From: Corallococcus exiguus
Lineage (GTDB): Bacteria; Myxococcota; Myxococcia; Myxococcales; Myxococcaceae
Assembly: GCF_017302975.1 (NCBI RefSeq)
Contig: NZ_JAFIMT010000003.1
Strand: one strand, 5' to 3'
Length of the DNA: 64,000 nucleotides
The notes beneath the pieces are model-generated. The model saw only the letters and a program-made list of their open reading frames with translations. It searched no databases and was not told where the DNA came from. The translations under genes were made by a program, and so were the position numbers. Positions within the stretch are counted from its first letter, which is position 1; each line of letters opens with the position of its first letter. Below are positions 1 through 64,000 of this stretch, piece by piece.

Positions 1-453
1 ACCAGGGCGTCTCGCCCGTCGCCGGATGGTACGGCTTGGGGTGCTCGTCCGGGAACAGCCGGGCCTCCACCAGTCCCGTGTCCGCCCGCTGATCCGCCAC
101 CCGCGCCAGCTCCCGCACGCAGTCCGGATGCAGGAGCCCGTCCGGATTCACACAGACGTAGTACCGAGCACCACCCGAGCCGAAGGCCTCCGTCATCAGC
201 CGATTGTGCGCGGCCCCGAAGCCCAGGTTCCTCCCGGCGTGCCGGTAGTCCGCGTCCGCGTCCAGCCGCGCCACCCGCGCGCGCAGCGTGTCGTCCGGCG
301 AGTTGTCCATCCAGACGACCCGGAACGCGGGCGCACCCGGGGCCTCGCGGTTCCACCGGAGCGACTCCCACAGTCGCTCCAGCTCCCGCTCCGGGTTCCG
401 GTAAAGCACGATGCCCAGCCAGATGCCCGGCCTTCCCCCATTCGCCGAAGCAG
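1..453 (-). CDS. GT2 glycosyltransferase (WbgA-like); runs off the window start, so the C-terminus is missing
   Basis: Hand translation of the minus strand gives ...GIWLGIVLYRNPERELERLWESLRWNREAPGAPAFRVVWMDNSPDDTLRARVARLDADADYRHAGRNLGFGAAHNRLM..., typical of a family-2 glycosyltransferase. It is not in the ORF track because there is no stop inside the window. The likely GTG start is at 453, 7 nt after the wzt stop. Confidence 0.6.
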
Positions 454-459
454 GGCCGC

Positions 460-1770
460 TCACGATCCGACGTCTCGCACTGGCGCCACGCGAGCCGCGG
501 CGCCCTCCACGATCCACCGGTGCGGAGGCCGCGTCAGGCCCCCGTCTCGCACGCTGGAGCGCACCTCGAAGGCGCACGCCGCCTCGCGCTTCTCCCGCAC
601 CTGCCCTGCCCGGTCTCGCACCACCACCGTGAACGCGTAGCGCCCCGCGGTAAGGCCCAGCCGGTCCACCACGAAGCGCACCGTCCCGCTGCCGGCCGCC
701 GCCGCGCAGAAGGGCACGTCCTCCGCGAACGTGTCCGTGGCGTGCACCAGCACCCCGTCCGCCCGGGAGAGCTCCAGCCCCAGGCCCAGCTCCGGCGCGG
801 GCGTGCGCGCGGTGTACGCCACGCTCAGCTCCAGGCCGTCCTCGGTGTCCACGAACTCCACCGCCGCGCCGTCCCGGCCCAGCAGCCGCACCGCGTCCAC
901 GGTGAGCGCAGACGGTTCGGCCTGGGGCGCCGCCAGCGACGGCAGCGCACCGCCATCCGACGCCAACGCGGGCGCCTCCATGGACATGCCACGCTCCTCC
1001 GCCAGCGCCACCGCGCGACGGTAGCTGCGGATGACGTCCGCGGGCGGACCGAACTCGCGGATGCGCCCGGCGTCGATCCACGCGCCCAGGTCGCACCAGC
1101 GCTCCAGCGTCCCCAGGTCGTGGGTGACGATGACGATGGTCTTCCCGGCCCGCTTGAACTCCGTCATCTTCGCCAGGCTCTTCTTGCCGAAGTGCTCGTC
1201 ACCGACGGCGAGGATCTCGTCGATGATGAGGATGTCCGGATCCACGTGCGTGGCCACGGAGAACGCTAGGCGCATGTACATGCCGCTGGAGTAGGTGCGC
1301 ACCGGCTCGTCGATGAAGTCGCCCAGCTCGCTGAAGGAGATGATCTCCTCCATCCGCGCCTTCACCTCCGCGCGCGACATCCCCAGGATGATGCCGTTGA
1401 TGAGGATGTTCTCCCGGCCGGAGAAGTCCGGGTGGAAGCCCGCGCCCAGGTCCAACAGCGCGCTGATGCGCCCGTTGATGTCGATGGTGCCCGTGGTCGG
1501 CGTGTAGATGCCGGAGATGAGCTTGAGCAGCGTGCTCTTGCCGGAGCCGTTGCGCCCGATGATGCCCACCGTCTTGCCGCGGGGCACCACCAGGTCAATG
1601 CCCCGGAGCGCTTCGATCATGGACTTGCCGTCCCTGTCGCGCTGGCCACGCAGGAGGCGGATGAGCTCCGACTTGATGGTGGTGTACTCGCGCCGGATGG
1701 TGCTCTTCCGGAAGCTCTTCACCACGTTGCGGAGCACGATGGCGTCCGGAGACGCGATGGCGCTGGTCAT
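460..1770 (-). CDS. wzt: O-antigen/teichoic-acid-type ABC exporter ATP-binding protein (Wzt/TagH-like) with a C-terminal carbohydrate-binding-like extension
   Basis: Walker A GRNGSGKST, ABC signature YSSGMYMRLAF and Walker B ILIIDE are present; an extra roughly 200-aa C-terminal domain is as in Wzt. The start is taken at MTSAIAS (ATG about 1770) inside ORF 460..1851. Confidence 0.85.
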   Translation of the reverse strand: MTSAIASPDAIVLRNVVKSFRKSTIRREYTTIKSELIRLLRGQRDRDGKSMIEALRGIDLVVPRGKTVGIIGRNGSGKSTLLKLISGIYTPTTGTIDINGRISALLDLGAGFHPDFSGRENILINGIILGMSRAEVKARMEEIISFSELGDFIDEPVRTYSSGMYMRLAFSVATHVDPDILIIDEILAVGDEHFGKKSLAKMTEFKRAGKTIVIVTHDLGTLERWCDLGAWIDAGRIREFGPPADVIRSYRRAVALAEERGMSMEAPALASDGGALPSLAAPQAEPSALTVDAVRLLGRDGAAVEFVDTEDGLELSVAYTARTPAPELGLGLELSRADGVLVHATDTFAEDVPFCAAAAGSGTVRFVVDRLGLTAGRYAFTVVVRDRAGQVREKREAACAFEVRSSVRDGGLTRPPHRWIVEGAAARVAPVRDVGS

Positions 1771-2567
1771 ATGAACTCCGCGAAGTCCTCGCGACGGCGC
1801 TCGAAGATGCCGGCCGCGATCCACAACAGCGCCAGGGAGATGCCCATCCACATCAGGAGCGGGCCGGGCTGCGGCAGCTGGTGTTCGTAGAAGATGGACT
1901 GGTACGACGTCACCATCACCGCCATGGGGTTGAGCAGGACAATCGGCCCCCGGGCCACCTCAGGTAGCGAGTCCACCCGGTAGAACACCGGCGTGACGAA
2001 GAACCACATCGTCAGGAGATTCGCGATGATCTGCTGCAGGTCCCGGAACGTCACGTTGAGCGCGGACACGATGTAAACGAGCGCCACCGTCATGCACAGC
2101 TGCGTGAGCAGCACCACCGGGAACGCCACCACGTGCCAGCTGGGCACGTAGCCCAAGAGCAGCCCCAGCGCGACCATCAGCGGCAGGGACAGCACGTAGT
2201 TGCACAGGTTGGTCACCACCACCGTGGCCGGCAGCACCTGCGCGGGGAAGCGCACCTTGGTGAGCAGGTCGCGCCGATCACTGATGGCGCTGGCCCCCGT
2301 CCCCAGCGACGTGGAGAACCAGATCCACGGGAGCAGACCGATGAAGACGAAGAACGTGTACCCGGGGATCTTCTGCCGCATGTAGACGGTGAAGAGCAGC
2401 GAGTAGACGCCCATCTGGAGCATCGGGTTGAGGAACGTCCAGAAGAAGCCGAGCACCGAGTTCCGGTACCGCGCCTTCAGCTCGCGCTGGGTCAGGCTGA
2501 GCAGGAGGCCCCGGTACTGGTAGAGCTCACGGAGGTTGCGAAGCATGCGGCGCCATCCATACCTCAT
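1767..2567 (-). CDS. wzm: ABC-2 type polysaccharide exporter permease (Wzm-like)
   Basis: The product is multi-pass membrane protein; the LRELYQYRGLLLSLTQRELKARYRNSVLGFFW opening is characteristic of ABC-2/Wzm permeases. It overlaps wzt by 4 nt. The start is ambiguous between 2603, 2567 and 2546. Confidence 0.8.
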   Translation of the reverse strand: MRYGWRRMLRNLRELYQYRGLLLSLTQRELKARYRNSVLGFFWTFLNPMLQMGVYSLLFTVYMRQKIPGYTFFVFIGLLPWIWFSTSLGTGASAISDRRDLLTKVRFPAQVLPATVVVTNLCNYVLSLPLMVALGLLLGYVPSWHVVAFPVVLLTQLCMTVALVYIVSALNVTFRDLQQIIANLLTMWFFVTPVFYRVDSLPEVARGPIVLLNPMAVMVTSYQSIFYEHQLPQPGPLLMWMGISLALLWIAAGIFERRREDFAEFI

Positions 2568-2660
2568 GCCCCCGGAAGGTGTCAGGCATGGGACTCCAGC
2601 CATCCACGCGAAAGCCCGTCTGGCCGGCAGCCCTCGCGCGCCCTCTGAGAGGCCATCTTG

Positions 2661-2695
2661 GAAAAGAAAAAGGCCCCCTGGTTTCCCAGAGGGCC
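2661..2695 (-). terminator. Intrinsic terminator downstream of the tandem tRNA-Gly genes (could act bidirectionally)
   Basis: A GC stem GGCCCCCTGG/CCAGAGGGCC with loop TTTC is followed by a U-run on the minus strand (TTTTTCTTTTC). Confidence 0.5.
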
Positions 2696-2701
2696 TTTGA
2701 T

Positions 2702-2776
2702 TGGAGCGGGAAAAGGGATTTGAACCCTCGACCCTCGCCTTGGCAAGGCGATGCTCTACCGCTGAGCTATTCCCGC
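2702..2776 (-). tRNA. tRNA-Gly (anticodon GCC)
   Basis: The reverse complement GCGGGAATAGCTCAGCGGTAGAGCATCGCCTTGCCAAGGCGAGGGTCGAGGGTTCAAATCCCTTTTCCCGCTCCA folds as a cloverleaf with anticodon loop TTGCCAA (GCC), a T-arm GGTTCAAATCC and an encoded CCA. Confidence 0.9.
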
Positions 2777-2806
2777 ATCAGGTACTGCGGTGCTGCGTGC
2801 TTCGTT

Positions 2807-2881
2807 TGGAGCGGGAAAAGGGATTTGAACCCTCGACCCTCGCCTTGGCAAGGCGATGCTCTACCGCTGAGCTATTCCCGC
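2807..2881 (-). tRNA. tRNA-Gly (anticodon GCC), second identical tandem copy
   Basis: This 75-nt sequence is identical to the copy at 2702..2776 and lies 30 nt away from it. Confidence 0.9.
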
Positions 2882-2966
2882 ATCAGGTACCGCTGTGTTG
2901 CTCGCCACCCACCGGTCGGTGCCGCGCCGGAGGTGGGGTGCGATATACAGAGGCCCTTCGGACACG

Positions 2967-3656
2967 TCAAACACTTTTCGCATCCGGATCCGTGCTGCCC
3001 CGGCGGGCAAGCATGTTGAGGAACGCGCGGAAGTAGACGACCGCGCTCCACACGGAGAACGCACCCGACAGGTACACCAGCACCTTGCCCACCTGGTTGT
3101 AGTCCACGGTGACGACGCGGAAGCCCACGTCCAGCGGGTGCACGTAGTGGACGCACAGGGAGATGATCCCCACCAGCTGGAGGGACGTCTTCCACTTCCC
3201 CTCCTGCCCCGCGGCGATGACCATGCCTTCACTGGCGGCGATGGTGCGCAGGCCGGTGACGATGAACTCACGGGCCAGCAGCACGATGACGACCCAGGCG
3301 GCGATGCGGCCCAGGCGCACCATCATCACCAGCGCGGCCATGGCGATGAGCTTGTCCGCCAGCGGATCCATGAACTTGCCGACGACGGTGATGAGGTTCC
3401 AGCGGCGCGCCAGGTAGCCGTCAATCACGTCGGTGATGGCGGCCACGGCGAACACCAGGCCCGCCAGCAGCGAGTGCAGGGGGTCCGCGTCGTAGGTGAG
3501 CCAGACGAACACGGGGATGAGGAGGATGCGCCCCAGCGTCAGCATGTTGGGCAGGTTCCAGAATTCCTGCACCAGGATGCTGGGACGGCGGGACGCGCGG
3601 CGGCGGGCCCGCTCCTCGCGCTTGCGCTGCTTCCTGAGGGCTCGCTCGGTGGCCAT
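2967..3656 (-). CDS. pgsA: CDP-diacylglycerol--glycerol-3-phosphate 3-phosphatidyltransferase
   Basis: It carries the CDP-alcohol phosphatidyltransferase motif DGYLAR...G...DPLADK and the product is multi-pass membrane protein. The position next to tRNA-Gly is a common arrangement. Confidence 0.85.
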   Translation of the reverse strand: MATERALRKQRKREERARRRASRRPSILVQEFWNLPNMLTLGRILLIPVFVWLTYDADPLHSLLAGLVFAVAAITDVIDGYLARRWNLITVVGKFMDPLADKLIAMAALVMMVRLGRIAAWVVIVLLAREFIVTGLRTIAASEGMVIAAGQEGKWKTSLQLVGIISLCVHYVHPLDVGFRVVTVDYNQVGKVLVYLSGAFSVWSAVVYFRAFLNMLARRGSTDPDAKSV

Positions 3657-3667
3657 GGGCGCGCGTT

Positions 3668-5458
3668 CTACCGGACCCCGAGTGCGATGAGGGCAAATCC
3701 TTCACCGCCCAGCTCCACCGCCGCCTTCAGTGTCTCCCCGGCGGCGGATGTCACGAGCGGCACCACGCGGGGCGTGAGGTTGCCCACCCAGCCCACCAGG
3801 TGCGTGAGGGGCACCGTCACCGGCTGGTCCATGGCCACCGGCACCGAGCGCAGCGGCCCCGTCAGGCTGAGCAGCACCCGCCCCTGCCCGCGCAGGTGCA
3901 CCAGGTCCAGGTCCTGGGCCAGGTCCGACGGCACGCGGCCGTTCTCGAAGACGACGGGCTCCTCGAAGGAGAAGACGCACGCGTCGCGCAGGTAGACGGA
4001 CTCGTCGTCCAGGGAGACAGCCACCCACTGCCGCCCGGACACGGGCTCCAGGTGCAGCGTCCCCTGCCCCCGGGCGCGCACCATGGACTGGTCGCCCTCG
4101 CCAAAGGGCTTGTCCGTGGCCCGCCCCCGGAAGCGCTTCATCTCCGGCTCGAAGGTGACCTGGCCGCGCACGGCGATCAGCCCCTCCAGGCGCGTGAGCA
4201 GCTCGCCTTCCACCGCGAGCGCCATCGCGGACACACATTGGGTGAAGGCCTGGCCCGGCGCCGCGCCCGGCAGCGCCACCGAGGGCACCCACGCGGTGAG
4301 CACCGGTGGACTCACGCCGGTTCCGGCATCAGGCGAGGAAGGCGGTTCGGCGGAGTGGGTCACCTGAAGCGACCCGATGGACCGGGTCAACTGGATCGGC
4401 TCGGCAGGCCGGGTCTCCTGAAGCGACCCGGCGGGCCGGGTCGTGGGGGGCTGCTCGCTCGTGGCCAGCGCGGCGAAGGTCTCCGCGAAGGCGTCGCCGG
4501 GCTCCGACTCCAGGTCGGACGCGAGGACGGGCGGCTCCTCCGAGACCTCGATCTCCTCCGACACCGGCGTGGGGGGCAGCTCGTCGGCGACCTCGACGTC
4601 GTCACCGGAGGTGTCCGCGTCCGTGGTGGCGGCGAGCTCCGCGTCTTCGTCAAAGAGGCTCTCGCCCGCGGCCAGGCTGGGGTCCTCGTCCTCCTGGACC
4701 TGGGTCCCGGCGCGCAAGGTGAAGGCGTGGTCATCCGTGGGAGCAGGAGGGCCCTCGTCCTCCGCGAAGCGCATGTCGTCGTCCGGCGGCTTCGCCGCGA
4801 CCTGGGGCGGCGGCGCGGCGGCGGTGCGAGGACTGCGCGGCGCCTCATCCAGACCGAACTGGGCACCCCAGTCACTCTCGCCGGAGGCGGGCGCGGGCGG
4901 CGCGGCGGTCTCCTCCTCCGCCTCCTCGCGCGGACGGGCCGGCATGGGGGCGGCGGGCGGACGGCTGTAGACCTCGCCGGCGATGGCGCGCGACATCTTC
5001 TCCGCCATGGCGTCGCTGCCAGACAGGAGGAAGTGTTCGCGCGCGCGGCCGTACTCGCCCATCTGGGCGAAGGTCAGGCCCAGGTAGTTGTGGGCCTTCT
5101 TGTGATCCGGAGCCAGGTCGGTGGCGGTCTCGAATTCGCGCGCCGCGCGCTGGAGCGCGTTCGTCTTCAAGTAGACGAGCCCCAGGTTCACGCGCAGCGT
5201 CGGGTCCACCGGGTTGTCCCGCACGAGCATCTCGTACAGGTCGGCGGCGCGGTCGAAGAGGCCCAGCTTGAAATACGTCAGGCCCAGGAGGTTCTGGGCC
5301 TTCTCATGGCGCGGCTGGAGCTGGTGCGCACGCTCCAGGAAGTCCTTCGCTTCGGTGACCTTGCCGGCGCCCAGCAGCTCGCTCCCGCGATGGAGCTGCT
5401 GCAGGAACTCCTCTTCATCGGGGCCCGGCGGCTTCGTCCCCTTCGTGCGCGTCGTCAT
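3668..5458 (-). CDS. TPR-repeat protein with an acidic/Pro-rich linker and a conserved C-terminal domain (possibly AIM24/DUF124-like)
   Basis: Three N-terminal TPR motifs are present (AKDFLERAHQLQP..., LGLTYFKLG..., LGLVYLKTN...). The long non-repetitive ORF has good codon bias. The start is either ATG 5458 or GTG 5476, and either choice overlaps the upstream SLT gene by 44 or 62 nt. Confidence 0.7.
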   Translation of the reverse strand: MTTRTKGTKPPGPDEEEFLQQLHRGSELLGAGKVTEAKDFLERAHQLQPRHEKAQNLLGLTYFKLGLFDRAADLYEMLVRDNPVDPTLRVNLGLVYLKTNALQRAAREFETATDLAPDHKKAHNYLGLTFAQMGEYGRAREHFLLSGSDAMAEKMSRAIAGEVYSRPPAAPMPARPREEAEEETAAPPAPASGESDWGAQFGLDEAPRSPRTAAAPPPQVAAKPPDDDMRFAEDEGPPAPTDDHAFTLRAGTQVQEDEDPSLAAGESLFDEDAELAATTDADTSGDDVEVADELPPTPVSEEIEVSEEPPVLASDLESEPGDAFAETFAALATSEQPPTTRPAGSLQETRPAEPIQLTRSIGSLQVTHSAEPPSSPDAGTGVSPPVLTAWVPSVALPGAAPGQAFTQCVSAMALAVEGELLTRLEGLIAVRGQVTFEPEMKRFRGRATDKPFGEGDQSMVRARGQGTLHLEPVSGRQWVAVSLDDESVYLRDACVFSFEEPVVFENGRVPSDLAQDLDLVHLRGQGRVLLSLTGPLRSVPVAMDQPVTVPLTHLVGWVGNLTPRVVPLVTSAAGETLKAAVELGGEGFALIALGVR

Positions 5459-6104
5459 TCTCGGGTGTGGGCTCACGGCTGCTGGCCTCGGCCTGGGCGA
5501 GCCGCTCGCGCTCCTTGTAGTGTTGGTAGAGCTGGAGGACCTTGCGCACGTAATCCTGCGTCTCGGCGTACGGCGGCACCTGGCCTCCGTACTTCTTCAC
5601 CGCGTCCGGCCCGGCGTTGTACGCGGCGACCATCTTCACCATGTCGCCATCGAACATGTTGGCCAGCACGCGCAGGTAGCGCACGCCGCCCTCGATGTTG
5701 TCCTTCGAGTCGAAGATGTCCTTCACGTACATGTCCGACGCGGTGCCCGGCATGAGCTGCATCAGCCCGCTGGCGCCCTTGTGGCTGAGCGCGTTCGGGT
5801 TGAAGTTGCTCTCCGTGTGCATGATGGCGCGCACCAGCGCCGGCGGGATGCGGTAGCGCAGCGCCGCGTTGGTGATGTGCGGATCCAACTCCGTGGGCGT
5901 CCGCGAACGGCCCCGAACGGGAGCGGACTTGGCCGGCGCGGGCGTGAAGGTCCCGGACAGCTTGCGGGCCTTGCGCGCGCCTCCAGGCGGCACGTTCGTG
6001 TAGACGATGGTGCCGTCCTTCTCCACGTAGCTGTAGATGCCGTCCGAGGCGGCGGCCGGCAGGGCGGCGGTCAACAGGACGACGAGGGCGGTCAGGACAC
6101 GCAT
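5415..6104 (-). CDS. Lytic transglycosylase (SLT domain), secreted
   Basis: There is a signal peptide and the SLT catalytic motif HTESNFNPNALSHKGASGLMQLMP, followed by AYNAGP. Confidence 0.8.
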   Translation of the reverse strand: MRVLTALVVLLTAALPAAASDGIYSYVEKDGTIVYTNVPPGGARKARKLSGTFTPAPAKSAPVRGRSRTPTELDPHITNAALRYRIPPALVRAIMHTESNFNPNALSHKGASGLMQLMPGTASDMYVKDIFDSKDNIEGGVRYLRVLANMFDGDMVKMVAAYNAGPDAVKKYGGQVPPYAETQDYVRKVLQLYQHYKERERLAQAEASSREPTPENDDAHEGDEAAGPR

Positions 6105-6187
6105 GGCGGCGGTGCGAAACCTTAGACAACGCCCGGAAAGTCCTCAAGAAAACGCCTTGTTTCCAGCACTTACCGCCATTAAGGCTG

Positions 6188-7780
6188 TTGGCCATGCCCC
6201 ATCGGTTTGATTTTCTGGTCATGGGCGGCGGCGTGGCCGGACTTTCGTTCGCCCTCCAGGCGGCCCGGCACGGCACGGTCGCCGTGCTCACCAAGCGCGA
6301 GCGCGGCGAAGGCAACACCGCCTACGCCCAGGGGGGCATCGCCGGGGTACTTTCCCCCACGGACACCTTCGATTCGCACATCGAGGACACGCTCGTGGCG
6401 GGCGCGGGCCTGTGCCACCGCGACGCGGTGGAGGTGACGGTGCGGGAGGGGCCCGCGCGCCTCAAGGAGCTGGTGGCGCTGGGCGCTGCGTTCGATCAGC
6501 GCGGCGGCGAGTTCGACCTCACGCGCGAGGGGGGCCATTCCGCCCGCCGGATCATCCACGCGGGCGACATCACCGGCCGCGAGGTGCAGCGCGCGCTGCT
6601 GGCCGCGTGCGACGCGCAGCCCAACATCACCTTCTTCCAGAACACGGCCGCCATCGACCTCATCCTGGACCGGCGTCCGCACACCCCGGCCGGCAGCCGG
6701 TGCCTGGGCACGTACGCGCTGATGGAGGACGGCTCCATCGAGCGCTTCCTCTCCAAGGTGACGGTGCTGGCCACGGGTGGCGCGGGCAAGGTGTACCTCT
6801 ACACGTCCAACCCGGACGTCGCGACGGGCGACGGCGTGGCCATGGCGTACCGCGCGGGCGCGCGCGTTGCGAACATGGAGTTCTACCAGTTCCACCCCAC
6901 GTGCCTCTTCCACCCGGAGGCCAAGAGCTTCCTGATCAGCGAAGCGCTGCGCGGCGAGGGCGGCAAGCTGCGGCTCAAGGGCGGCCAGACGTTCATGGAC
7001 CGCTACCACCCCATGCGGGACCTGGCCCCGCGCGACGTGGTGGCGCGCGCCATCGACGCGGAGCTCAAGCGCACGGGCAATGACTGCGTCTACCTGGACA
7101 TGACGCACCTGGGCCGCGCGTACCTCACCGAGCGCTTCCCCAACATCTACGCCACCTGCAAGGCCTTCAACATCGACATGGCGGTGCAGCCCATCCCCGT
7201 GGTGCCAGCGGCCCACTACCAGTGCGGCGGCGTGGTGACGGACCTGCACGGGCGCACCAACATCCCGGGCCTCTACGCCATCGGCGAGGTGTCCTGCACC
7301 GGCCTGCACGGCGCGAACCGGCTCGCCTCCAACTCGCTGCTGGAGGGCCTGGTGTACGGCCACCGCGCGGTGCAGGTGGCCTCGGAGGAGCTGGCGTCCC
7401 TGACGCTGCCGAAGGAGGACCCGCCGGCCTGGGACTCCGGCAGCGCGGTGGACTCCGACGAGAGCGTGGTCGTCACCCACAACTGGGATGAGATCCGCCG
7501 GCTGATGTGGAACTACGTGGGCATCGTCCGCACGGACAAGCGGCTGATGCGCGCGCGGCGGCGGCTGGAGCTCTTGCGCGAGGAGATCCGCGACTACTAC
7601 TGGCGCTTCAAGGTCACTCGCGACGTCATCGAGCTGCGCAACATCGCGGAGGTGGCGCACCTCATCGTGGACTGCGCCAGCCGCCGCAAGGAGAGCCGGG
7701 GCCTGCACTACACCCTGGACTACCCCCACACGGACGAGCACCAGGGCACGCGCGACACCGTCCTTTCGCGGGAGCTGTGA
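6188..7780 (+). CDS. nadB: L-aspartate oxidase
   Basis: The FAD-binding N-terminus reads DFLVMGGGVAGLSFAL; it has AQGGIAG and HYQCGGV motifs and the full 530 aa length typical of NadB. Confidence 0.9.
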   Translation: MAMPHRFDFLVMGGGVAGLSFALQAARHGTVAVLTKRERGEGNTAYAQGGIAGVLSPTDTFDSHIEDTLVAGAGLCHRDAVEVTVREGPARLKELVALGAAFDQRGGEFDLTREGGHSARRIIHAGDITGREVQRALLAACDAQPNITFFQNTAAIDLILDRRPHTPAGSRCLGTYALMEDGSIERFLSKVTVLATGGAGKVYLYTSNPDVATGDGVAMAYRAGARVANMEFYQFHPTCLFHPEAKSFLISEALRGEGGKLRLKGGQTFMDRYHPMRDLAPRDVVARAIDAELKRTGNDCVYLDMTHLGRAYLTERFPNIYATCKAFNIDMAVQPIPVVPAAHYQCGGVVTDLHGRTNIPGLYAIGEVSCTGLHGANRLASNSLLEGLVYGHRAVQVASEELASLTLPKEDPPAWDSGSAVDSDESVVVTHNWDEIRRLMWNYVGIVRTDKRLMRARRRLELLREEIRDYYWRFKVTRDVIELRNIAEVAHLIVDCASRRKESRGLHYTLDYPHTDEHQGTRDTVLSREL

Positions 7781-7786
7781 GAACCC

Positions 7787-8551
7787 ATGTCCCGTCCGCG
7801 CCGCATGCTGGATGACCTCCCCGGCCCCTCCGGGCTGGGAGACGAAAAGGACAACGCGCCCCGTGGACAGGGCGGGGACGGACCGCCCCCGGGCCCCCAG
7901 CAGCCCCGGCCCGCGCTGCCCACGCCCTATGTCAGCTTCGCCATCATCGCGGGCGCGGTGGGGATGTTCGTCCTCAGTCGCTCCCTCGGCCGGCCGCTGA
8001 TCATCGACGGGACGAACTACGGCATCGTGGGGCCGCTGGCGCTCTACGGGCCGTGGGTCCAGGCGGGCGAGTACTGGCGCCTGCTCGGCATGGTGTTCGA
8101 GCACGGCGGCGCGATGCACCTGCTCTTCAACATGCTCGCCGTCTATTCGCTGGGCGCGTCGCTGGAGCGCGGCATCGGAAGCCTGAGGTTCCTGGGGCTG
8201 TCGCTCGTCACCGCGCTGGGCGGCTCCGCGTTCGCGCTCTTCTTCAACTTCGACATCGTGACGGTGGGCGCGTCCGGAATGATCCTCGGCTGGGGCGGCG
8301 CGATGCTGCCCATCCTCAACCAGCAGGGCCGCCGGGATCACATGTTCTGGCTCGTGCAGGTGGCGGTCATCAGCCTGCTGCCCGGGGTGAGCTGGGCGGG
8401 GCACCTGGGCGGCTTCGTCTTCGGCCTGCCATGCGGCATGGCGCTGCGCATGGGCCCGAAGGTCTACGCGCGCGCCATCCCCGTCCTGCTGTTCATCGCC
8501 GCGGCGCTGGCCGTGGTCGCCGCCCATCCCGGGCGCCTTGGAGGCCTTTGA
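7787..8551 (+). CDS. Rhomboid-family intramembrane serine protease
   Basis: It has 6-7 TM helices, the GASGMILG (GxSG) catalytic serine motif and a conserved His in AGHLGG. Confidence 0.8.
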   Translation: MSRPRRMLDDLPGPSGLGDEKDNAPRGQGGDGPPPGPQQPRPALPTPYVSFAIIAGAVGMFVLSRSLGRPLIIDGTNYGIVGPLALYGPWVQAGEYWRLLGMVFEHGGAMHLLFNMLAVYSLGASLERGIGSLRFLGLSLVTALGGSAFALFFNFDIVTVGASGMILGWGGAMLPILNQQGRRDHMFWLVQVAVISLLPGVSWAGHLGGFVFGLPCGMALRMGPKVYARAIPVLLFIAAALAVVAAHPGRLGGL

Positions 8552-8553
8552 CG

Positions 8554-9156
8554 ATGGCTGAACCCACCGTGCGCAGCGTCTGCGTCTTCTGTGGCTCGCG
8601 CTCCGGCGTGCGCGCCGAGTACCGCGAGGCCGCTTCCAGGATGGGGGCGGCGCTGGCGAAGCGGGGGCTGACGCTCGTCTACGGCGGCGCCAGCGTGGGG
8701 CTGATGGGCGCGGTGGCGGACGCGGTCATCGCCAACGGCGGCAAGACCGTGGGCGTGCTCCCCCACTTCATGGACGCGAAGGAGCTGGCCCACCCGCGGC
8801 TGACGGAGCTGCACCGGGTGGACTCCATGCACTCGCGCAAGGCGATGATGGCCGAGCGCTCGGACGCCTTCGTCGCCCTGCCCGGCGGCTTCGGCACGCT
8901 GGACGAGCTCTTCGAAATCGTCACCTGGGCGCAGCTGGGCCTGCACCGCAAGCCCATGGGCCTGCTGGACGTGGACGGCTTCTTCCAGCCGCTGCTCGCG
9001 ATGGCGAAGCAGATGGTGGAGGCGGGCTTCGTCCCGGAGACGCAGGGCGTGCCCTTCGCGGTGAATGCCTCGCCGGACGCGCTCCTGGACCGCCTGCTCG
9101 CGGGGCCCACGATGCCGCTCACGTCGAAGTGGCTGAAGGACGGCCAGCAGACCTGA
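8554..9156 (+). CDS. LOG-family cytokinin riboside 5'-monophosphate phosphoribohydrolase (TIGR00730)
   Basis: The sequence VCVFCGSRSG...LVYGGASVGLMGAVA...PGGFGTLDELFE is the LOG signature. The ATG at 8554 lies directly after the rhomboid stop. Confidence 0.85.
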   Translation: MAEPTVRSVCVFCGSRSGVRAEYREAASRMGAALAKRGLTLVYGGASVGLMGAVADAVIANGGKTVGVLPHFMDAKELAHPRLTELHRVDSMHSRKAMMAERSDAFVALPGGFGTLDELFEIVTWAQLGLHRKPMGLLDVDGFFQPLLAMAKQMVEAGFVPETQGVPFAVNASPDALLDRLLAGPTMPLTSKWLKDGQQT

Positions 9157-9173
9157 AGGCCGTCCCGCCGCGT

Positions 9174-9803
9174 TCAGCGCGCGTGGACCTTCAGCTCCGC
9201 GTTCCCCAGCGACGAGGCGACGCGGAGCATCACCTTCTCGGTGCCGTCGGGGATGACGGGCTGGCCGTCGGTGAAGGTCTTGGGGAAGCGCACGCGGTAG
9301 CCCACCCAGAAGAGGCTGGCGTAGGGGTAGTAGGCGCGCACGTTGAGGTCCGCCCGGCCCAGGCGGCGGATCTCCATGGGCGTGATTTCGCCCGCGGGCG
9401 TCACCAGCGCGATCCGCCAGATGCTGTTGCGGTGGGCGAAGTCGTCGTAGCGGTAGTCGTTGACGTGCACCGCCAGGAAGAACTCGTGGAACTTCGCCGC
9501 GTCGGCCTGTTCCTCCGCCAGCAGCTGCTCCACCTTCGCCGCGGGCAGCGTCTGGAAGATGGCGCGGCGGTGGATGCGGGCCTCGCGGAACGCAGGCGTC
9601 TGGAACGTGGCCCCCGCGAAGACGCGCGTGTCGAAGCCGTCGTAGATCTCCTTGCGGTCCGAGTACCGGTCCAACACCGCCATGTAGGCGGACTCCTGCT
9701 TGGGGTCATCCAGCGTGGGCGCGGGCTCTCCGACGATGGGGGGCGAGGTGGAGCAGCCGCCCAGCACGCCCAGCAGCACCGCGGCCACCAGCAGCCTTCT
9801 CAC
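9174..9803 (-). CDS. Lipoprotein of unknown function
   Basis: It has a signal peptide with the lipobox LGGC; no recognised catalytic motifs. Confidence 0.6.
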   Translation of the reverse strand: MRRLLVAAVLLGVLGGCSTSPPIVGEPAPTLDDPKQESAYMAVLDRYSDRKEIYDGFDTRVFAGATFQTPAFREARIHRRAIFQTLPAAKVEQLLAEEQADAAKFHEFFLAVHVNDYRYDDFAHRNSIWRIALVTPAGEITPMEIRRLGRADLNVRAYYPYASLFWVGYRVRFPKTFTDGQPVIPDGTEKVMLRVASSLGNAELKVHAR

Positions 9804-10375
9804 GGGATGAAGTCCTTGCGCGTGAACAGCGTGGTGAGGCGGTGGCCGGCGGACTCCACGGCCTCGCGTCCGCCCTCCAGCCTGTCCACCAGCGCGAAGG
9901 CGCCCAGCACCGTCAGGCCCTCCAGCTTCGCGCGCTCAATCGCCTTGAGGGTGGACGCGCCCGTCGTCACCACGTCCTCCACGATGGCCACCGGGGCGCC
10001 GGGGCTCAGCGCGGACAGGCCTTCAATCCACTGGCCGGTGCCGTGGCCCTTGGGCTCCTTGCGCACGATGAACGCGTGCAGGGGCTTCTGGCCGCCGCCC
10101 TCCAGGAAGCTGGTCAGGCTCACCGCCGACGCGAGCGGATCCGCGCCCAGCGTCAGCCCGCCCGCGGCCACCGCCGACGGAGCGTCGCGCCGGATGGCCT
10201 CCAGCAGCAGCCGGCCGATGAGGTAGTGGCCCTCGGCGAGCAGCGCCGTGCGCTTGCAGTCGATGTAGAAGTCCGACTCCTTGCCGGAGGAGAGCACCAC
10301 GCGCCTGCGCTCGAAGGAGCGCTGCGTGAGCACCTCCAGGAGCCGGGCGCGGTCGCGTTCGAGCGTTTCCGCCAT
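9800..10375 (-). CDS. pyrE: Orotate phosphoribosyltransferase
   Basis: It has the PRPP-binding motif VAIVEDVVTTGAS and the length and composition typical of PyrE. Confidence 0.9.
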   Translation of the reverse strand: MAETLERDRARLLEVLTQRSFERRRVVLSSGKESDFYIDCKRTALLAEGHYLIGRLLLEAIRRDAPSAVAAGGLTLGADPLASAVSLTSFLEGGGQKPLHAFIVRKEPKGHGTGQWIEGLSALSPGAPVAIVEDVVTTGASTLKAIERAKLEGLTVLGAFALVDRLEGGREAVESAGHRLTTLFTRKDFIP

Positions 10376-10378
10376 GGC

Positions 10379-11704
10379 CTACAGACCCTCCAGGTATGCC
10401 ACCAGCTGCGCCGAGTAGCGCAGCTGCATGAGCAGCTCCGCCTTGCGCGATTCGTCCAGCGCCGCGAACACGTCCGCGAGCAGCGACAGTTCCTGATTGA
10501 GGACGCCCATGCGCTGCGCGACGTCCGCCGCCAGTTCGTCCGCGTCGATCTCCTCCTCGACGCCCTCCGGGGCCAGCGTCTCCTCGGTGGCGAGCGCCTT
10601 CTCCAGCATGTCGCGCACCGGCGCCGTCAGCCGGCCTTCGGCCTCCAGCGACTCGCGCTTGGCCTCCAGCACGTCGTGCTCCACCGGCGAGGCGTGGATG
10701 GCCTCCGCCAGGGACAACAGGAGCGCGTCCTCGTCGGACAGCTCCTCGTGCACGCGCACCTGGAGCTGGTCGCGCTTGAGGAAGCGCAGCGCCGCCACGC
10801 GCCGGAAGCCGCAGATGAGCTGGTAGCGATCCTCGCCGCGCGGGCGCACGTCCACCGGGAACAGCTGGCCCAGTCGCGCCAGGTCCGTGGCCAGCTCGGA
10901 CACGTCGCCCTCGTCCCGCAGGCGGAAGGTGGTGTCCTCCTCCAGTCGCTCCAGCGGCAGCACCATCGCCGTCACCTGTCCCATCACGCGCGGCTCGATG
11001 GCCTGCGCGTGGGGCTCCCCTTCCGAAGTCGCCGCGCCGTCGTTGGCGCTGTGTTCCGAACCGTCTCCGGAGCCCATGGAGCCCGCGTCCTCCTGGCTCG
11101 CACGGCTCGCCACGTCCCAGATGCCGGCGCTCAGCAGCGCGTCGTCCGCGCCCGACACCGGACCGGAGCGCGGCTCCGCCACCACATCCTTCGCCTCGCC
11201 GCCAACGTCGCTGCCCGTGCCGGAGGCGTCCTGGACGCTCTCGCCCGAGGACAGCTCCACGTAGCGGCCGGGGCCCGAAGAGGCCTCCGCGTCCGCCGGG
11301 GTGCTGGTGCCCTCGCCCTGCACGGTCGCCCCGGAGCCTTCCGGTTCGCCGCCCTGGGCGGATGCTCCACCCGACGTCGCGACGTCCCCGGCGGGAGTCT
11401 CTTCCCCGGTACGGCCCGGCGACGCGTCGCCCTCGGTGCGTGTCTCCGGCTCACTGGAGGCTCCGGCGGCCGTGCTGGCCTCGGTCGCGCTCACGGTGGC
11501 CTGCCCACTCTCTTCAGGCACGTCGGTCTGGGCCCCACCCGCTTCAGCCTGGGGAGCACCTTCCGGCGTCACGTCTCCACTCGCGCCCTCGCCATGCTTC
11601 GGCGCGGACGCGTCAGCCGCTCCCTCCTGCTGGGACGGCATCTCATTCTCCCCAGGTGTGCCCGGCATCCCTTCCTGTCCCTCGGCCCTGTGCTCGGCGT
11701 CCAT
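10379..11704 (-). CDS. padC: ParB/Srx-domain protein with an acidic low-complexity N-terminus (PadC-like bactofilin adaptor)
   Basis: Its C-terminal half contains a ParB N-terminal-like fold ([28 protein letters not shown]). It sits immediately downstream of three bactofilin genes, as in the M. xanthus bacNOP-padC operon. Confidence 0.75.
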
Positions 11705-11765
11705 GGTGGCACCCCCGGTTGTTCCACCCCCGCGCCGCCGGAAACGACGGCGCGGCGGGCGGGCT

Positions 11766-12479
11766 CTAACGGGACTTCTTCACCACGACCTTCTTCTTCG
11801 CGCCAGCACCCATCACGCGGGTCAGGGGCGCGCCGGCACTGCTCGCCTGCTCAGTGACTGCCGGACGAGGAGGCTCCGGAGCCCGGGTCGTGGTCGCGGC
11901 GGGAGGCGGGGGCGGCGGCAGCGGCTTGGCCGACGGACGGGCCACGACGGTGGCCGGCGCCGACGCGGGCTGCGTGCGCGCGGGGGGCGGGGGCGGCGTC
12001 GGGGCGGCGCGCGGCGGCGCGGCCGGCGGCGTCGGAGGACGCGGCGGGGTGGCCCCCGGACGCACCGTGGGACGCGTCACCGCCTGGGGACGGGCCACGG
12101 CGGGGCGTTCGGACGGCAGCCGGCCCGGTTCCACGTCTCCCATGTCCACGCGGCCGCGGAAGCTGGCCCCGTCCACGATGATGACGCGGGGGGCGCGGAT
12201 GTCGCCCACCATGCGGCCTTCGCGGGTGAGCTCCACGCTCTCCGTGGCGTTGATGTTGCCCACCACCACGCCGCTGACGATGGCGTTTCTCACCGCCACG
12301 TTGGCCTTCACCACGCCGGACGGCTCCACGATGAGGGTGCGGCTGAGGGTGAGTTCACCCTCGACGCGCCCGCGGACCGTGAGGTCCTCGTCACCCGTGA
12401 GCCGACCGCTGATGAGGATGGAGGGCCCCACCACGGTGTTGTCGACGGCGTTGCCTGCAAGATCCTTCGCGGTCGCCAC
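11766..12479 (-). CDS. bacP: Bactofilin with a Pro-rich C-terminal extension (BacP-like)
   Basis: It has a DUF583 bactofilin beta-helical core (...[29 protein letters not shown]...) followed by a roughly 110-aa P/A-rich tail ending in [10 protein letters not shown]. Confidence 0.8.
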
Positions 12480-12482
12480 GGA

Positions 12483-12806
12483 TCAGCGCTCCTTCATGTC
12501 CATGTCGACGTTGCCCTTGAAGGAGGCACCGTCGGCGATGAGGATGCGCGGGGCCTTGATGTCGCCCACCACGCGGCAGTCCGTCTTCAGCTCGACCTTG
12601 TCGGTGGCGGCGATGTTGCCCGTCACGCGGCCGGCGATCTCCACGTTCTGCGTCTCGATGTCCGCCTCGACGACGCCCGAGCCCTCCACGTAGAGGCTCT
12701 CCTTGAGGGAGATCTTCCCCTTCACGGTGCCCTGGATGACCAGGTCCTCGTCACCGGAAATCTCCCCATCGATGACGATGCTCGAGCCAATGATCGTATT
12801 CGCCAT
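12483..12806 (-). CDS. bacO: Bactofilin (BacO-like)
   Basis: The 107-aa product is an all-beta bactofilin domain with the DGASFKGNVDM C-terminal motif. Confidence 0.8.
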   Translation of the reverse strand: MANTIIGSSIVIDGEISGDEDLVIQGTVKGKISLKESLYVEGSGVVEADIETQNVEIAGRVTGNIAATDKVELKTDCRVVGDIKAPRILIADGASFKGNVDMDMKER

Positions 12807-12868
12807 GAGTGTGTCCGCCTTCTCGAAGCTGTGCGCCTGGGGGGCCGTGGGTCGGTCCCCGGTGGATG

Positions 12869-13210
12869 CTAGATGTCGTCCGGCAACTTCACGTCCATCT
12901 CGATGGAGCCGTTGAACACGGCACCATCCTCGATGACGACCCGTGGGGCCTTGATGTCGCCCGCGACCTTCGCCGAGGCGTTGATGGCCACGCGCGTGGA
13001 GGCGTCGATGTTGCCGCTCGCCTCGCCGTTGATGGTCAGTTCCTCGGCGCGGATGTCCGCCTGCACCTTGCCGGTGCCCTCGATGGTGAGGTGGTTCTTC
13101 AGGGCGATCTGCCCCTCCACGCGTCCTTCGATGACCAGGTCCCCTCCGCCCGTGAGGTTGCCCCTGATGACGATGCCCTTGCCAATGATGCCCGTTTCAC
13201 CCTGTGCCAT
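12869..13210 (-). CDS. bacN: Bactofilin (BacN-like)
   Basis: The 113-aa product has a bactofilin domain and is paralogous to the two downstream bactofilin genes. Confidence 0.8.
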   Translation of the reverse strand: MAQGETGIIGKGIVIRGNLTGGGDLVIEGRVEGQIALKNHLTIEGTGKVQADIRAEELTINGEASGNIDASTRVAINASAKVAGDIKAPRVVIEDGAVFNGSIEMDVKLPDDI

Positions 13211-13263
13211 GAGGTGATCCTCGCCAGCGCCTGCTCCGTCGGGAGCGGGGCGACCTGATTATG

Positions 13264-14100
13264 TCAGAGATGCGCGGAGATCCAGCCGGAGATGTCCTGG
13301 AACACCGTCGCGCGGTCCCGCTCGTTGAGCGGCTCGTGCCGCATGCCGGGGTACTCCTTGAACTTCTTGTCCGCCGTCCCCGCCGCCTCGAAGAAAGCCC
13401 GCGCAGCCGCCGGCAGCGCCACCCCGTCCTCCTGACCGCACAGCACGAACAGCGGCACTTGAATCTTCGGCGCCAGCCCGAGCGTCTGCGCCTGGGCGGC
13501 CGTGGACTCCACGAACCAGCGGGGCGTGGCGAAGGGCACGTAGAGCGGGTCCGCCCCGACTGCCTTCTGGATGTCCGGGTCGGTGCTGAGCATCTCCGGA
13601 GCCAGGCCCGAGGGGACCTTCATCCACGGCACCAGGGTGCCCACCATGCGCGCGGCGAGCACCTTCGCGGCCGGCGGGCTGATGGCCAGCTTGAGGTAGG
13701 GCGCGGAGAGGATGGCGCCGGAGAGGCCTTCCAGTCTCCCGGTCAGGGCGTGCGCGGCCATCAGGCCGCCGTGGCTGTGGGCGAGCAGGAAGATCTTCTC
13801 GTTGCCCGCGGCCTTGCGCACGCGTTGCCAGAAGCCGTCCAGGTCGTCGAGGAACTCGGTCCACTTGGCGGCGTAGGCGCGCCGGCCGTCCGCGCGGCCG
13901 TGGCCCCGGTAGTCGAAGCCGTGCACGGCGAAGCCGTCCTGCACCAGCGCGTCGATGACGGGCCTGTAGCGGCCGATGTGGTCGCCGTAGCCATGGACGA
14001 TGGCGACGTGCGCGCGCGGAGCCGCGTCCGGCAGGTCGAGCGTCCAGAACAGCCGGGTGTTGTCCTTCCCGGTGAAGAAGCCTTCGTCGTGGCGGGCCAT
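13264..14100 (-). CDS. Alpha/beta hydrolase (lysophospholipase/monoacylglycerol-lipase-like)
   Basis: It has an HGYGDH oxyanion region and the nucleophile elbow AHSHGG. Confidence 0.8.
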   Translation of the reverse strand: MARHDEGFFTGKDNTRLFWTLDLPDAAPRAHVAIVHGYGDHIGRYRPVIDALVQDGFAVHGFDYRGHGRADGRRAYAAKWTEFLDDLDGFWQRVRKAAGNEKIFLLAHSHGGLMAAHALTGRLEGLSGAILSAPYLKLAISPPAAKVLAARMVGTLVPWMKVPSGLAPEMLSTDPDIQKAVGADPLYVPFATPRWFVESTAAQAQTLGLAPKIQVPLFVLCGQEDGVALPAAARAFFEAAGTADKKFKEYPGMRHEPLNERDRATVFQDISGWISAHL

Positions 14101-14112
14101 GAGCCCGGGACC

Positions 14113-16002
14113 TTAGCGGCCCGGCGCGGTCGAGGGTAGCGCCTTCAACTTGCGCTGCAGGGTGATGCGCTGGTCCGCGGGCTCGGCGGCCTCCGGCTCC
14201 AGCGTCAGCACCTCCAGCGCGCGCTTCCAGGTCCGGACGGCCTCCGGGGCGCGGCCCGCCTTGAGGTACGCGTCCCCCAGGTGCTCCAGGATGGCGGGGT
14301 CGTCCGGGGCCAGCTCCACCGCGCGCTCCAGGACCTCCACGGCCTTCTTCGCGTCGCCACGCTGGAAGAGGACCCACCCCAGCGAGTCCACGTAGGCCCC
14401 GTTGTCCGGCCGGAGCGCCAGCGCACGGCGCACCAGCCGCTCCGCCTCGTCCAGGTCCCGGCCCCGCTGCGCCATCACGTAACCCATGAAGTTCAGCGCG
14501 GCGGAATGGTCCGGCTTCAGCGCGAGCACCGCCCGCATGCGAGACAGCGCCCCCGCCACGTCGCCCTGGCGATCCAGCAGGGTGGCCAGGGCGAACTGCA
14601 GGTCCTGGTTCCTCGGCGTTTTCGCGACGGCGTCCCTCAAGAGCGCGAGCGCGTCCGGAGCCCGGCCCTGGCGCTCCAGCAGGGTGGCCAGCGCGTCGTA
14701 CGCCAGCGCCCCGCCCTCCCCCGCCAGCGCCTCGCGCAGCACGCCTTCCGCTCGCGCCGCGTCCCCGCTGCGCTCCAGCGCCCGGGCGTAGCCGACGCGC
14801 ACCTCCACGTCGTCGGGCGCTTCCGACATGGCCATGCGGTAGAGCACCAACGCGCGTGGGTGGTCTCCCAGCAGCGACAGACAGCGGGCCTGGCGCACGC
14901 GGGCGTCGGGGAACACCTCCGAGTCCGGGGGCACGCCCGCGAAGTCCGCGGCGGCGACGGAGAAGCGGCGCGTGCGCTCCGCGACGAGGCCGGCGTAGTA
15001 CGCGAGGCGGGGCTCGTCCGGCGCGTCCTTGCGCGCGGCGTCCAGCACCTCCTTCGCTGCGGCGGGCTCTCCTGAGGACAGGTAGCTGAAGGCCACCCTC
15101 ACAGCCAGCTCCGGCGACGCGGAGAGCGATAGCAGCCGGTCGAAGTAGGCCCGCGCCCGGGTCGCCGACCCGCCCTTCAGCGCGGCACGGCCCGCGGACA
15201 GCAACACCTCCCGGCTGTCCGGATCCGCCTCCAGCGCGCGGGCCAGCGCGTCCTCCGCCTCCTTCGGACGGCCAGAGTCCTCGTAGAGCCGGGCCAGCGT
15301 GGACCACACCTCCACGTCGCCCGGGTCGCGCTCGGAGGCCTTCGCGAGCAGGCGCTCGGCGCGGGCCGCGTCGCCGCGCTCGGCCAGCACGAGCCCCAGC
15401 CGCCGGTAGCCGGAGGCCTCTCCCGGCAGCGCGTGGGCCAGCGACTCCACCACCTTCACCGCCTCGTCGGGGGCCTTCGCGTCCAGGTACAGCTGCGACA
15501 GGACGAGGTACGCCTCCGGCTCGCGGGGACGCAGGGCCACCGCGCGGCGCAGGTGCTGCTTCGCGCGCGCCGTGCGGCCGGACTCCAGCAACACCCGGCC
15601 CAGGAGCACGTGGGCGGCGTAGTGCGTGGGCGCCTTCTCCACGGCCCGGCGAAGTTCGCGTTCGGCGCGCTCCAGGTCACCCAGGCGCGCGTACTCCTCG
15701 CCCAGCTGGGTGAGGAGGGTCGGGTTGCCGTCGTCGGTGGCGAGCGCCAGCCGCAGCTCGTCCACCGAGGCCCGGTGGTTGCCCTCCAGGTGCATCAGCC
15801 GCGCCTGGAGGTAGTGCGCGTAGCTGGCGGACGACGCGGACGGCTCGTCGTCGCGGTCGCTCGAATCCATGGCCTCGCGCATCGCCTCGCGATCGACGTG
15901 CGGGGCCGGGGCCTTCCTCGCGGGCGCGGCCCCCGAACCTCCGGCGGCCAGCGCGAGGCACATCACGGCGGCACGGCTGAGGAGCGGGAGCGAGCGCACG
16001 CG
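14113..16002 (-). CDS. Secreted or periplasmic TPR-repeat protein
   Basis: It has more than 12 TPR motifs throughout and a signal-peptide-like N-terminus (LPLLSRAAVMCLALAAGG). The start is uncertain (GTG 16002 or ATG 15963). Confidence 0.7.
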   Translation of the reverse strand, partial: RVRSLPLLSRAAVMCLALAAGGSGAAPARKAPAPHVDREAMREAMDSSDRDDEPSASSASYAHYLQARLMHLEGNHRASVDELRLALATDDGNPTLLTQLGEEYARLGDLERAERELRRAVEKAPTHYAAHVLLGRVLLESGRTARAKQHLRRAVALRPREPEAYLVLSQLYLDAKAPDEAVKVVESLAHALPGEASGYRRLGLVLAERGDAARAERLLAKASERDPGDVEVWSTLARLYEDSGRPKEAEDALARALEADPDSREVLLSAGRAALKGGSATRARAYFDRLLSLSASPELAVRVAFSYLSSGEPAAAKEVLDAARKDAPDEPRLAYYAGLVAERTRRFSVAAADFAGVPPDSEVFPDARVRQARCLSLLGDHPRALVLYRMAMSEAPDDVEVRVGYARALERSGDAARAEGVLREALAGEGGALAYDALATLLERQGRAPDALALLRDAVAKTPRNQDLQFALATLLDRQGDVAGALSRMRAVLALKPDHSAALNFMGYVMAQRGRDLDEAERLVRRALALRPDNGAYVDSLGWVLFQRGDAKKAVEVLERAVELAPDDPAILEHLGDAYLKAGRAPEAVRTWKRALEVLTLEPEAAEPADQRITLQRKLKALPSTAPGR

Positions 16003-16004
16003 GG

Positions 16005-18518
16005 CTAGTGGACCTCGGGCGGGGGGGCTCCCAGCTTCTCCAGCAGCTTCTCCACTGGATCGCTGTCCTGGCTGACGTCCGCCATGGCGGCCCGGTACTC
16101 GATGGAGGTCACGTTCTCCACGTCCGGCATCAGGCGGTTGATGACCGTGCGCGCCGCGTCCGCGTTGCACTCGGGCAGCACCACCGCGAAGACGCCCAGC
16201 CCCAGGTGGGCGATGGAGTCCGGGTGGCGCACGCGCTTGCGCATCACCTCCGCCATGTTGGGCGGCATGGCGTCCAGGTCGCGGTCCGGGCGCAGCACCG
16301 CCAGCGTGAGGGCGCGGTGGTAGCGCCGGCTGCGGGCCACCTCCTGCTCCAGGCGCAGGAGCAGGCCGCGGCGGTCGAGCAGGCCCGTCACCGGATCGCT
16401 GCCGGTGCGCCGCTGCAGCGAGTTCGCCTTGTCCTGCTGATCCTTCTCACCCCGGCTCAGCTTGAGCGCGCGCTCGGTGCGGTTGAGCAGCTCCACCGCG
16501 TTGAAGGGCTTGGCCATGTAGTCCACCGCGCCCAGGTTGAGCGCGCGGACCTTGTCGGCCACGCCCTGGTGGGCGGACAGGAGGATGACCGGGATGTGCG
16601 CGGTGTCCGACGAGGACTTGAGCGCCATGGCCGCGTCCAGGCCGTCCAGCTTGGGCAGGAACACGTCCATCACCACCAGATCCGGCCGTGAAGCACGTGC
16701 CTTCGCCAGGCCCTCCGCGCCGTCGCGAGCCACCTCCACGCGGTACTTCGAGCGCAGCACCTCCGACAGCACCGCCGCGATTTCGGGCTCGTCCTCCACC
16801 ACCAGCACGCGAGGCTGCTCGGGCGCGGCGCCGGGCGCGGGCTGCGGCCGGGGGTTGCGCGCGGCCTCCTGCGCCAGGGGCAGCGTGAAGACGAAGGTGC
16901 AGCCGCCGTCGGCCGGGCTCTCCGCCCAGATTTCACCGCCGTGCAGCTCCACGAACTCCTTGCAGATGGCCAGCCCCAGCCCCGTGCCCTTGGGCCCGTG
17001 GCGGTAGCGGTCGAAGACGAGGTGCAGCTCGTCCGGGGGAATGCCCACCCCGTTGTCGCTCACCATCACCCGCACCGCGTCGCCGTCCGGCCGCGACAGC
17101 CGCTGCGTGCGCACCACCACCACGCCCGGGTCGCTGGCGTGCTGGATGGCGTTGCTGATGAGGTTCTGCAGCACCTCGTGCAGCTTCACCTCGTCGCCAA
17201 TCAACATCAGGCTGTCGGGGCACTCGGAGCGCAGCGACACGGCCTTCTCCGCCGCCAGAATCTCCAGCTCCGCCACGGCGTCGCGGCACAGCTGCGCCAC
17301 GTCCAGCACGCGGGGCTCGATGGACAGCCGCGCCGCCTCGCCCTTGCCCTTCTCCAGCAGGGACTCGACCAGGGTGAGGATCTTCCGGCCCTGGCGGATC
17401 ATCGCCTCCGCGGACTGCTTCTGCTGCGTCTCCAGCGGCCCTTCCAGCAGCAGCCGGCCGTGCCCCAGGAGCACCTGGAGCGGCGCGCGCAGGTCGTGGC
17501 TGCACACCGCGATGATCTCATCCTTGAGGCGGTTGAGCTCCTTCAGGCGGCGGTTCGCGTCGTTGAGCTCGCGGTAGCGCTCCACGTACGCCAGCTCCAG
17601 GTCCTCGCGCTTCTTCTTCACCGCCGTGTGCAGGCGCGCGTTGCGGATGGAGTTGGCGAGCACACCCGCCACCGCCTCCGCGAACTCCTGCTCGTCGCGG
17701 CCGATGGACGCCTCGCCCTTGGACACGCGCAGGAAGAGCGCGCCCAACAGGTCGTCCTGGCAGATGAGCGGCTGCACCAGGATGGACTTCACGCCCTGCG
17801 GGAGCAGCGACGTGCGCACCTCCGCCATCAGCGGGTCGCGCTGCGCCTCTTCAATCAGGACGGGCTGCCGCGTCTCCAGCGCGCGGCGCAGCTCCGGGTA
17901 GCGCGCCACCTCGATGTCCAGCTGGACGAGGCTCGGGTCCTCCTGCGTCGCGACGACCGTGGCCGTGCGCGCGTGGCTGCCCTCCACCAGCACCACGGAG
18001 CAGCGGTCCGTGCCCGTCACCTGGCCGACCTTCTCCACCGCGATGCGGAGGATCTCCTCCAGCTCCAGCGAGCTGGTGGCCGCCTGGGTGATTTCGAGCA
18101 GCATCCCCATGCGCATCCGGATGCGCTCCTCGCGCTCCTTGAGCCTCCAGGCGCGCAGGGCGGACTCCAGCCGGGGCACCAGTTCGTCGGCGCCACGCAC
18201 GAAGTCGTCCACCGCCAGCCGCTTGAAGGCCTCCGCGGAGCGAGCGCGGCCCTGATCCACCAGCACCGGCAGGCGCTGGAGTTTGTCCGTCTTGCGCACC
18301 GTCTCCAGCAGCTCCGCGGCCCGCTTGGCCGTCACCGCCAGGAGCACCACCTCCGGCTGGAGCTGATCCACCATCTCCGCCAGCCCGGTCTCCCGTTCCG
18401 TGGAGGCGCACTGGTAGCCACTCGCCGTGAGCCGCTCCACCAACGCGTCACCCGCGGCCTTGGCCGCGAGCACCAACACCCGCCCCCGCTGCTCAGACGA
18501 CAACATCTCGATCCTCAC
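16005..18518 (-). CDS. Hybrid sensor histidine kinase: pseudo-REC, GAF, HisKA/HATPase, REC, and a degenerate GGDEF domain
   Basis: It has an H-box SHDLRAPL, N/G boxes (DNGVGIPP, GTGLGLAICK), and a receiver with DLVVMD...KP. The C-terminus is GGDEF-like but HLGLGVF replaces the GG[DE]EF motif. Confidence 0.85.
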   Translation of the reverse strand: MRIEMLSSEQRGRVLVLAAKAAGDALVERLTASGYQCASTERETGLAEMVDQLQPEVVLLAVTAKRAAELLETVRKTDKLQRLPVLVDQGRARSAEAFKRLAVDDFVRGADELVPRLESALRAWRLKEREERIRMRMGMLLEITQAATSSLELEEILRIAVEKVGQVTGTDRCSVVLVEGSHARTATVVATQEDPSLVQLDIEVARYPELRRALETRQPVLIEEAQRDPLMAEVRTSLLPQGVKSILVQPLICQDDLLGALFLRVSKGEASIGRDEQEFAEAVAGVLANSIRNARLHTAVKKKREDLELAYVERYRELNDANRRLKELNRLKDEIIAVCSHDLRAPLQVLLGHGRLLLEGPLETQQKQSAEAMIRQGRKILTLVESLLEKGKGEAARLSIEPRVLDVAQLCRDAVAELEILAAEKAVSLRSECPDSLMLIGDEVKLHEVLQNLISNAIQHASDPGVVVVRTQRLSRPDGDAVRVMVSDNGVGIPPDELHLVFDRYRHGPKGTGLGLAICKEFVELHGGEIWAESPADGGCTFVFTLPLAQEAARNPRPQPAPGAAPEQPRVLVVEDEPEIAAVLSEVLRSKYRVEVARDGAEGLAKARASRPDLVVMDVFLPKLDGLDAAMALKSSSDTAHIPVILLSAHQGVADKVRALNLGAVDYMAKPFNAVELLNRTERALKLSRGEKDQQDKANSLQRRTGSDPVTGLLDRRGLLLRLEQEVARSRRYHRALTLAVLRPDRDLDAMPPNMAEVMRKRVRHPDSIAHLGLGVFAVVLPECNADAARTVINRLMPDVENVTSIEYRAAMADVSQDSDPVEKLLEKLGAPPPEVH

Positions 18519-18961
18519 GGCGCGCCTCCGCCCCGCCCAGACTGGGAACGACGTCGCGGAAACCCGTTGGGTGCGAAAGGGGTCATGGTCGATTCCGGAT
18601 CATGCCGTCTAACCCGTCCGCGGGCCAGCGGTTGAACGGGGCTCTCCTCAAGCGAGAGGGGTGGGAAAAGGCGCGCGACGTATACCCCGGACCGGTGTTC
18701 TTCCTCCGGAATCCCGCACGCGCGTGACGGTCCGATGACCGGAAACCGCCCGTCCACCCCTTGTAGCGGTGGAATCCCACGAAAACAGCCTGACTGTCAC
18801 TTTCTTCCAACACCACCCTCGCCGTCCAGCCGGAGGCAGGGTGAGCGGGCAGGCGTCGGCGGGGGTTTTCAGGGCTCTCGCGATCAGGATTCCGGAGGAA
18901 GGGCGCGGTAAGGGACGTGGCCCCGCCCGCTTCCCGAGGGAGCGCGGTAGAGTGCGGAACC

Positions 18962-20524
18962 ATGCACTCCGTCCCTTCGCGCCCGTTCGCGCCGCGGGCC
19001 TTCCTGGCCTCGCTGACCTTCTGCGCTTCCGTGTTCGCCGCCTGTGGTGGTGAGAAGCCGGCTCCCACTCCGGACCCGCCGACGGTGACCCTCACCGTGC
19101 CGCAGCCCAACACGGCGGCCCCGTCGCTGACGGTGCGGGTCATCGTGTCCGGGTGTGACTCCGTGTCGCGGGTGGACATCTACGACAAGGACACGTTCCT
19201 GAAGACCGTGCCCTACACCAGCGGGTCCATGGACTTCGAGCTGGCCTCGAATGAAATCAAGTACACCCGCGGCCTCGCCGTGAGCCTGTCTCTCAACGCG
19301 CGGGCGACGTGCTCGGACGGCCGGACGAACTCGTCCCAGCCGCAGGCGGCCACGTTCCTGCCGGTGACGAAGGTCATCAAGGATCCGGACCCCAACGGCC
19401 AGGTGGTGACGGACTTCTTCATCGCCGAGGGCAGCGGCACCAACGTCGCCTTCATCGGGTGCGGCAACCCCACCACGGGCTCCGGCACGCTCTTCCGCGT
19501 GGACTCCGCGGGCGTGGTGCGCAACTCGGTGGAGCTGGGCATCCCGTGCAGCTCCTCCACCGTCATCACCAGCATCAACCCGACGAGTGGCAAGCGGTGG
19601 GTGTGGACGCCGGGCTCGGGCGCCGTGGCGGTGGACTCCAACTTCGCCACCTCCGGCCGCACCGCGGCCACGTACAAGCTGCAGCAGCTGTCGGTGATGG
19701 CCAACGGCGACGCGCTGGTGAACGACCTCTACACGGTGTCGCGCCTCAAGCACACGTCGTCCGGCGGCTCCTTCCAGTGGATGTTCGAGAACGCGCCGCT
19801 GCAGCCCATCACCCCGCCCAAGGAGAAGGGCCAGCAGGTGCTGGTGGCCTATCCGAACACCGCGGGTGGCGGCGGGCCCGCCTTGCAGATCGAGGTCGCA
19901 ACCCTGGACGCGAACGCCACGAGCCAGGACCTCCAGCCGGTGAGCACGCGCATCATCTACCAGTACAACGGCCTCATCAGCGCGCCGCCGCCCGCGTCGT
20001 TCAGCGTGGATGGTTCCACGCTCTTCATGTCCTTCGACTTCAACAACAACCAGTCGCGCATCGAGGCCTGCTCCACGGAGGCCGCGGGCTGCGAGGGCAA
20101 CGCGTACCGGTGGTCCAGCACCACCTTCCCGGTGCCCATCCGCTTCCTCCTGCCGTTCAACGGCGGCTCGAAGGTGGCGGCCATTGGCGACCAGCGCGTG
20201 TGGTTCCTGAACTCGACGAGCGGCCTCGTCATGAACAAGGGCGGCACGTCCGTGGACGCGTCCGGACAGCTGCGCATCCTCCAGGTGCAGTTGGGCCAGC
20301 CGACGAGCGCGGAGTTCTACCTGCTCACCGGCCCGAACGTGGCGGGCGCCCTGCCCCAGGAAATCGTCGCGGTGGACTCCGCCGAACAGGGCGAGCTGTT
20401 CCGCTACGAGGTCTCCAGCAGCCTGTCCTGCTCCGTGGATGACAGCGGGCGGCTGTGGATGCGCGTGGGCAACAACCTGGTCCAGGCCCTCACGCTGCCC
20501 GAGTACCGCGCCGTCAAGCCGTGA
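18962..20524 (+). CDS. Secreted lipoprotein, Ser/Thr/Gly-rich, unknown function
   Basis: It has a signal peptide with the lipobox FAAC; the start is taken at MHSVPSRPF within ORF 18917..20524. Confidence 0.65.
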   Translation: MHSVPSRPFAPRAFLASLTFCASVFAACGGEKPAPTPDPPTVTLTVPQPNTAAPSLTVRVIVSGCDSVSRVDIYDKDTFLKTVPYTSGSMDFELASNEIKYTRGLAVSLSLNARATCSDGRTNSSQPQAATFLPVTKVIKDPDPNGQVVTDFFIAEGSGTNVAFIGCGNPTTGSGTLFRVDSAGVVRNSVELGIPCSSSTVITSINPTSGKRWVWTPGSGAVAVDSNFATSGRTAATYKLQQLSVMANGDALVNDLYTVSRLKHTSSGGSFQWMFENAPLQPITPPKEKGQQVLVAYPNTAGGGGPALQIEVATLDANATSQDLQPVSTRIIYQYNGLISAPPPASFSVDGSTLFMSFDFNNNQSRIEACSTEAAGCEGNAYRWSSTTFPVPIRFLLPFNGGSKVAAIGDQRVWFLNSTSGLVMNKGGTSVDASGQLRILQVQLGQPTSAEFYLLTGPNVAGALPQEIVAVDSAEQGELFRYEVSSSLSCSVDDSGRLWMRVGNNLVQALTLPEYRAVKP

Positions 20525-20533
20525 CGGCGGGCC

Positions 20534-21274
20534 TCAGGGCCTGTCGGCGACGAGGAGCGCTTCCACGTTGCCGGCGGGCCCGGGCACGGGTGAGTCCATC
20601 AACCCGCGCACGCTGAGCCCGTGCTCGCGCACGAAGGCCGTCACGGTGTCGATGGCGTCCTGCCGCGCTTCCGGGTCGCGCACCACGCCGCCCTTGCCCA
20701 CGCGCTCCGGGCCCACCTCGAACTGGGGCTTCACCAGGGCGATGAGCAGCCCGCCCGGTGAGAGGAACGGAAGCACCGACGGCAGCACCTGGGTGAGCGA
20801 GATGAAGCTCACGTCGATGACGACCACGCCCACCTTCTCCGGCAGGTCCTCGTCCGTGAGGTAGCGCGCGTTGACCCGCTCGCGGGAGCGCACGCGCGGA
20901 TCCACGCGCAGCTTCTCGTGCAGCTGGCCGTAGCCCACGTCGATGGCGTGCACCCGCACCGCGCCGTGCTGGAGCAGGCAGTCGGTGAAGCCACCCGTGC
21001 TGGCGCCAATGTCCGCGCCCACGCGGCCCGTCACGTCCAGGCCGAAGCGGTCCATGGCCCCCTTCAGCTTGAGGCCGCCGCGCGACACGTACGGCATCAC
21101 CTCGCCCTTGAGGCGCAGCTCGGCCTCCACCGGAACGAGGGAGCCGGGCTTGTCCACGCGCTGATCCGCCACCACCACCTGGCCGGCGAGGATGAGCGCC
21201 TGGGCCTTGGTGCGCGACTCGGCGAGCCCGCGCTCCACCACCAGCACGTCCAGGCGTTCCTTCTTCGGCTTCAC
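20534..21274 (-). CDS. tlyA: TlyA-family rRNA 2'-O-methyltransferase (hemolysin A-like)
   Basis: It has an S4 domain followed by an FtsJ-like methyltransferase domain with GADIGASTGGFTD (SAM binding). Confidence 0.85.
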   Translation of the reverse strand: MKPKKERLDVLVVERGLAESRTKAQALILAGQVVVADQRVDKPGSLVPVEAELRLKGEVMPYVSRGGLKLKGAMDRFGLDVTGRVGADIGASTGGFTDCLLQHGAVRVHAIDVGYGQLHEKLRVDPRVRSRERVNARYLTDEDLPEKVGVVVIDVSFISLTQVLPSVLPFLSPGGLLIALVKPQFEVGPERVGKGGVVRDPEARQDAIDTVTAFVREHGLSVRGLMDSPVPGPAGNVEALLVADRP

Positions 21275-23199
21275 CGGCTCTCCTCTCCCAGCAGCGCACG
21301 GCCCGCGCGCCGCAGGCCCGCCGCATCCAGTCCCAGCTGCGTGCGCTGCACCCGCGCGTCCCCGTGCGGCAGGAAGACATCCGGCATGCCCAGGAGCGTC
21401 ACCCTGGGGGACACGCCCGACGCGGCGTACAGCTCCAGCACCGCGCTGCCCAGGCCGCCCCGGACGGTGCCCTCCTCCGCCACCACCACGTGCCCGCCCG
21501 CCGCGGCCTCCAGGAGCGCGGCCTCATCCAAGGGCCACGCCCGGCGCGCGTCCAGCACGCTCCAGTCCGGCTCGCTCCGCACGGCCTCCAGCGCGGACAG
21601 GCCCAGCGGGCCCAGTGTCACCAAGGTCAGCCGCGAGCCGGGCACACGCTTCAGCCAGCGGGCGCCCGGCATGGGGACCGCGGCCGGTGTCAGCCGCGAG
21701 GCCGTTGAGCTCTTGCCCCCTTCCGCGCCAGCGCGCACGTCGTGCGCCGGCGCCTCGGTCCCGTCCCGTGCCAGCTCCGGCGGCAGGTCCGGCAACGTCC
21801 CGCGCGGGAAGCTCGGCACGGAGGGCCCGGGCGAGGACGGTCCCTGCGCCTCCGTCCCGTCCTGTGCCAGCTCCAGCGGAAGGTCCGGCAGCGTTCCGCG
21901 CGGGAAGCGCAGCACGGAGGGCCCGGGGGCCTGGAGCGCGGTGGCGAGCATGGGCCCCAGGTCCTCGCCCACCACCGGAGCCCACTGCGTAAGGCCCGGC
22001 AGCGGCCGGAGGAAGGACACGTCGTAGGCGCCCTGGTGCGTGGCGCCATCCGCGCCCACGAGCCCCGCCCGGTCCACCGCGAACACGACGGGCAGCCCCG
22101 GCAGGCACACGTCGTGGACCACCTGGTCGTACGCGCGCTGGAGGAAGGTGGAGTAGATGACGCACACCGGCTTCGCGCCCGCCGCGGCCAGCCCCGCGCA
22201 GAACGTCACCGCGTGCTGCTCCGCGATGCCCACGTCGTGCACGCGGTCCGGGAAGCGCGCCTTCAAGCCAGTGAGCGCGCTGCCCTCCAGCATCGCGGGC
22301 GTCACGGCCACCACGCGGGGGTCCCGCTCCAGCGCGTCACCCAATACCTGGGCGAAGGCCTCGCTGAACGTGGGCCGTCCCCCGCGCGAGCGCACCAGCT
22401 TTCCGTCGCGCCACTCGTACGGCCCCATCGCGTGGCCGCGCGTCTGCTCGTCGGCTTCGGCGGGCGGGAAGCCGCGTCCCTTCTTCGTCAGCGCGTGCAC
22501 CACCACCGGGCGAGATGACGCCTTCGCCTCGCGCATCGCCCGCGTGAGCGCGCCCAGGTCGTGCCCGTCCACCGGGCCCAGGTAGGTGAAGCCCAGCGAT
22601 TCGAAGAAGGCGCGGGCGTTGCGCGTGCGCAGGAGCGCGGGGATGGCGCCCACGTTCGCGCTGATGGACATCTGGTTGTCGTTGAGCACCACCACGAGCG
22701 GCAGCGGGCTGCCCCCCGCGTTGTTGAGCCCCTCGAAGCTCAGGCCGCCGGTGAGCGCGCCGTCACCCACCACCGCCACCACGTGCCCCGAGTGCCCCAG
22801 CTGCCGCCGGCCGGAGAGCAGGCCCAGCGCCGCGGAGATGGCCGTGCACGCATGCCCGGCCGCCAGCGCGTCGTGGTGGCTCTCCCGCGGATCCAGGAAC
22901 GGCGCGATGCCGTCCGCCTGCCGCAGCGTGTGCATCCGGTCGCGCCGGCCGGTGAGCAGCTTGTGCGCGTACGCCTGGTGCCCCACGTCGAAGAGGAGCG
23001 CGTCCTGCGGCGTGTGGAAGACGCGGTGCAGGGCCACGACCAACTCGACCGCGCCCAGCGACGCGCCCAGGTGGCCTCCGACGCGGCCGCAGGTGGTGAT
23101 GATGGCCTCGCGCAGCGCCTCGCACAGGCCGGGCAGCGCGTCCTCGGGGAGCGCGCGCACATCCGCGGGAGACGCGACACCGGACAGCACGTCCGCCAT
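21271..23199 (-). CDS. dxs: 1-deoxy-D-xylulose-5-phosphate synthase
   Basis: It has the ThDP-binding motif GDGALTGG and a transketolase-like pyrimidine domain. At 642 aa it carries an internal roughly 60-aa duplicated insertion. Confidence 0.9.
   Translation of the reverse strand: MADVLSGVASPADVRALPEDALPGLCEALREAIITTCGRVGGHLGASLGAVELVVALHRVFHTPQDALLFDVGHQAYAHKLLTGRRDRMHTLRQADGIAPFLDPRESHHDALAAGHACTAISAALGLLSGRRQLGHSGHVVAVVGDGALTGGLSFEGLNNAGGSPLPLVVVLNDNQMSISANVGAIPALLRTRNARAFFESLGFTYLGPVDGHDLGALTRAMREAKASSRPVVVHALTKKGRGFPPAEADEQTRGHAMGPYEWRDGKLVRSRGGRPTFSEAFAQVLGDALERDPRVVAVTPAMLEGSALTGLKARFPDRVHDVGIAEQHAVTFCAGLAAAGAKPVCVIYSTFLQRAYDQVVHDVCLPGLPVVFAVDRAGLVGADGATHQGAYDVSFLRPLPGLTQWAPVVGEDLGPMLATALQAPGPSVLRFPRGTLPDLPLELAQDGTEAQGPSSPGPSVPSFPRGTLPDLPPELARDGTEAPAHDVRAGAEGGKSSTASRLTPAAVPMPGARWLKRVPGSRLTLVTLGPLGLSALEAVRSEPDWSVLDARRAWPLDEAALLEAAAGGHVVVAEEGTVRGGLGSAVLELYAASGVSPRVTLLGMPDVFLPHGDARVQRTQLGLDAAGLRRAGRALLGEESR
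21757..21928 (-). repeat. In-frame tandem duplication of about 90 bp inside dxs
   Basis: The DNA direct repeat cc(g)tcccgt(g/c)ccagctcc(g/a)gcgg(c/a)aggtccggca(a/g)cgt(c/t)ccgcgcgggaagc...cacggagggcccggg encodes FPRGTLPDLPLELAQDGTEAQGP... followed by FPRGTLPDLPPELARDGTEAP. Confidence 0.6.
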
Positions 23200-24092
23200 C
23201 AGGACTTCCGCTCCACCGAGTAGCGCGCCAGCGCCGCCAGCGGACCGTCCACGCCCTCCAGCGGGCGCACCGCCGCCTCCGCGCGGGCCACCAGCTCGTC
23301 GGCCATGCGGCGGGATTCGTCCAACCCCACCACCGCCGGGAAGGTGAAGCGCCCGGCCTCCGCGTCCGCGCCCACCGGCTTGCCCATGGCCTCCGCGCTG
23401 GAGGTCACGTCCAGCACGTCGTCGGCGATCTGGAAGGCCAGGCCCACCGCCTCACCGTACGTCACCGCGCTGGCGAGCGCCGCCGCGTCGCCCCCGGCCG
23501 CAAGGACGCCCATCCGGCACGCCGCGAGGATGAGCGCGCCCGTCTTCATCCGGTGCAGCCGCAGGAGGTAGTCCAGGGCCGCGGCCCGGTCCGCCGCGAT
23601 GTCCAGCACCTGCCCGCCCACCATGCCGCTCGCGCCCGCCGCGCGCGCCAGCTCCGCGCACAGGATGCCGCGCACCGGCTCCGGCCCCGACGCGAGCACG
23701 TGGAAGGCCTCCGTCAACAGCCCGTCCCCGGCCAGCAGCGCCAGCGGCTCGCCATAGACCTTGTGGTTCGTGGGCCGGCCCCGCCGCAAGTCGTCGTTGT
23801 CCAGGCAGGGCAAATCATCGTGCACCAGCGAATACGTGTGCACGTACTCCAGCGCGCAGGCCGCGTCCGCCACCACGGCGGCGTCGGTGCTCGACTTGGA
23901 CACCGCGTCCGCGAAGGCCAGGCACAGCACCGGGCGCAGGCGCTTGCCACCCGCGAGCAGCGAGTAGCGCATGGCCTCCGCCAGCCGGGGCGGAGTGCCC
24001 GCGGGACCCAGGCGGTCCGCGCGTTCAAGCAGGCGTGCTTCCACCCGCGCCTGCTGCGTGCGCATGAAGGGGTCCAGGTTGAAAGCGGCCAT
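23199..24092 (-). CDS. ispA: (2E,6E)-farnesyl/geranylgeranyl diphosphate synthase
   Basis: It has polyprenyl synthase motifs FARM (LVHDDLPCLDNDDLRRG) and SARM (FQIADDVLD). The start is taken at MAAFNLD rather than the upstream GTG. Confidence 0.85.
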   Translation of the reverse strand: MAAFNLDPFMRTQQARVEARLLERADRLGPAGTPPRLAEAMRYSLLAGGKRLRPVLCLAFADAVSKSSTDAAVVADAACALEYVHTYSLVHDDLPCLDNDDLRRGRPTNHKVYGEPLALLAGDGLLTEAFHVLASGPEPVRGILCAELARAAGASGMVGGQVLDIAADRAAALDYLLRLHRMKTGALILAACRMGVLAAGGDAAALASAVTYGEAVGLAFQIADDVLDVTSSAEAMGKPVGADAEAGRFTFPAVVGLDESRRMADELVARAEAAVRPLEGVDGPLAALARYSVERKS

Positions 24093-24097
24093 CGGCG

Positions 24098-24487
24098 TCA
24101 GGGCTCCTTCGCCACGTCGGCGGGGATGAGTTCGCGGATGCGCTTGACGAGCGCGTCCAGCTCCAGCGGCTTCACGAAGTAGTCGGCCGCGCCGACCTCC
24201 ATGCCTCGCCGCTTGTCCTCCGGGTCTCCCCGCCCGCTGATGAAGATGATGGGGATGTCCCGGAACTGCTTGTTCTGCTTCACGGCCTGACACAGCTCGA
24301 AGCCGTTGATCCAGGACATGTTCACGTCCAGGAGGATGGCGTGCGGCCGGTGCAGCTCCAGCGACGCGACGAGCCGCAGGCCATTGGCCGCGGACATGAC
24401 CTCGAACCCCTCGGCCCCCAGGGCCTCGGCGAGCAGCTCGCGCGTGTCGCGGTCGTCATCGACAATCGTAATCTTCGGCTTCGACAT
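24098..24487 (-). CDS. Single-domain CheY-like response regulator
   Basis: It has the DDD acidic pocket, the phospho-acceptor D in ILLDVNM and a conserved K in YFVKP. Confidence 0.85.
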   Translation of the reverse strand: MSKPKITIVDDDRDTRELLAEALGAEGFEVMSAANGLRLVASLELHRPHAILLDVNMSWINGFELCQAVKQNKQFRDIPIIFISGRGDPEDKRRGMEVGAADYFVKPLELDALVKRIRELIPADVAKEP

Positions 24488-24514
24488 GCCCGGCCTCCAC
24501 CCTTCCCCTGATAC

Positions 24515-24853
24515 CTAGAACGGGACATCGTCCTCCGGTGGCGGACGCGCCTGCGCGGTCGTCCGGGGGGCAGCCTGCGGAGCGGGCCGGGCAGCCACCG
24601 CCAGCGGCGCCGCCACGTCCTGGCCGTCCTCGTCCACCAGCAGCTGTTCGATTCGCTGCTCGGCCTCCGTGAGCAGCTTCTCACCCCGGCGGACGAGGCG
24701 GATGCCCTCCTCGAACGCCTTGAGCGACTCTTCCAACGACAGGTCGCCGCTTTCCAGCCGCGCCACCGTGTCTTCCAGGCGCGACACCACGTCTCCGTAC
24801 TGCTCCGGAGCGGGCTCCACCTTGGGGTTCTTGTCCGACTTCGCCACGGCCAT
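24515..24853 (-). CDS. xseB: Exodeoxyribonuclease VII small subunit
   Basis: The LEDTVARLESGDLSLEESLKAFEEGIRLVR sequence is diagnostic of XseB. Confidence 0.85.
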   Translation of the reverse strand: MAVAKSDKNPKVEPAPEQYGDVVSRLEDTVARLESGDLSLEESLKAFEEGIRLVRRGEKLLTEAEQRIEQLLVDEDGQDVAAPLAVAARPAPQAAPRTTAQARPPPEDDVPF

Positions 24854-24894
24854 CCACCTCCCCGAGCGGGGCGCGGAATGTAGAGGGTGGCCCG

Positions 24895-26625
24895 CTAGCA
24901 GTCCACCGGGCCTTTCAGGCTGGTAACGGTGGCTTCGATTTCTTCACACCCGCCCAGGGTTTTCGCCCCGTGGGCCGCCAGCTTGATGCCCAGCACGTCC
25001 CCCACCACCACGTCCGCCGTGGAGCGAACCACGACGCCGTCCCGCTGGCGGAACGTCACCGCGTAGCCGCGAGACATCACCTTCAGGGGGCTCAGGGCGT
25101 CCAGGCGGCCCCCCAACCGTCCGAAGTGCGTCTGCGCGGTCGCCAGCATGCCCCGCTGCAGCTCCAGGAGCCGCGAGCGCGTCTGGGCCACCTTCGCCCG
25201 CTCGGCCGCCACCCGCGCCATGGGGGATTGCCGCTCCAGCCCCAGCCGCGCGTCCGCCAGCGCGCCCCGCCGACGGGTGACGCCCGCGCGCGCCGCCTCC
25301 GACAGGCGCATGGCCAGCTTGAGCAGGTGGGCCCGCTGCTCCGACAGCCGCGTCTGGGGCCGCGCCCGCTGCAGCCGCTCCTGCAAGGCGCGCAGCGTCT
25401 CGCGGTGCTCGCGCGCGCGAGGGCGCAGCACGCGCATCATCGCCTCCACCTGTTCGGACAGGTGCAGGCGCTGGTGGTTCACCTCGCGGCGCGGGTCCGG
25501 CAGCCGAGCGCGAAGCTGGCCCTGGCTCTGACGCAGCTCCAGCACCCGCCGCTCCATGGCCCGGCGCAACCGGCCGGACTGCGTGGCCAGCGTCAGCTCC
25601 AGGTCCGCCAGTACCGGCGCCAGCCGCTCCGCCGCCGCGCTGGGCGTGGGCGCGCGCAGGTCCGCGACGAAGTCCGAAATGGTGAAGTCGATTTCGTGGC
25701 CGATGGCGGACACCACCGGCACCGGCGAGGCGAAGATGGCGCGCGCCACCCGCTCCTCGTTGAACGTCCAGAGGTCCTCCACGGAGCCTCCGCCGCGCGT
25801 CACGACGATGACGTCCACGTCGGTGCGCGAAAGCCGCTCGATGGCCCGCGCCACGTCCTCCGCGGCGCCCTCGCCCTGCACGCGCGCGTCCGCCAGCAGC
25901 ACGCCCAGCCGGGGGTTGCGCGAGTGCAGCACGCGCAGGAAGTCCTGGAGCGCCGCGCCGGTGCGGCTGGTGACGACGCCAATCCGCCGGGGAAGGAACG
26001 GCACGGGCCGGGGCGGCCGCACGCGCCGGTCGCCGATGAGCCCCTCCGCGGCCAATCGCTGCTTGAGCTGCTCGAACGCGAGCGCCAGCGCGCCCTCGCC
26101 CACCGGCTCCAGCCGGGACACGATGAGGCTGTAGCGGCCCTGCGGCTCGTACAGGTCCACGCTGCCCTCGGCCACCACCTCCATGCCGTCGCGCAGCGCG
26201 AAGCGGATCCGCCCCGCCATGGACGCCCACACCTTCGCGTCGATGGAGGCGTCCGCGTCCTTGAGCGTGAAGTACCAGTGGCCGCGCGCGTTGGCGCCGC
26301 GGAAGCTGGACACCTCACCGCGCACCATCACGCGCGGGAAGCGCGTCTCCACCGTCTGTTTTATCTGCCGGGTGAGCTCGCCCACCGACAACACCGTGCG
26401 CTCCGGGCGCGGCGGCGGGGTGACGGCGGCGGGGGGCGGTGGGGCGACTTCAGCCACCGGCGCGGACGAATGAGCCGGGGGAGCCGGGGGGGCCGGAGGC
26501 GTCTTGCCTCCGCTGGCGGCCTTCGCGGGCGCGGGACGCAAGGGGGGTAGCAGCGACGTGCCGAACAGGTCGCCCTGCCCCGGCTCGTCGGCCGGGGGCG
26601 GCTCCAGCCCCTTGCGCTTCTTCAT
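24895..26625 (-). CDS. xseA: Exodeoxyribonuclease VII large subunit with an N-terminal Pro/Ala-rich extension
   Basis: It has an OB-fold followed by a catalytic core (GVVTSRTGAALQDFL...VIVVTRGGGSVEDLW), and about 75 aa of PAPPAPP-rich leader. Confidence 0.85.
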   Translation of the reverse strand: MKKRKGLEPPPADEPGQGDLFGTSLLPPLRPAPAKAASGGKTPPAPPAPPAHSSAPVAEVAPPPPAAVTPPPRPERTVLSVGELTRQIKQTVETRFPRVMVRGEVSSFRGANARGHWYFTLKDADASIDAKVWASMAGRIRFALRDGMEVVAEGSVDLYEPQGRYSLIVSRLEPVGEGALALAFEQLKQRLAAEGLIGDRRVRPPRPVPFLPRRIGVVTSRTGAALQDFLRVLHSRNPRLGVLLADARVQGEGAAEDVARAIERLSRTDVDVIVVTRGGGSVEDLWTFNEERVARAIFASPVPVVSAIGHEIDFTISDFVADLRAPTPSAAAERLAPVLADLELTLATQSGRLRRAMERRVLELRQSQGQLRARLPDPRREVNHQRLHLSEQVEAMMRVLRPRAREHRETLRALQERLQRARPQTRLSEQRAHLLKLAMRLSEAARAGVTRRRGALADARLGLERQSPMARVAAERAKVAQTRSRLLELQRGMLATAQTHFGRLGGRLDALSPLKVMSRGYAVTFRQRDGVVVRSTADVVVGDVLGIKLAAHGAKTLGGCEEIEATVTSLKGPVDC

Positions 26626-28370
26626 CGCGACAGCTTCTCGACCCAGCCCTGGGCCTTGCCGTGCAACTCGTCGTCAGGCGGCGTCATCGCGACGACGTCG
26701 CGGAACTTGGGCAGCGCGTCCTCCGGGCTGGAGTCCTTGATGGAGTAGGCCTGCATGTACAGGTCCTTCGCCTTGCCCTTGAGGTCGTTGACGATGTTGG
26801 CGGCGCCCGTGTGGCTGGGGTCGGCCTGGAGGGCGCGGCGGGCGAACTCCATGGCGCGCGACCACTGGCCGGCGGCCTTCGCGCCCGCGGCGCTCTTGTA
26901 ATAGATGTTGCCCGCGCGGGTTCCCGCGTTGCGCGCCATCTTGCTGGTGCGCCCGTCGGTGATTTCCTTGTCCAGCGAGAGCAGGCGGGTGAGGCCCTTG
27001 GCGTCCAGGTCCTCCAGCTTCTTGTAGAGGTTGCCGAACTCCGTCACCTGCGCCATCAGCTGCTTGCACTGGGGCGTCTTGGCCGAGCACGCGTTGAGGA
27101 TGGCCACCGCGCCGGTGATGTCCGCGTCGCGGAAGCGGTCCACCGCGGGCTCCCACGGCTTGGGCGTCGCGGCCACGCGCACGGGGTCCGGACGCGTCAG
27201 GTCCGCGATGACGCGCACGGCGTCGTCGTTGACCAGCTTGCCGTCGCGGTGCTCGGGGAAGGTCGCGAGCACGTCGTCGGTGATGGCCTTGGCCTTCTGC
27301 ACGTTCTCCAGCGAGCGGGTGTCCAGGAGCCCCTTGGCCTCCTTCGTGCGCTTGTCGGCGGCGTCCGTCAGGTTCTTGCGCGCCGTCTTCAGCTGCTCGT
27401 ACTGCTGGGTGTCGCTGGTCACCTTCTCGATGGACGCCTTCGCGCTGGCCAGCTCGCCCTTGTCCAGCGCCGCCTGGGCCGTGCTCAGGTGCTTCTGGTT
27501 GGGAATCTCCCGCTCCGCGGCCTTCAGGTAGTCCGCCACGCCAGGGTAGTCATCCGCCCGCGTGTGGAGCTCCTCCAGCTTCGCCTTGGCCTGCTCCCAC
27601 TGGCCTTCGCGCACCAGGTTCTTGGCCTCCTGGAAGAGCGCGCCCAGCTGCGCACGGTACTCGCGCTGCTCCGCCTCGATGCGGCCCTGCTCCTCCGCCT
27701 GCTGCCGCATGCGCGAGCGCGCGACGCCCAGGCCCGCGAAGAGCAGCACCAGCACGGCGACGCCCGCGAGCTTGATCCGCAGCCGCTTGCGCTGCGCTTC
27801 CGGAGTGAGCTCCGCGGCGGCGGCGGCGCGCGACGTCTGCGGGCGCGCGCGGCCCTCCCGGGCGGGACGCGTGGGCACGGCCGTGGGACCGCGGCCCGCC
27901 GCCGAGGACGGACGGGGCCGGGAGCCGGTGGGGGCCTGCACCTTCGCGGTGCTGTTGGCGGTGTCCTCGTAGCGCAGCTCCGAGTCGCCCAACGTGATGA
28001 CGTCGCCGTTGGCGAGGAGCGTCTCCTCGGAGATGGGCTCGCCGTTGAGGATGGTTCCGTTGCCGGAGCCCATGTCACTGACCATCCAGCCGGAGGACTC
28101 CTTGCGCAGCGTCACGTGCTTGCGGGAGACGGACGTGTCCTGGATGCAGATGGGGTTGTCAGCGGAGCGGCCGACCGTGTACTCGAGCTCGGAGAGCGCG
28201 AACTCCTCGCCCTCCATGGGGCCGGCGACGACGACGAGCTTCGCGGGGCGGGCCGCGGCGGCACCGGCGGTCGACCGGCGGACCGGCGCGCGCGAACCGC
28301 TCCCGGAGGAGGGCGTACCGGACGTAGGCCGTCGGCGGGCGGGGGGAGGTGCGTTCGACATGGAGGTCAC
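26622..28370 (-). CDS. FHA-domain membrane protein with a long coiled-coil/TPR-like periplasmic region (first gene of the Tad-like cluster)
   Basis: An N-terminal FHA domain (EYTVGRSADNPICIQDTSVSRKHVTL...SGNGTILNG) is followed by one TM helix (IKLAGVAVLVLLFAGLGV) and a helical repeat region. Confidence 0.75.
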   Translation of the reverse strand: MTSMSNAPPPARRRPTSGTPSSGSGSRAPVRRSTAGAAAARPAKLVVVAGPMEGEEFALSELEYTVGRSADNPICIQDTSVSRKHVTLRKESSGWMVSDMGSGNGTILNGEPISEETLLANGDVITLGDSELRYEDTANSTAKVQAPTGSRPRPSSAAGRGPTAVPTRPAREGRARPQTSRAAAAAELTPEAQRKRLRIKLAGVAVLVLLFAGLGVARSRMRQQAEEQGRIEAEQREYRAQLGALFQEAKNLVREGQWEQAKAKLEELHTRADDYPGVADYLKAAEREIPNQKHLSTAQAALDKGELASAKASIEKVTSDTQQYEQLKTARKNLTDAADKRTKEAKGLLDTRSLENVQKAKAITDDVLATFPEHRDGKLVNDDAVRVIADLTRPDPVRVAATPKPWEPAVDRFRDADITGAVAILNACSAKTPQCKQLMAQVTEFGNLYKKLEDLDAKGLTRLLSLDKEITDGRTSKMARNAGTRAGNIYYKSAAGAKAAGQWSRAMEFARRALQADPSHTGAANIVNDLKGKAKDLYMQAYSIKDSSPEDALPKFRDVVAMTPPDDELHGKAQGWVEKLSR

Positions 28371-28397
28371 CGCGTCCTGCTGAGGGGGGCACGGGCC

Positions 28398-31300
28398 CTA
28401 AAGCTCGTGCTCATAGGCTTTTTCCTGCGCGAGATTGTGGCAGCGATGCTCGGCCGTAGGGAAGCGTCTCCGTACGTCTTCCAGGGTCGCGACCGCATCC
28501 CGTCGGCTGCGGAACTGAACCGCCCGCTGGAACTGCATCATCAGTTGGCTGCAGCGGTGGTCCAGCTCCATTGAAATCTGGGCAATCCGCTCCCGGACGT
28601 CCTCGTAGAGCTCCGGCTTGTCGTCCAGCGCTTCCAGGGTGATCCACGCGGCGCGGTATTCCCGCCACGCCTTGAACAGGTTCTCCGCGCCCACATCCTT
28701 GAGTTCGTAGAAGCGGGCCCCCGCCGTCGCGGCCTCCCGGGCGGAGGTGACCAGCTGATCCGGCGGCGCCTCCGGCACCGGGATGATCTCCAGCCGCAGG
28801 TTCCAGATGCGCCACGGGTCGCGGCCGGGCGGGTTGAGGGCGTTGTCGAAGAGGATCTGGTTGTTGGCGTTGCGCCGCAGGAGGCTGGGCGGGAGGATCT
28901 GCTCCAGCTCACGCTCGGCCGTCTGCGCCGTGTCCGGGGGCACCCAGCCCAGGGAGACGCCGTTGAGGGACAGGTTGACCTCGTCCCGGGCGATGCTGCT
29001 GGCCTGGTAGTGCAGCACCGCCACGGCGCGCGTGGGGGACACGAAGCGGAAGTCGAAGAGCTTGTCGTCGGCGTGGACCCAGCGCACGCCGTCGCCCAGG
29101 CCGAAGGAGTCCGTCACCGGCTCCATGCCCAGCGTGAAGGGTTCGCGGCCCGGGAGCCGGATGGCCGTGGGGGCCGCGAGCGCCACGAGCAGCGTCACCA
29201 CGCCCAGCACGGCCACGCCCGCCAGCGACGCGATGGCGATCCGCTTGGGCAGCGACTGGCGCTTCCAGAAGAGGATGAACCGGCCCTGGAGCGACTTGCC
29301 CAGCTGACGCCGCTGGCGGGCCTTGTCGGCGGCGGACGAGGGCTCGACCTTCGCGACGACCGTCACCGGGCCGTTGGGCACGGGCTGGACGAAGGAGTCC
29401 TCCAGGTCGGCCGGCACGGGCTGGGTGGCATCCCCCTCCCCGTCCGCGGAGGGCACGGGGGCCAGTGGGAACTCGCCCGGCAGCGGGCCGGGGTCCAGGG
29501 TCGGGGCAGGCACGGCGCGGTCCCGGCCGACGAACGTCACCGGCTCCGGCGAAGGCGGCGGGACGGGAGGGCTCCAGGCCGGCGGAGGCGCCACGGGGGC
29601 GGGGGCAACCTGGCCCGTGAAGGTCCCCGAGGCCCGGGTCTCCTCGGGGGCCGCGAAGAGGTCATCGTCCTGGCCGACGAAGGTCGAGGGCTCGCTGGAG
29701 TCGGGCGCGGGGACGGGCACGCTCGCGACGCGCACCGGAGGGGCCACGAGCGGACTGACCGGGGTGATGGGCCGGAGGTCGAGAACGGTCCGCTCCTCGG
29801 GCTCCTCCATCATCGGCGGAGGCAGCGCGGGCGAGGCCGCCTGTGGCGGAGCCGACTCTTCCAGGGGCGGCGCTTCCGGGGTCGCCGGAATCGCCATCAG
29901 CGTGCGCTCCTCGGGCTCATCCAGCTCCGGGAACGGCAGCGCGGGGGGCGGCAACGCGGCGGGCTCGAGCGAGTTCACCGTGGAGATCGCCATCAGCGTG
30001 CGCTCCTCGGGCTCGTCCAGTTCCGGGAGGGGCAGCACGGGAGACAGCGCCGCGGCGGGTGCGTCCGCCGTGGGAATCGCCATCAGCGTGCGCTCCTCGG
30101 GTTCATCCGACACCACCGGGGCCAGGTCCACGGGAGGCGGAACGACGGAAGGCCGAGTCGGAGGCGGCGGAGCCATGAGCCCCGGCGGCGACATCAACGG
30201 CAGTCCGGATGAGGAAGCCGCGGCACTCCGGGCCGCGGGAGCAGCGGACGCGCGCGCGGCGCCAAGCCCCAGCGAGGGACGGTTCAGTGCGGGAGCACCG
30301 ATACCGGGCAGACTCGTGACGCCGTTCCGCTTCGCGGGAGCCGCTGGCTCCACGGGAGCTGGGGCCGCGACCCTCTCCGGCGCGGAGGTCACCGCCGGAA
30401 CAGCCCCGGTCAAGGCAGGAGTTCCGGCCGCGGGAAGCTCGAGCGCGGTGATGTGCGCGGGCTCGGGCGCGGACGACCGGCTCGGTCCCGAGGAACCGAC
30501 CGCGGACAGTCCAGGCCCGGAGGCCCGGACGGAGGCGGAAGGTCCCGGAGCCTTGTTCGCGGCCGGAGCGCTCAGCACCGGGGGGCCCCCAGGAGCCTGG
30601 GCTGGCGCACCCGAGCCCGAAGCGGCAGGCCCCAACACCGGGGGCCCCACGGGAGTCCTGGCGGGCGCGGTCGCTCCCGGCGCCGAAGGTCCCGACACAG
30701 GAGGCGCGCCGGGAACCTTGCCCGAAGCAGCCGACGCGGAGGCCCCCAACACAGGCGGACCCGAAGGAGGCCTGGGAGGAGTCACCGCACCCGGAGCGGA
30801 AGCCCCCGGCACAGGAGCTCCCGGTGCAGGCCGGGCCGGCGCAGCGGATGCCGGCGAGGAAGCTCCCACCACTGGAGCTCCCGGTGCAGGCCGAGCCGGC
30901 GTCGCCGCACCCGGCGCGGAAGCTCCCGACACAGGAACTCCCGGTGCAGGCCGAGCCGGCGCAGCGGATGCCGGCGCGGAAGATCCCAGCACGGGAGTTC
31001 CAGGTGCAGGCCGGGCCGGCGCAGCGGATGCCGGCGAGGCAGCTCCCGCCGCTGGAGTTCCAGGTGCAGGCCGGGCCGGCGCAGCGGATGCCGGCGAGGA
31101 AGCCCCCGGCACAGGAGGCCCGGCGGGAGGCTTGGGCGGAGCCGCCGCACCCGGCGCGGATGCGCTGAGCACAGGCCCCGGAGGAGGCCGGACCGGCGCG
31201 GGGGCACTGACCGCCGGCAGATCCGGAGCGGAGGGCCGCTTCGGTGTGGCGGCCGGCACCGGCATCGCAGGGGTCGCCCCACCCTTCGCCGCGGGCACCG

Positions 31301-31706
31301 CCATTCCCGGGCGCGGCGGAGATACTGGCCGGGCCATGGCCGGCATCGACTGCTGGTAGCTCGTGGGCGCCGCTTCGATTTCCGCGAGCGAGGCCTGCCC
31401 CAAGCCCTGCGGCGACACGTTCGCGTGGGGCGGCGCGAGCACCCGCCGGATGGGCCGGGTGACGTCGTCGTCATCCTCCGGCGGCATCCACACGAAGGTG
31501 AACTCCACCGGCCCCACGGTGATGCGGTCGCCGTCGCGCAGCTGCTTCTCGCCAGCCAGCGGCTGGCCGTTCAGCTGCGTGCCGTTCGCGCTGCCAACGT
31601 CCGCCGCGAAGTAGCGCCCATCCCTCGCCGTGATGCGGGCATGACGCCGGGAGACACCGTGGTCATGCAGCACCAGGTCGTTCTCCGAGGTCCGGCCGAT
31701 CTTCAC
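28398..31706 (-). CDS. Giant FHA-domain protein (1102 aa) with a TM helix and an extensive Pro/Ala/Gly/Ser low-complexity region containing 20-aa tandem repeats
   Basis: The FHA core reads GRTSENDLVLHDHGVSRRHARI...GSANGTQLNG. There is a single TM helix (IAIASLAGVAVLGVVTLLVALAA) and a C-terminal globular part. The first canonical start (GTG 31706) truncates FHA strand 1, and the upstream in-frame sequence has no ATG, GTG or TTG. Confidence 0.75.
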   Translation of the reverse strand: MKIGRTSENDLVLHDHGVSRRHARITARDGRYFAADVGSANGTQLNGQPLAGEKQLRDGDRITVGPVEFTFVWMPPEDDDDVTRPIRRVLAPPHANVSPQGLGQASLAEIEAAPTSYQQSMPAMARPVSPPRPGMAVPAAKGGATPAMPVPAATPKRPSAPDLPAVSAPAPVRPPPGPVLSASAPGAAAPPKPPAGPPVPGASSPASAAPARPAPGTPAAGAASPASAAPARPAPGTPVLGSSAPASAAPARPAPGVPVSGASAPGAATPARPAPGAPVVGASSPASAAPARPAPGAPVPGASAPGAVTPPRPPSGPPVLGASASAASGKVPGAPPVSGPSAPGATAPARTPVGPPVLGPAASGSGAPAQAPGGPPVLSAPAANKAPGPSASVRASGPGLSAVGSSGPSRSSAPEPAHITALELPAAGTPALTGAVPAVTSAPERVAAPAPVEPAAPAKRNGVTSLPGIGAPALNRPSLGLGAARASAAPAARSAAASSSGLPLMSPPGLMAPPPPTRPSVVPPPVDLAPVVSDEPEERTLMAIPTADAPAAALSPVLPLPELDEPEERTLMAISTVNSLEPAALPPPALPFPELDEPEERTLMAIPATPEAPPLEESAPPQAASPALPPPMMEEPEERTVLDLRPITPVSPLVAPPVRVASVPVPAPDSSEPSTFVGQDDDLFAAPEETRASGTFTGQVAPAPVAPPPAWSPPVPPPSPEPVTFVGRDRAVPAPTLDPGPLPGEFPLAPVPSADGEGDATQPVPADLEDSFVQPVPNGPVTVVAKVEPSSAADKARQRRQLGKSLQGRFILFWKRQSLPKRIAIASLAGVAVLGVVTLLVALAAPTAIRLPGREPFTLGMEPVTDSFGLGDGVRWVHADDKLFDFRFVSPTRAVAVLHYQASSIARDEVNLSLNGVSLGWVPPDTAQTAERELEQILPPSLLRRNANNQILFDNALNPPGRDPWRIWNLRLEIIPVPEAPPDQLVTSAREAATAGARFYELKDVGAENLFKAWREYRAAWITLEALDDKPELYEDVRERIAQISMELDHRCSQLMMQFQRAVQFRSRRDAVATLEDVRRRFPTAEHRCHNLAQEKAYEHEL
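30780..31180 (-). repeat. About six tandem copies of a 60-bp coding repeat inside the giant FHA gene
   Basis: Near-identical units gcaggccgggccggcgcagcggatgccggcgaggaagctcccaccactggagctcccggt encode a repeated roughly 20-aa PASAAPARPAPG(A/T)PV(x)GASS motif. Confidence 0.6.
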
Positions 31707-31779
31707 TTCGGCCTGCTCGAAGGCGAGCTCCCGTCCGACCTGGAGCCCCTGGGTGATGGTGAGCAGGATGGGCAGAGGA

Positions 31780-32670
31780 CTAGCCCCCGACGTTGCCGAA
31801 CATGAACTGGAACACGATGGGCCCGAAGAGCACCATGAACACCGTCGGGAAGATGCAGGCGATGAGCGGGAAGAGCATCTTCACCGGCGCCTCGCCCGCC
31901 AGCTTCTCCGCGCGCTGCGTGCGGTCGATGCGCATCTGCGTGGACTGGATGCGCAGCACCTTGCCCAGGCTCGTACCCATCTTGTCCGCCTGGATCAGCG
32001 CCGTGACGAACGTCGTCAGCGACGGCAGGTCCACGCGCACGATCATGCTCTTGAGCCCCTCTTCACGCGTCTTGCCCATCTTGAGCTGCTTGAGCACCAG
32101 CTGCAGCTCCTCGCGCAGCGGACCCTGGCGGCCCTTCTCCACCACCTTCGCCAGCGCGCCCGTGAAGTCCATGCCCGCTTCCACCGACAGCGTCAGCAGG
32201 TCCAGGTTGTACGGAAGCGCGCGGCTGATGGCCAGGTGACGGCGCTTCACCTGATCGTTCAACCAGATGAGCGGATAGAACAGGCCCAGCAGCATCACCA
32301 GCAGCGACCAGGCCAGGTTCATGCCCATGCCGTTGACGACGAACAGGCCGGCCAGCAGCGCCAGGAAGGCGCTGATCTCCTGCAGCGCCATGATGTCCTC
32401 GGGCTTGTACTGCGACGGCTCGCCCGCCTTGATCAGCTTGCGGCGCGTCTTGGACTCGTAGCCCGGCCACATGAAGCGCCGGTTCATCGCGCCCAGCTTG
32501 CGGACGGCGACGGAGCCAGCGCCCTTCATGCCGCCCGCGGACTCGTCCCGGACTTCCGTGAGGAAGCGCTCCAGGAGGTTGGAGTACAGGCCGATGCCCA
32601 GGAACGCCACCGCGCCCGCGGTCAGCAGTGCCGAGCCGCCCATCAGCAGAAATGTCAGGACTTCCTGCAC
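31780..32670 (-). CDS. tadC: Tad/Flp pilus assembly inner-membrane platform protein TadC (T2SS-F family)
   Basis: It has the T2SSF domain and TM topology (LALLAGLFVVNGMGM..., LFPLIACIFPTVFMVLFGPIV). It is paired with TadB immediately upstream. Confidence 0.8.
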   Translation of the reverse strand: MQEVLTFLLMGGSALLTAGAVAFLGIGLYSNLLERFLTEVRDESAGGMKGAGSVAVRKLGAMNRRFMWPGYESKTRRKLIKAGEPSQYKPEDIMALQEISAFLALLAGLFVVNGMGMNLAWSLLVMLLGLFYPLIWLNDQVKRRHLAISRALPYNLDLLTLSVEAGMDFTGALAKVVEKGRQGPLREELQLVLKQLKMGKTREEGLKSMIVRVDLPSLTTFVTALIQADKMGTSLGKVLRIQSTQMRIDRTQRAEKLAGEAPVKMLFPLIACIFPTVFMVLFGPIVFQFMFGNVGG

Positions 32671-32683
32671 GGTGCGCCTCGTT

Positions 32684-33529
32684 TCAGATGTCGATGTTGA
32701 CGATGCGCCGGATGATGAGGATGCCCATGATCTCCATGATGGCGATCAGGGTCACCAGGATGTAGCCGAAGATGTGGTTCATCATCGGCTCCATCAGGTC
32801 CGGGCGCATGTAGTTGAGCACCATGCCCAGCACCGCCGGCATGGCCGCGACGATCCACCCCTGCAGCTTGCCCTGGGAGGTCAGCGCGTCGATCTTGCCT
32901 TCCAGACGGAAGCGCTCGCGGATCACCGTGGAGATGGTCTCGAACATCTCCGCCATGTTGCCGCCCAGCTGGCGCGCGATGTTCGTGGACACGACCACCA
33001 GCTCCAGGTCGTCGCTGCCCACGCGCTTGCCCATGTTGACGAGCGCCTCTTCCAGCGGCACGCCCAGCTTCACTTCCTTCACGAAGAGGCCGAACTCCTG
33101 GGACAGGGGCGGCATCGCTTCGCGAGCCACGTGCTCGATGGCCTGGGGGAACGTGAGACCCGCCTTGAACGCGTTGGCCATGGCCTGCAGCGCGTCCACC
33201 AGCTGCACGTTGAACTTCTTGATGCGGCGCTTGCGGTAGTGCTTCACGAGCAGCATCGGCAGGAAGAAGCCGAAGATGGTCGCGAGCACCGCAAGGATGG
33301 GGTTGAAGACGATGTAGCTGAGGATGCCCAGGAGGCACATGCAGGCGATGTTGAGGATCAACATCTGCCGCGCATCGATGAAGAGGAACATGTCGCTCAA
33401 GTCGTTCATCGACTTGGCGACGTACCGCTCCTGGTACTGCTCATACGCCTTTGACAGGACGCTGAAGATCACCAGGCTGAAGAAGAACACCGAGCCGGTG
33501 ACGAGAAGGAGGACGATACCTGCGAGCAT
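32684..33529 (-). CDS. tadB: Tad/Flp pilus assembly inner-membrane platform protein TadB (T2SS-F family)
   Basis: It has T2SSF-family topology and is the platform paralogue of the downstream TadC. Confidence 0.8.
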   Translation of the reverse strand: MLAGIVLLLVTGSVFFFSLVIFSVLSKAYEQYQERYVAKSMNDLSDMFLFIDARQMLILNIACMCLLGILSYIVFNPILAVLATIFGFFLPMLLVKHYRKRRIKKFNVQLVDALQAMANAFKAGLTFPQAIEHVAREAMPPLSQEFGLFVKEVKLGVPLEEALVNMGKRVGSDDLELVVVSTNIARQLGGNMAEMFETISTVIRERFRLEGKIDALTSQGKLQGWIVAAMPAVLGMVLNYMRPDLMEPMMNHIFGYILVTLIAIMEIMGILIIRRIVNIDI

Positions 33530-33607
33530 GGGCGCGAATCCCCGGGGGATGAGGGAGGGGTCGGCAGGGCCGCTTCAGCGTCAAGCGAAGCGGCCCCGCG
33601 CGCAGGA

Positions 33608-34426
33608 CTACGGAGAGCCGGCCGAGGCCTTCTCGCCGCCGCCACTGCCCTTGATGATCTGGATGATCTCCCGGCGCTTCTGCTCCAGCACGCGGGTGCG
33701 CTCACCGGAGAGCAGCGTGCTGATGGTCGCGCGGCCACGCTCCTCGATGAGGTCCACGTCGTCCTCGTTGCGCAGGGACAACGTCAGCTGGCCCAGTTCC
33801 GCCGCCAGCACCAGGATCTCCGCCTCTTCCGGCAGCACCATCAGCGAGACGTTGGAGTACTCGCGCTGGTTCTCCGGGATGAGGTTGATGTTCGTGGTGC
33901 CGGTGATCTTGCCCGTGGCGACCACGATGATGTTCTGCAGCAGCGTCACCGCGACGCTCTCGTCCGTCTGCGGATCGCGGAACGTGCCGATGATGTCCAC
34001 GTGATCGTTGGGGCGGATCCACCCGCCCACGGACGTGGTCTGCTTCGCCTCGATGGTGATGGCGCGCGCCTTCTTCTGCACCTTCGTGGACAGGCGCTCG
34101 GCGGCCTTCGTCGTCTCGAACTGGCTCCAGAGGATGGGGTCGCCGGCCTGCAGCGCCACCAGCACCTTCTGGTTCACGATGTAGTTGGCGGAGTCCGGCT
34201 TCACCACCGACGAGGTGACGAACTGCTCCGGCACGGAGCGCTGGGAGATCATCTCGTACGTGATGACCGAGCCCTCGGGCATGTCCTGGCCCGCCACCAC
34301 CACGGGCACCAGGTTCCACCCGCGGCGCACATCGGATTCCTTCTTCTTGATGGCCGAGTAGGCCACGATGCCCGCGAGCAAACCGAGCACCAGTGCGACG
34401 ACGAGTGGGGTCTTACCCTTCAACAT
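33608..34426 (-). CDS. cpaB: Flp pilus assembly protein CpaB/RcpC (SAF domain)
   Basis: It has an N-terminal TM anchor and a SAF/CpaB-like beta-rich periplasmic domain; its length and position match CpaB. Confidence 0.8.
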   Translation of the reverse strand: MLKGKTPLVVALVLGLLAGIVAYSAIKKKESDVRRGWNLVPVVVAGQDMPEGSVITYEMISQRSVPEQFVTSSVVKPDSANYIVNQKVLVALQAGDPILWSQFETTKAAERLSTKVQKKARAITIEAKQTTSVGGWIRPNDHVDIIGTFRDPQTDESVAVTLLQNIIVVATGKITGTTNINLIPENQREYSNVSLMVLPEEAEILVLAAELGQLTLSLRNEDDVDLIEERGRATISTLLSGERTRVLEQKRREIIQIIKGSGGGEKASAGSP

Positions 34427-34658
34427 GGTTCAAAGTCCTCCAGAACGGTGGGGCGCCGTCGTGGCGGCAGGACTGCTTTGGACGAGGGGGCGATGCCAGG
34501 GCGCGAACGAGGCAAGATGTTAGCCATGCCCCAGAGCAGGTGTCAAAACCACCTCTCGTGACAAAGCGGAATCCCGGGACCTCCGGAGCTCGCGGAGCCT
34601 GTCCGCCCAGGGGGGAGGACGGCTCGACGCAGTGAGTTGATCCGCGGACTGCCGTCCC

Positions 34659-34961
34659 TCAGGGGAACGGCAGGTTCAGCACGAAGTAGAACGAGTCGTA
34701 ATAGATCTGGTACGCCTCGAGGAACAGGTCGATGACGTTGGTCTGCCGGTCGTCCGTCCAGCGGATCTTCACCGTGGCGCCGACGACGAGCCCGACGATC
34801 AACACCCAGTTGATCATCGAGTACTCCACCATGGCCTGGCCACGGCGGGCCCGGCGCGGGGAGCGCGGCGGCGACTTCCGGGGGCTGTTCACGGGGGGAG
34901 CGTGCACGTCCGACGTCATGTCCCCATTATCCAGGACCCGGGCCCCGGACGCATCGGTCAT
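34659..34961 (-). CDS. Candidate Flp/TadE-type prepilin with an unusually long basic leader
   Basis: It contains a G/XXXXEY-type processing motif (RRGQAMVEY) followed by a hydrophobic helix SMINWVLIVGLVVG. The mature part would be about 58 aa. A stem-loop lies just after the stop. Confidence 0.5.
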   Translation of the reverse strand: MTDASGARVLDNGDMTSDVHAPPVNSPRKSPPRSPRRARRGQAMVEYSMINWVLIVGLVVGATVKIRWTDDRQTNVIDLFLEAYQIYYDSFYFVLNLPFP

Positions 34962-34979
34962 GTGGACTGCCGCCCTCCC

Positions 34980-36431
34980 CTACTGCGCGCGCTGGGCTGG
35001 CGCGGCCCTGTCCGTGTCCGCGGAGGGCGTGACCTGACGCAGGCGGCGCTGGGCCAGCTGCGCCGCGCTGGAGCCGGGGGCCTCGGTGATGATCTGCCCG
35101 CAGATGGCGGCGGCCTCCTGGGTCCGTCCCTGGACGGACTCCGACTCGCAGAGCCGTGAGAGCAGGGCCAGCCGCTCGCTGCCGCTGGCTCCAGCCGCGA
35201 GCGCGGCGCGCAGCAGCTGTGCCTCCCGGGCGCGGTCCCCCTGGTTCGCGGCGGCCTGGGCCTGGGCGGACAGGTCGCGCGCAGTCATCGCCTCCTTGGA
35301 GACGGACTTCTCCATGGACGCAGGCTTCGCGGGCTCCGCGCGGGCGGACTCCTGCTTGGGCTTGGCGTTCGAAAGCCCCGGGGGCGTGGACGGAGGCATC
35401 GCACCGCCGATGGAGCCCACGGCGGAGGGGGCCATGGGCGCGGCCTGGACCACAGGCGCGGAGGCCACGGCGGGAGGCGGCGGAGCCGCGCCCGCTGCCA
35501 CCTCGTCGTCCCCATCCGAGATGAGCCCACGGCCATAGGCCGTCTCACCCATCCGCAGGGAATCGCCCTTCGAGCCCGGGGCCTTGTCGCTGAGTTTGCC
35601 CGCGGAACGCCGCGGCGCGGACTCATCCTTCGCGAGGTAGCCGTCGAGGGCCTGCTCTTCCCTCGGAGGCGGCTCCATCAAGGGTGCCCCGGCCGTCGCC
35701 TGTTCGAGCGCGGCGAACTCTTCCTCCGCGTCCCGGACGGCCTTGGACATCTTCTTCTTGGGAGCCTCGGCGTTCGCGCGGCGCTCCAGCAGCCCGCCAC
35801 CACTGCCCGCGTTCATCCAGTCGGACGGACGGGCCGCGGCGGTGCCCTTGCGCTGCGCCTTGGCCTCCATCTGGTTCCGGTTGATCTCCATCTCGCCCGG
35901 CGCGGGCGCGGCCGCCAGTGCGTCCGAGGCACCCTCGGGCACGTCCACTTCCATGGTCGCGCTTGACGGCGCGGGGGCCACGGCGCTCGGGGCGCTCTTT
36001 TCCCGCGTCTGGGATTCCTGCTTCGCCGCCACCATCGCCGGGCTGGGGGCGCGCTGAGACAGGTTCGGCGACAGGTCCAGGTTCTCGCTCACCGTCAACG
36101 TCAGGACGCCGAAGGTGCCCACCGTTGCCAGGCCCACCGCGGGCAGCAGGAAGCGGCGCCAGCGCGAGGGCTTCGGCTCGGGGCCGGCGGCGGCGCGGCG
36201 CGCGGACTGCTGCGCGTACGCGAGCAGCGACTCCAGGCCCGCGTCCGGCGCGGGCTCCGACGACAGCTGCGCCATGGTCGTGCGCACGCCGCGGATGTCC
36301 GCCAGCGCCTTCGTGCAGCGCGCACAGCCCTGGACGTGCTGCTCCAGCACATGGGCCTCCGACGCGGGCAGTTCGCCGTAGGCGAAGTCGAGGAGCCGGT
36401 CCTCGTGCGCGTGGGCATTCTGGGCATTCAT
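34980..36431 (-). CDS. Membrane anti-sigma factor (zinc-finger type) with a Pro/Ala-rich periplasmic region
   Basis: It has an N-terminal HxxxCxxC anti-sigma motif (HVQGCARCTKAL) and one TM helix. Its start overlaps the stop of the upstream ECF sigma gene (ATGA). Confidence 0.7.
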   Translation of the reverse strand: MNAQNAHAHEDRLLDFAYGELPASEAHVLEQHVQGCARCTKALADIRGVRTTMAQLSSEPAPDAGLESLLAYAQQSARRAAAGPEPKPSRWRRFLLPAVGLATVGTFGVLTLTVSENLDLSPNLSQRAPSPAMVAAKQESQTREKSAPSAVAPAPSSATMEVDVPEGASDALAAAPAPGEMEINRNQMEAKAQRKGTAAARPSDWMNAGSGGGLLERRANAEAPKKKMSKAVRDAEEEFAALEQATAGAPLMEPPPREEQALDGYLAKDESAPRRSAGKLSDKAPGSKGDSLRMGETAYGRGLISDGDDEVAAGAAPPPPAVASAPVVQAAPMAPSAVGSIGGAMPPSTPPGLSNAKPKQESARAEPAKPASMEKSVSKEAMTARDLSAQAQAAANQGDRAREAQLLRAALAAGASGSERLALLSRLCESESVQGRTQEAAAICGQIITEAPGSSAAQLAQRRLRQVTPSADTDRAAPAQRAQ

Positions 36432-37075
36432 CCCGCCACCGTCCTTCCATCCTCCGACAGGTCGCCGTCCACGCCCAGCTCACCCAGGCGGCGGCGCAGG
36501 CCCTCCAACGCGTAGCGCATGCGGCTCTTCACCGTGTTCTCGGACACGCCCGTCACCTCGGCGATCTCCTTGAACGGGATGCCGCTGTACTCGCGCAACA
36601 CGAACACCTCGCGCTGCTCCTCCGGCAGGGCGGACAGGGCCCGCTCCAGCAGGGGCCGGAGGCGGGCGTTGTGCGCGCCGCGCTCCGGGCTGGCCCCGGC
36701 ATCCGGCAGCCCCTCGCCCAGCGGACGTCCCTCGTCGCCGTCGGCACCCGCCGAGGGGGCTTCCAGGGACGTCGTCTGGCGGTAGCTCTCTTTGCGCGTG
36801 CTGTCCACGCAGAGGTTCCTCGCGATGGTGTACAGCCAGGTCGTGAACCGGGCCTTGGGCTCGTATTCCCGGGCGCTGCGGACCACCTTGAGCCAGGTCT
36901 CCTGCAGCACGTCCTCCGCCCGCGCCCTATGGCCTACGAAGCGCAGGATGAAGTTGAACACCGGCGCGCGGTGCTTGCGCACCAACGCATCGAACGCACG
37001 CGCGTTTCCCGCCTGGAAGGCGAGCATCAGCTGCTCGTCTGAGGTTTCGGGTGCCAAACTTCCCCCAGTGCCCAT
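36428..37075 (-). CDS. ECF (sigma-70 family) RNA polymerase sigma factor
   Basis: It has region 2 (LQETWLKVVR...FTTWLYTIARN) and region 4 (EQREVFVLREYSGIPFKEIAEVTGVSENTVKSRMRYA). The start is uncertain (37075, 37027 or 37108). Confidence 0.8.
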   Translation of the reverse strand: MGTGGSLAPETSDEQLMLAFQAGNARAFDALVRKHRAPVFNFILRFVGHRARAEDVLQETWLKVVRSAREYEPKARFTTWLYTIARNLCVDSTRKESYRQTTSLEAPSAGADGDEGRPLGEGLPDAGASPERGAHNARLRPLLERALSALPEEQREVFVLREYSGIPFKEIAEVTGVSENTVKSRMRYALEGLRRRLGELGVDGDLSEDGRTVAG

Positions 37076-37139
37076 GAAGCCACGGGTGCCATCCCCTTCA
37101 CCGCCCACGGCCTGTAACGGACAGCCGTGCGCGAAAGGT

Positions 37140-37553
37140 CTATTCCGGCCGTGGCCGCCGGTAAGTGGCGAGAATGACAGGGACCGCCACCCCTGTCACC
37201 AGAAGTGCCTGCGCAAGTAATACCGCCGGCAGCGGGCGCTGCACATGCACGTACAGCGAGCGGCCGAGCCCCACTCCCAACAGGATGCCCGTCAGCGTAC
37301 GTACCGCGTTGGAACCCGAGGCGGGCCGGAAGCGTCCCACCGCCCAGTCCACGAGCGCGGGCAGCGTGAGTCCCAGCACCACCGGCACGTCCCACTCCCA
37401 CTGGAGCGGCGCCTTCAGCGCGAACAGCGCGAGGAACACGCCCGCGAGCACCGGGTACGTACCCAGGCACCGCGCGCACACGCGCACGCCCGCGAGCACG
37501 TACGTGCGGTTGTACTCATCCGGGTGATGATGGCTGAGCCAGAACACCGGCAC
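37140..37553 (-). CDS. DUF2085-family membrane protein
   Basis: It has [10 protein letters not shown]...[10 protein letters not shown] (a Cys-rich DUF2085 signature) followed by TM helices. The start was trimmed to avoid a 170-nt overlap with the upstream ABC ATPase. Confidence 0.55.
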
Positions 37554-38567
37554 CTCCTCCGGACGTGGAAACAGCGGGCCCGTCCTGCACGTCGCGCGAA
37601 TCCCCTTCGGCCAGGAAGCAAGCCGCGGCGTGGCCTCCGCCCAGGGGATACAGCGGCGGTGACTCGCGGCGGCAGCGCTCCATCGCATGCGGGCAGCGCG
37701 GATGGAACGCGCAACCGGTCGGCGGCGACAGGGGCGAAGGCGGCTCTCCCGGCAGCAGCAGCCGCGCGCGGGGACGCTCCGGATCCGGCACCGGCACCGC
37801 GGACAGCAGCGCCTGCGTGTACGGATGGCGAGGCCCGGCGTACAGCGCCCGGGACGGCGCCACCTCCACGATGCGGCCCAGGTACATCACCGCCACGCGC
37901 GTCGACACGTACTCCACAATCTTCAGGTCGTGCGCGATGAAGACGTAGGTGAGCCCGCGCTCGCGCTGCAGGTCCACCAGCAGGTTGACGATCTGCGCCT
38001 GGATGGAGACGTCCAGCGCGCTGATGGGCTCATCCGCCACCACCAGCTCCGGACGCAACGCGATGGCACGTGCAATGCCGATGCGTTGACGCTGGCCGCC
38101 GGAGAACTCGTGCGGGTAGCGCTGGCGCGCCTCGCGGGGCAACCCCATGGCGTCGAGCAGCGCCAGCACCTCGTCGTCGCGCGCCTTGCCCTTCGCGAGG
38201 CCGTGGATGGCGAAGGGCTCCGCGAGGATGTCCCCCACCGTCATGCGCGGGTTGAGCGACGCGTACGGATCCTGGAAGACGAGCTGCATCTGGCGGCGCA
38301 GCGGCCGTAATTCGCGCTGCGACAGGCCGGTCAGCTCGCGCCCCGCCACGCGGATGGAGCCGGAGGTCGGGTCGATGAGCCGCAGCACCGCACGCCCCAG
38401 GGTGCTCTTGCCGCAGCCACTCTCCCCTACCAGGCCCAGCGTCTCCCCACGGGCGACATCGAAGGACACGCCGTCCACCGCGCGCACCGTGCCGCGCGTG
38501 CGCCCCAACAAGCCGCCCTTCACCGGGAAGTGCACCTTCAGGTCGCGCACCTGGACCAGCGGTTCGC

Positions 38568-38571
<4 letters not shown>
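37516..38571 (-). CDS. ABC transporter ATP-binding protein, peptide/nickel (OppF/DppF) type
   Basis: Walker [10 protein letters not shown], signature [14 protein letters not shown] and Walker B LVVADEP are present, with the oligopeptide-type C-terminal extension. The start is at MSEPLVQV. Confidence 0.8.
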
Positions 38572-39595
<1,024 letters not shown>

Positions 39596-39599
<4 letters not shown>

Positions 39600-40609
39600 T
39601 TCTGGGCCAGCTCCTCCAGGAACTCCGCCTCCTGGATGAGCCCCTTGCGGATGAGCAGGCGGATGAGGCTCGCGACCATGCGCGCGGGCTTCACCTTCTC
39701 CGTGTCCAGGCTGGCCTCCTCGCCGCGCGAGATGCGGTCGATGTCGTCCAGCACCGCCAGGTCCTCCTCGGAGAAGTCCGGCTTGGGCGTGAGCGCCACG
39801 GACGGCTTCACGCCCTGCGCGGCGCCACCGAAGAGCACCACCGGCACGCGCGGCTTGCTCGGATCCTCCGGCTCCGCGGGGGGCGGAGGCGGAGGCGGCG
39901 GACGGGCAGCAGCGGGAGGAGGCGGCGGACGCGGGGCCTTGGGGACCTTGGGACGGGGCGTGGAGCCCAGGATGTCCTCCAGCACCTCCGCGCCGTCGGC
40001 GGACGCGTCGCCCTCGTGCGGCGGAGGCGGCGGCAGGTCCCAGTCCAGCGTCGGCGGCGCGGGTGGGCGCGGCGGCGGAGGCGGGCGCGCGGCCGCGGGA
40101 GGGGGCGGCGGCAGGATGTCCGGCGAATCGTCCTCGTCCATGTCCATCGGTTCAGCCTCCACGATGTCCAGGGGCTCGCCCCGGCCGCGCGCGAGCGCCT
40201 GCTCCAAGTCGTCCGGCGCTACGACGAACACCTTGAGCGGTTTGCGCAGCTGGAAGCGCAGCTCGTCCACCAGCATCAGGTTGCCCGGGTCTTCCACCGC
40301 GACGTGGATCTTCTCGCTGCGGCCGTCCTGCTCCGCCGCGAAGAGGAGCACCCGGTGCTCGGTCTGGAAGTCCATGGACACCAGCGAGGACACCGCATGC
40401 GGGATGTACTCGGGGATCTCCACGAACGGCAGCTCGTGCTGCGCCGCGAGTGCCCGCGCGATGTCCCGGCCCGTGCACAGGCCCATGGACACCAGCACCT
40501 CACCCAGCTTGCGGCCCTGGCCGCGCCGTCCGGACGCGAGGGCCTGCTTCACCTGCTCGTCCGTCACCACTCCGGCCTGGACGAGGAGTTCACCAATCTT
40601 CTTGCGCAT
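39596..40609 (-). CDS. Protein with a GspE/T2SSE N-terminal (MshEN-like) domain, a Pro-rich linker and a short conserved C-terminal helix; no ATPase domain
   Basis: The N-terminus [20 protein letters not shown]...[32 protein letters not shown] matches the T2SSE_N fold. The middle is PPPPP-rich. The C-terminus [20 protein letters not shown] is shared with its neighbour. Confidence 0.65.
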
Positions 40610-40618
40610 GGCCGGGGG

Positions 40619-41368
40619 CTACCGCTTGACCTTGGCGAGGTATTCCTCGCGGGAGAAAACGCCCTTCTCGATGAGCAGCTCCACCATGGCCTTCAGCGCC
40701 GCGACCTCCTTGCGCTGGACGTCCTCCACGCTCTTGAGCAGCTCCGCGGGGCTGCCAGAGGCCGCGCGAGGCGGCTCCGGCGGGGGGGCCTGGCGAGGGG
40801 GCGGCGCGGCGGCGGGCTTGGGGGACATGGCGACGGCGGCGGCCGGGTCCAGGTCCTTGAGGTTCTTCACGACGGTGCGGCCCTGCGCGTCCACCACCTT
40901 GAAGTTGGTGTCCGCGTCCTCCAACTCCGCCGTCTCCTCGTAGAGGCGCGCGAACGCCCGCGCCACGGAGGTGCGCCCGGCCACGTTCGCCACGATGCGG
41001 CACTTGGACAGGGCCCGCAGCTCGTCCAGCACCCGGACGTTGAGCGGGTCCGACATGGCGACCACCAGCGTCTTGCCGTCGTCGCGCAGCTGCAGCGGGA
41101 CGACAGAGAAGTCGCGGGCCGTCTGCGCCGGAATCTTGGCCTTCACGTGCGGCGGCACCATCTGCACGGAGTCCAGGTTCACCGCCGGCATGCCCAGCTG
41201 CTTCGACAAGGCGCGCACGAGGATGTCCTCGGAGACGAGGTTCATCCGGACGAGGATCTCGCCCAGCTTCCCGCCCCACTTGGCCTGCTCGGCGAGCGCC
41301 GCCTTGAGCTGGCTCTCCTGCAGGACGTTCGCCTTGATCAGCAGTTCTCCAAGCTTGATCTGTGCCAT
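40619..41368 (-). CDS. Second protein with only a GspE/T2SSE N-terminal (MshEN-like) domain; paralogue of the adjacent gene
   Basis: Its domains read LGELLIKANVLQESQLKAAL...KLGEILVRMNLVSEDILVRALSKQLGMPAVNL and the C-terminus VELLIEKGVFSREEYLAKV. It has no Walker motifs. Confidence 0.65.
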   Translation of the reverse strand: MAQIKLGELLIKANVLQESQLKAALAEQAKWGGKLGEILVRMNLVSEDILVRALSKQLGMPAVNLDSVQMVPPHVKAKIPAQTARDFSVVPLQLRDDGKTLVVAMSDPLNVRVLDELRALSKCRIVANVAGRTSVARAFARLYEETAELEDADTNFKVVDAQGRTVVKNLKDLDPAAAVAMSPKPAAAPPPRQAPPPEPPRAASGSPAELLKSVEDVQRKEVAALKAMVELLIEKGVFSREEYLAKVKR

Positions 41369-41427
41369 GTCGTGCGCGCCATAGTACCCGGTTTGCGCCG
41401 GGACGCTGCCTTTCGACGCCTGGAAGC

Positions 41428-42258
41428 TCAGGAACCCGGCGCGGGGGGCGGCTGGGACACCGGCTCCCCCGAGCGGACCTGCTGGCCCCGCGCGTCGACG
41501 TCCACCACCTTCGCCCCCTGGGGCGCGCCCAGTTCGTAGAGCGTCAGGTCCGGGCGGCCGTTGAGGCGGATGTCCGTGTACTTCAGGTCCAGCTTCGTGT
41601 CCGCCGTGGCGGCGATGAGGTGCACCTTGCCCGGGAAGAACTGGTCGCCCCGCTGCTCGAAGTCCTCGAACGCCAGGTCGTAGCCCGGCACGCCCCGGAC
41701 CTCGCTCTTCACCACGCGCAGGTGCTTGGGATCCACGCGCAGTGTCTGCGTCGCGGGCCCCCGCTGGAGCTTGAGCACGTACACCCGCTCCTTCTCGTCC
41801 AGCTCCAGGGTCATGGACTCCGGCGGCAGCAGGGGGACCTGCCCCAGCATCACCGCCACCAGCTCCTCGCTCGGCAGGACGACAGGCAGGAAGCGGGACA
41901 CGTTCTCCGCGCTCGCCGGGCCCTGGAGGTACGTGTTCTCCCCTGCCTGGTAGACGCCAAAGCGTTCGCCGTCGGAGACGAGCGAGGCCACCGGGCGGTT
42001 GAAGAAGTCGTAGGTCTCCAGGTGGATGAGGGCCGGGCGGGTGATGGAGAGGTACGTGGAGAGCGTTCCGCTGCCCTGGGGCGAGTCCACGTGCAGCTTG
42101 GCGTCACCCTCCAGGTTCACCACCTTCGCCTGCCGCTCGCGCACGTGCTGGTAGAGCGTCTGGGCGTCCTCGATGCGGCCCTCCGGACCGAACTCGAGGC
42201 GTTTGGGGCAGGCCGAACAGAGGAGGACCAGGAAGATTGCGGCGGCTGCGCGGTTCAT
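41428..42258 (-). CDS. Outer-membrane-type lipoprotein (DUF4292/LolB-like fold?)
   Basis: It has a signal peptide with the lipobox LCSAC; this is the first gene of the long minus-strand cluster. Confidence 0.6.
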   Translation of the reverse strand: MNRAAAAIFLVLLCSACPKRLEFGPEGRIEDAQTLYQHVRERQAKVVNLEGDAKLHVDSPQGSGTLSTYLSITRPALIHLETYDFFNRPVASLVSDGERFGVYQAGENTYLQGPASAENVSRFLPVVLPSEELVAVMLGQVPLLPPESMTLELDEKERVYVLKLQRGPATQTLRVDPKHLRVVKSEVRGVPGYDLAFEDFEQRGDQFFPGKVHLIAATADTKLDLKYTDIRLNGRPDLTLYELGAPQGAKVVDVDARGQQVRSGEPVSQPPPAPGS

Positions 42259-42300
42259 ATGTCCTAGTGTGAGCCAGGGCCGCCTGCCCGGTCATCCATC

Positions 42301-43032
42301 ATGAGCCTGAACGATCTACTTCATTACCTTCGCCTGGGCGGCGTCACCCTCGCCCTCCTCCTGGGCGCCTCCGTGGTGGCCCTGGGCGTGGCCATCGAGC
42401 GGCTCATCGCCCTCTGGGGCGTGAGCGAGCGCTCCCGCAACCTGGGCGAAATCGTCCAGAAGCACCTCCTCCGGGGTGACATGGCCGCCGCCCGCACCGC
42501 CGCCGAGCGCTCCGACGCCGTGGCCGCCGACATCTTCCTCGCCGGGTTCGACCGCTGGGAGCGCTCCCGCTCCTCTGGTGGCAACGGCATCGAGTCCGCC
42601 GTGGAGCGCGAGCGCGCCCAGGTGGGACTCAAGCTGCGGCGCAACCTGTGGCTGCTCGCCACCATCGGTTCGACGACGCCCTTCGTGGGCCTCTTCGGCA
42701 CCGTGGCCGGCATCATGCGTTCCTTCAAGGACCTGGGCGTGGACGTGGAGGCCGGCGGCACCGGCGGCTCCGCGGCCGTGATGACGGGCATCTCCGAAGC
42801 GCTCGTCGCCACCGCCGTGGGCATCCTCGTCGCCGTGCAGGCGATGGTCTTCTACAACTACTTCCAGGCCCGGCTGTCCCGCGTGCTGGTGGAGCTGCGG
42901 CTGTTGGGCGACGAGTTCGCGGAGGTGCTCAAGGAGCGCTCGGCCGGCGGCACGCTGCCGGAAGCCACCCCGCCCCCTCGCGAAAGCACCACGCCCCCGG
43001 CGCCCCGCCCGGATCCGCAGCCCGCCTCGTAA
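42301..43032 (+). CDS. MotA/TolQ/ExbB-family proton-channel protein
   Basis: It has three TM helices and the conserved TTPFVGLFGTVAGIMRSF...EALVATAVGILVAV region. Confidence 0.85.
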   Translation: MSLNDLLHYLRLGGVTLALLLGASVVALGVAIERLIALWGVSERSRNLGEIVQKHLLRGDMAAARTAAERSDAVAADIFLAGFDRWERSRSSGGNGIESAVERERAQVGLKLRRNLWLLATIGSTTPFVGLFGTVAGIMRSFKDLGVDVEAGGTGGSAAVMTGISEALVATAVGILVAVQAMVFYNYFQARLSRVLVELRLLGDEFAEVLKERSAGGTLPEATPPPRESTTPPAPRPDPQPAS

Positions 43033-43047
43033 GGAGACACGCCCACC

Positions 43048-43503
43048 ATGGCCATGGGAAAGACGCCCGGCTCGGGCGACGACGAGGTGGAGGGCGCGGG
43101 CTTCGCGGAGATCAACATCACGCCGCTGACGGACGTGATGCTCGTGCTGCTCATCATCTTCATGGTGACCAGCTCGGTCATCACCCAGCAGGGACCGGGC
43201 GGCGGCGCGAAGGCGGGCCTCAAGGTGAACCTGCCCAAGGGCGGCGCCGCGGACGTCACCGCGCGCACCACGGACCTGTCCGTGGCGGTGCTGGCGGACG
43301 GCCGCTTCGTGCTCGCGGGCAACGTCGTCGCGGAGGCCGAGCTGAAGCAGGCCTTCGACAACGCGAAGAACCAGAACCCCGACACCGTGGTGATTGTGCA
43401 GGCGGACGAAGGCGTCCCCCACGGCACCGTGGTGCAGGTGATGGAGCTGGCGAAGAAGGCCGGCCTCGCGCAGCTGGCCATCGGCGTGCGCGAAGGCAAC
43501 TAG
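43048..43503 (+). CDS. ExbD/TolR-family protein
   Basis: It has INITPLTDVMLVLLIIFMV and a conserved TM Asp; its 151-aa length is typical. Confidence 0.85.
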   Translation: MAMGKTPGSGDDEVEGAGFAEINITPLTDVMLVLLIIFMVTSSVITQQGPGGGAKAGLKVNLPKGGAADVTARTTDLSVAVLADGRFVLAGNVVAEAELKQAFDNAKNQNPDTVVIVQADEGVPHGTVVQVMELAKKAGLAQLAIGVREGN

Positions 43504-43526
43504 GCTCAGGCTCGCACTCGCAAAGG

Positions 43527-43571
43527 AAAAGGCCCCCCGGCGCGTCACGTGCCGGAGGGCCTTCTTCATTT
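43527..43571. terminator. Bidirectional intrinsic terminator between exbD (+) and the acyl-CoA dehydrogenase gene (-)
   Basis: A stem GGCCCCCCGGC/GCCGGAGGGCC with a 9-nt loop is flanked by an A-run upstream and TTCTTCATTT downstream. Confidence 0.5.
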
Positions 43572-43590
43572 CAGGACTTCAGGTTCCGCT

Positions 43591-45435
43591 TCAGACGCCG
43601 CCGAACGCCGCGTCGGTGATGTCCATCGGGGACGTGTCCTCGGTGGCGATGAGGCGCGCGGCGTACTCCACGTTGGGCAGCACGTTGCGCGCGTACCACA
43701 GGGCGCTGAACTTCTTGCCCTCGTAGAACGCCTTGTCCGGGTGGTCGGCGGCCACGTTGGCGGCGGCCTTCTCCGCGATGACGGCCGCGTCCAGCAGCAG
43801 CCAGCCCACGGCGACCTCGGACATCATGTTGAGGAAACGGTTCGCGGACAGGGGGATGAGGGGGAAGCGGCCCTGGTCCTGCGACCAGCCGAACAGCGCC
43901 ATCGCGCTGGACATCAGGCCTTCCTGCGCGCCGGCCAGCGTCTTCACGGCCTCGCCCAGCACCGGGTGCTCGCGGTGCGCTTCCACGAAGCTGCCCACGT
44001 CACCCATGAACTGCTGGAAGTGCGCGCCGCCCGCCTGGCCCATCTTGCGGCCCACCAGGTCCATGGCCTGGATGTGGTTGGTGCCCTCGTAGACGGAGAA
44101 GATCTTCGAGTCGCGCGTGTACTGCTCCACCGGATAGTCCTGGATGTAGCCGGCGCCGCCGTACACCTGGATGGCCTGCGCGCAGAGGCGGAAGGCCTGG
44201 TCGGAGCCGTAGGACTTCACCAGCGGCGTCAGCACCTCGACCTGCCCCTTGTGGTAGGTGGCCGCGTCGTCGTCCTTGCCCGCCAGCTGCTTCGCCTTGT
44301 CCAGGTGCATGGCCAGCTTGATGACCAGCGCGCGGATGCCCTCCACGTGCGCCTTGATGTCCAGCAGCATGCGGCGGACGTCCGGGTGCTCGATGATGGA
44401 GGCGCGCGGCGCGGACGGGTCCTTCCACTTGGTGAAGTGGGAGCCCTGCTTGCGGTCCTTCGCGTAGTCGAGCGCGTTGTAGTACGCGGCCGACGCCAGG
44501 CTCACGCCCTGGATGCCCACGGCGATGCGCGCGCCGTTCATCATCTTGAACATCTGGCTCATGCCCACGTGCTCGACCGTGCCCACGAGCTCGCCCAGAC
44601 AGCCGTCGTTCTCACCGAAGTTGAGGACACAGGTGGCGGAGCCGTTGATGCCCATCTTGTGCTCGATGGACCCGACGGTGACGTCGTTGGCCTGGCCGGA
44701 GGAACCGTCCGCGTTGATGCGCAGCTTGGGGACGATGAACAGCGACAGGCCCTTGGTGCCGGCCGGCGCGCCGTCGATGCGCGCGAGCACCAGGTGGATG
44801 ATGTTCCCGGCCATGTCATGGTCGCCGCCGGAGATGAAGATCTTCGTGCCCTTGATGCTGTAGGTGCCGTCCCCGTTGCGCTTCGCGGTGGACTTGGCCG
44901 CGCCCACGTCGGAGCCGGCGTGCGGCTCCGTGAGGCACATGGTGCCGCCCCAGGTGCCGTTGAGCATGCGCTCCACGAACTGCTTCTGCTGCTCGGGCGT
45001 GCCGCACTCCGCGACAACTTCCGCCGCGCCGAAGGCCAGGCCCGGGTACATGTTGAACGCGGTGTTGGCTCCGGAGAGGATCTCCTCCACCGTCACCTGG
45101 AGCATCATCGGCGCGCCCTGGCCACCGTGGTCGGGGCTCACCGCCACCGTCTTGAAGCCCTGCTCGTAGAGCTTGTTCCAGGCGTCCTTGAAGCCCTTGG
45201 GCGTGAAGACGGAGCCGTTCTCCAACCGGCAGCCCTCGCGGTCACCCACCGAGTTGAGGGGCCCCAGCACCTCGCGCGCGAAGCGGTACGTCTCCGTGAG
45301 GACCGCCTTCGCTTCGTCCGGGCCCCAGGCGTCGTAGGGGGCCGTGCCCGCCACCTGGCCGAAGCCGAACTGCTCGAACAGCGTGAAGAAGATCTCTCGA
45401 AGGTCGGTCTTGTAGGTGTTGATGCCGGCGGACAT
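43591..45435 (-). CDS. Long-chain acyl-CoA dehydrogenase (FadE-like, about 614 aa)
   Basis: It has an acyl-CoA dehydrogenase N/M/C domain architecture plus a C-terminal extension, and the catalytic region YEGTNHIQAMDLVGRK. The start is taken at MSAGINTY. Confidence 0.85.
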   Translation of the reverse strand: MSAGINTYKTDLREIFFTLFEQFGFGQVAGTAPYDAWGPDEAKAVLTETYRFAREVLGPLNSVGDREGCRLENGSVFTPKGFKDAWNKLYEQGFKTVAVSPDHGGQGAPMMLQVTVEEILSGANTAFNMYPGLAFGAAEVVAECGTPEQQKQFVERMLNGTWGGTMCLTEPHAGSDVGAAKSTAKRNGDGTYSIKGTKIFISGGDHDMAGNIIHLVLARIDGAPAGTKGLSLFIVPKLRINADGSSGQANDVTVGSIEHKMGINGSATCVLNFGENDGCLGELVGTVEHVGMSQMFKMMNGARIAVGIQGVSLASAAYYNALDYAKDRKQGSHFTKWKDPSAPRASIIEHPDVRRMLLDIKAHVEGIRALVIKLAMHLDKAKQLAGKDDDAATYHKGQVEVLTPLVKSYGSDQAFRLCAQAIQVYGGAGYIQDYPVEQYTRDSKIFSVYEGTNHIQAMDLVGRKMGQAGGAHFQQFMGDVGSFVEAHREHPVLGEAVKTLAGAQEGLMSSAMALFGWSQDQGRFPLIPLSANRFLNMMSEVAVGWLLLDAAVIAEKAAANVAADHPDKAFYEGKKFSALWYARNVLPNVEYAARLIATEDTSPMDITDAAFGGV

Positions 45436-45633
45436 GGCCACTCCTGCGTAGGGGCTCGCTGCCTGCCTGCTTCCCGCAGGGCGGGAAAAAGTAAGGGTCA
45501 GCGGCCCATGTGACGCAGGAAGTGTGGCGTCGACTGATTTTTGAGTCAACCCAAGATGACACCCCGCGTTGACGAGCGGTCGAAGCCGCCCTTCTGGAAC
45601 GCGGGAATTCGCCTTGGAACGCCCCTGGAAAGC

Positions 45634-46338
45634 CTACTTCTTGGCCTTCTTCGCGGCCGGGAGGGACGCCGTCTTGGCGGCGGGCTTCTCCCGGGGCGCG
45701 GTCTTCTTGGACGAGGCGCCGTTGCGGGGCTCGTCCGCCTCCTCGTCATCGTCCTCGTCGTCCTCGTCCCGGTCGCGCTCCGGCGCGGCGGGCACAGGCG
45801 CGCTGGTGGCGGCCTCCGGGGTGGCGGGGGCTGGAACGACCAGGCTCTCGCGGGGCACCTCCACCACGATGGGGGACTGGCCGGAGCGCTGCCGGTTCTC
45901 GTCCTCCAGGGAGTAGAAGAGCTGGATCTGCGAGCCGCCCTTCATGACGAGCTCGCCCTTCTGGTTCTCCGCCCAGAGGTCGATTTCGACGAAGTACCGG
46001 CCGCCTGAGCCGTGGCGGTCGCTCACGCGGCCCTTGCAGACCACGGTGTCGCCCGGCCACACCATCTTGATGAAGCGGACGTTGTAGCGCCGCAGCTGGC
46101 CGCCGCGGGCCCAGTCGCTGATGAGCTGGCCCAACATGCCCATGACGAGCATGCCGGGGGCGTAGACGGACGGCATGCCCACGCTCTTGGCGTAGAGCTC
46201 GTCCACGTGCACGGGGTTGTAGTCGCCGGAGGCGCCCGCGTAGCGCGACAGCTGGACGCGGTCCACCGGGGCCTTGGCCAACGCCGGCAGCTCGTCACCG
46301 ACGCGGATGGATTCGAAGTAGAGCTTGCGCGCGGGCAT
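45634..46338 (-). CDS. MaoC-like (R)-specific enoyl-CoA hydratase with an acidic/Lys-rich C-terminal tail
   Basis: It has a hot-dog fold with the GDYNPVHVD motif. Confidence 0.8.
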   Translation of the reverse strand: MPARKLYFESIRVGDELPALAKAPVDRVQLSRYAGASGDYNPVHVDELYAKSVGMPSVYAPGMLVMGMLGQLISDWARGGQLRRYNVRFIKMVWPGDTVVCKGRVSDRHGSGGRYFVEIDLWAENQKGELVMKGGSQIQLFYSLEDENRQRSGQSPIVVEVPRESLVVPAPATPEAATSAPVPAAPERDRDEDDEDDDEEADEPRNGASSKKTAPREKPAAKTASLPAAKKAKK

Positions 46339-46787
46339 CAGGCGTTCTCCTTGGCGGCACGCACCACGAGGGTCCGGCGGGCGCGGAAGACGAGGTTTCC
46401 CTCTTCGTCCCGGCCTTCGTCCTCGATGACCGCGATGTCCATCTTGCCGGACATGCCCGGCCGCTCGAAGACGTCCGACACGCGGGTGGACACGTAGATG
46501 CGGTCCCCCGCGAAGATGGGCCGCTCGTAGTCGAAGCCCTGCTCGGCGTGCAGCAGGCTCTTGATGCCCACCCCCAACAGCTCCCGGAGGTCCGCGGCGG
46601 AATGGAACGACGCGGGGAACGTGGGCGGCGCGACGATGGTGGGGTAGCCCGAGGCCCGGGCGTACTCCTCATCGTAGTAGATGGGATTGTAGTCGCCGAT
46701 TGCCTCGGCGAAGCGCCGGATGGCGCCCTTCTCCACCTCGTTGAGCGTCGGCGGCGAGGCGCGGCCAATCGCGTTCTTGTCCAGCAT
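46338..46787 (-). CDS. MaoC-family dehydratase, N-terminal-type hot-dog protein
   Basis: It has the GDYNPIYYDEEYA motif. It is adjacent to, and forms a start/stop overlap with, the other MaoC gene, suggesting a two-subunit hydratase. Confidence 0.75.
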   Translation of the reverse strand: MLDKNAIGRASPPTLNEVEKGAIRRFAEAIGDYNPIYYDEEYARASGYPTIVAPPTFPASFHSAADLRELLGVGIKSLLHAEQGFDYERPIFAGDRIYVSTRVSDVFERPGMSGKMDIAVIEDEGRDEEGNLVFRARRTLVVRAAKENA

Positions 46788-46807
46788 TTCCCTCTCCTGA
46801 TGAGTCT

Positions 46808-47809
46808 TCAGCGTCCTGACGGAAGCTCGAGCACCGTCAGGAGCCCGGCCTCCGCGGCCGTCAAACGTGGCGCGGCATTCACCAGCGCGTTCGCGGTGGC
46901 CCGGTCGCCCGCCACTCCCCCCGGGATCTCCAGAACCAGCCTGGGGTCCGCGTCGATTTCGATGCGATCCCGTGGGTTGTCCGCCCCCACCGCGATGGTC
47001 AGCTCCAGGCGGACCCGCTCCTGCCCCTCCTCCAAACCCACCACGGACTGGAACATGCCCGCGACGCGGCCTTTCTTCACGACAAATGCGCCGCCGGTGA
47101 TCTCCTCCTCGGCGAACACGGGAGTCACTTCCTCCTCGAAGTCGTCACAATCCAGCCCCAGCCCCACCGCCGCCAGCGCCGCGGACTCCACCAGGCCCAC
47201 GTGGCCCAGCTCCTCGCGGTCCACCAGGTCGAAGAACTCCTCCTCCGTCAGGCCCGCGCCCACCTTGCGCTGCAGGGCCTCACGGCGCGTGCGCGCGTCC
47301 ACCACGCGGCTGGCCAGCACCTTGCGCACGGGGCCGCACACCTGACCGGCGGTGGCCACCAGGCGGTCCAGGACGAAGCCCGGGTTCACGCCCGTGCCCA
47401 CGATGGCGACGCCCGCCTTCTCCGCGGCGCGCTCCAGCTTCTCCGCCAGCTCCGGGTACTTGAGGTGCGGGAACGCCAGCTCCTCGCAGGTGCTGGCCAC
47501 CGGCAGGCCCAGCTTCAGCGCGTCCAGCAGCTGATCCATCACCTGGGAGAGCCGCGAGCTGGTGGCGTGCAGCACCACCACGCCCTTGCGGCGCCCCACG
47601 GCGCGCTCCAGCGAGTCCGCGACCTTGAAGCGCGGCCCGGCCAGCCCCAGCACGTCGCCCAGGGGACGCCCCACCAGGGAGGGCTGCGGGTCCACCGCTC
47701 CCATCAACTCCACTTCGGGGGACGACAGGGCGGCCCTGGCAATCTCCTGCCCGATGAACCCCAGCCCCATCACCACCACCGGCACCGGCCCATCAGGGGC
47801 TCTAGCCAT
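46808..47809 (-). CDS. DapB-like NAD(P)-dependent oxidoreductase (dihydrodipicolinate reductase family)
   Basis: It has an N-terminal Rossmann motif VVVMGLGFIGQEIA and a DapB-type fold. Confidence 0.65.
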   Translation of the reverse strand: MARAPDGPVPVVVMGLGFIGQEIARAALSSPEVELMGAVDPQPSLVGRPLGDVLGLAGPRFKVADSLERAVGRRKGVVVLHATSSRLSQVMDQLLDALKLGLPVASTCEELAFPHLKYPELAEKLERAAEKAGVAIVGTGVNPGFVLDRLVATAGQVCGPVRKVLASRVVDARTRREALQRKVGAGLTEEEFFDLVDREELGHVGLVESAALAAVGLGLDCDDFEEEVTPVFAEEEITGGAFVVKKGRVAGMFQSVVGLEEGQERVRLELTIAVGADNPRDRIEIDADPRLVLEIPGGVAGDRATANALVNAAPRLTAAEAGLLTVLELPSGR

Positions 47810-48055
47810 CGGAGATTGCTCCCGAATTCCAAGGGGTTACAGCCATTTACGTTGGGTAGGAGGCCACCATAGAACACGGCTCGACGGGCAGGCAAGCAGG
47901 ACGTGGAATCCAGCGACCACCCGTTTCGGGGAAACCTCAAGAATTCCGGTAGTTTGGCGGCACTGGAAAGCTTGGGGGGGCCTGTTTGGCCGTCTGCGGA
48001 CCGGCTATAAGAGTCTGAGAAAAACGCAGCCCACTCGCTCGGAGCGTATCAGCCC

Positions 48056-49177
48056 ATGGCTCGAATCCTCGTGGTGGACGACGACGTGCTCATCCTCGCC
48101 GCGCTGTCCCGAATCCTCCAGGCGGAGGGTTACGAGGTCGTGACCCACAGCGACCCGGTGGTGGCGGCGCGGGAGCAGGGATTCGACGTCGTCCTCACGG
48201 ACTTCATGATGCCGTACCTCAACGGCATCGAGCTGTTGTCGGCGCTCCGGGAGAAGAACCCTCGCGCGGTGCGGCTGATGCTGACGGCGGCGGCGGACTT
48301 CAAGACGGCGTCGGAGGCGGTGAACCGGGGCGAGGTCTTCCGCCTGCTGGGCAAGCCGTGGGCGTTGAGCGACCTGACCAGCAGCATCCGGCAGGCCTTC
48401 GAGCACCACCGGCTGGTGGCGACCAACGAGCGGCTGACTCGCGAGGTCGCGGAGAAGAACGCGGAGCTCCTCTCCATCAACGAGGGGTTGGAGCGCCGGG
48501 TCATCGAGCGCACCACGGGCCTGCTGGACGGGCTCATCAGCGCGCTGGACTACCGCGACACGGAGACGCAGTGGCACTCGCGGCGCGTGTCGCTGTACGC
48601 GCGGCGGCTGGCGCAGGAGATCGGCCTCACCGGACCGGCGCTGGACGTGGTGGAACAGGGCGCGCTGCTGCACGACATCGGGAAGATTGGCGTGCGGGAC
48701 TCCATCCTGCTCAAGCCCGGGCCGCTCACGCCGGAGGAGTGGGTGGAGATGAAGCTGCACCCGGAGTTCGGCTACCGGATGCTGGCGAAGATGCCGTACC
48801 TGCACGAGGCGGCGCTCATCGTCCTGCAGCACCAGGAGCGCTGGGACGGCAAGGGCTACCCGCTGGGGCTCAAGGGCGAGGAGATCGTCATCGGGGCGCG
48901 CATCTTCTGCCTCGTGGACACGCTGGACGCCATCACCTCCGACCGGCCCTATCGCAAGGGGCGCCCCATGAGCGTGGCGCGCGACGAGGTCCGCCGCTGC
49001 GCGGGCACGCAGTTCGACCCGATGCTCGCGGAGGCGTTCCTCGGGCTGCCGGAGACGGAGTGGGCCCGCATCCGCCGTGAAGTGGAGACGATGGAGGAGG
49101 CGGAGAGCCACCGCTGGACGGGCGCGAAGCTCAACGCCCAGGGCGAGCCCGTGCCCGCGCGCGCCGCCGGGGCCTGA
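48056..49177 (+). CDS. Response regulator with an HD-GYP c-di-GMP phosphodiesterase output domain
   Basis: It has a REC domain with DDD and the phospho-acceptor D in VVLTDFMMP...KP, and an HD-GYP domain with HDIGK and HQERWDGKGYP. Confidence 0.85.
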   Translation: MARILVVDDDVLILAALSRILQAEGYEVVTHSDPVVAAREQGFDVVLTDFMMPYLNGIELLSALREKNPRAVRLMLTAAADFKTASEAVNRGEVFRLLGKPWALSDLTSSIRQAFEHHRLVATNERLTREVAEKNAELLSINEGLERRVIERTTGLLDGLISALDYRDTETQWHSRRVSLYARRLAQEIGLTGPALDVVEQGALLHDIGKIGVRDSILLKPGPLTPEEWVEMKLHPEFGYRMLAKMPYLHEAALIVLQHQERWDGKGYPLGLKGEEIVIGARIFCLVDTLDAITSDRPYRKGRPMSVARDEVRRCAGTQFDPMLAEAFLGLPETEWARIRREVETMEEAESHRWTGAKLNAQGEPVPARAAGA

Positions 49178-49194
49178 CGCGCGAGGGGCCTGCG

Positions 49195-51291
49195 TCAGGG
49201 GGCGCGGGTGCCGACGATGACCTCGTCGATGACCGTGCCCTCCAGCAGCGCGTCCACCACGTCCAGGCCTTGAGTCACTTCACCAAAGGCCGTGTAGCGG
49301 CCGTCCAGGTGCGGCTGCGGTGAGTGGGTGAAGAAGAACTGGCTGCCGCCGGTGTCCTTGCCCGACAGCGCCATCCCCACGGTGCCCCGCGCATACGGCC
49401 GGCGCGTCATCTCGCAGCGGATGGAGTAGCCGGGGCCGCCCTCCCCGTCTCCGCGCGGGTCTCCGCCCTGCGCGACGAAGTCCGGCACCACGCGGTGGAA
49501 GGTGATGCCCCGGAAGTAGCCCTGCTTCGCGAGCGCCATCAGGTTGCCTCCCGTGAGCGGCGCGTCCGGATCCAACAGGACGGTGATGTCGCCCTTGCGC
49601 GTGCGCAACGTGAGCGTCGTGCCCGGGGGCGCGGCCGGCGGACGGTACGTCTCAGGAGGCAGCTCCACGCGGGCGGAGCGGACCGGCGTGCCCGTGAGTG
49701 ACGTGAGGGACTCGGCCGCGACCCGGCGCACGTTGGCGTGGGGATGGGTCAGCCATTCGCGCAGGCGGGGTTCCGCCGCGCGGCCCTTCAACACGACGAG
49801 CGCGCCGGCCACCGCCTCCGCCAGGTCCGGCTCCTTGGGGACGCGGTCGGCCAGGGCCTCCAGCGCGGGCAGGGCTTCGGCGTCCTTCAGCTTGCCGGCG
49901 GCGGCAGCGGCGAGCCCCGCCACCACCGCGTCCCCTCCTCCGATGAGCGCGCGAATGGGCGCCAGCGCTTCGGGCACGGGGCGTTCAGAGAGTGCGTCCA
50001 GCGCGGCGCCGCGCACGATGGGACTGACGTGGTCCAGGTAGGGCACCGCGAACGCGGCGCCAGTGGGCTGCCCCTTGAACTGCGCCACCTCGTGCAGTCC
50101 CAGCGCGAGCCATCGGGCTTCGGGGACGCGGCCGTAGCCGCACTGGAGCACCTGGTCCAACGCGCCCTGCTGTCGGTCCATTGCCGCCGCGAGCCGGCAG
50201 TCCAGCCAGGCGAGGTCCGCGTGGGCTTCGTCGGACACGGCGGCGCGGTCTGCTTCCGCAAGCGCACTCCTCAGGCGCGACAACACCGGCCGGCCCTGGA
50301 GCGGAAGTCCCTGCTGCGCCACCGCGAGCAACGCGTGGCCCTGCGCCGCCTTCCCCTCCGCCACCTGCTTCGCCCGGTACACCTGGCCTTCCAGCGCGAG
50401 CAGCGGATCACAGGGCGATCCGGCCTCGCACTTCGCGGAGAGCTTCGCCAGCACACGCGCCGCCTCCGCCGACACGCGGGGCGTGGCGTTGCCCAGCGTC
50501 AGGTTCAGCGCCACCCAGTCCCGCGGGCTGCCCACGTCGCCCAGGCCCTTCACGCAGAGGGCCATCACATCCGGATGCCCGATGGCCAGGCAGGAGCGGA
50601 GCGCATCCGCTGCATCCGGCCGCTTCGACGCCGCCAGGAGGTACGCCCCGGCGACGTTCACCTCGCTCCGCAATCGGGGCTTCAGCAGCGCGCGGATCGT
50701 CTCCAGGGGGACGTTCGCCACGGCCGCGGCTCCGGCCTTGCGCGCGGTCACGCCCAGCGCCATCGCCGCGGCCTCGGACCAGGGGCCATCGGCTGGAGAC
50801 AGCCGGGCCGTCAGCACCTCCACCGCACCGGGCGTGGCCAGCTTGCCCAGGGCCTCCAGCAGCGCGATGCGCACCCAGCCGTCGGCTTCCGTGGCCTCCG
50901 CTCGCACCAGCGCTTCCGTGAGCGCCGTCCGTGCATCCTCCGGCAGCGGCTCCCACGACTGCGCCAGCTCACCCGCCGCGAAGGCGGCCTCTTCGCGCAC
51001 GGCCTTGTCCGGCGCCGTCAGCCCGGAGAGGACGGCGTCCAACGTCGCCACGTCCTGGATGCGCGCCAGGGCCCGGAGGGCGCGCACACGCACGGCCACC
51101 TCCGGCGCGGCGGTGACGAGCCGCACCAGGTCACCACCCCCCAGCGAGCGGCGGTCCTCCCAGTCCTGGATCCGCGCGATGACCTGTGAGGGCTCTTCCT
51201 GGGGCGGAGGCACGTCGGGCGTCGGCACCGAGCGGACACAGGCGCTCACGAGGAGGAATCCGGCGGACACTGCGGCGGGCAGGCGGGCCAT
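49195..51291 (-). CDS. Lipoprotein with HEAT/PBS-lyase-like repeats fused to a C-terminal cyclophilin-type peptidyl-prolyl isomerase
   Basis: It has a signal peptide and lipobox LLVSAC, repeated ALRALARIQD / LEALGKLATPGAVEVL HEAT-like units, and a C-terminal cyclophilin signature FHRVVPDFVAQGGDP...GTVGMA...GSQFFFT. The start is taken at MARLPAAV. Confidence 0.75.
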   Translation of the reverse strand: MARLPAAVSAGFLLVSACVRSVPTPDVPPPQEEPSQVIARIQDWEDRRSLGGGDLVRLVTAAPEVAVRVRALRALARIQDVATLDAVLSGLTAPDKAVREEAAFAAGELAQSWEPLPEDARTALTEALVRAEATEADGWVRIALLEALGKLATPGAVEVLTARLSPADGPWSEAAAMALGVTARKAGAAAVANVPLETIRALLKPRLRSEVNVAGAYLLAASKRPDAADALRSCLAIGHPDVMALCVKGLGDVGSPRDWVALNLTLGNATPRVSAEAARVLAKLSAKCEAGSPCDPLLALEGQVYRAKQVAEGKAAQGHALLAVAQQGLPLQGRPVLSRLRSALAEADRAAVSDEAHADLAWLDCRLAAAMDRQQGALDQVLQCGYGRVPEARWLALGLHEVAQFKGQPTGAAFAVPYLDHVSPIVRGAALDALSERPVPEALAPIRALIGGGDAVVAGLAAAAAGKLKDAEALPALEALADRVPKEPDLAEAVAGALVVLKGRAAEPRLREWLTHPHANVRRVAAESLTSLTGTPVRSARVELPPETYRPPAAPPGTTLTLRTRKGDITVLLDPDAPLTGGNLMALAKQGYFRGITFHRVVPDFVAQGGDPRGDGEGGPGYSIRCEMTRRPYARGTVGMALSGKDTGGSQFFFTHSPQPHLDGRYTAFGEVTQGLDVVDALLEGTVIDEVIVGTRAP

Positions 51292-51414
51292 GGCCCGAGG
51301 GGCTAGGTCAATTCCCCGCGAAAATCCAGGGGTTATGGCGCTGAACGGGTTTGACAGCCGCGCGCTGGGGCCGGGAAGATATCGGGCCGTTTCCCCCCTC
51401 ACGGAGCACCGGCC

Positions 51415-52362
51415 CTGAACTGCCCAGGCTGCAATCGCAAGGTCGCGGAAGACACCGCCATCTGCCCCCACTGCGACCACATCATCGACGAGTCCTTCCT
51501 CGGGGGAGCCGGGGATGAGGGGGACTCTGGCGGCGATGACGAGAGCACCGGAGTCCGGCCGCCGCCGCGCTCGCGGCCTCCTCCGGCCCGCGCCGCTCCG
51601 GAGCCTCGCGCACGCCCTGCCCCAGCCCGCGCCAGGACGGGCGCCCGCCCCGCCGCGCCGCCGCCGAGCGACGACGCCACCAACGTGCGGAGCATGGACG
51701 ACATCGCCCGGGAGAAGGCCCAACGTGCCGCTCCTCCAGCCCGGGGCGGTGGCGCCGCCAAGGCCGCTCCCGCCCGTGCGCCGGCCCGCCGCGCCCCGGC
51801 GCCCGCTCCCGTCGACGAGGATGAGGACGACGCCGGCGACGCGGTGGCGGATCCCTGGTCCCGCGAAGCCCGTGAGCTGGAGTCCCCGCGCTCCCCCATC
51901 GACGATCCGGAGGTCCTGCTCGACGACGCGCGCTCGTTCCTGGGCGAGCTGCAAGGCGGCGACCGCATCGCGTTCTGGGGCGCGGCGCTGGTGGTGCTCT
52001 CCTGCTTCATTCCGTGGAAGGAGACGGCGGAGGGCGGCGACTTCCTGGGCCTCATCAGCCTGGGATTCATCTCCTTCATCTTCGCCGTCGCGACCATGGT
52101 GTTCGTGGGCCTGCGGGCGCGTGAGGTGATGACCTGGGTGAACCCCATGCTGCCGTGGGGCGCGCAGATGGTCTGCAGCGTGGTGACCCTCGTCTGGTCG
52201 CTGGTGTTCCTGAAGCTCTCCTCGGACACCACCCTCGTGCCGTCGCCCATGGGCAACGCGGAGATGATGAACTCGTCGCCGAGCATCGGCTGCTTCCTGG
52301 GTATCCTCGGCGGCGTCATCGCGGTGCTGGGCACCCTGATGGGCCTGAAGCGCCAGGAGTAG
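51415..52362 (+). CDS. Zinc-ribbon-containing membrane protein; start codon uncertain
   Basis: The frame is open from 51355. It encodes CPGCNRKVAEDTAICPHCDH (a double CxxC zinc ribbon) at 51421-51480, in frame with a Pro/Ala-rich linker and a 4-TM C-terminal domain. The first in-frame ATG is only at 51685; a possible CTG start at 51415 would give LNCPGC. Confidence 0.5.
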   Translation: MNCPGCNRKVAEDTAICPHCDHIIDESFLGGAGDEGDSGGDDESTGVRPPPRSRPPPARAAPEPRARPAPARARTGARPAAPPPSDDATNVRSMDDIAREKAQRAAPPARGGGAAKAAPARAPARRAPAPAPVDEDEDDAGDAVADPWSREARELESPRSPIDDPEVLLDDARSFLGELQGGDRIAFWGAALVVLSCFIPWKETAEGGDFLGLISLGFISFIFAVATMVFVGLRAREVMTWVNPMLPWGAQMVCSVVTLVWSLVFLKLSSDTTLVPSPMGNAEMMNSSPSIGCFLGILGGVIAVLGTLMGLKRQE

Positions 52363-52418
52363 GCCCGAGGATTTCGCTGCCGCGCCGGACGTGAGGCGGG
52401 CTACCGTCGCCCGCCACC

Positions 52419-53354
52419 ATGTCCGACGCCACGCCCCTCTCCCGCCTCCTCGACGCGCTGGGCTCGGCCGTCGTGGGCCAGCCCCGCGTGCTGGCCGACC
52501 TGGTGACGGCCTTCCTCGCGCGCGGCCACGTGCTGCTGGAGGGCGTACCCGGGGTCGCCAAGACGCTCACCGCGCGCAGCATGGCGGGGGCGCTGGGCCT
52601 GTCCTTCTCCCGCGTGCAGTTCACCCCGGACCTGATGCCCGCGGACATCCTGGGCACCAACGTCTTCCAGCCGCAGGAGCAGACGTTCCGCCTGATGAAG
52701 GGCCCCGTCTTCACGGAGGTCCTGGTCGCGGATGAAATCAACCGCACGCCGCCCAAGACGCAGGCGGCGCTCCTTGAGGCCATGGAGGAGCGGCAGGTCA
52801 CCATCGACGGCGTGACGCACGCGCTGCCGCCGCACTTCTTCGTCGTCGCCACGCAGAACCCGCTGGAGCTGGAGGGCACCTATCCCCTCCCCGAGGCGCA
52901 GTTGGATCGCTTCCTCATGCGCGTGCGCGTGGGCTACCCGGACGGCGACGCCGAAACCTCGCTCCTGCGCGCCTTCCACCAGCGCGAGGGCCGGCCACCC
53001 GCCGTGTCCCGCGTGCTGGACGCCGCCACGCTGACGGAGTTGCAGGACCGCGCCGCGCGCGTCGCGTGTGACGACTCCATCCTCCAGTACGTGGTGCAGC
53101 TCGTGCGCGACACCCGTGCCCATCCCCGCGTGCGGCTGGGCGCGAGCCCCCGCGCGGCGCAGGCCCTGCTCGCGGCGTCCAAGGCGCATGCGGCGCTCCG
53201 GGGCACCGACTTCGTCACTCCGGATGACGTGAAGGCCGTCACGCCCAGCGTCCTCAACCACCGCCTCCTGCTCAAGGCCGAGGCGGAGGTGGAGGGCGTC
53301 ACCGCGGATGACGTGTTGAAGCAGATGCTCGAACGGGTGCGAGTGCCCCGGTGA
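52419..53354 (+). CDS. MoxR-family AAA+ ATPase
   Basis: It has Walker A GVPGVAKT and Walker B LVADEINR, with sensor motifs typical of MoxR. Confidence 0.9.
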   Translation: MSDATPLSRLLDALGSAVVGQPRVLADLVTAFLARGHVLLEGVPGVAKTLTARSMAGALGLSFSRVQFTPDLMPADILGTNVFQPQEQTFRLMKGPVFTEVLVADEINRTPPKTQAALLEAMEERQVTIDGVTHALPPHFFVVATQNPLELEGTYPLPEAQLDRFLMRVRVGYPDGDAETSLLRAFHQREGRPPAVSRVLDAATLTELQDRAARVACDDSILQYVVQLVRDTRAHPRVRLGASPRAAQALLAASKAHAALRGTDFVTPDDVKAVTPSVLNHRLLLKAEAEVEGVTADDVLKQMLERVRVPR

Positions 53355-54676
53355 GCCTCGGGCGCCCCGTCCCCAGCGGCCTCGCCGTGGCGCTGTTCGC
53401 CGGAGCGCTGGTGCCCGCCGCGCTCGCGGTGGCGAGCCCCGCCTTCGGATGGCTGGCGCTCGCGGTGGACGTGGCCGTCCTGCTCCTGTGCGCGGTGGAC
53501 TTCCTGCGCGCGCCGCATGCCCGTGACGTCGACGCGCGCCGCGAGGTGGAGCCCATCCTCTCCTCCGGCGTGGACAACACCGTGCGCTGGGACCTGCGTT
53601 CGCGCACGGACCGGCCCGTGCGCGGTGAGCTGCGCGACGAGCCGCCCCTGGACGTGGAGAGCCACGGCCACCGTCAGCCCTTCACCCTGGAGCCGAACGA
53701 CGCCACTCGGCTGACGTACCGCGTGCACCCTCCCTCCCGGGGCGACGCGCGCTTCGGCGACGTGAACCTGCGCCTGATGGGGCCCCTGGGCCTGTGCTCG
53801 CGGCAGGTGCGGCTGCCCGCGGGCCAGGACGTGAAGGTGTATCCGGACCTGCGCGCCCTCTCTCGCGAGGCGCTGACGCTGGCGCGCGCGTCGGAGGCCG
53901 TGTCCGCGCGCACGCTCCTGCGCAAGTCCGTGGAGGGCCGCGAGTTCGAATCGCTGCGTGAGTACCGCCCCGGCGACGACTACCGGCACATCGACTGGAA
54001 GTCCTCCGCGCGCCACGGCCACACGCTGGTGCGCACGTGGCAGCCGGAGCGCAACCAGCCGGTGCTGCTGCTCCTGGACTGTGGCCGGCACATGGCGGGC
54101 CGGGTGCAGGGACGCCGGAAGTTGGACCACGCGGTGGACGCGGCGCTGCGGCTGGCGCGCGTGAGCCTGGACGCGGGGGACGTCGTGGGCGTGCTCGCGT
54201 TCGCCAGCGACGTGCGCACCTTCCTGCCCCCGCGCAAGGGCGCGGAGCACCTGCGCCTCATCACCGAGTCCCTCTATCGCGCGGAGGCCGGCCTGGAGGA
54301 GAGCGACTACGGCCGCGCGTTCGACTTCGCCTTCGCCCGCCAGACGCGCCGCGCGCTGGTGGTGCTCTTCACCGACCTGGTGGATCCGGACGCGTCCTCC
54401 GCGCTCCTCACGCGCACGCTGGCGCTGCGCCCCCGGCACCTGCCTGTCGTCGCGTCACTGCTGGACGAGGACCTGGAGGCCGCCGCCACCGACGTTCCCG
54501 GCGACGCGACCTCCGCCTACGCGCGGCAGGCCGCCTCCCGCATGGAGTCCGAGTACCGCCGCACCGCCACCACGCTGCGTGACGCGGGGGCGCTGGTGGT
54601 GCGCGCTCCGGCACGCGGCTTCGGCGCCGCTGCACTCAACGTGTACCTGGACGTGAAGGCGCGCGGGCGGCTCTGA
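53351..54676 (+). CDS. DUF58-domain protein (vWA-like), MoxR partner
   Basis: It has N-terminal TM helices and the DUF58 signature EFESLREYRPGDDYRHIDWKSSAR. It overlaps the MoxR gene by 4 nt. Confidence 0.85.
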   Translation: MSLGRPVPSGLAVALFAGALVPAALAVASPAFGWLALAVDVAVLLLCAVDFLRAPHARDVDARREVEPILSSGVDNTVRWDLRSRTDRPVRGELRDEPPLDVESHGHRQPFTLEPNDATRLTYRVHPPSRGDARFGDVNLRLMGPLGLCSRQVRLPAGQDVKVYPDLRALSREALTLARASEAVSARTLLRKSVEGREFESLREYRPGDDYRHIDWKSSARHGHTLVRTWQPERNQPVLLLLDCGRHMAGRVQGRRKLDHAVDAALRLARVSLDAGDVVGVLAFASDVRTFLPPRKGAEHLRLITESLYRAEAGLEESDYGRAFDFAFARQTRRALVVLFTDLVDPDASSALLTRTLALRPRHLPVVASLLDEDLEAAATDVPGDATSAYARQAASRMESEYRRTATTLRDAGALVVRAPARGFGAAALNVYLDVKARGRL

Positions 54677-54810
54677 GCGCCCGCGACGCATTCGTCAAGC
54701 CCTTTGAGACATTCCAACGCTCTCGCGCGCATGTGTCACTTCGCCGAACAGCACGCTTGCCAATCGCGCGGAGGCCGAGTTTTCGGCCTCGGGGAGGACC
54801 CCCTTTACAG

Positions 54811-57639
54811 ATGCGGATCGCTGCCCACAATGGCGCGCCTCAACTGTTCGCGCGCACGCGCGCACGCTCCAAACCGGACGGGAGGCGGGACTTGGCGGAG
54901 GTCGCGAGGGGTTTGAAGCTGGAAGTGGAAGCAGACGCCGCGGCCATCGCGGCCCGTGCCGCGGAGGAGCTGGTGGAGGCGGGGCTGACGCCCTTCCACG
55001 AGCGGCTCCTCGCCGAGGAGTTGCTCGCGCGCAGCGGTGACACGCAGCAGCGGCTGGCGAACGCGCTGGCCGAAGCGAAGGTGGACCTCAACCCGCATCA
55101 GGTCGAAGCGGCGATGTTCGCGCTGGACGCGCTGTCGCGCGGCGGCTGCATGCTCGCGGACGAGGTGGGCCTGGGGAAGACCATCGAGGCGGGCCTCGTC
55201 ATCGCCCAGCTCATGGCGGAGGGAAAGAACCGCATCCTCATCCTCGCCCCCGCCGTGCTGCGCGCGCAGTGGAACGCTGAATTGCGCGAGAAGTTCGACC
55301 TGGACAGCGTCCTCGTCGACGGCCGCGACGTGAAGAAGCACAACAACTGCTTCGATCAGCCCTTCCCCGTCATCTGCTCGCACCCGTTCGCGGCGAACCG
55401 CTCTCCGCTCGTGTCGGAGATTCCGTGGGACCTGATCATCATCGATGAGGCCCACCGGCTCCGGAACGCGCACCGGCCCAACAACAAGACGGGACAGGCG
55501 CTGCGCGCGTCGCTCGCGGGCCGCCCCAAGCTGCTGCTCACCGCCACCCCGCTCCAGAACGACCTGATGGAGCTGTTCGGCCTGATGTCGCTCCTGGACG
55601 AGCAGATTTTGGGCCCCGAGCACGCCTTCCGCAGCCGCTACCGCGCCGACGAGGGCGGCGGCATGACGGAGGCCGCCGCTTGCGAACTCAAGGAGCGGCT
55701 GGCCCCCGTGGTGCAACGCACGCTGCGCCGTCAGGTGCGCGAATACGTCCGCTACACCAACCGCCGCAGCATCGTGGAGGACTTCCTCCCCTCCCCCGAG
55801 GAGCACGACCTCTACGAGAAGGTCAGTGAGTACCTGCAGCGCTCGGAGGCCGCGGCCATCGAGCCGGGCAAGAAGACGCTCCTGACGCTGTGCTACCGCA
55901 AGCTGCTGGCCTCCTCCACGTTCGCCATCGCGCCCACGCTGCGCCGGCTGTCGGAGAACCTGGAGAAGCGCCTGGCGGCCGCGCGGCTGGGACAGCAGGC
56001 CCTGGCGCTCTTCGAGCCGGAAGAGGCCAAGCAGTTCATGGAGGAAGGCGAGGAGTGGTCCGACGACCCCGCCAAGGCACCCCAGGTCCGCACGCTGGAG
56101 CAGGAGGTGTGGGAGCTGCGTCAGTACGCGGACCTCGCGGACTCCATCCGCATCAACGCCAAGGGTGAGGCGCTCAAGCGCGCCCTGGACCGCACCTTCG
56201 CGGTGATGCGCACGCACTCCTGGCCGGAGAAGGCGCTCATCTTCACGGAGTCCAAGCGCACGCAGCAGTACCTCTTCAGGCTGCTGTCGGAGCACGGCTA
56301 CAAGGACAAGATTTCACTCCTGTCCGGCGACGCTGGCGGCACACCCGAGGAGCGCAGGGCGCTGGTGGAGGAGTTCCGCCACAAGACGCAGATCCTCATC
56401 TGCACCGAAGCGGGCGCGGAAGGCCTCAACCTCCAGTTCTGCAACCTGGTGGTGAACTACGACCTGCCGTGGAACCCGCAGCGCGTGGAGCAGCGCATCG
56501 GCCGGTGCCACCGTTACGGCCAGCAGCGCGACGTGCTGGTGGTGAACTTCCTCAACCGGCAGAACGCGGCGGACGCACGCCTGTTCGAGCTGCTGGAGAA
56601 GAAGCTCAACCTCTTCGACGGCGTGTTCGGCGCGTCGGACGAAATCCTGGGCGCGCTGGAGAGCGGCGTCGACTTCGAGCGGCGCGTGCTGGACATCTAC
56701 CAGTCCTGCCGCAACCCGGCGGACATCAACGTCGCCTTCGACAAGCTGCGCGAGGAGCTGGAAGGCAGCATCACCCAGCGCATGACGTCGATGCGCTCCG
56801 TGGTGCTGGAGCGCTTCGACGGCGACGTGCGCCGCCGGCTGCGCGTGGCGGGAGACGCCACCAAGGAGGTCGTGGCCAAGCGCCAGCAGGAGGCGAGGGC
56901 GCTCACCGGCTCCGTGCTGGGCAGCCGCACCTCCGGACGGCTCCAGGTGGCCAAGGCCGCCTACGCGGTGCGCGACCGCACCCAGGACACCGTCAGCTAC
57001 CTGCAGCTGGACGCGGCGGGCCTGCCCTCACGGCTGGCGCGGCTGGCCGGCAGCGAGGGCTGGTGGTTCGTCTACAAGTTCGAGACGACGGGCCTCAAGC
57101 CAGAGGAGAAGCTGGTCCACCTGGTGCTGGTGAAGGACCGGGACGGCGGCTTCCGCGCCCTGCCGCTGACGGACGGCGTCCACTTCACGAAGCTCGACGC
57201 CAAGGAAGAGAAGCGCCGTCAGCCCGCGCCGGTGTCGGTCCAGCTCATGCAAGAGCAGTCGCTCATGACCGCCAAGGATGAGCTGATTCGGGCCGCGGAA
57301 CGGCGCAACGCGTTGGAGCTGGACAAGGCCAAGGAGCGCGCGGACCGCTACGTCGAGGACTGCCTGATGGAGTCCCGCGAGGTGGTGGAGTCCGCCCGTC
57401 AGGCGTGGTTCGACGCGCGCAAGGAAGTCTCCGGCATCGAGGACGTCGCGGAGCGCGCGAAGGCCCGGGCTCACTCGGACCGGCAGGAGCGCGACTACCG
57501 CCGCAAGCTGGCGTCGCTGCGCAACGAGGAGGAGAAGCGCTACGCCTCCAAGGACCGGCAGATGGCGGAGCTGGCCAACAAGGCGCGCGTGACGGAGAAG
57601 CGCACCCTCATCGCGTCCGCGTACTTCTGGCTGTCCTGA
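54811..57639 (+). CDS. SNF2-family helicase (RapA/HepA-like)
   Basis: Its helicase motifs are ADEVGLGKT (I), DEAHRLRN (II), and motifs V/VI TEAGAEGLNLQ...QRIGRCHRYGQ. There is a GGGGAGGA RBS 10 nt upstream of ATG 54811. Confidence 0.85.
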   Translation: MRIAAHNGAPQLFARTRARSKPDGRRDLAEVARGLKLEVEADAAAIAARAAEELVEAGLTPFHERLLAEELLARSGDTQQRLANALAEAKVDLNPHQVEAAMFALDALSRGGCMLADEVGLGKTIEAGLVIAQLMAEGKNRILILAPAVLRAQWNAELREKFDLDSVLVDGRDVKKHNNCFDQPFPVICSHPFAANRSPLVSEIPWDLIIIDEAHRLRNAHRPNNKTGQALRASLAGRPKLLLTATPLQNDLMELFGLMSLLDEQILGPEHAFRSRYRADEGGGMTEAAACELKERLAPVVQRTLRRQVREYVRYTNRRSIVEDFLPSPEEHDLYEKVSEYLQRSEAAAIEPGKKTLLTLCYRKLLASSTFAIAPTLRRLSENLEKRLAAARLGQQALALFEPEEAKQFMEEGEEWSDDPAKAPQVRTLEQEVWELRQYADLADSIRINAKGEALKRALDRTFAVMRTHSWPEKALIFTESKRTQQYLFRLLSEHGYKDKISLLSGDAGGTPEERRALVEEFRHKTQILICTEAGAEGLNLQFCNLVVNYDLPWNPQRVEQRIGRCHRYGQQRDVLVVNFLNRQNAADARLFELLEKKLNLFDGVFGASDEILGALESGVDFERRVLDIYQSCRNPADINVAFDKLREELEGSITQRMTSMRSVVLERFDGDVRRRLRVAGDATKEVVAKRQQEARALTGSVLGSRTSGRLQVAKAAYAVRDRTQDTVSYLQLDAAGLPSRLARLAGSEGWWFVYKFETTGLKPEEKLVHLVLVKDRDGGFRALPLTDGVHFTKLDAKEEKRRQPAPVSVQLMQEQSLMTAKDELIRAAERRNALELDKAKERADRYVEDCLMESREVVESARQAWFDARKEVSGIEDVAERAKARAHSDRQERDYRRKLASLRNEEEKRYASKDRQMAELANKARVTEKRTLIASAYFWLS

Positions 57640-57645
57640 GCCCCG

Positions 57646-57984
57646 TCACAGGGGCTTGAGCCGCACCCACGTCGCGCCCCAGCCTCCGTCCGCTTCGGAG
57701 GCTGTCTGGAAGCCATCCACTTCCGGCAGCGTGGGCAGCAGGGACTGCACGGTGCGCCTCAGCGCGCCCGTCCCCTTGCCGTGGATGATGCGCACGTCGA
57801 GCACACCCTTCTGGCGGCAGGCCCAGAGGTACTCGGTGACGAGGTCCTTCACGTCGCGAGGCTGGAAGAGATGCAGGTCGAGGTTTCCATCGACCGGAAT
57901 TTCTACCGCTCCCAACTCATCGGGCGTGGGCGGCGGCTCCGGACCCTCCGGAGGCAGGGGCGGGAGTGGCTTTCGGCGTGACAC
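57646..57984 (-). CDS. Smr-domain protein
   Basis: It has the Smr signature LDLH...VLDVRIIHGKGTGALRRTVQSLL. The N-terminal part overlaps a small upstream ORF, so the true start may lie further downstream. Confidence 0.7.
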   Translation of the reverse strand: MSRRKPLPPLPPEGPEPPPTPDELGAVEIPVDGNLDLHLFQPRDVKDLVTEYLWACRQKGVLDVRIIHGKGTGALRRTVQSLLPTLPEVDGFQTASEADGGWGATWVRLKPL

Positions 57985-58234
57985 CGTAGCGTGCCTCCTC
58001 CTGGCGCTGCTTCTCCTCGGCCGCCAGACGCTGACGCTCGCGCGCCAGCCGGAACTCTTCCTTGAGGCTGGTGATCTCCCCCTTGAGCGAGTTGATGTCC
58101 TCCTTCACCGCTCGCGGGTGGCTTTCGCCAGCCGGGTCCTGATGGTTGCCCGCACGCTTGCCCTCCGAGCCGGCTCCACCGGAGGCGGTCATCTGCATCA
58201 ACAGCGCGGCCAGGGTCATCACCATCATGAGCAT
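57917..58234 (-). CDS. Small putative secreted coiled-coil protein
   Basis: It has a hydrophobic N-terminus (MLMMVMTLAALLMQMTA) then a charged coiled coil (KEDINSLKGEITSLKEEFRLARERQRLAAEEKQRQ). Its last 68 nt overlap the Smr ORF. Confidence 0.35.
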   Translation of the reverse strand: MLMMVMTLAALLMQMTASGGAGSEGKRAGNHQDPAGESHPRAVKEDINSLKGEITSLKEEFRLARERQRLAAEEKQRQEEARYGVTPKATPAPASGGSGAAAHAR

Positions 58235-58266
58235 TCACGTAAGCAAGCGCCGTGCTCGCGCGCAAG

Positions 58267-59325
58267 TCATGTTGCGTGAACGGCGCCTCTCTGGCCGCCC
58301 TCCTCCTTGTGTGACACGACGCGTTCGGCGAGCCGGACGGCGGACAGCGGGGCGCTCCCTTCCGCCTTGTTGTTGATGGTCACGAAGACGGGACGCTCGC
58401 GTCGCACCGCCGCCATGCACACGCGCGCCAGCACGTCGCGGGTGCCCACGTCCTCGTCCACCAGCCGGTTGAAGGGCGCATAGCGGGCGTAGGCCTCCTC
58501 GTAGCCGAGGTTCGGCGGCAGCATCCATCGCACCACCACGGCGCGGGCCTCGAATGCGCGCGTGAGCTTCGCCTGCCGCGCGACGGGCGGCATGTGGGCC
58601 CACACCGCGAGCACCGGGCTCACGCCCGTGTCCGCGAGCGCCTGCGCGAAGCCCTCCGTGAGCAGCTCCTCGTTGCGAACCTCCACCGCGTACAGCGGCC
58701 CCCGGGGCAACGCGGAGAAGAACGCGTGCAGCCGCTCCACGAAGCGGCCCGCGCCCCCCAGCGCCGCGGGGTCCTGCGGCGGGAACTGGAAGACGAGCGG
58801 CCCGGCCTTGTCGCCCAGACCCTCCATGAACGGCGCCACCACGTGGTCCACGGCGTAGGCCGCCTGGAGGAAGCGCTCGTTCACCTGCCCCCGGTTCGCG
58901 CCATAGCGATCGTGCACGGGGAAGCGCGCCAACGTGCAGGCCTCGTGGGCCTTCACCAGGAAGCGGAAGCCGTCCGGCACCTGCTGGGCATACTCAGCGA
59001 AGGTCGCGGCCGGCACCGGCGCGTAGAACGTCCGGTCGATGCCGACCGTGCGCAGCACCGGGTGGTGCGCGTAGGCGGCCAGGCCCTCGCGCGCCAGCTG
59101 GGTCGTACTGGCCTCATGGTCGTAGACGAGCCCGTTCCAACCCGGGAAGGTCCATGACGACGTGCCCAGGTAGACGCCGCGCGGGAGCTGCTCGCCCAAC
59201 ATGCGCAGGCTGTCGGACGGCTCGGCGGGCCCCACCGGCTGGGTCCTGCGCCGCGACGACGCGGGGGCTTCCTCCACCGCGCCGGTGAAGAGGTCGAACT
59301 GCGCGGGTCGTCGCGGTGCGCTCAT
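58267..59325 (-). CDS. DUF72-family protein
   Basis: It has the YLGTSSWTFPGW motif and the length and composition of DUF72 (TIM-barrel-like) proteins. Confidence 0.8.
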   Translation of the reverse strand: MSAPRRPAQFDLFTGAVEEAPASSRRRTQPVGPAEPSDSLRMLGEQLPRGVYLGTSSWTFPGWNGLVYDHEASTTQLAREGLAAYAHHPVLRTVGIDRTFYAPVPAATFAEYAQQVPDGFRFLVKAHEACTLARFPVHDRYGANRGQVNERFLQAAYAVDHVVAPFMEGLGDKAGPLVFQFPPQDPAALGGAGRFVERLHAFFSALPRGPLYAVEVRNEELLTEGFAQALADTGVSPVLAVWAHMPPVARQAKLTRAFEARAVVVRWMLPPNLGYEEAYARYAPFNRLVDEDVGTRDVLARVCMAAVRRERPVFVTINNKAEGSAPLSAVRLAERVVSHKEEGGQRGAVHAT

Positions 59326-59497
59326 GCGTGCAGCTCCTCTCCCACGTTGGGGCGGCGGGGGAACCCTGGGAGTAATCCCCGAGCCCAGACGATGCAGCAG
59401 GTTGCCCGGATTCTACGAGACGTTCCAGGTTTCCGGCACGCCCCCCAGGCGGACGGGCACGCACGGACAGTCCTCTTTCAACCACCACGGTATGTGA

Positions 59498-59513
59498 TTG
59501 GACCTTTGTCCAA
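59498..59513. promoter_or_regulatory. Palindromic operator-like site TTGGACCTTTGTCCAA upstream of the PAS-LuxR gene
   Basis: Perfect 6-bp inverted half-sites TTGGAC/GTCCAA flank a 4-nt T-rich spacer. It lies in an AT-richer intergenic region about 100 bp upstream of ATG 59611. A near-identical site occurs at 60681. Confidence 0.5.
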
Positions 59514-59610
59514 ATGCAAACGCAGTCGACTCGCTGTAAGCTATTTAAACCAAGAAATTCAGCATTACTCCTGTAAAGCTTGGACTGGATTGCAACGGCC
59601 GGGGGGCCTC

Positions 59611-60534
59611 ATGGACTGGTCGTTGACCGCATCGCTGCTCGCGGAGCGGGACACGCGGCCCATCGTCGTGATGGACCGGCGCGGCCGCATCGAGCTGGCG
59701 AACGGCGCGTTCACGTCGTTGCTGGGCCGACCCCGTGAGGAGTTGTTGGGGCGCCGCTGGACGGATGTCTGCACGCCACGCGAGCACGGACGCGAGGTGG
59801 GACAGGCGCTGCGAGCCATCTTCAGCAGCGCGGAGACGCGGCTGGAGACGGAGGTGCTCACGCGCGATGGCGAGCGGCTGTCGGTGGAACTGGACGTGGC
59901 CGCGGTGGGCCGCCCTCCCCTGCGCCTGGTGGCCATCATCACCCGCTCCGCCCCGCCCCTCTCCGTCCCCGAGCGCAACGTCGTCCCGGAGCCGATCCAG
60001 GCCCGCGGAGCACACCGGGACATGAGCTACGAAATCTCCACCGAGCTGTCGTCGTTCGGGACGCTCAAGGCGGTGTGGACGTCCGGGGAGGCGCGGCAGG
60101 AGGAGATGGTGGGCCGGCCGTGCTTCGGCGCCTTCGCCGACCGCGACGCGCCCTGTCTGGACTGTCCGCTGACGATGGCGGCGCCTGCCTCGTGGCCGCA
60201 CACCATCGTGAGGCAGGCCTCCGAGCATGCGGAGGGCTACGAGGTCGTCACCGCCACACCCACGGGCGCTGGCACCGCGCGTGTCAGCGTTCACACCATT
60301 GGAGATGAAACACTCAGCGGCCTCTTCGAAGCGAAGGTGCGGCGCATGGCGAACGCCGCGCGGCTGTCCGAGCGGGAAGGCGATGTGTTGCGATATCTCG
60401 CGCTCGGCCGCTCACCGACCGACATTTCGACCGTGTTAGGAATTACCGAGCGCACGGTTAAATTCCACCAGGCCAACCTTCTCCGGAAGCTGGGCGCGGA
60501 GACGCGATACGACCTGCTCCGCCTGTTCTTCTGA
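59611..60534 (+). CDS. LuxR/GerE-family transcriptional regulator with an N-terminal PAS-like sensor and a Cys-rich segment
   Basis: It has a C-terminal HTH EREGDVLRYLALGRSPTDISTVLGITERTVKFHQANLLRKLG and an N-terminal PAS-like region IVVMDRRGRIELANGAFTSLLGR...; it also has CFGAFADRDAPCLDCP. Confidence 0.75.
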   Translation: MDWSLTASLLAERDTRPIVVMDRRGRIELANGAFTSLLGRPREELLGRRWTDVCTPREHGREVGQALRAIFSSAETRLETEVLTRDGERLSVELDVAAVGRPPLRLVAIITRSAPPLSVPERNVVPEPIQARGAHRDMSYEISTELSSFGTLKAVWTSGEARQEEMVGRPCFGAFADRDAPCLDCPLTMAAPASWPHTIVRQASEHAEGYEVVTATPTGAGTARVSVHTIGDETLSGLFEAKVRRMANAARLSEREGDVLRYLALGRSPTDISTVLGITERTVKFHQANLLRKLGAETRYDLLRLFF

Positions 60535-60680
60535 TCAGGGCGCCTTCCCTCTGGGACAGCTTTCACGCCGTTGACTTTGGAGGATGCTGGGCTTTCGACT
60601 CCGGAGTCTTGTGGGTCGGGGGGGCCGTTGCCCATGGGCAGCGCCAGTCAATTCCGTCTCATCAAACACATACAGTCTGT

Positions 60681-60696
60681 TTGGACTTTTGTCCAA
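60681..60696. promoter_or_regulatory. Palindromic operator-like site TTGGACTTTTGTCCAA upstream of cheA
   Basis: It has the same half-sites and 4-nt spacing as the site at 59498, and lies about 45 bp upstream of the cheA ATG at 60740. Confidence 0.5.
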
Positions 60697-60739
60697 GGGC
60701 GTCCTGTCCGTGAGTGAAACTCCGGGCTGGGACGACGTG

Positions 60740-62878
60740 ATGCGGGAGTTCCTCCTCGAGTCTCGCGAGCACGTGCAGAGCATCGAGGCGACGGTGCTGG
60801 AGCTGGAGGCGCAGCCGGGCTCGCAGCCGTTGCTGGCGCAGCTGTTCCGGGCCCTGCACACCGTGAAGGGCACCTGCGGCTTCCTGGGCTTCAGCCGCCT
60901 GGAGGCGCTGATGCACGCCGCCGAGGAGATGCTCGGCCTGGCGCGCGACCGGCGTCTGGTGCTGGACCGCGAGCGCGTGTCCACGCTGCTGGCGGCGGCG
61001 GACGCGGCGCGCGGGACGCTGGAGCACATCGAGGCGACGGGCCTGGAGCCCGCGGTGGACCACTCCGCGCTGCTCGCTCGCATGGCGGGCGCGGCGGCGG
61101 GCTCCGCGCCGCTGGAGGTGTCCGAGCCGCTGACGCCTCCGGGCGCCGTGCCCTGGCGCGGCGCCGCGACCGGGGTGGACTCCAAGCTGCGCGTGGACGT
61201 GGCGCTGTTGGACCGGTTGATGAACCTGATGGGCGAGCTGGTGCTGGCGCGCAACCGCATCCTCCAGTGCGCGGCCTCGCCCACGCCGGGCGCGGACCTG
61301 CTCACCGCGTCGCAGCGGTTGGACGTCGTCACCACGCAGGTGCAGCAGGTGGTGATGAAGACGCGGCTCCAGCCGGTGGGCCAGGTGTGGAACCGCTTCC
61401 CCCGGCTGGTGCGCGAGCTGGCGCACGGGTGCGGCAAGCAGGTGCGTCTGCAATTGCAGGGCGCGGACACGGAGCTGGACAAGACCCTGGTGGAAGCACT
61501 GCATGATCCGCTCACCCACCTCTTGCGCAACGCCGTGGACCACGGCGTGGAGACGCCCGAGCAGCGTATGGCCGCGGGCAAGCCGCCCGTCGGGTGCCTG
61601 ACGCTGAGCGCGTCGCATGAGGGCGGGCTCGTGCACCTGGGCATGTCCGATGACGGCGCGGGCATCGACGTGCAGCGTGTGCGGCAGGTCGCGGTGCAAC
61701 GGGGACTGCTCACGGCCGACCAGGCGGCGCGGATGCCGGACGCGGACGCGCTGATGCTCATCTTCATGGCGGGCTTCAGCACCGCGGAGCGCGTCACGTC
61801 GCTGTCCGGCCGGGGCGTGGGCATGGACGTGGTGCGCTCGCAGGTGGAGCGCATTGGCGGCACCGTGGAGGTGCACAGCCGGCCCGGACAGGGCACGACG
61901 TTCACCCTGAAGATTCCCCTCACGCTGGCCATCATCCCGGCGCTGCTCGTCACCTGCCGGGGGGACCGCTACGCGCTGCCGCAGGCCTCCCTGCGGGAGG
62001 TGGTGTTCCTGGAGCCGGCCCAGGCGCGCAGGGACATCACCCGCATCCAGGGCGCGTGCGTCCTGCGGCTGCGCGGGGAGCTGCTCCCGCTGGTGGTGCT
62101 CGCCGCCGAGCTGGGCGTGGGGCCGGCGATGCCGGACCTGGACGAGGGCGCCACCGTCGTCGTGCTGCAGGCCGGTGAGCGCACCTTCGGGCTGTGGGTG
62201 GACGCCATCCACGACACGGAAGAGATTGTCGTCAAGCCGCTGTGGAAGCACCTCAAGGGGCTGGCCTGCTACGCGGGGGCGACGGTGCTGGGCGACGGGC
62301 GCGTGGCGCTCATCCTGGACGCCATGGGCCTGGGCCGCCGCGCGGGCATGGTCACCGAGGCGCAGGCCCAGGTCGTCATTCCGGAGGCCGCTCCGGATGC
62401 ATCGGCGCCGGAGGAGCCACGCGAACGGGTGCTGCTGTGCCGCAACGGCGCGGAGGGCCGCGTGGCCATCCCGCTGTCGCACGTGGCCCGGCTGGAGGAG
62501 CTGCCCGCGTCGGACATCGAGCGGCTGAGCGGAGGCATGGAGATGGCGCGCTACCACGGGCAGCTGCTGCCGCTGGTGCGCGTGGCGTCCGTGCTGGAGG
62601 CGAGGCCCGGCGCGACCGAGCGGATGGCGCAACACATCCAGGTCGCCCTGGGCGAGTCGCTGTCCGTCGTCGTCACCCAGCACGCGGACACGCGCGTGGG
62701 GCTGGTGGTGGACGCCATCCTCGACGTCGCGGAGGTGGAGCTCGCGCTCCAGTGGGAGACGCGCCGCCCGGGCGTGCTCGGCTCCATGGTGGTGCAGTCC
62801 CGGGCCACCGAGTTCCTGGACGTGGAGGGCACCGTGCGCGCCGTGCACCCGGAGCTGCTGACAGGCGGTGCGCCATGA
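60740..62878 (+). CDS. cheA: Chemotaxis histidine kinase CheA with two C-terminal CheW-like domains
   Basis: It has an Hpt domain (FRALHTVKGTCGFLGF), a dimerisation domain, HATPase (HLLRNAVDHGVE...GRGVGMDVV...GQGTTF) and two CheW-like domains at the C-terminus. An alternative GTG start at 60710 is possible. Confidence 0.85.
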   Translation: MREFLLESREHVQSIEATVLELEAQPGSQPLLAQLFRALHTVKGTCGFLGFSRLEALMHAAEEMLGLARDRRLVLDRERVSTLLAAADAARGTLEHIEATGLEPAVDHSALLARMAGAAAGSAPLEVSEPLTPPGAVPWRGAATGVDSKLRVDVALLDRLMNLMGELVLARNRILQCAASPTPGADLLTASQRLDVVTTQVQQVVMKTRLQPVGQVWNRFPRLVRELAHGCGKQVRLQLQGADTELDKTLVEALHDPLTHLLRNAVDHGVETPEQRMAAGKPPVGCLTLSASHEGGLVHLGMSDDGAGIDVQRVRQVAVQRGLLTADQAARMPDADALMLIFMAGFSTAERVTSLSGRGVGMDVVRSQVERIGGTVEVHSRPGQGTTFTLKIPLTLAIIPALLVTCRGDRYALPQASLREVVFLEPAQARRDITRIQGACVLRLRGELLPLVVLAAELGVGPAMPDLDEGATVVVLQAGERTFGLWVDAIHDTEEIVVKPLWKHLKGLACYAGATVLGDGRVALILDAMGLGRRAGMVTEAQAQVVIPEAAPDASAPEEPRERVLLCRNGAEGRVAIPLSHVARLEELPASDIERLSGGMEMARYHGQLLPLVRVASVLEARPGATERMAQHIQVALGESLSVVVTQHADTRVGLVVDAILDVAEVELALQWETRRPGVLGSMVVQSRATEFLDVEGTVRAVHPELLTGGAP

Positions 62879-63363
62879 GCGGCTTCCGCCAGATGTGCTC
62901 GTTCCAGGTGGGCGACCACCTGTTCGGTCTGGACATCGAACGCGTGCAGGAGATTTTGCTCCCACCCCCGCTCACGCGCGTCCCCGGCGCGCCTCCGGAA
63001 GTGGCGGGGCTGCTCAACCTGCGCGGGCAGATCGTCCCCGCCATCGACCTGCGCCGCCGTCTGGAATTGCCCGAAGGCACCGCCCCCGCGGACGCGCCCC
63101 ACGTCGTCCTGCGCGGCGACGAGGGCGCGGTGAGCCTTCGCGTGGATGCCATTGGCGACATCCTCCCCTTCGAGCAGTCGGACCTGGCGCCGCTGCCGGA
63201 CAACCTGCGCGGGCCGCTGCGCCCGTTCCTGCTGGGTGTCCACGCGCTGCCGGACCGGCTGCTGCTCGTGTTGTCCGCGGACGCGGTGGTGGACGGGCTC
63301 TCGCCCGCGTCCAGCGCTTCCGCCTCCCCTTCCTTCCCCGTGCTTCCCCAGGAGTCCCGCTGA
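62875..63363 (+). CDS. cheW: Chemotaxis coupling protein CheW
   Basis: It has a CheW fold (FQVGDHLFGLDIERVQEIL...GLLNLRGQIVPAIDLR). Its ATG overlaps the cheA stop (ATGA). Confidence 0.85.
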   Translation: MSGFRQMCSFQVGDHLFGLDIERVQEILLPPPLTRVPGAPPEVAGLLNLRGQIVPAIDLRRRLELPEGTAPADAPHVVLRGDEGAVSLRVDAIGDILPFEQSDLAPLPDNLRGPLRPFLLGVHALPDRLLLVLSADAVVDGLSPASSASASPSFPVLPQESR

Positions 63364-64000
63364 TGGCCCGCCCGACCGCGCCCGCCGTGAAAACCACCCT
63401 CTTCCAGCGCCTGGGCGGCAAGGCCCCCCTGACGGCCGCCGTGCAGAAGCTCTACGCGCGGGTGATGACGGACGCGCTGCTCAAGCCCTACTTCCGCCGC
63501 GCGGACATGATCCAGCTTCAGCGCCAGATGGTCGCGTTCCTCACCCAGCACCTGGGCGGGCCGGCCGTCTACAAGGGCCCGTCCATGCGCGACGTGCACG
63601 CGCGCATGGAGCTCAAGCCCCATCACTTCGGGCGCGTCGCCGAGCACCTGGCCACCGTGCTGGATGAGTTGGACGTGCCGGGCTCCGTCGCCCGCGAGCT
63701 GCTGGCCGCCGTGGGCACGTTGCAGGAGGACATCGTGAGCAGGCCCGCGGCGAAGGCCTCCTCCCGGACCGCCGCCGTGAAGCGCGCTCCGGCGCGTGCA
63801 TCCCGGACGGAGGGACGCCGGGTCGCCACGGCGTCCGCGCCCGCGGCCCGGTCCTCGCGCCGCCGCGCGCCCACGCCGCTCGAAGGCGCCCTGAGCGAGG
63901 CGGTGCTGGACGCGGCGAGCGTCAACCTGTTCATCCTGGACGCGGACCTGGCCATCGTCTTCTCGAACGCGTCCTCGTCGGAGGCCATCGAGCGCATCAG
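63363..64000 (+). CDS. Protein with a truncated-hemoglobin (2/2 globin) N-terminal domain; runs off the window end, so the C-terminus is missing
   Basis: The sequence TLFQRLGGKAPLTAAVQKLYARVMTDALLKPYF...QRQMVAFLTQHLGGPAVYKGPSMRDVHARMELKPHHF matches the trHb group I/II fold. It continues into an Arg/Ala-rich linker and a further domain beyond the window. It is not in the ORF track because there is no stop. Confidence 0.7.
   Translation, partial: MARPTAPAVKTTLFQRLGGKAPLTAAVQKLYARVMTDALLKPYFRRADMIQLQRQMVAFLTQHLGGPAVYKGPSMRDVHARMELKPHHFGRVAEHLATVLDELDVPGSVARELLAAVGTLQEDIVSRPAAKASSRTAAVKRAPARASRTEGRRVATASAPAARSSRRRAPTPLEGALSEAVLDAASVNLFILDADLAIVFSNASSSEAIERI

Follow-up and report, generated by a model that had tools for sequence, protein, structure and literature searches.

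The ideal binding site of the quorum-sensing regulator CviR is the 16-bp palindrome CTGNCCNNNNGGNCAG (PMC12114271, PMC10847564). Palindromes of the same length, located at the -35 element or immediately before it, are bound by the Streptomyces regulators PimM and CfaR, with transcription being activated from there, and the PAS domain of CfaR is required for homodimerisation (PMC4380410, PMC9774167). The pairing of a PAS domain with a LuxR-type helix-turn-helix (HTH) is very common (bioRxiv 10.64898/2026.03.15.711900; PMC4235431). Sharma, Parales and Singer 2018 (PMC6194562) describe Cc-5 as a putative aerotaxis cluster of Corallococcus coralloides that has no CheY, and report it in 1 of 34 myxobacterial genomes; in a term search of this paper, we have found no mention of an upstream PAS-LuxR gene, promoter or operator.

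Here, we compare with these systems a locus of Corallococcus exiguus, located in a stretch of 64,000 nucleotides of contig NZ_JAFIMT010000003.1 (hereafter, the window), where a gene for a PAS-LuxR regulator precedes the Cc-5 operon and is flanked by two TTGGAC palindromes. Our comparative analysis makes it reasonably probable that, in Corallococcus, these palindromes are lux-box-type operators of the adjacent regulator, serving both its own gene and the Cc-5 operon.

The regulator and the adjacent chemosensory operon

The regulator gene (59611..60534, plus strand) encodes a protein of 307 residues, where a PAS domain is followed by a second, PAS-like domain and by a GerE/LuxR-type HTH at the C-terminus; the corresponding Pfam matches are PAS_4/PAS_9 and GerE (E = 3.7e-15, residues 251-305), and the AF2 model (pLDDT 81.7) places the four helices of the HTH at residues 254-306. 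Pfam has returned PAS-family and GerE domains only, with no match to Autoind_bind, and the Foldseek matches are tandem-PAS proteins and EL222, the latter being found in the sequence search as well; a LuxR-type activator is thus suggested, rather than an AHL receptor. Among solved structures, the HTH is closest to that of CviR (E = 9e-9), followed by matches to SdiA, RhlR, LasR and VraR, and its recognition helix, ERTVKFHxANxxRKL, is near-identical to the recognition helix of CviR. None of the 110 sequence homologues is a Streptomyces or PimM-type PAS-LuxR protein, which points to a separate family, with an architecture that is either convergent or shared.

The Cys-rich motif that the initial annotation had noticed in the regulator is a C-x10-C-x2-C arrangement of C171, C182 and C185, located in the second, PAS-like domain and invariant in the 26 family members that were aligned; a role of this motif in sensing redox state or a metal, and through it a link with the globin of the neighbouring operon, may be envisaged.

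The Cc-5 operon lies downstream, on the same strand: its first gene is cheA (60710..62878, 722 aa; Pfam Hpt, H-kinase_dim, HATPase_c and CheW), followed by cheW (62875..63363, 162 aa; Pfam CheW) and by the 5' part of the globin-PAS-MCP gene (63363..64000; Pfam Bac_globin), which continues past the window and whose complete orthologue has 696 aa, with the domains Bac_globin, PAS and MCPsignal. The assignments that had been made from the open reading frames (PAS-LuxR, cheA, cheW, globin) are borne out by these Pfam matches. The order of the operon is that published for Cc-5, i.e. CheA, CheW, globin-PAS-MCP, ABC1, ABM, CheB and CheR, and the same gene cluster, reported from a single genome in PMC6194562, is present here in 11 of the 12 Corallococcus genomes examined. 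In C. interemptor, the che cluster is gone, while the regulator and the palindrome upstream of it are retained; by this comparison, Cc-5 has been secondarily deleted there. Outside Corallococcus, che genes were not found next to members of the regulator family.

The paired palindromes and the putative promoter of the regulator

Exact matches to TTGGAC-N4-GTCCAA (TTGGACNNNNGTCCAA) occur twice in the 64 kb of the window, flanking the PAS-LuxR gene: TTGGACCTTTGTCCAA at 59498-59513, which we refer to as Box A, and TTGGACTTTTGTCCAA at 60681-60696, which we refer to as Box D, both read directly from the letters of the window (all dyads are given without a strand). The pair is located where the initial annotation had placed it, and its expected count is 0.01 (mean of dinucleotide-preserving shuffles), with at least two copies in 0 of 100 shuffles. 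A scan of the 64 kb at up to one mismatch has returned nothing beyond the two exact copies, and allowing two mismatches adds one copy only, TTGGACTGGATTGCAA at 59580-59595, at the same locus. Both boxes lie in non-coding DNA of 45-57% GC, compared with about 70% otherwise. Although the sites are 1.2 kb apart, their arm bases are identical at 12 of 12 positions, which in a spacer of about 500 nt has a chance of about 3e-5; the likeness of the two boxes is limited to the arms of the dyad, which excludes a longer duplicated segment.

The dyad is found in the orthologous intergenic regions of the coralloides clade: perfect symmetry at both sites is restricted to this strain and Corallococcus sp. 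M7, the other species having 1-2 mismatches, and no TTGGAC-type dyads are found at either position in the terminator/praedator clade. At the position of Box A, the nine coralloides-clade genomes share the pattern TTG[GA][AC][CG]-N4-GTCC[AC]A, whose spacer differs between genomes, the right arm being GTCCAA in eight of the nine and GTCCCA in C. interemptor. It could be argued that the dyads are functionless, i.e. chance palindromes in AT-rich spacers or the outcome of recent local homogenisation in one lineage, since the perfect copies are confined to two close strains and the spacers are overall fairly conserved among close relatives, which makes conservation alone weak evidence. We regard this explanation as very improbable: two copies are observed against 0.01 expected, the right arm of Box A is kept in the coralloides clade while the spacers change, as is the TGGAC core in the left arm of Box D, and a family-wide dyad, introduced below, has the same geometry and the same position relative to the promoter.

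Box A (59498..59513; TTGGAC-CTTT-GTCCAA, an exact dyad) is the putative autoregulatory operator of the regulator gene. Twenty-three nucleotides after its end lies TAAGCT (59537..59542, plus strand), a putative -10 element recognised by its conservation and spacing: the T, A, A and last T are invariant in 11 aligned sequences, and the element is also kept in sp. M7. The putative, weak -35 element ATGCAA (59514..59519, plus strand) adjoins Box A and has been placed by the 17-nt gap to the -10; TGCAAA at this position is kept across the coralloides clade. A consensus scan of 59300-60800 for sigma-70 promoters and terminators has called nothing, and, the -35 being poor, a miss of TAAGCT by the scanner is to be expected. 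With Box A adjoining the weak -35 and ending 23 nt before the -10, its centre would be located at about -43.5 from the inferred transcription start. A centre near -43.5, next to the -35, is the place where LuxR-type activators touch RNA polymerase, as is known for lux boxes, and the placement of Box A predicts positive autoregulation.

The near-dyad at 59580..59595, TTGGAC-TGGA-TTGCAA, has two mismatches and is located past the inferred transcription start, ahead of the start codon; its right part, TTGCAA, is invariant in the genus, its left arm is conserved as TTGNNC, and in the right arm it lacks the inner G of the family pattern. We have considered and rejected a reading of the TTGGAC sites, this near-dyad and an invariant block as sigma-54 elements, the spacing from GG to GC being 16 or 10 nt, not 12. 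The invariant block itself contains GG-N10-GC with TTGC, the remainder of the -24 element is missing, and the sigma-54 reading is weak there.

The family-wide dyad and the probable operator boxes of cheA

The distant homologues that we have compared are 28 full-length proteins of 30-40% identity with differing gene neighbourhoods, their neighbours being taken from contig records and Pfam, as gene calling based on GC3 was too noisy in high-GC DNA. Upstream of these homologues, neither exact or one-mismatch copies of TTGGAC-N4-GTCCAA nor the core GGAC-N4-GTCC gave consistent matches, and an unbiased count of exact dyads was too strict; k-mer enrichment has returned GGCCAGTTAG and GGACAGT, and from these the loose dyad TG..C-N4-G..CA, with arm positions 1, 4 and 5 left free, was recognised at 30-200 nt before the start codon. 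This dyad is present upstream of 17 of the 28 homologues, typically as CTGCCC-TCTC-GGCCAG, compared with a background of 0.03 per locus (binomial P = 2.5e-19, a value that is inflated if some of the distant loci are kin), and was not found in the other 11, Anaeromyxobacter among them; more examples occur at loci L068, L070 and L071. Within 150 nt past the stop codon, the dyad is found in 7 of 27 homologues (P = 1.2e-5).

At the positions that are independent of the filter, the 21 upstream dyads of the 17 homologues agree with CTGNCCNNNNGGNCAG at C1 in 19, C5 in 14, G12 in 17 and G16 in 20, and vary at both N. A TAnnnT hexamer is located 19-24 nt past the end of 9 of 19 distant upstream dyads, at 23-24 nt in eight of these nine, i.e. 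at the spacing that separates Box A from TAAGCT; in this comparison of sequence and spacing, Box A corresponds in its position to the upstream dyad of the family. In a metagenome scan for TTGGACYTYTGTCCAA, at least 120 unrelated contigs were matched, with no LuxR or CheA homologue among the matches listed.

When a matrix built from the distant sites only is run over the roughly 64,000 positions of the window, position 60523 ranks first, position 60544 fifth and both TTGGAC dyads joint 14th, with 5 of the top 15 hits falling inside the 1.3-kb regulator locus. The two leading sites of the locus, which had gone unnoticed before, are referred to as Box B and Box C; together with Boxes A and D, they share the geometry of an inverted repeat of 16 bp, in which arms of 6 bp enclose a spacer of 4 bp, as do the 21 upstream dyads of the distant homologues, and the adjacent regulator would most likely bind a repeat of this geometry as a dimer. 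Of the ten specified positions of CTGNCCNNNNGGNCAG, Box C matches nine, Box B eight and Boxes A and D six; counts of mismatches alone do not discriminate at 70% GC, the window having 49 hits to CTGNCCNNNNGGNCAG at up to two mismatches against 101 expected. Boxes A and D differ from CTGNCCNNNNGGNCAG at positions 1, 5, 12 and 16, which are those that the loose filter ignored, with T instead of C at position 1, A instead of C at position 5, and likewise at the symmetric ones, so that their assignment to the family is made through geometry and position, not through full agreement of sequence.

At four of the ten specified positions, the TTGGAC arms disagree with the consensus of the family and of CviR, to which Boxes B and C fit far better, and this raises the question of whether the TTGGAC dyads are bound by some other dimeric factor, e.g. 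of the CRP/FNR type or responsive to O2 or redox state, with the PAS-LuxR protein using Boxes B and C only. The outer TTG...CAA resembles an FNR/FixK-type box (TTGAT-N4-ATCAA), an O2 regulator would suit an aerotaxis operon, and the terminator clade has the regulator without the TTGGAC dyads. However, the TTG-to-CAA gap is 10 nt in the 16-bp dyad and 8 nt in the 14-bp boxes of the FNR/CRP type, which makes the geometry lux-box-like; Box A precedes the regulator's own gene and ends 23 nt ahead of the -10, exactly the place of the family dyad, and the matrix of distant sites finds no better box of the family type in that spacer; no further copies occur in the 64 kb, although a global regulator should have some; and C. 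interemptor, without the che cluster, still has both the regulator and Box A. We therefore consider another factor quite unlikely. Likeness to the DosR box, GGGAC-TWWA-GTCCC, was likewise considered, and was dropped once the search of solved structures had returned a recognition helix of the quorum-sensing type (CviR).

As regards the proposal that the regulator binds the dyads and regulates its own gene, a family dyad of the same geometry, the shared -10 spacing and the CviR-like HTH all speak in its favour, while the perfect symmetry on which it was first built is a feature of this strain and sp. M7; in the terminator/praedator/MAG clade, the recognition helix is unchanged, though a TTGGAC-type dyad is found at neither position.

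Upstream of cheA, Box B (60523..60538; CTGTTC-TTCT-GATCAG), the top match of the matrix scan, overlaps the stop codon of the regulator gene and is present in 10 of 12 Corallococcus genomes, its conservation being partly explained by the left arm, which is coding sequence. Box C (60544..60559; CTTCCC-TCTG-GGACAG) has a single mismatch to CTGNCCNNNNGGNCAG (9 of 10 consensus positions) and is the best box of the CviR type; its arms are kept in all 11 che-linked Corallococcus genomes while its spacers differ (TCTG, TCCG, CGCG, CGCA), and it is missing from the che-deleted C. interemptor. In the alignment, this combination of fixed arms and free spacer is the classic signature of a protein site. 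The putative -10-like element GATGCT (60583..60588, plus strand) follows Box C after 23 nt, a spacing that is the same as for Box A and for the family, and its ATGCT is kept in all che-linked genomes. Box C is probably the main candidate operator of the cheA promoter, and Boxes B and C together probably drive cheA; the che operon would thus be under the same PAS-LuxR protein, with Box C as the main operator, possibly assisted by Box B, located 21 bp upstream.

Box D (60681..60696; TTGGAC-TTTT-GTCCAA) is located 29 to 14 nt before the GTG of cheA and adjoins the AAGGG ribosome-binding site. Its distance from cheA had been given as about 45 bp, counted from the ATG at 60740; the likelier start is the GTG at 60710, which is called in the same way in the nearest relative, sp. 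M7, and is favoured by codon-position variation, leaving 14 nt after the dyad. Box D is identical in sp. M7, and the other genomes of the coralloides clade have TGGAC-N4-GTC[CA]A, with the TGGAC core of the left arm kept in 9 of 9 genomes while the spacers change; at the same place, the terminator clade has another palindrome, TGCGCG-CCTT-CGCGCA. Downstream of Box D, a -10 at the activator spacing was not found and, with the likely start of cheA only 14 nt away, Box D cannot act as Box A does. Located about 137 bp downstream of Box C, it would most plausibly be an extra operator, acting in repression, by roadblock or by looping to Boxes B and C, or in tuning.

The absence of a terminator between the regulator gene and cheA implies that Box D is probably transcribed, and we have weighed a role of the dyad as RNA: within the 5' leader of cheA, a small hairpin (UUGGAC-UUUU-GUCCAA) beside the ribosome-binding site would act on translation or mRNA stability, its identity with Box A being partly coincidental. 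Although the hairpin is present in both the minimum-energy and the centroid fold of the leader, the z-score of the fold is only -1.6, and the RNAalifold consensus omits the Box D hairpin, with a covariation term of -0.7 kcal/mol; only 71% of the cells pair, and the three outer pairs, which are lineage-specific, do not form in most species. The GC-rich palindrome that the terminator clade has almost at this place, ahead of the start codon, is suggestive of such a role, but it is shifted by one column and therefore offers no true covariation. Rfam gave no match, a permissive threshold returning only a spurious miRNA hit in a coding region, and the 12 of 12 arm bases that Box D shares with Box A, itself located upstream of its own -10, have the chance of about 3e-5 mentioned above. 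An RNA role is, on balance, rather improbable.

Control of the che operon by the regulator, as first proposed from the second TTGGAC dyad, thus gains comparative support but changes its place: the main control would probably be exerted through Boxes B and C, and Box D, having no activator-spaced -10, would have an accessory part.

Comparison with known systems

The system is most likely a one-component PAS-LuxR regulator with candidate operators of the lux-box type, i.e. an ordinary design in an uncharacterised protein family; a LuxR-type dimer on an inverted repeat by the -35 and autoregulation are textbook features, and the advance is incremental rather than conceptual. If the proposed operators are correct, one regulator, four candidate operators and two candidate promoters can be named for Cc-5, giving a first testable regulatory model for a cluster so far known from its gene content, and the CTGNCC-N4-GGNCAG-type motif of this Myxococcota-wide PAS/Cys-PAS/LuxR family would make regulon prediction possible.

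A more specific reading, unlikely but worth stating, joins these elements: the Cys3 PAS-like domain, as an Fe-S, metal or thiol switch, would sense O2 or redox state; the regulator would gate globin-based aerotaxis; Cc-5 would have been inserted behind a pre-existing, autoregulated lux-box promoter, of a kind that would drive an adjacent signalling gene in other Myxococcota; and the box pair near -43.5/-64.5 would activate and, together with the high-symmetry Box D at the ribosome-binding site, would give a dose-dependent response that is first on and then off. It would imply an undescribed family of myxobacterial LuxR "solos", with a DNA-binding head of the quorum-sensing type on a redox-sensing body. 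Horizontal acquisition of the aerotaxis system has been suggested by one published analysis.

Among known regulators, CviR, LuxR, LasR, RhlR and SdiA resemble the present one in the HTH, the recognition helix and the 16-bp 6-N4-6 geometry of the candidate operator, and the family consensus found here equals the CviR ideal site CTGNCCNNNNGGNCAG. A site that adjoins the -35 and positive feedback on a gene of the own system are typical of quorum-sensing LuxR systems; here, the placement by the -35 is predicted from the -10 spacing. Unlike the AHL receptors, the regulator has a pair of PAS-type domains and, in the second of them, three invariant Cys residues, so that a LuxR DNA-binding head of the quorum-sensing type would be paired with a non-AHL sensor; and whereas CviR-type systems act on AHL synthase or virulence genes, the predicted target here is a chemosensory operon.

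The actinobacterial PAS-LuxR regulators (PimM, CfaR, PteF, AmphRIV) share with it the N-terminal PAS domain and the C-terminal LuxR HTH, whereas their operator, CTVGGGAWWTCCCBAG in PimM and CfaR, differs from the CTGNCC-N4-GGNCAG or TTGGAC-N4-GTCCAA found here; the PimM/CfaR type also differs in having only one PAS domain, in lacking the Cys3 domain and in being encoded in antibiotic gene clusters. Lastly, in EL222 (LOV-HTH), the Photorhabdus PAS4-LuxR solos and the heme protein FG214, a PAS-type sensor governs the dimerisation and DNA binding of a LuxR HTH; compared with this group, the Corallococcus regulator adds a second, PAS-like domain with C-x10-C-x2-C, and its operator is defined by comparative genomics alone.

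The dyads of the locus and the upstream motif of the regulator family

The initial annotation described two near-identical dyads flanking the gene of a PAS-LuxR regulator (59611-60534; 307 aa, with PAS_4/PAS_9 and GerE domains), and their placement is correct: a scan of the 64-kb window for exact TTGGAC-N4-GTCCAA finds Box A (TTGGACCTTTGTCCAA, 59498-59513) and Box D (TTGGACTTTTGTCCAA, 60681-60696) and no third site, where 0.01 matches are expected (shuffle mean) and two matches occurred in 0 of 100 shuffles. A search that allowed two mismatches has added a single copy in the window, TTGGACTGGATTGCAA (59580-59595), located at the same locus. The likeness between Boxes A and D is restricted to their arms, and both are situated in spacers richer in AT; the paired dyads are real and non-random.

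Their conservation is partial and lineage-limited, because TTGGAC/GTCCAA is perfect at both boxes only in the window and in Corallococcus sp. M7, and the terminator/praedator/MAG clade is without them. In the orthologous spacers of the nine coralloides-clade genomes, Box A occurs as TTG[GA][AC][CG]-N4-GTCC[AC]A, in which the spacer varies and the right arm hardly changes; Box D occurs in the same clade as TGGAC-N4-GTC[CA]A. In the terminator/praedator/MAG clade the TTGGAC type is gone: the alignment has no dyad at the position of Box A, and the position of Box D is occupied by a different palindrome, TGCGCG-CCTT-CGCGCA, offset by one column.

The nearest relatives of the regulator are Corallococcus proteins (79-93% identity); beyond this genus, identity is ~40% or less, in uncultured Polyangiaceae, Kofleriaceae, Archangium-like and Anaeromyxobacter genomes. 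The motif scan of these distant homologues (30-40% identical) has returned no exact TTGGAC-N4-GTCCAA, and the test of their upstream regions for k-mer enrichment has revealed GGCCAGTTAG and GGACAGT, which are the right arms of dyads, e.g. CTGCCC-TCTC-GGCCAG, CTGGCC-TCTC-GGCCAG and CTGCAC-CTAT-GGACAG. Of 28 distant full-length homologues, 17 have the loose pattern TG..C-N4-G..CA 30-200 nt 5' of their start codon, against a background of 0.03 per locus (binomial P = 2.5e-19), and 7 of 27 also have it within 150 nt past the stop codon (P = 1.2e-5); some of the loci may be kin, so that the binomial P is an upper bound on significance, and the effect is large. Three more homologues, independently fetched, show the same dyad behaviour. 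Since their flanks differ, the family dyads are islands of conservation; across 21 sites, the four arm positions outside the selection agree with CTGNCC-N4-GGNCAG in 19/21, 14/21, 17/21 and 20/21 cases, and both N positions vary freely. In Anaeromyxobacter dehalogenans (locus L069, 3700-3870), two tandem regulator paralogues are preceded by 3-4 direct repeats CCCAGAG[TC]CGTT without a dyad, which suggests that a different cis-element may serve this lineage.

Predicted dyad binding and autoregulation

The sole element common to otherwise unrelated dyad-bearing loci is the regulator gene, and the HTH class of its product binds such sites; the prediction that the regulator binds the dyads and autoregulates is, therefore, strongly supported by comparative sequence. 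Across the family, the recognition-helix segment RTVKFHQAN varies little or not at all, and the best solved-structure sequence match of the HTH is CviR (ISERTVKFHVANVIRKL vs ITERTVKFHQANLLRKL, E = 9e-9), followed by QscR, SdiA, RhlR and LasR. The ideal CviR site, as stated where PMC12114271 and PMC10847564 cite Stauff and Bassler, is the 16-bp palindrome CTGNCCNNNNGGNCAG, the same consensus as that of the family's upstream dyads.

A TAnnnT hexamer (e.g. TATCGT, TATGGT, TAATGT, TATGAT) is located 19-24 nt from the dyad end in 9 of 19 distant upstream dyads, in eight of these at 23-24 nt. At the regulator gene, the putative -10 element TAAGCT (59537-59542) is located 23 nt after Box A, and its T, A, A and last T are invariant in all Corallococcus, the dyad-less clade included; with this gap, Box A would abut a putative weak -35 element (ATGCAA, placed directly against the box by the -10 spacing), with its centre near -43.5. 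A generic promoter scan of the locus called no promoter. The same operator-to-promoter layout is found in the Streptomyces PAS-LuxR activators, where the 16-bp CfaR palindrome is immediately upstream of the -35, the PimM palindrome overlaps it, and dimerisation is provided by the PAS domain (PMC4380410, PMC9774167). By this geometry, Box A would be a class II-type site for positive autoregulation.

Proposed control of the chemosensory operon

The che operon beside the regulator is the Cc-5 cluster, which Sharma, Parales and Singer (PMC6194562) described in silico as a putative aerotaxis cluster; their paper, searched by terms, gave no mention of the upstream regulator or of promoters. The cheA gene (CheA) extends from GTG 60710 to 62878 and is followed by cheW (CheW; 62875-63363) and by a Bac_globin fusion gene that continues beyond the window end; the complete operon of Corallococcus sp. 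M7 encodes CheA, CheW, Bac_globin-PAS-MCP, ABC1, ABM, CheB and CheR. In the latter genome, outside the window, the globin-MCP/ABC1 spacer (locus L067, 15843-16096) contains tandemly repeated DNA (unit ~110 nt; two complete copies and a partial third). The gene order Smr, DUF72, PAS-LuxR, CheA, CheW, globin is conserved in 11 of 12 Corallococcus genomes. C. interemptor is a natural che-minus control: the whole cluster is cleanly deleted (L005 4921-5010 vs L067 10938-19843), so that 63 nt of cheA and the cheR 3' end are left, and the genome retains the PAS-LuxR gene together with the dyad in front of it. The upstream neighbours of the regulator (54733-59325), syntenic across all Corallococcus genomes, encode an SNF2-family helicase (968 aa), an Smr-domain protein and a DUF72 protein transcribed divergently from it; no dyad was seen at these neighbours.

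The distance of ~45 bp between Box D and cheA, as initially annotated, is that from ATG 60740; GTG 60710 is the likely start, because it is used in the annotation of the nearest relative and, of the four sites that vary from GTG to ATG, most are third codon positions, so that the dyad ends merely 14 nt from it. Another ATG (60584) is in the cheA frame and stop-free to cheA, giving a would-be 764-aa ORF; a 1-nt insertion in C. exercitus SDU142 and the non-codon-like conservation argue that 60584-60710 is a leader rather than coding.

A matrix built from the distant homologues' sites only has been run on the whole window (~64,000 positions), and the 1.3-kb regulator locus holds five of the top 15 matches: rank 1 is Box B (CTGTTC-TTCT-GATCAG, 60523-60538), which overlaps the regulator stop codon, rank 5 is Box C (CTTCCC-TCTG-GGACAG, 60544-60559), 21 bp from Box B centre to centre, and Boxes A and D tie at rank 14. 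Both arms of Box C are conserved in 11/11 che-linked genomes, with the spacer varying (TCTG, TCCG, CGCG, CGCA), and the box is absent in the che-deleted C. interemptor; a conserved GATGCT/CATGCT (60583-60588) occurs 23 nt after it. At the distant homologue L068, one dyad precedes the regulator and another the next gene, which encodes a response-regulator protein. The ranks of Boxes B and C, the conservation and loss of Box C, and this two-dyad layout make the predicted control of the che operon plausible, and Boxes C and B are better candidates for its activating operators than the sites first proposed. The original proposal is upheld in part, autoregulation strongly and che control reasonably so.

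Box D extends from 29 to 14 nt upstream of the GTG, adjoining AAGGG, and no -10-like hexamer has been found at activator spacing from it; with transcription starting near 60595, or reading through from the regulator gene, it would lie within the leader. It could act there as an RNA hairpin, which single-sequence folds do contain, but the fold z-score is -1.6, RNAalifold leaves the hairpin unselected, 71% of cells pair with the outer pairs limited to this lineage, and the Rfam search gave no match; we consider this role improbable. We favour, with low confidence, an auxiliary DNA operator, probably repressive; its centre is 137 bp from that of Box C and 158 bp from that of Box B, near whole helical turns, a spacing that, speculatively, would permit looping.

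The regulator-cheA spacer also holds a ~55-nt block (60595-60650), occurring once in the window, that is identical in 11/11 che-linked Corallococcus genomes and exceeds the coding DNA on either side in conservation. Within it are the perfect 12-bp palindromes GACTCCGGAGTC (60597-60608) and TGCCCATGGGCA (60629-60640); the block weakly resembles a sigma-54 -24/-12 element (GG-N10-GC with TTGC), has no match in Rfam and offers no sequence variation by which to assess an RNA structure.

Sensor region, neighbourhoods and known systems

In the AF2 model of the regulator (pLDDT 81.7), residues 1-113 form a PAS domain, from which a disordered linker leads to a second, PAS-like domain of alpha/beta type (138-230), followed by the HTH; the Foldseek matches of the model are tandem-PAS proteins (PpsR, DosP, HIF/ARNT), heme PAS domains and EL222. 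Residues C171, C182 and C185 (C-x10-C-x2-C; PCxDCP with flanking prolines), located in the second PAS-like domain, are invariant in 26 family members, down to ~32% identity, and no fourth invariant Cys or His ligand is present among these aligned sequences; these cysteines may reasonably be supposed to act as a metal or Fe-S site or as a thiol switch.

The che linkage is found in Corallococcus only; beside the distant homologues, most genes belong to signalling (response regulators, HisKA kinases), with a Protoglobin-STAS partner-switching module in one case, and thus a globin-type sensor recurs near the regulator family in two unrelated contexts. The modules adjoining distant homologues (L070 6296-8879, L068 5985-6887, L071 4887-5210) comprise a partner-switching set (Protoglobin-STAS, STAS, anti-sigma-kinase and SpoIIE) and response regulators of a single domain.

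The chief value of the analysis is a concrete regulatory model for the Cc-5 cluster, along with a motif for a family of myxobacterial regulators not characterised so far. The pairing of PAS with a LuxR HTH is very common (bioRxiv 10.64898/2026.03.15.711900). The regulator is not an AHL receptor, since the autoinducer domain is absent, nor a PimM-family member, since its operator differs, the sequences are unrelated and it carries an extra domain; in architecture it resembles the PAS-LuxR one-component regulators (PimM/CfaR, EL222), and in function it appears, by comparative sequence, to be akin to the LuxR-type class II activators that act on lux-box-type palindromes.
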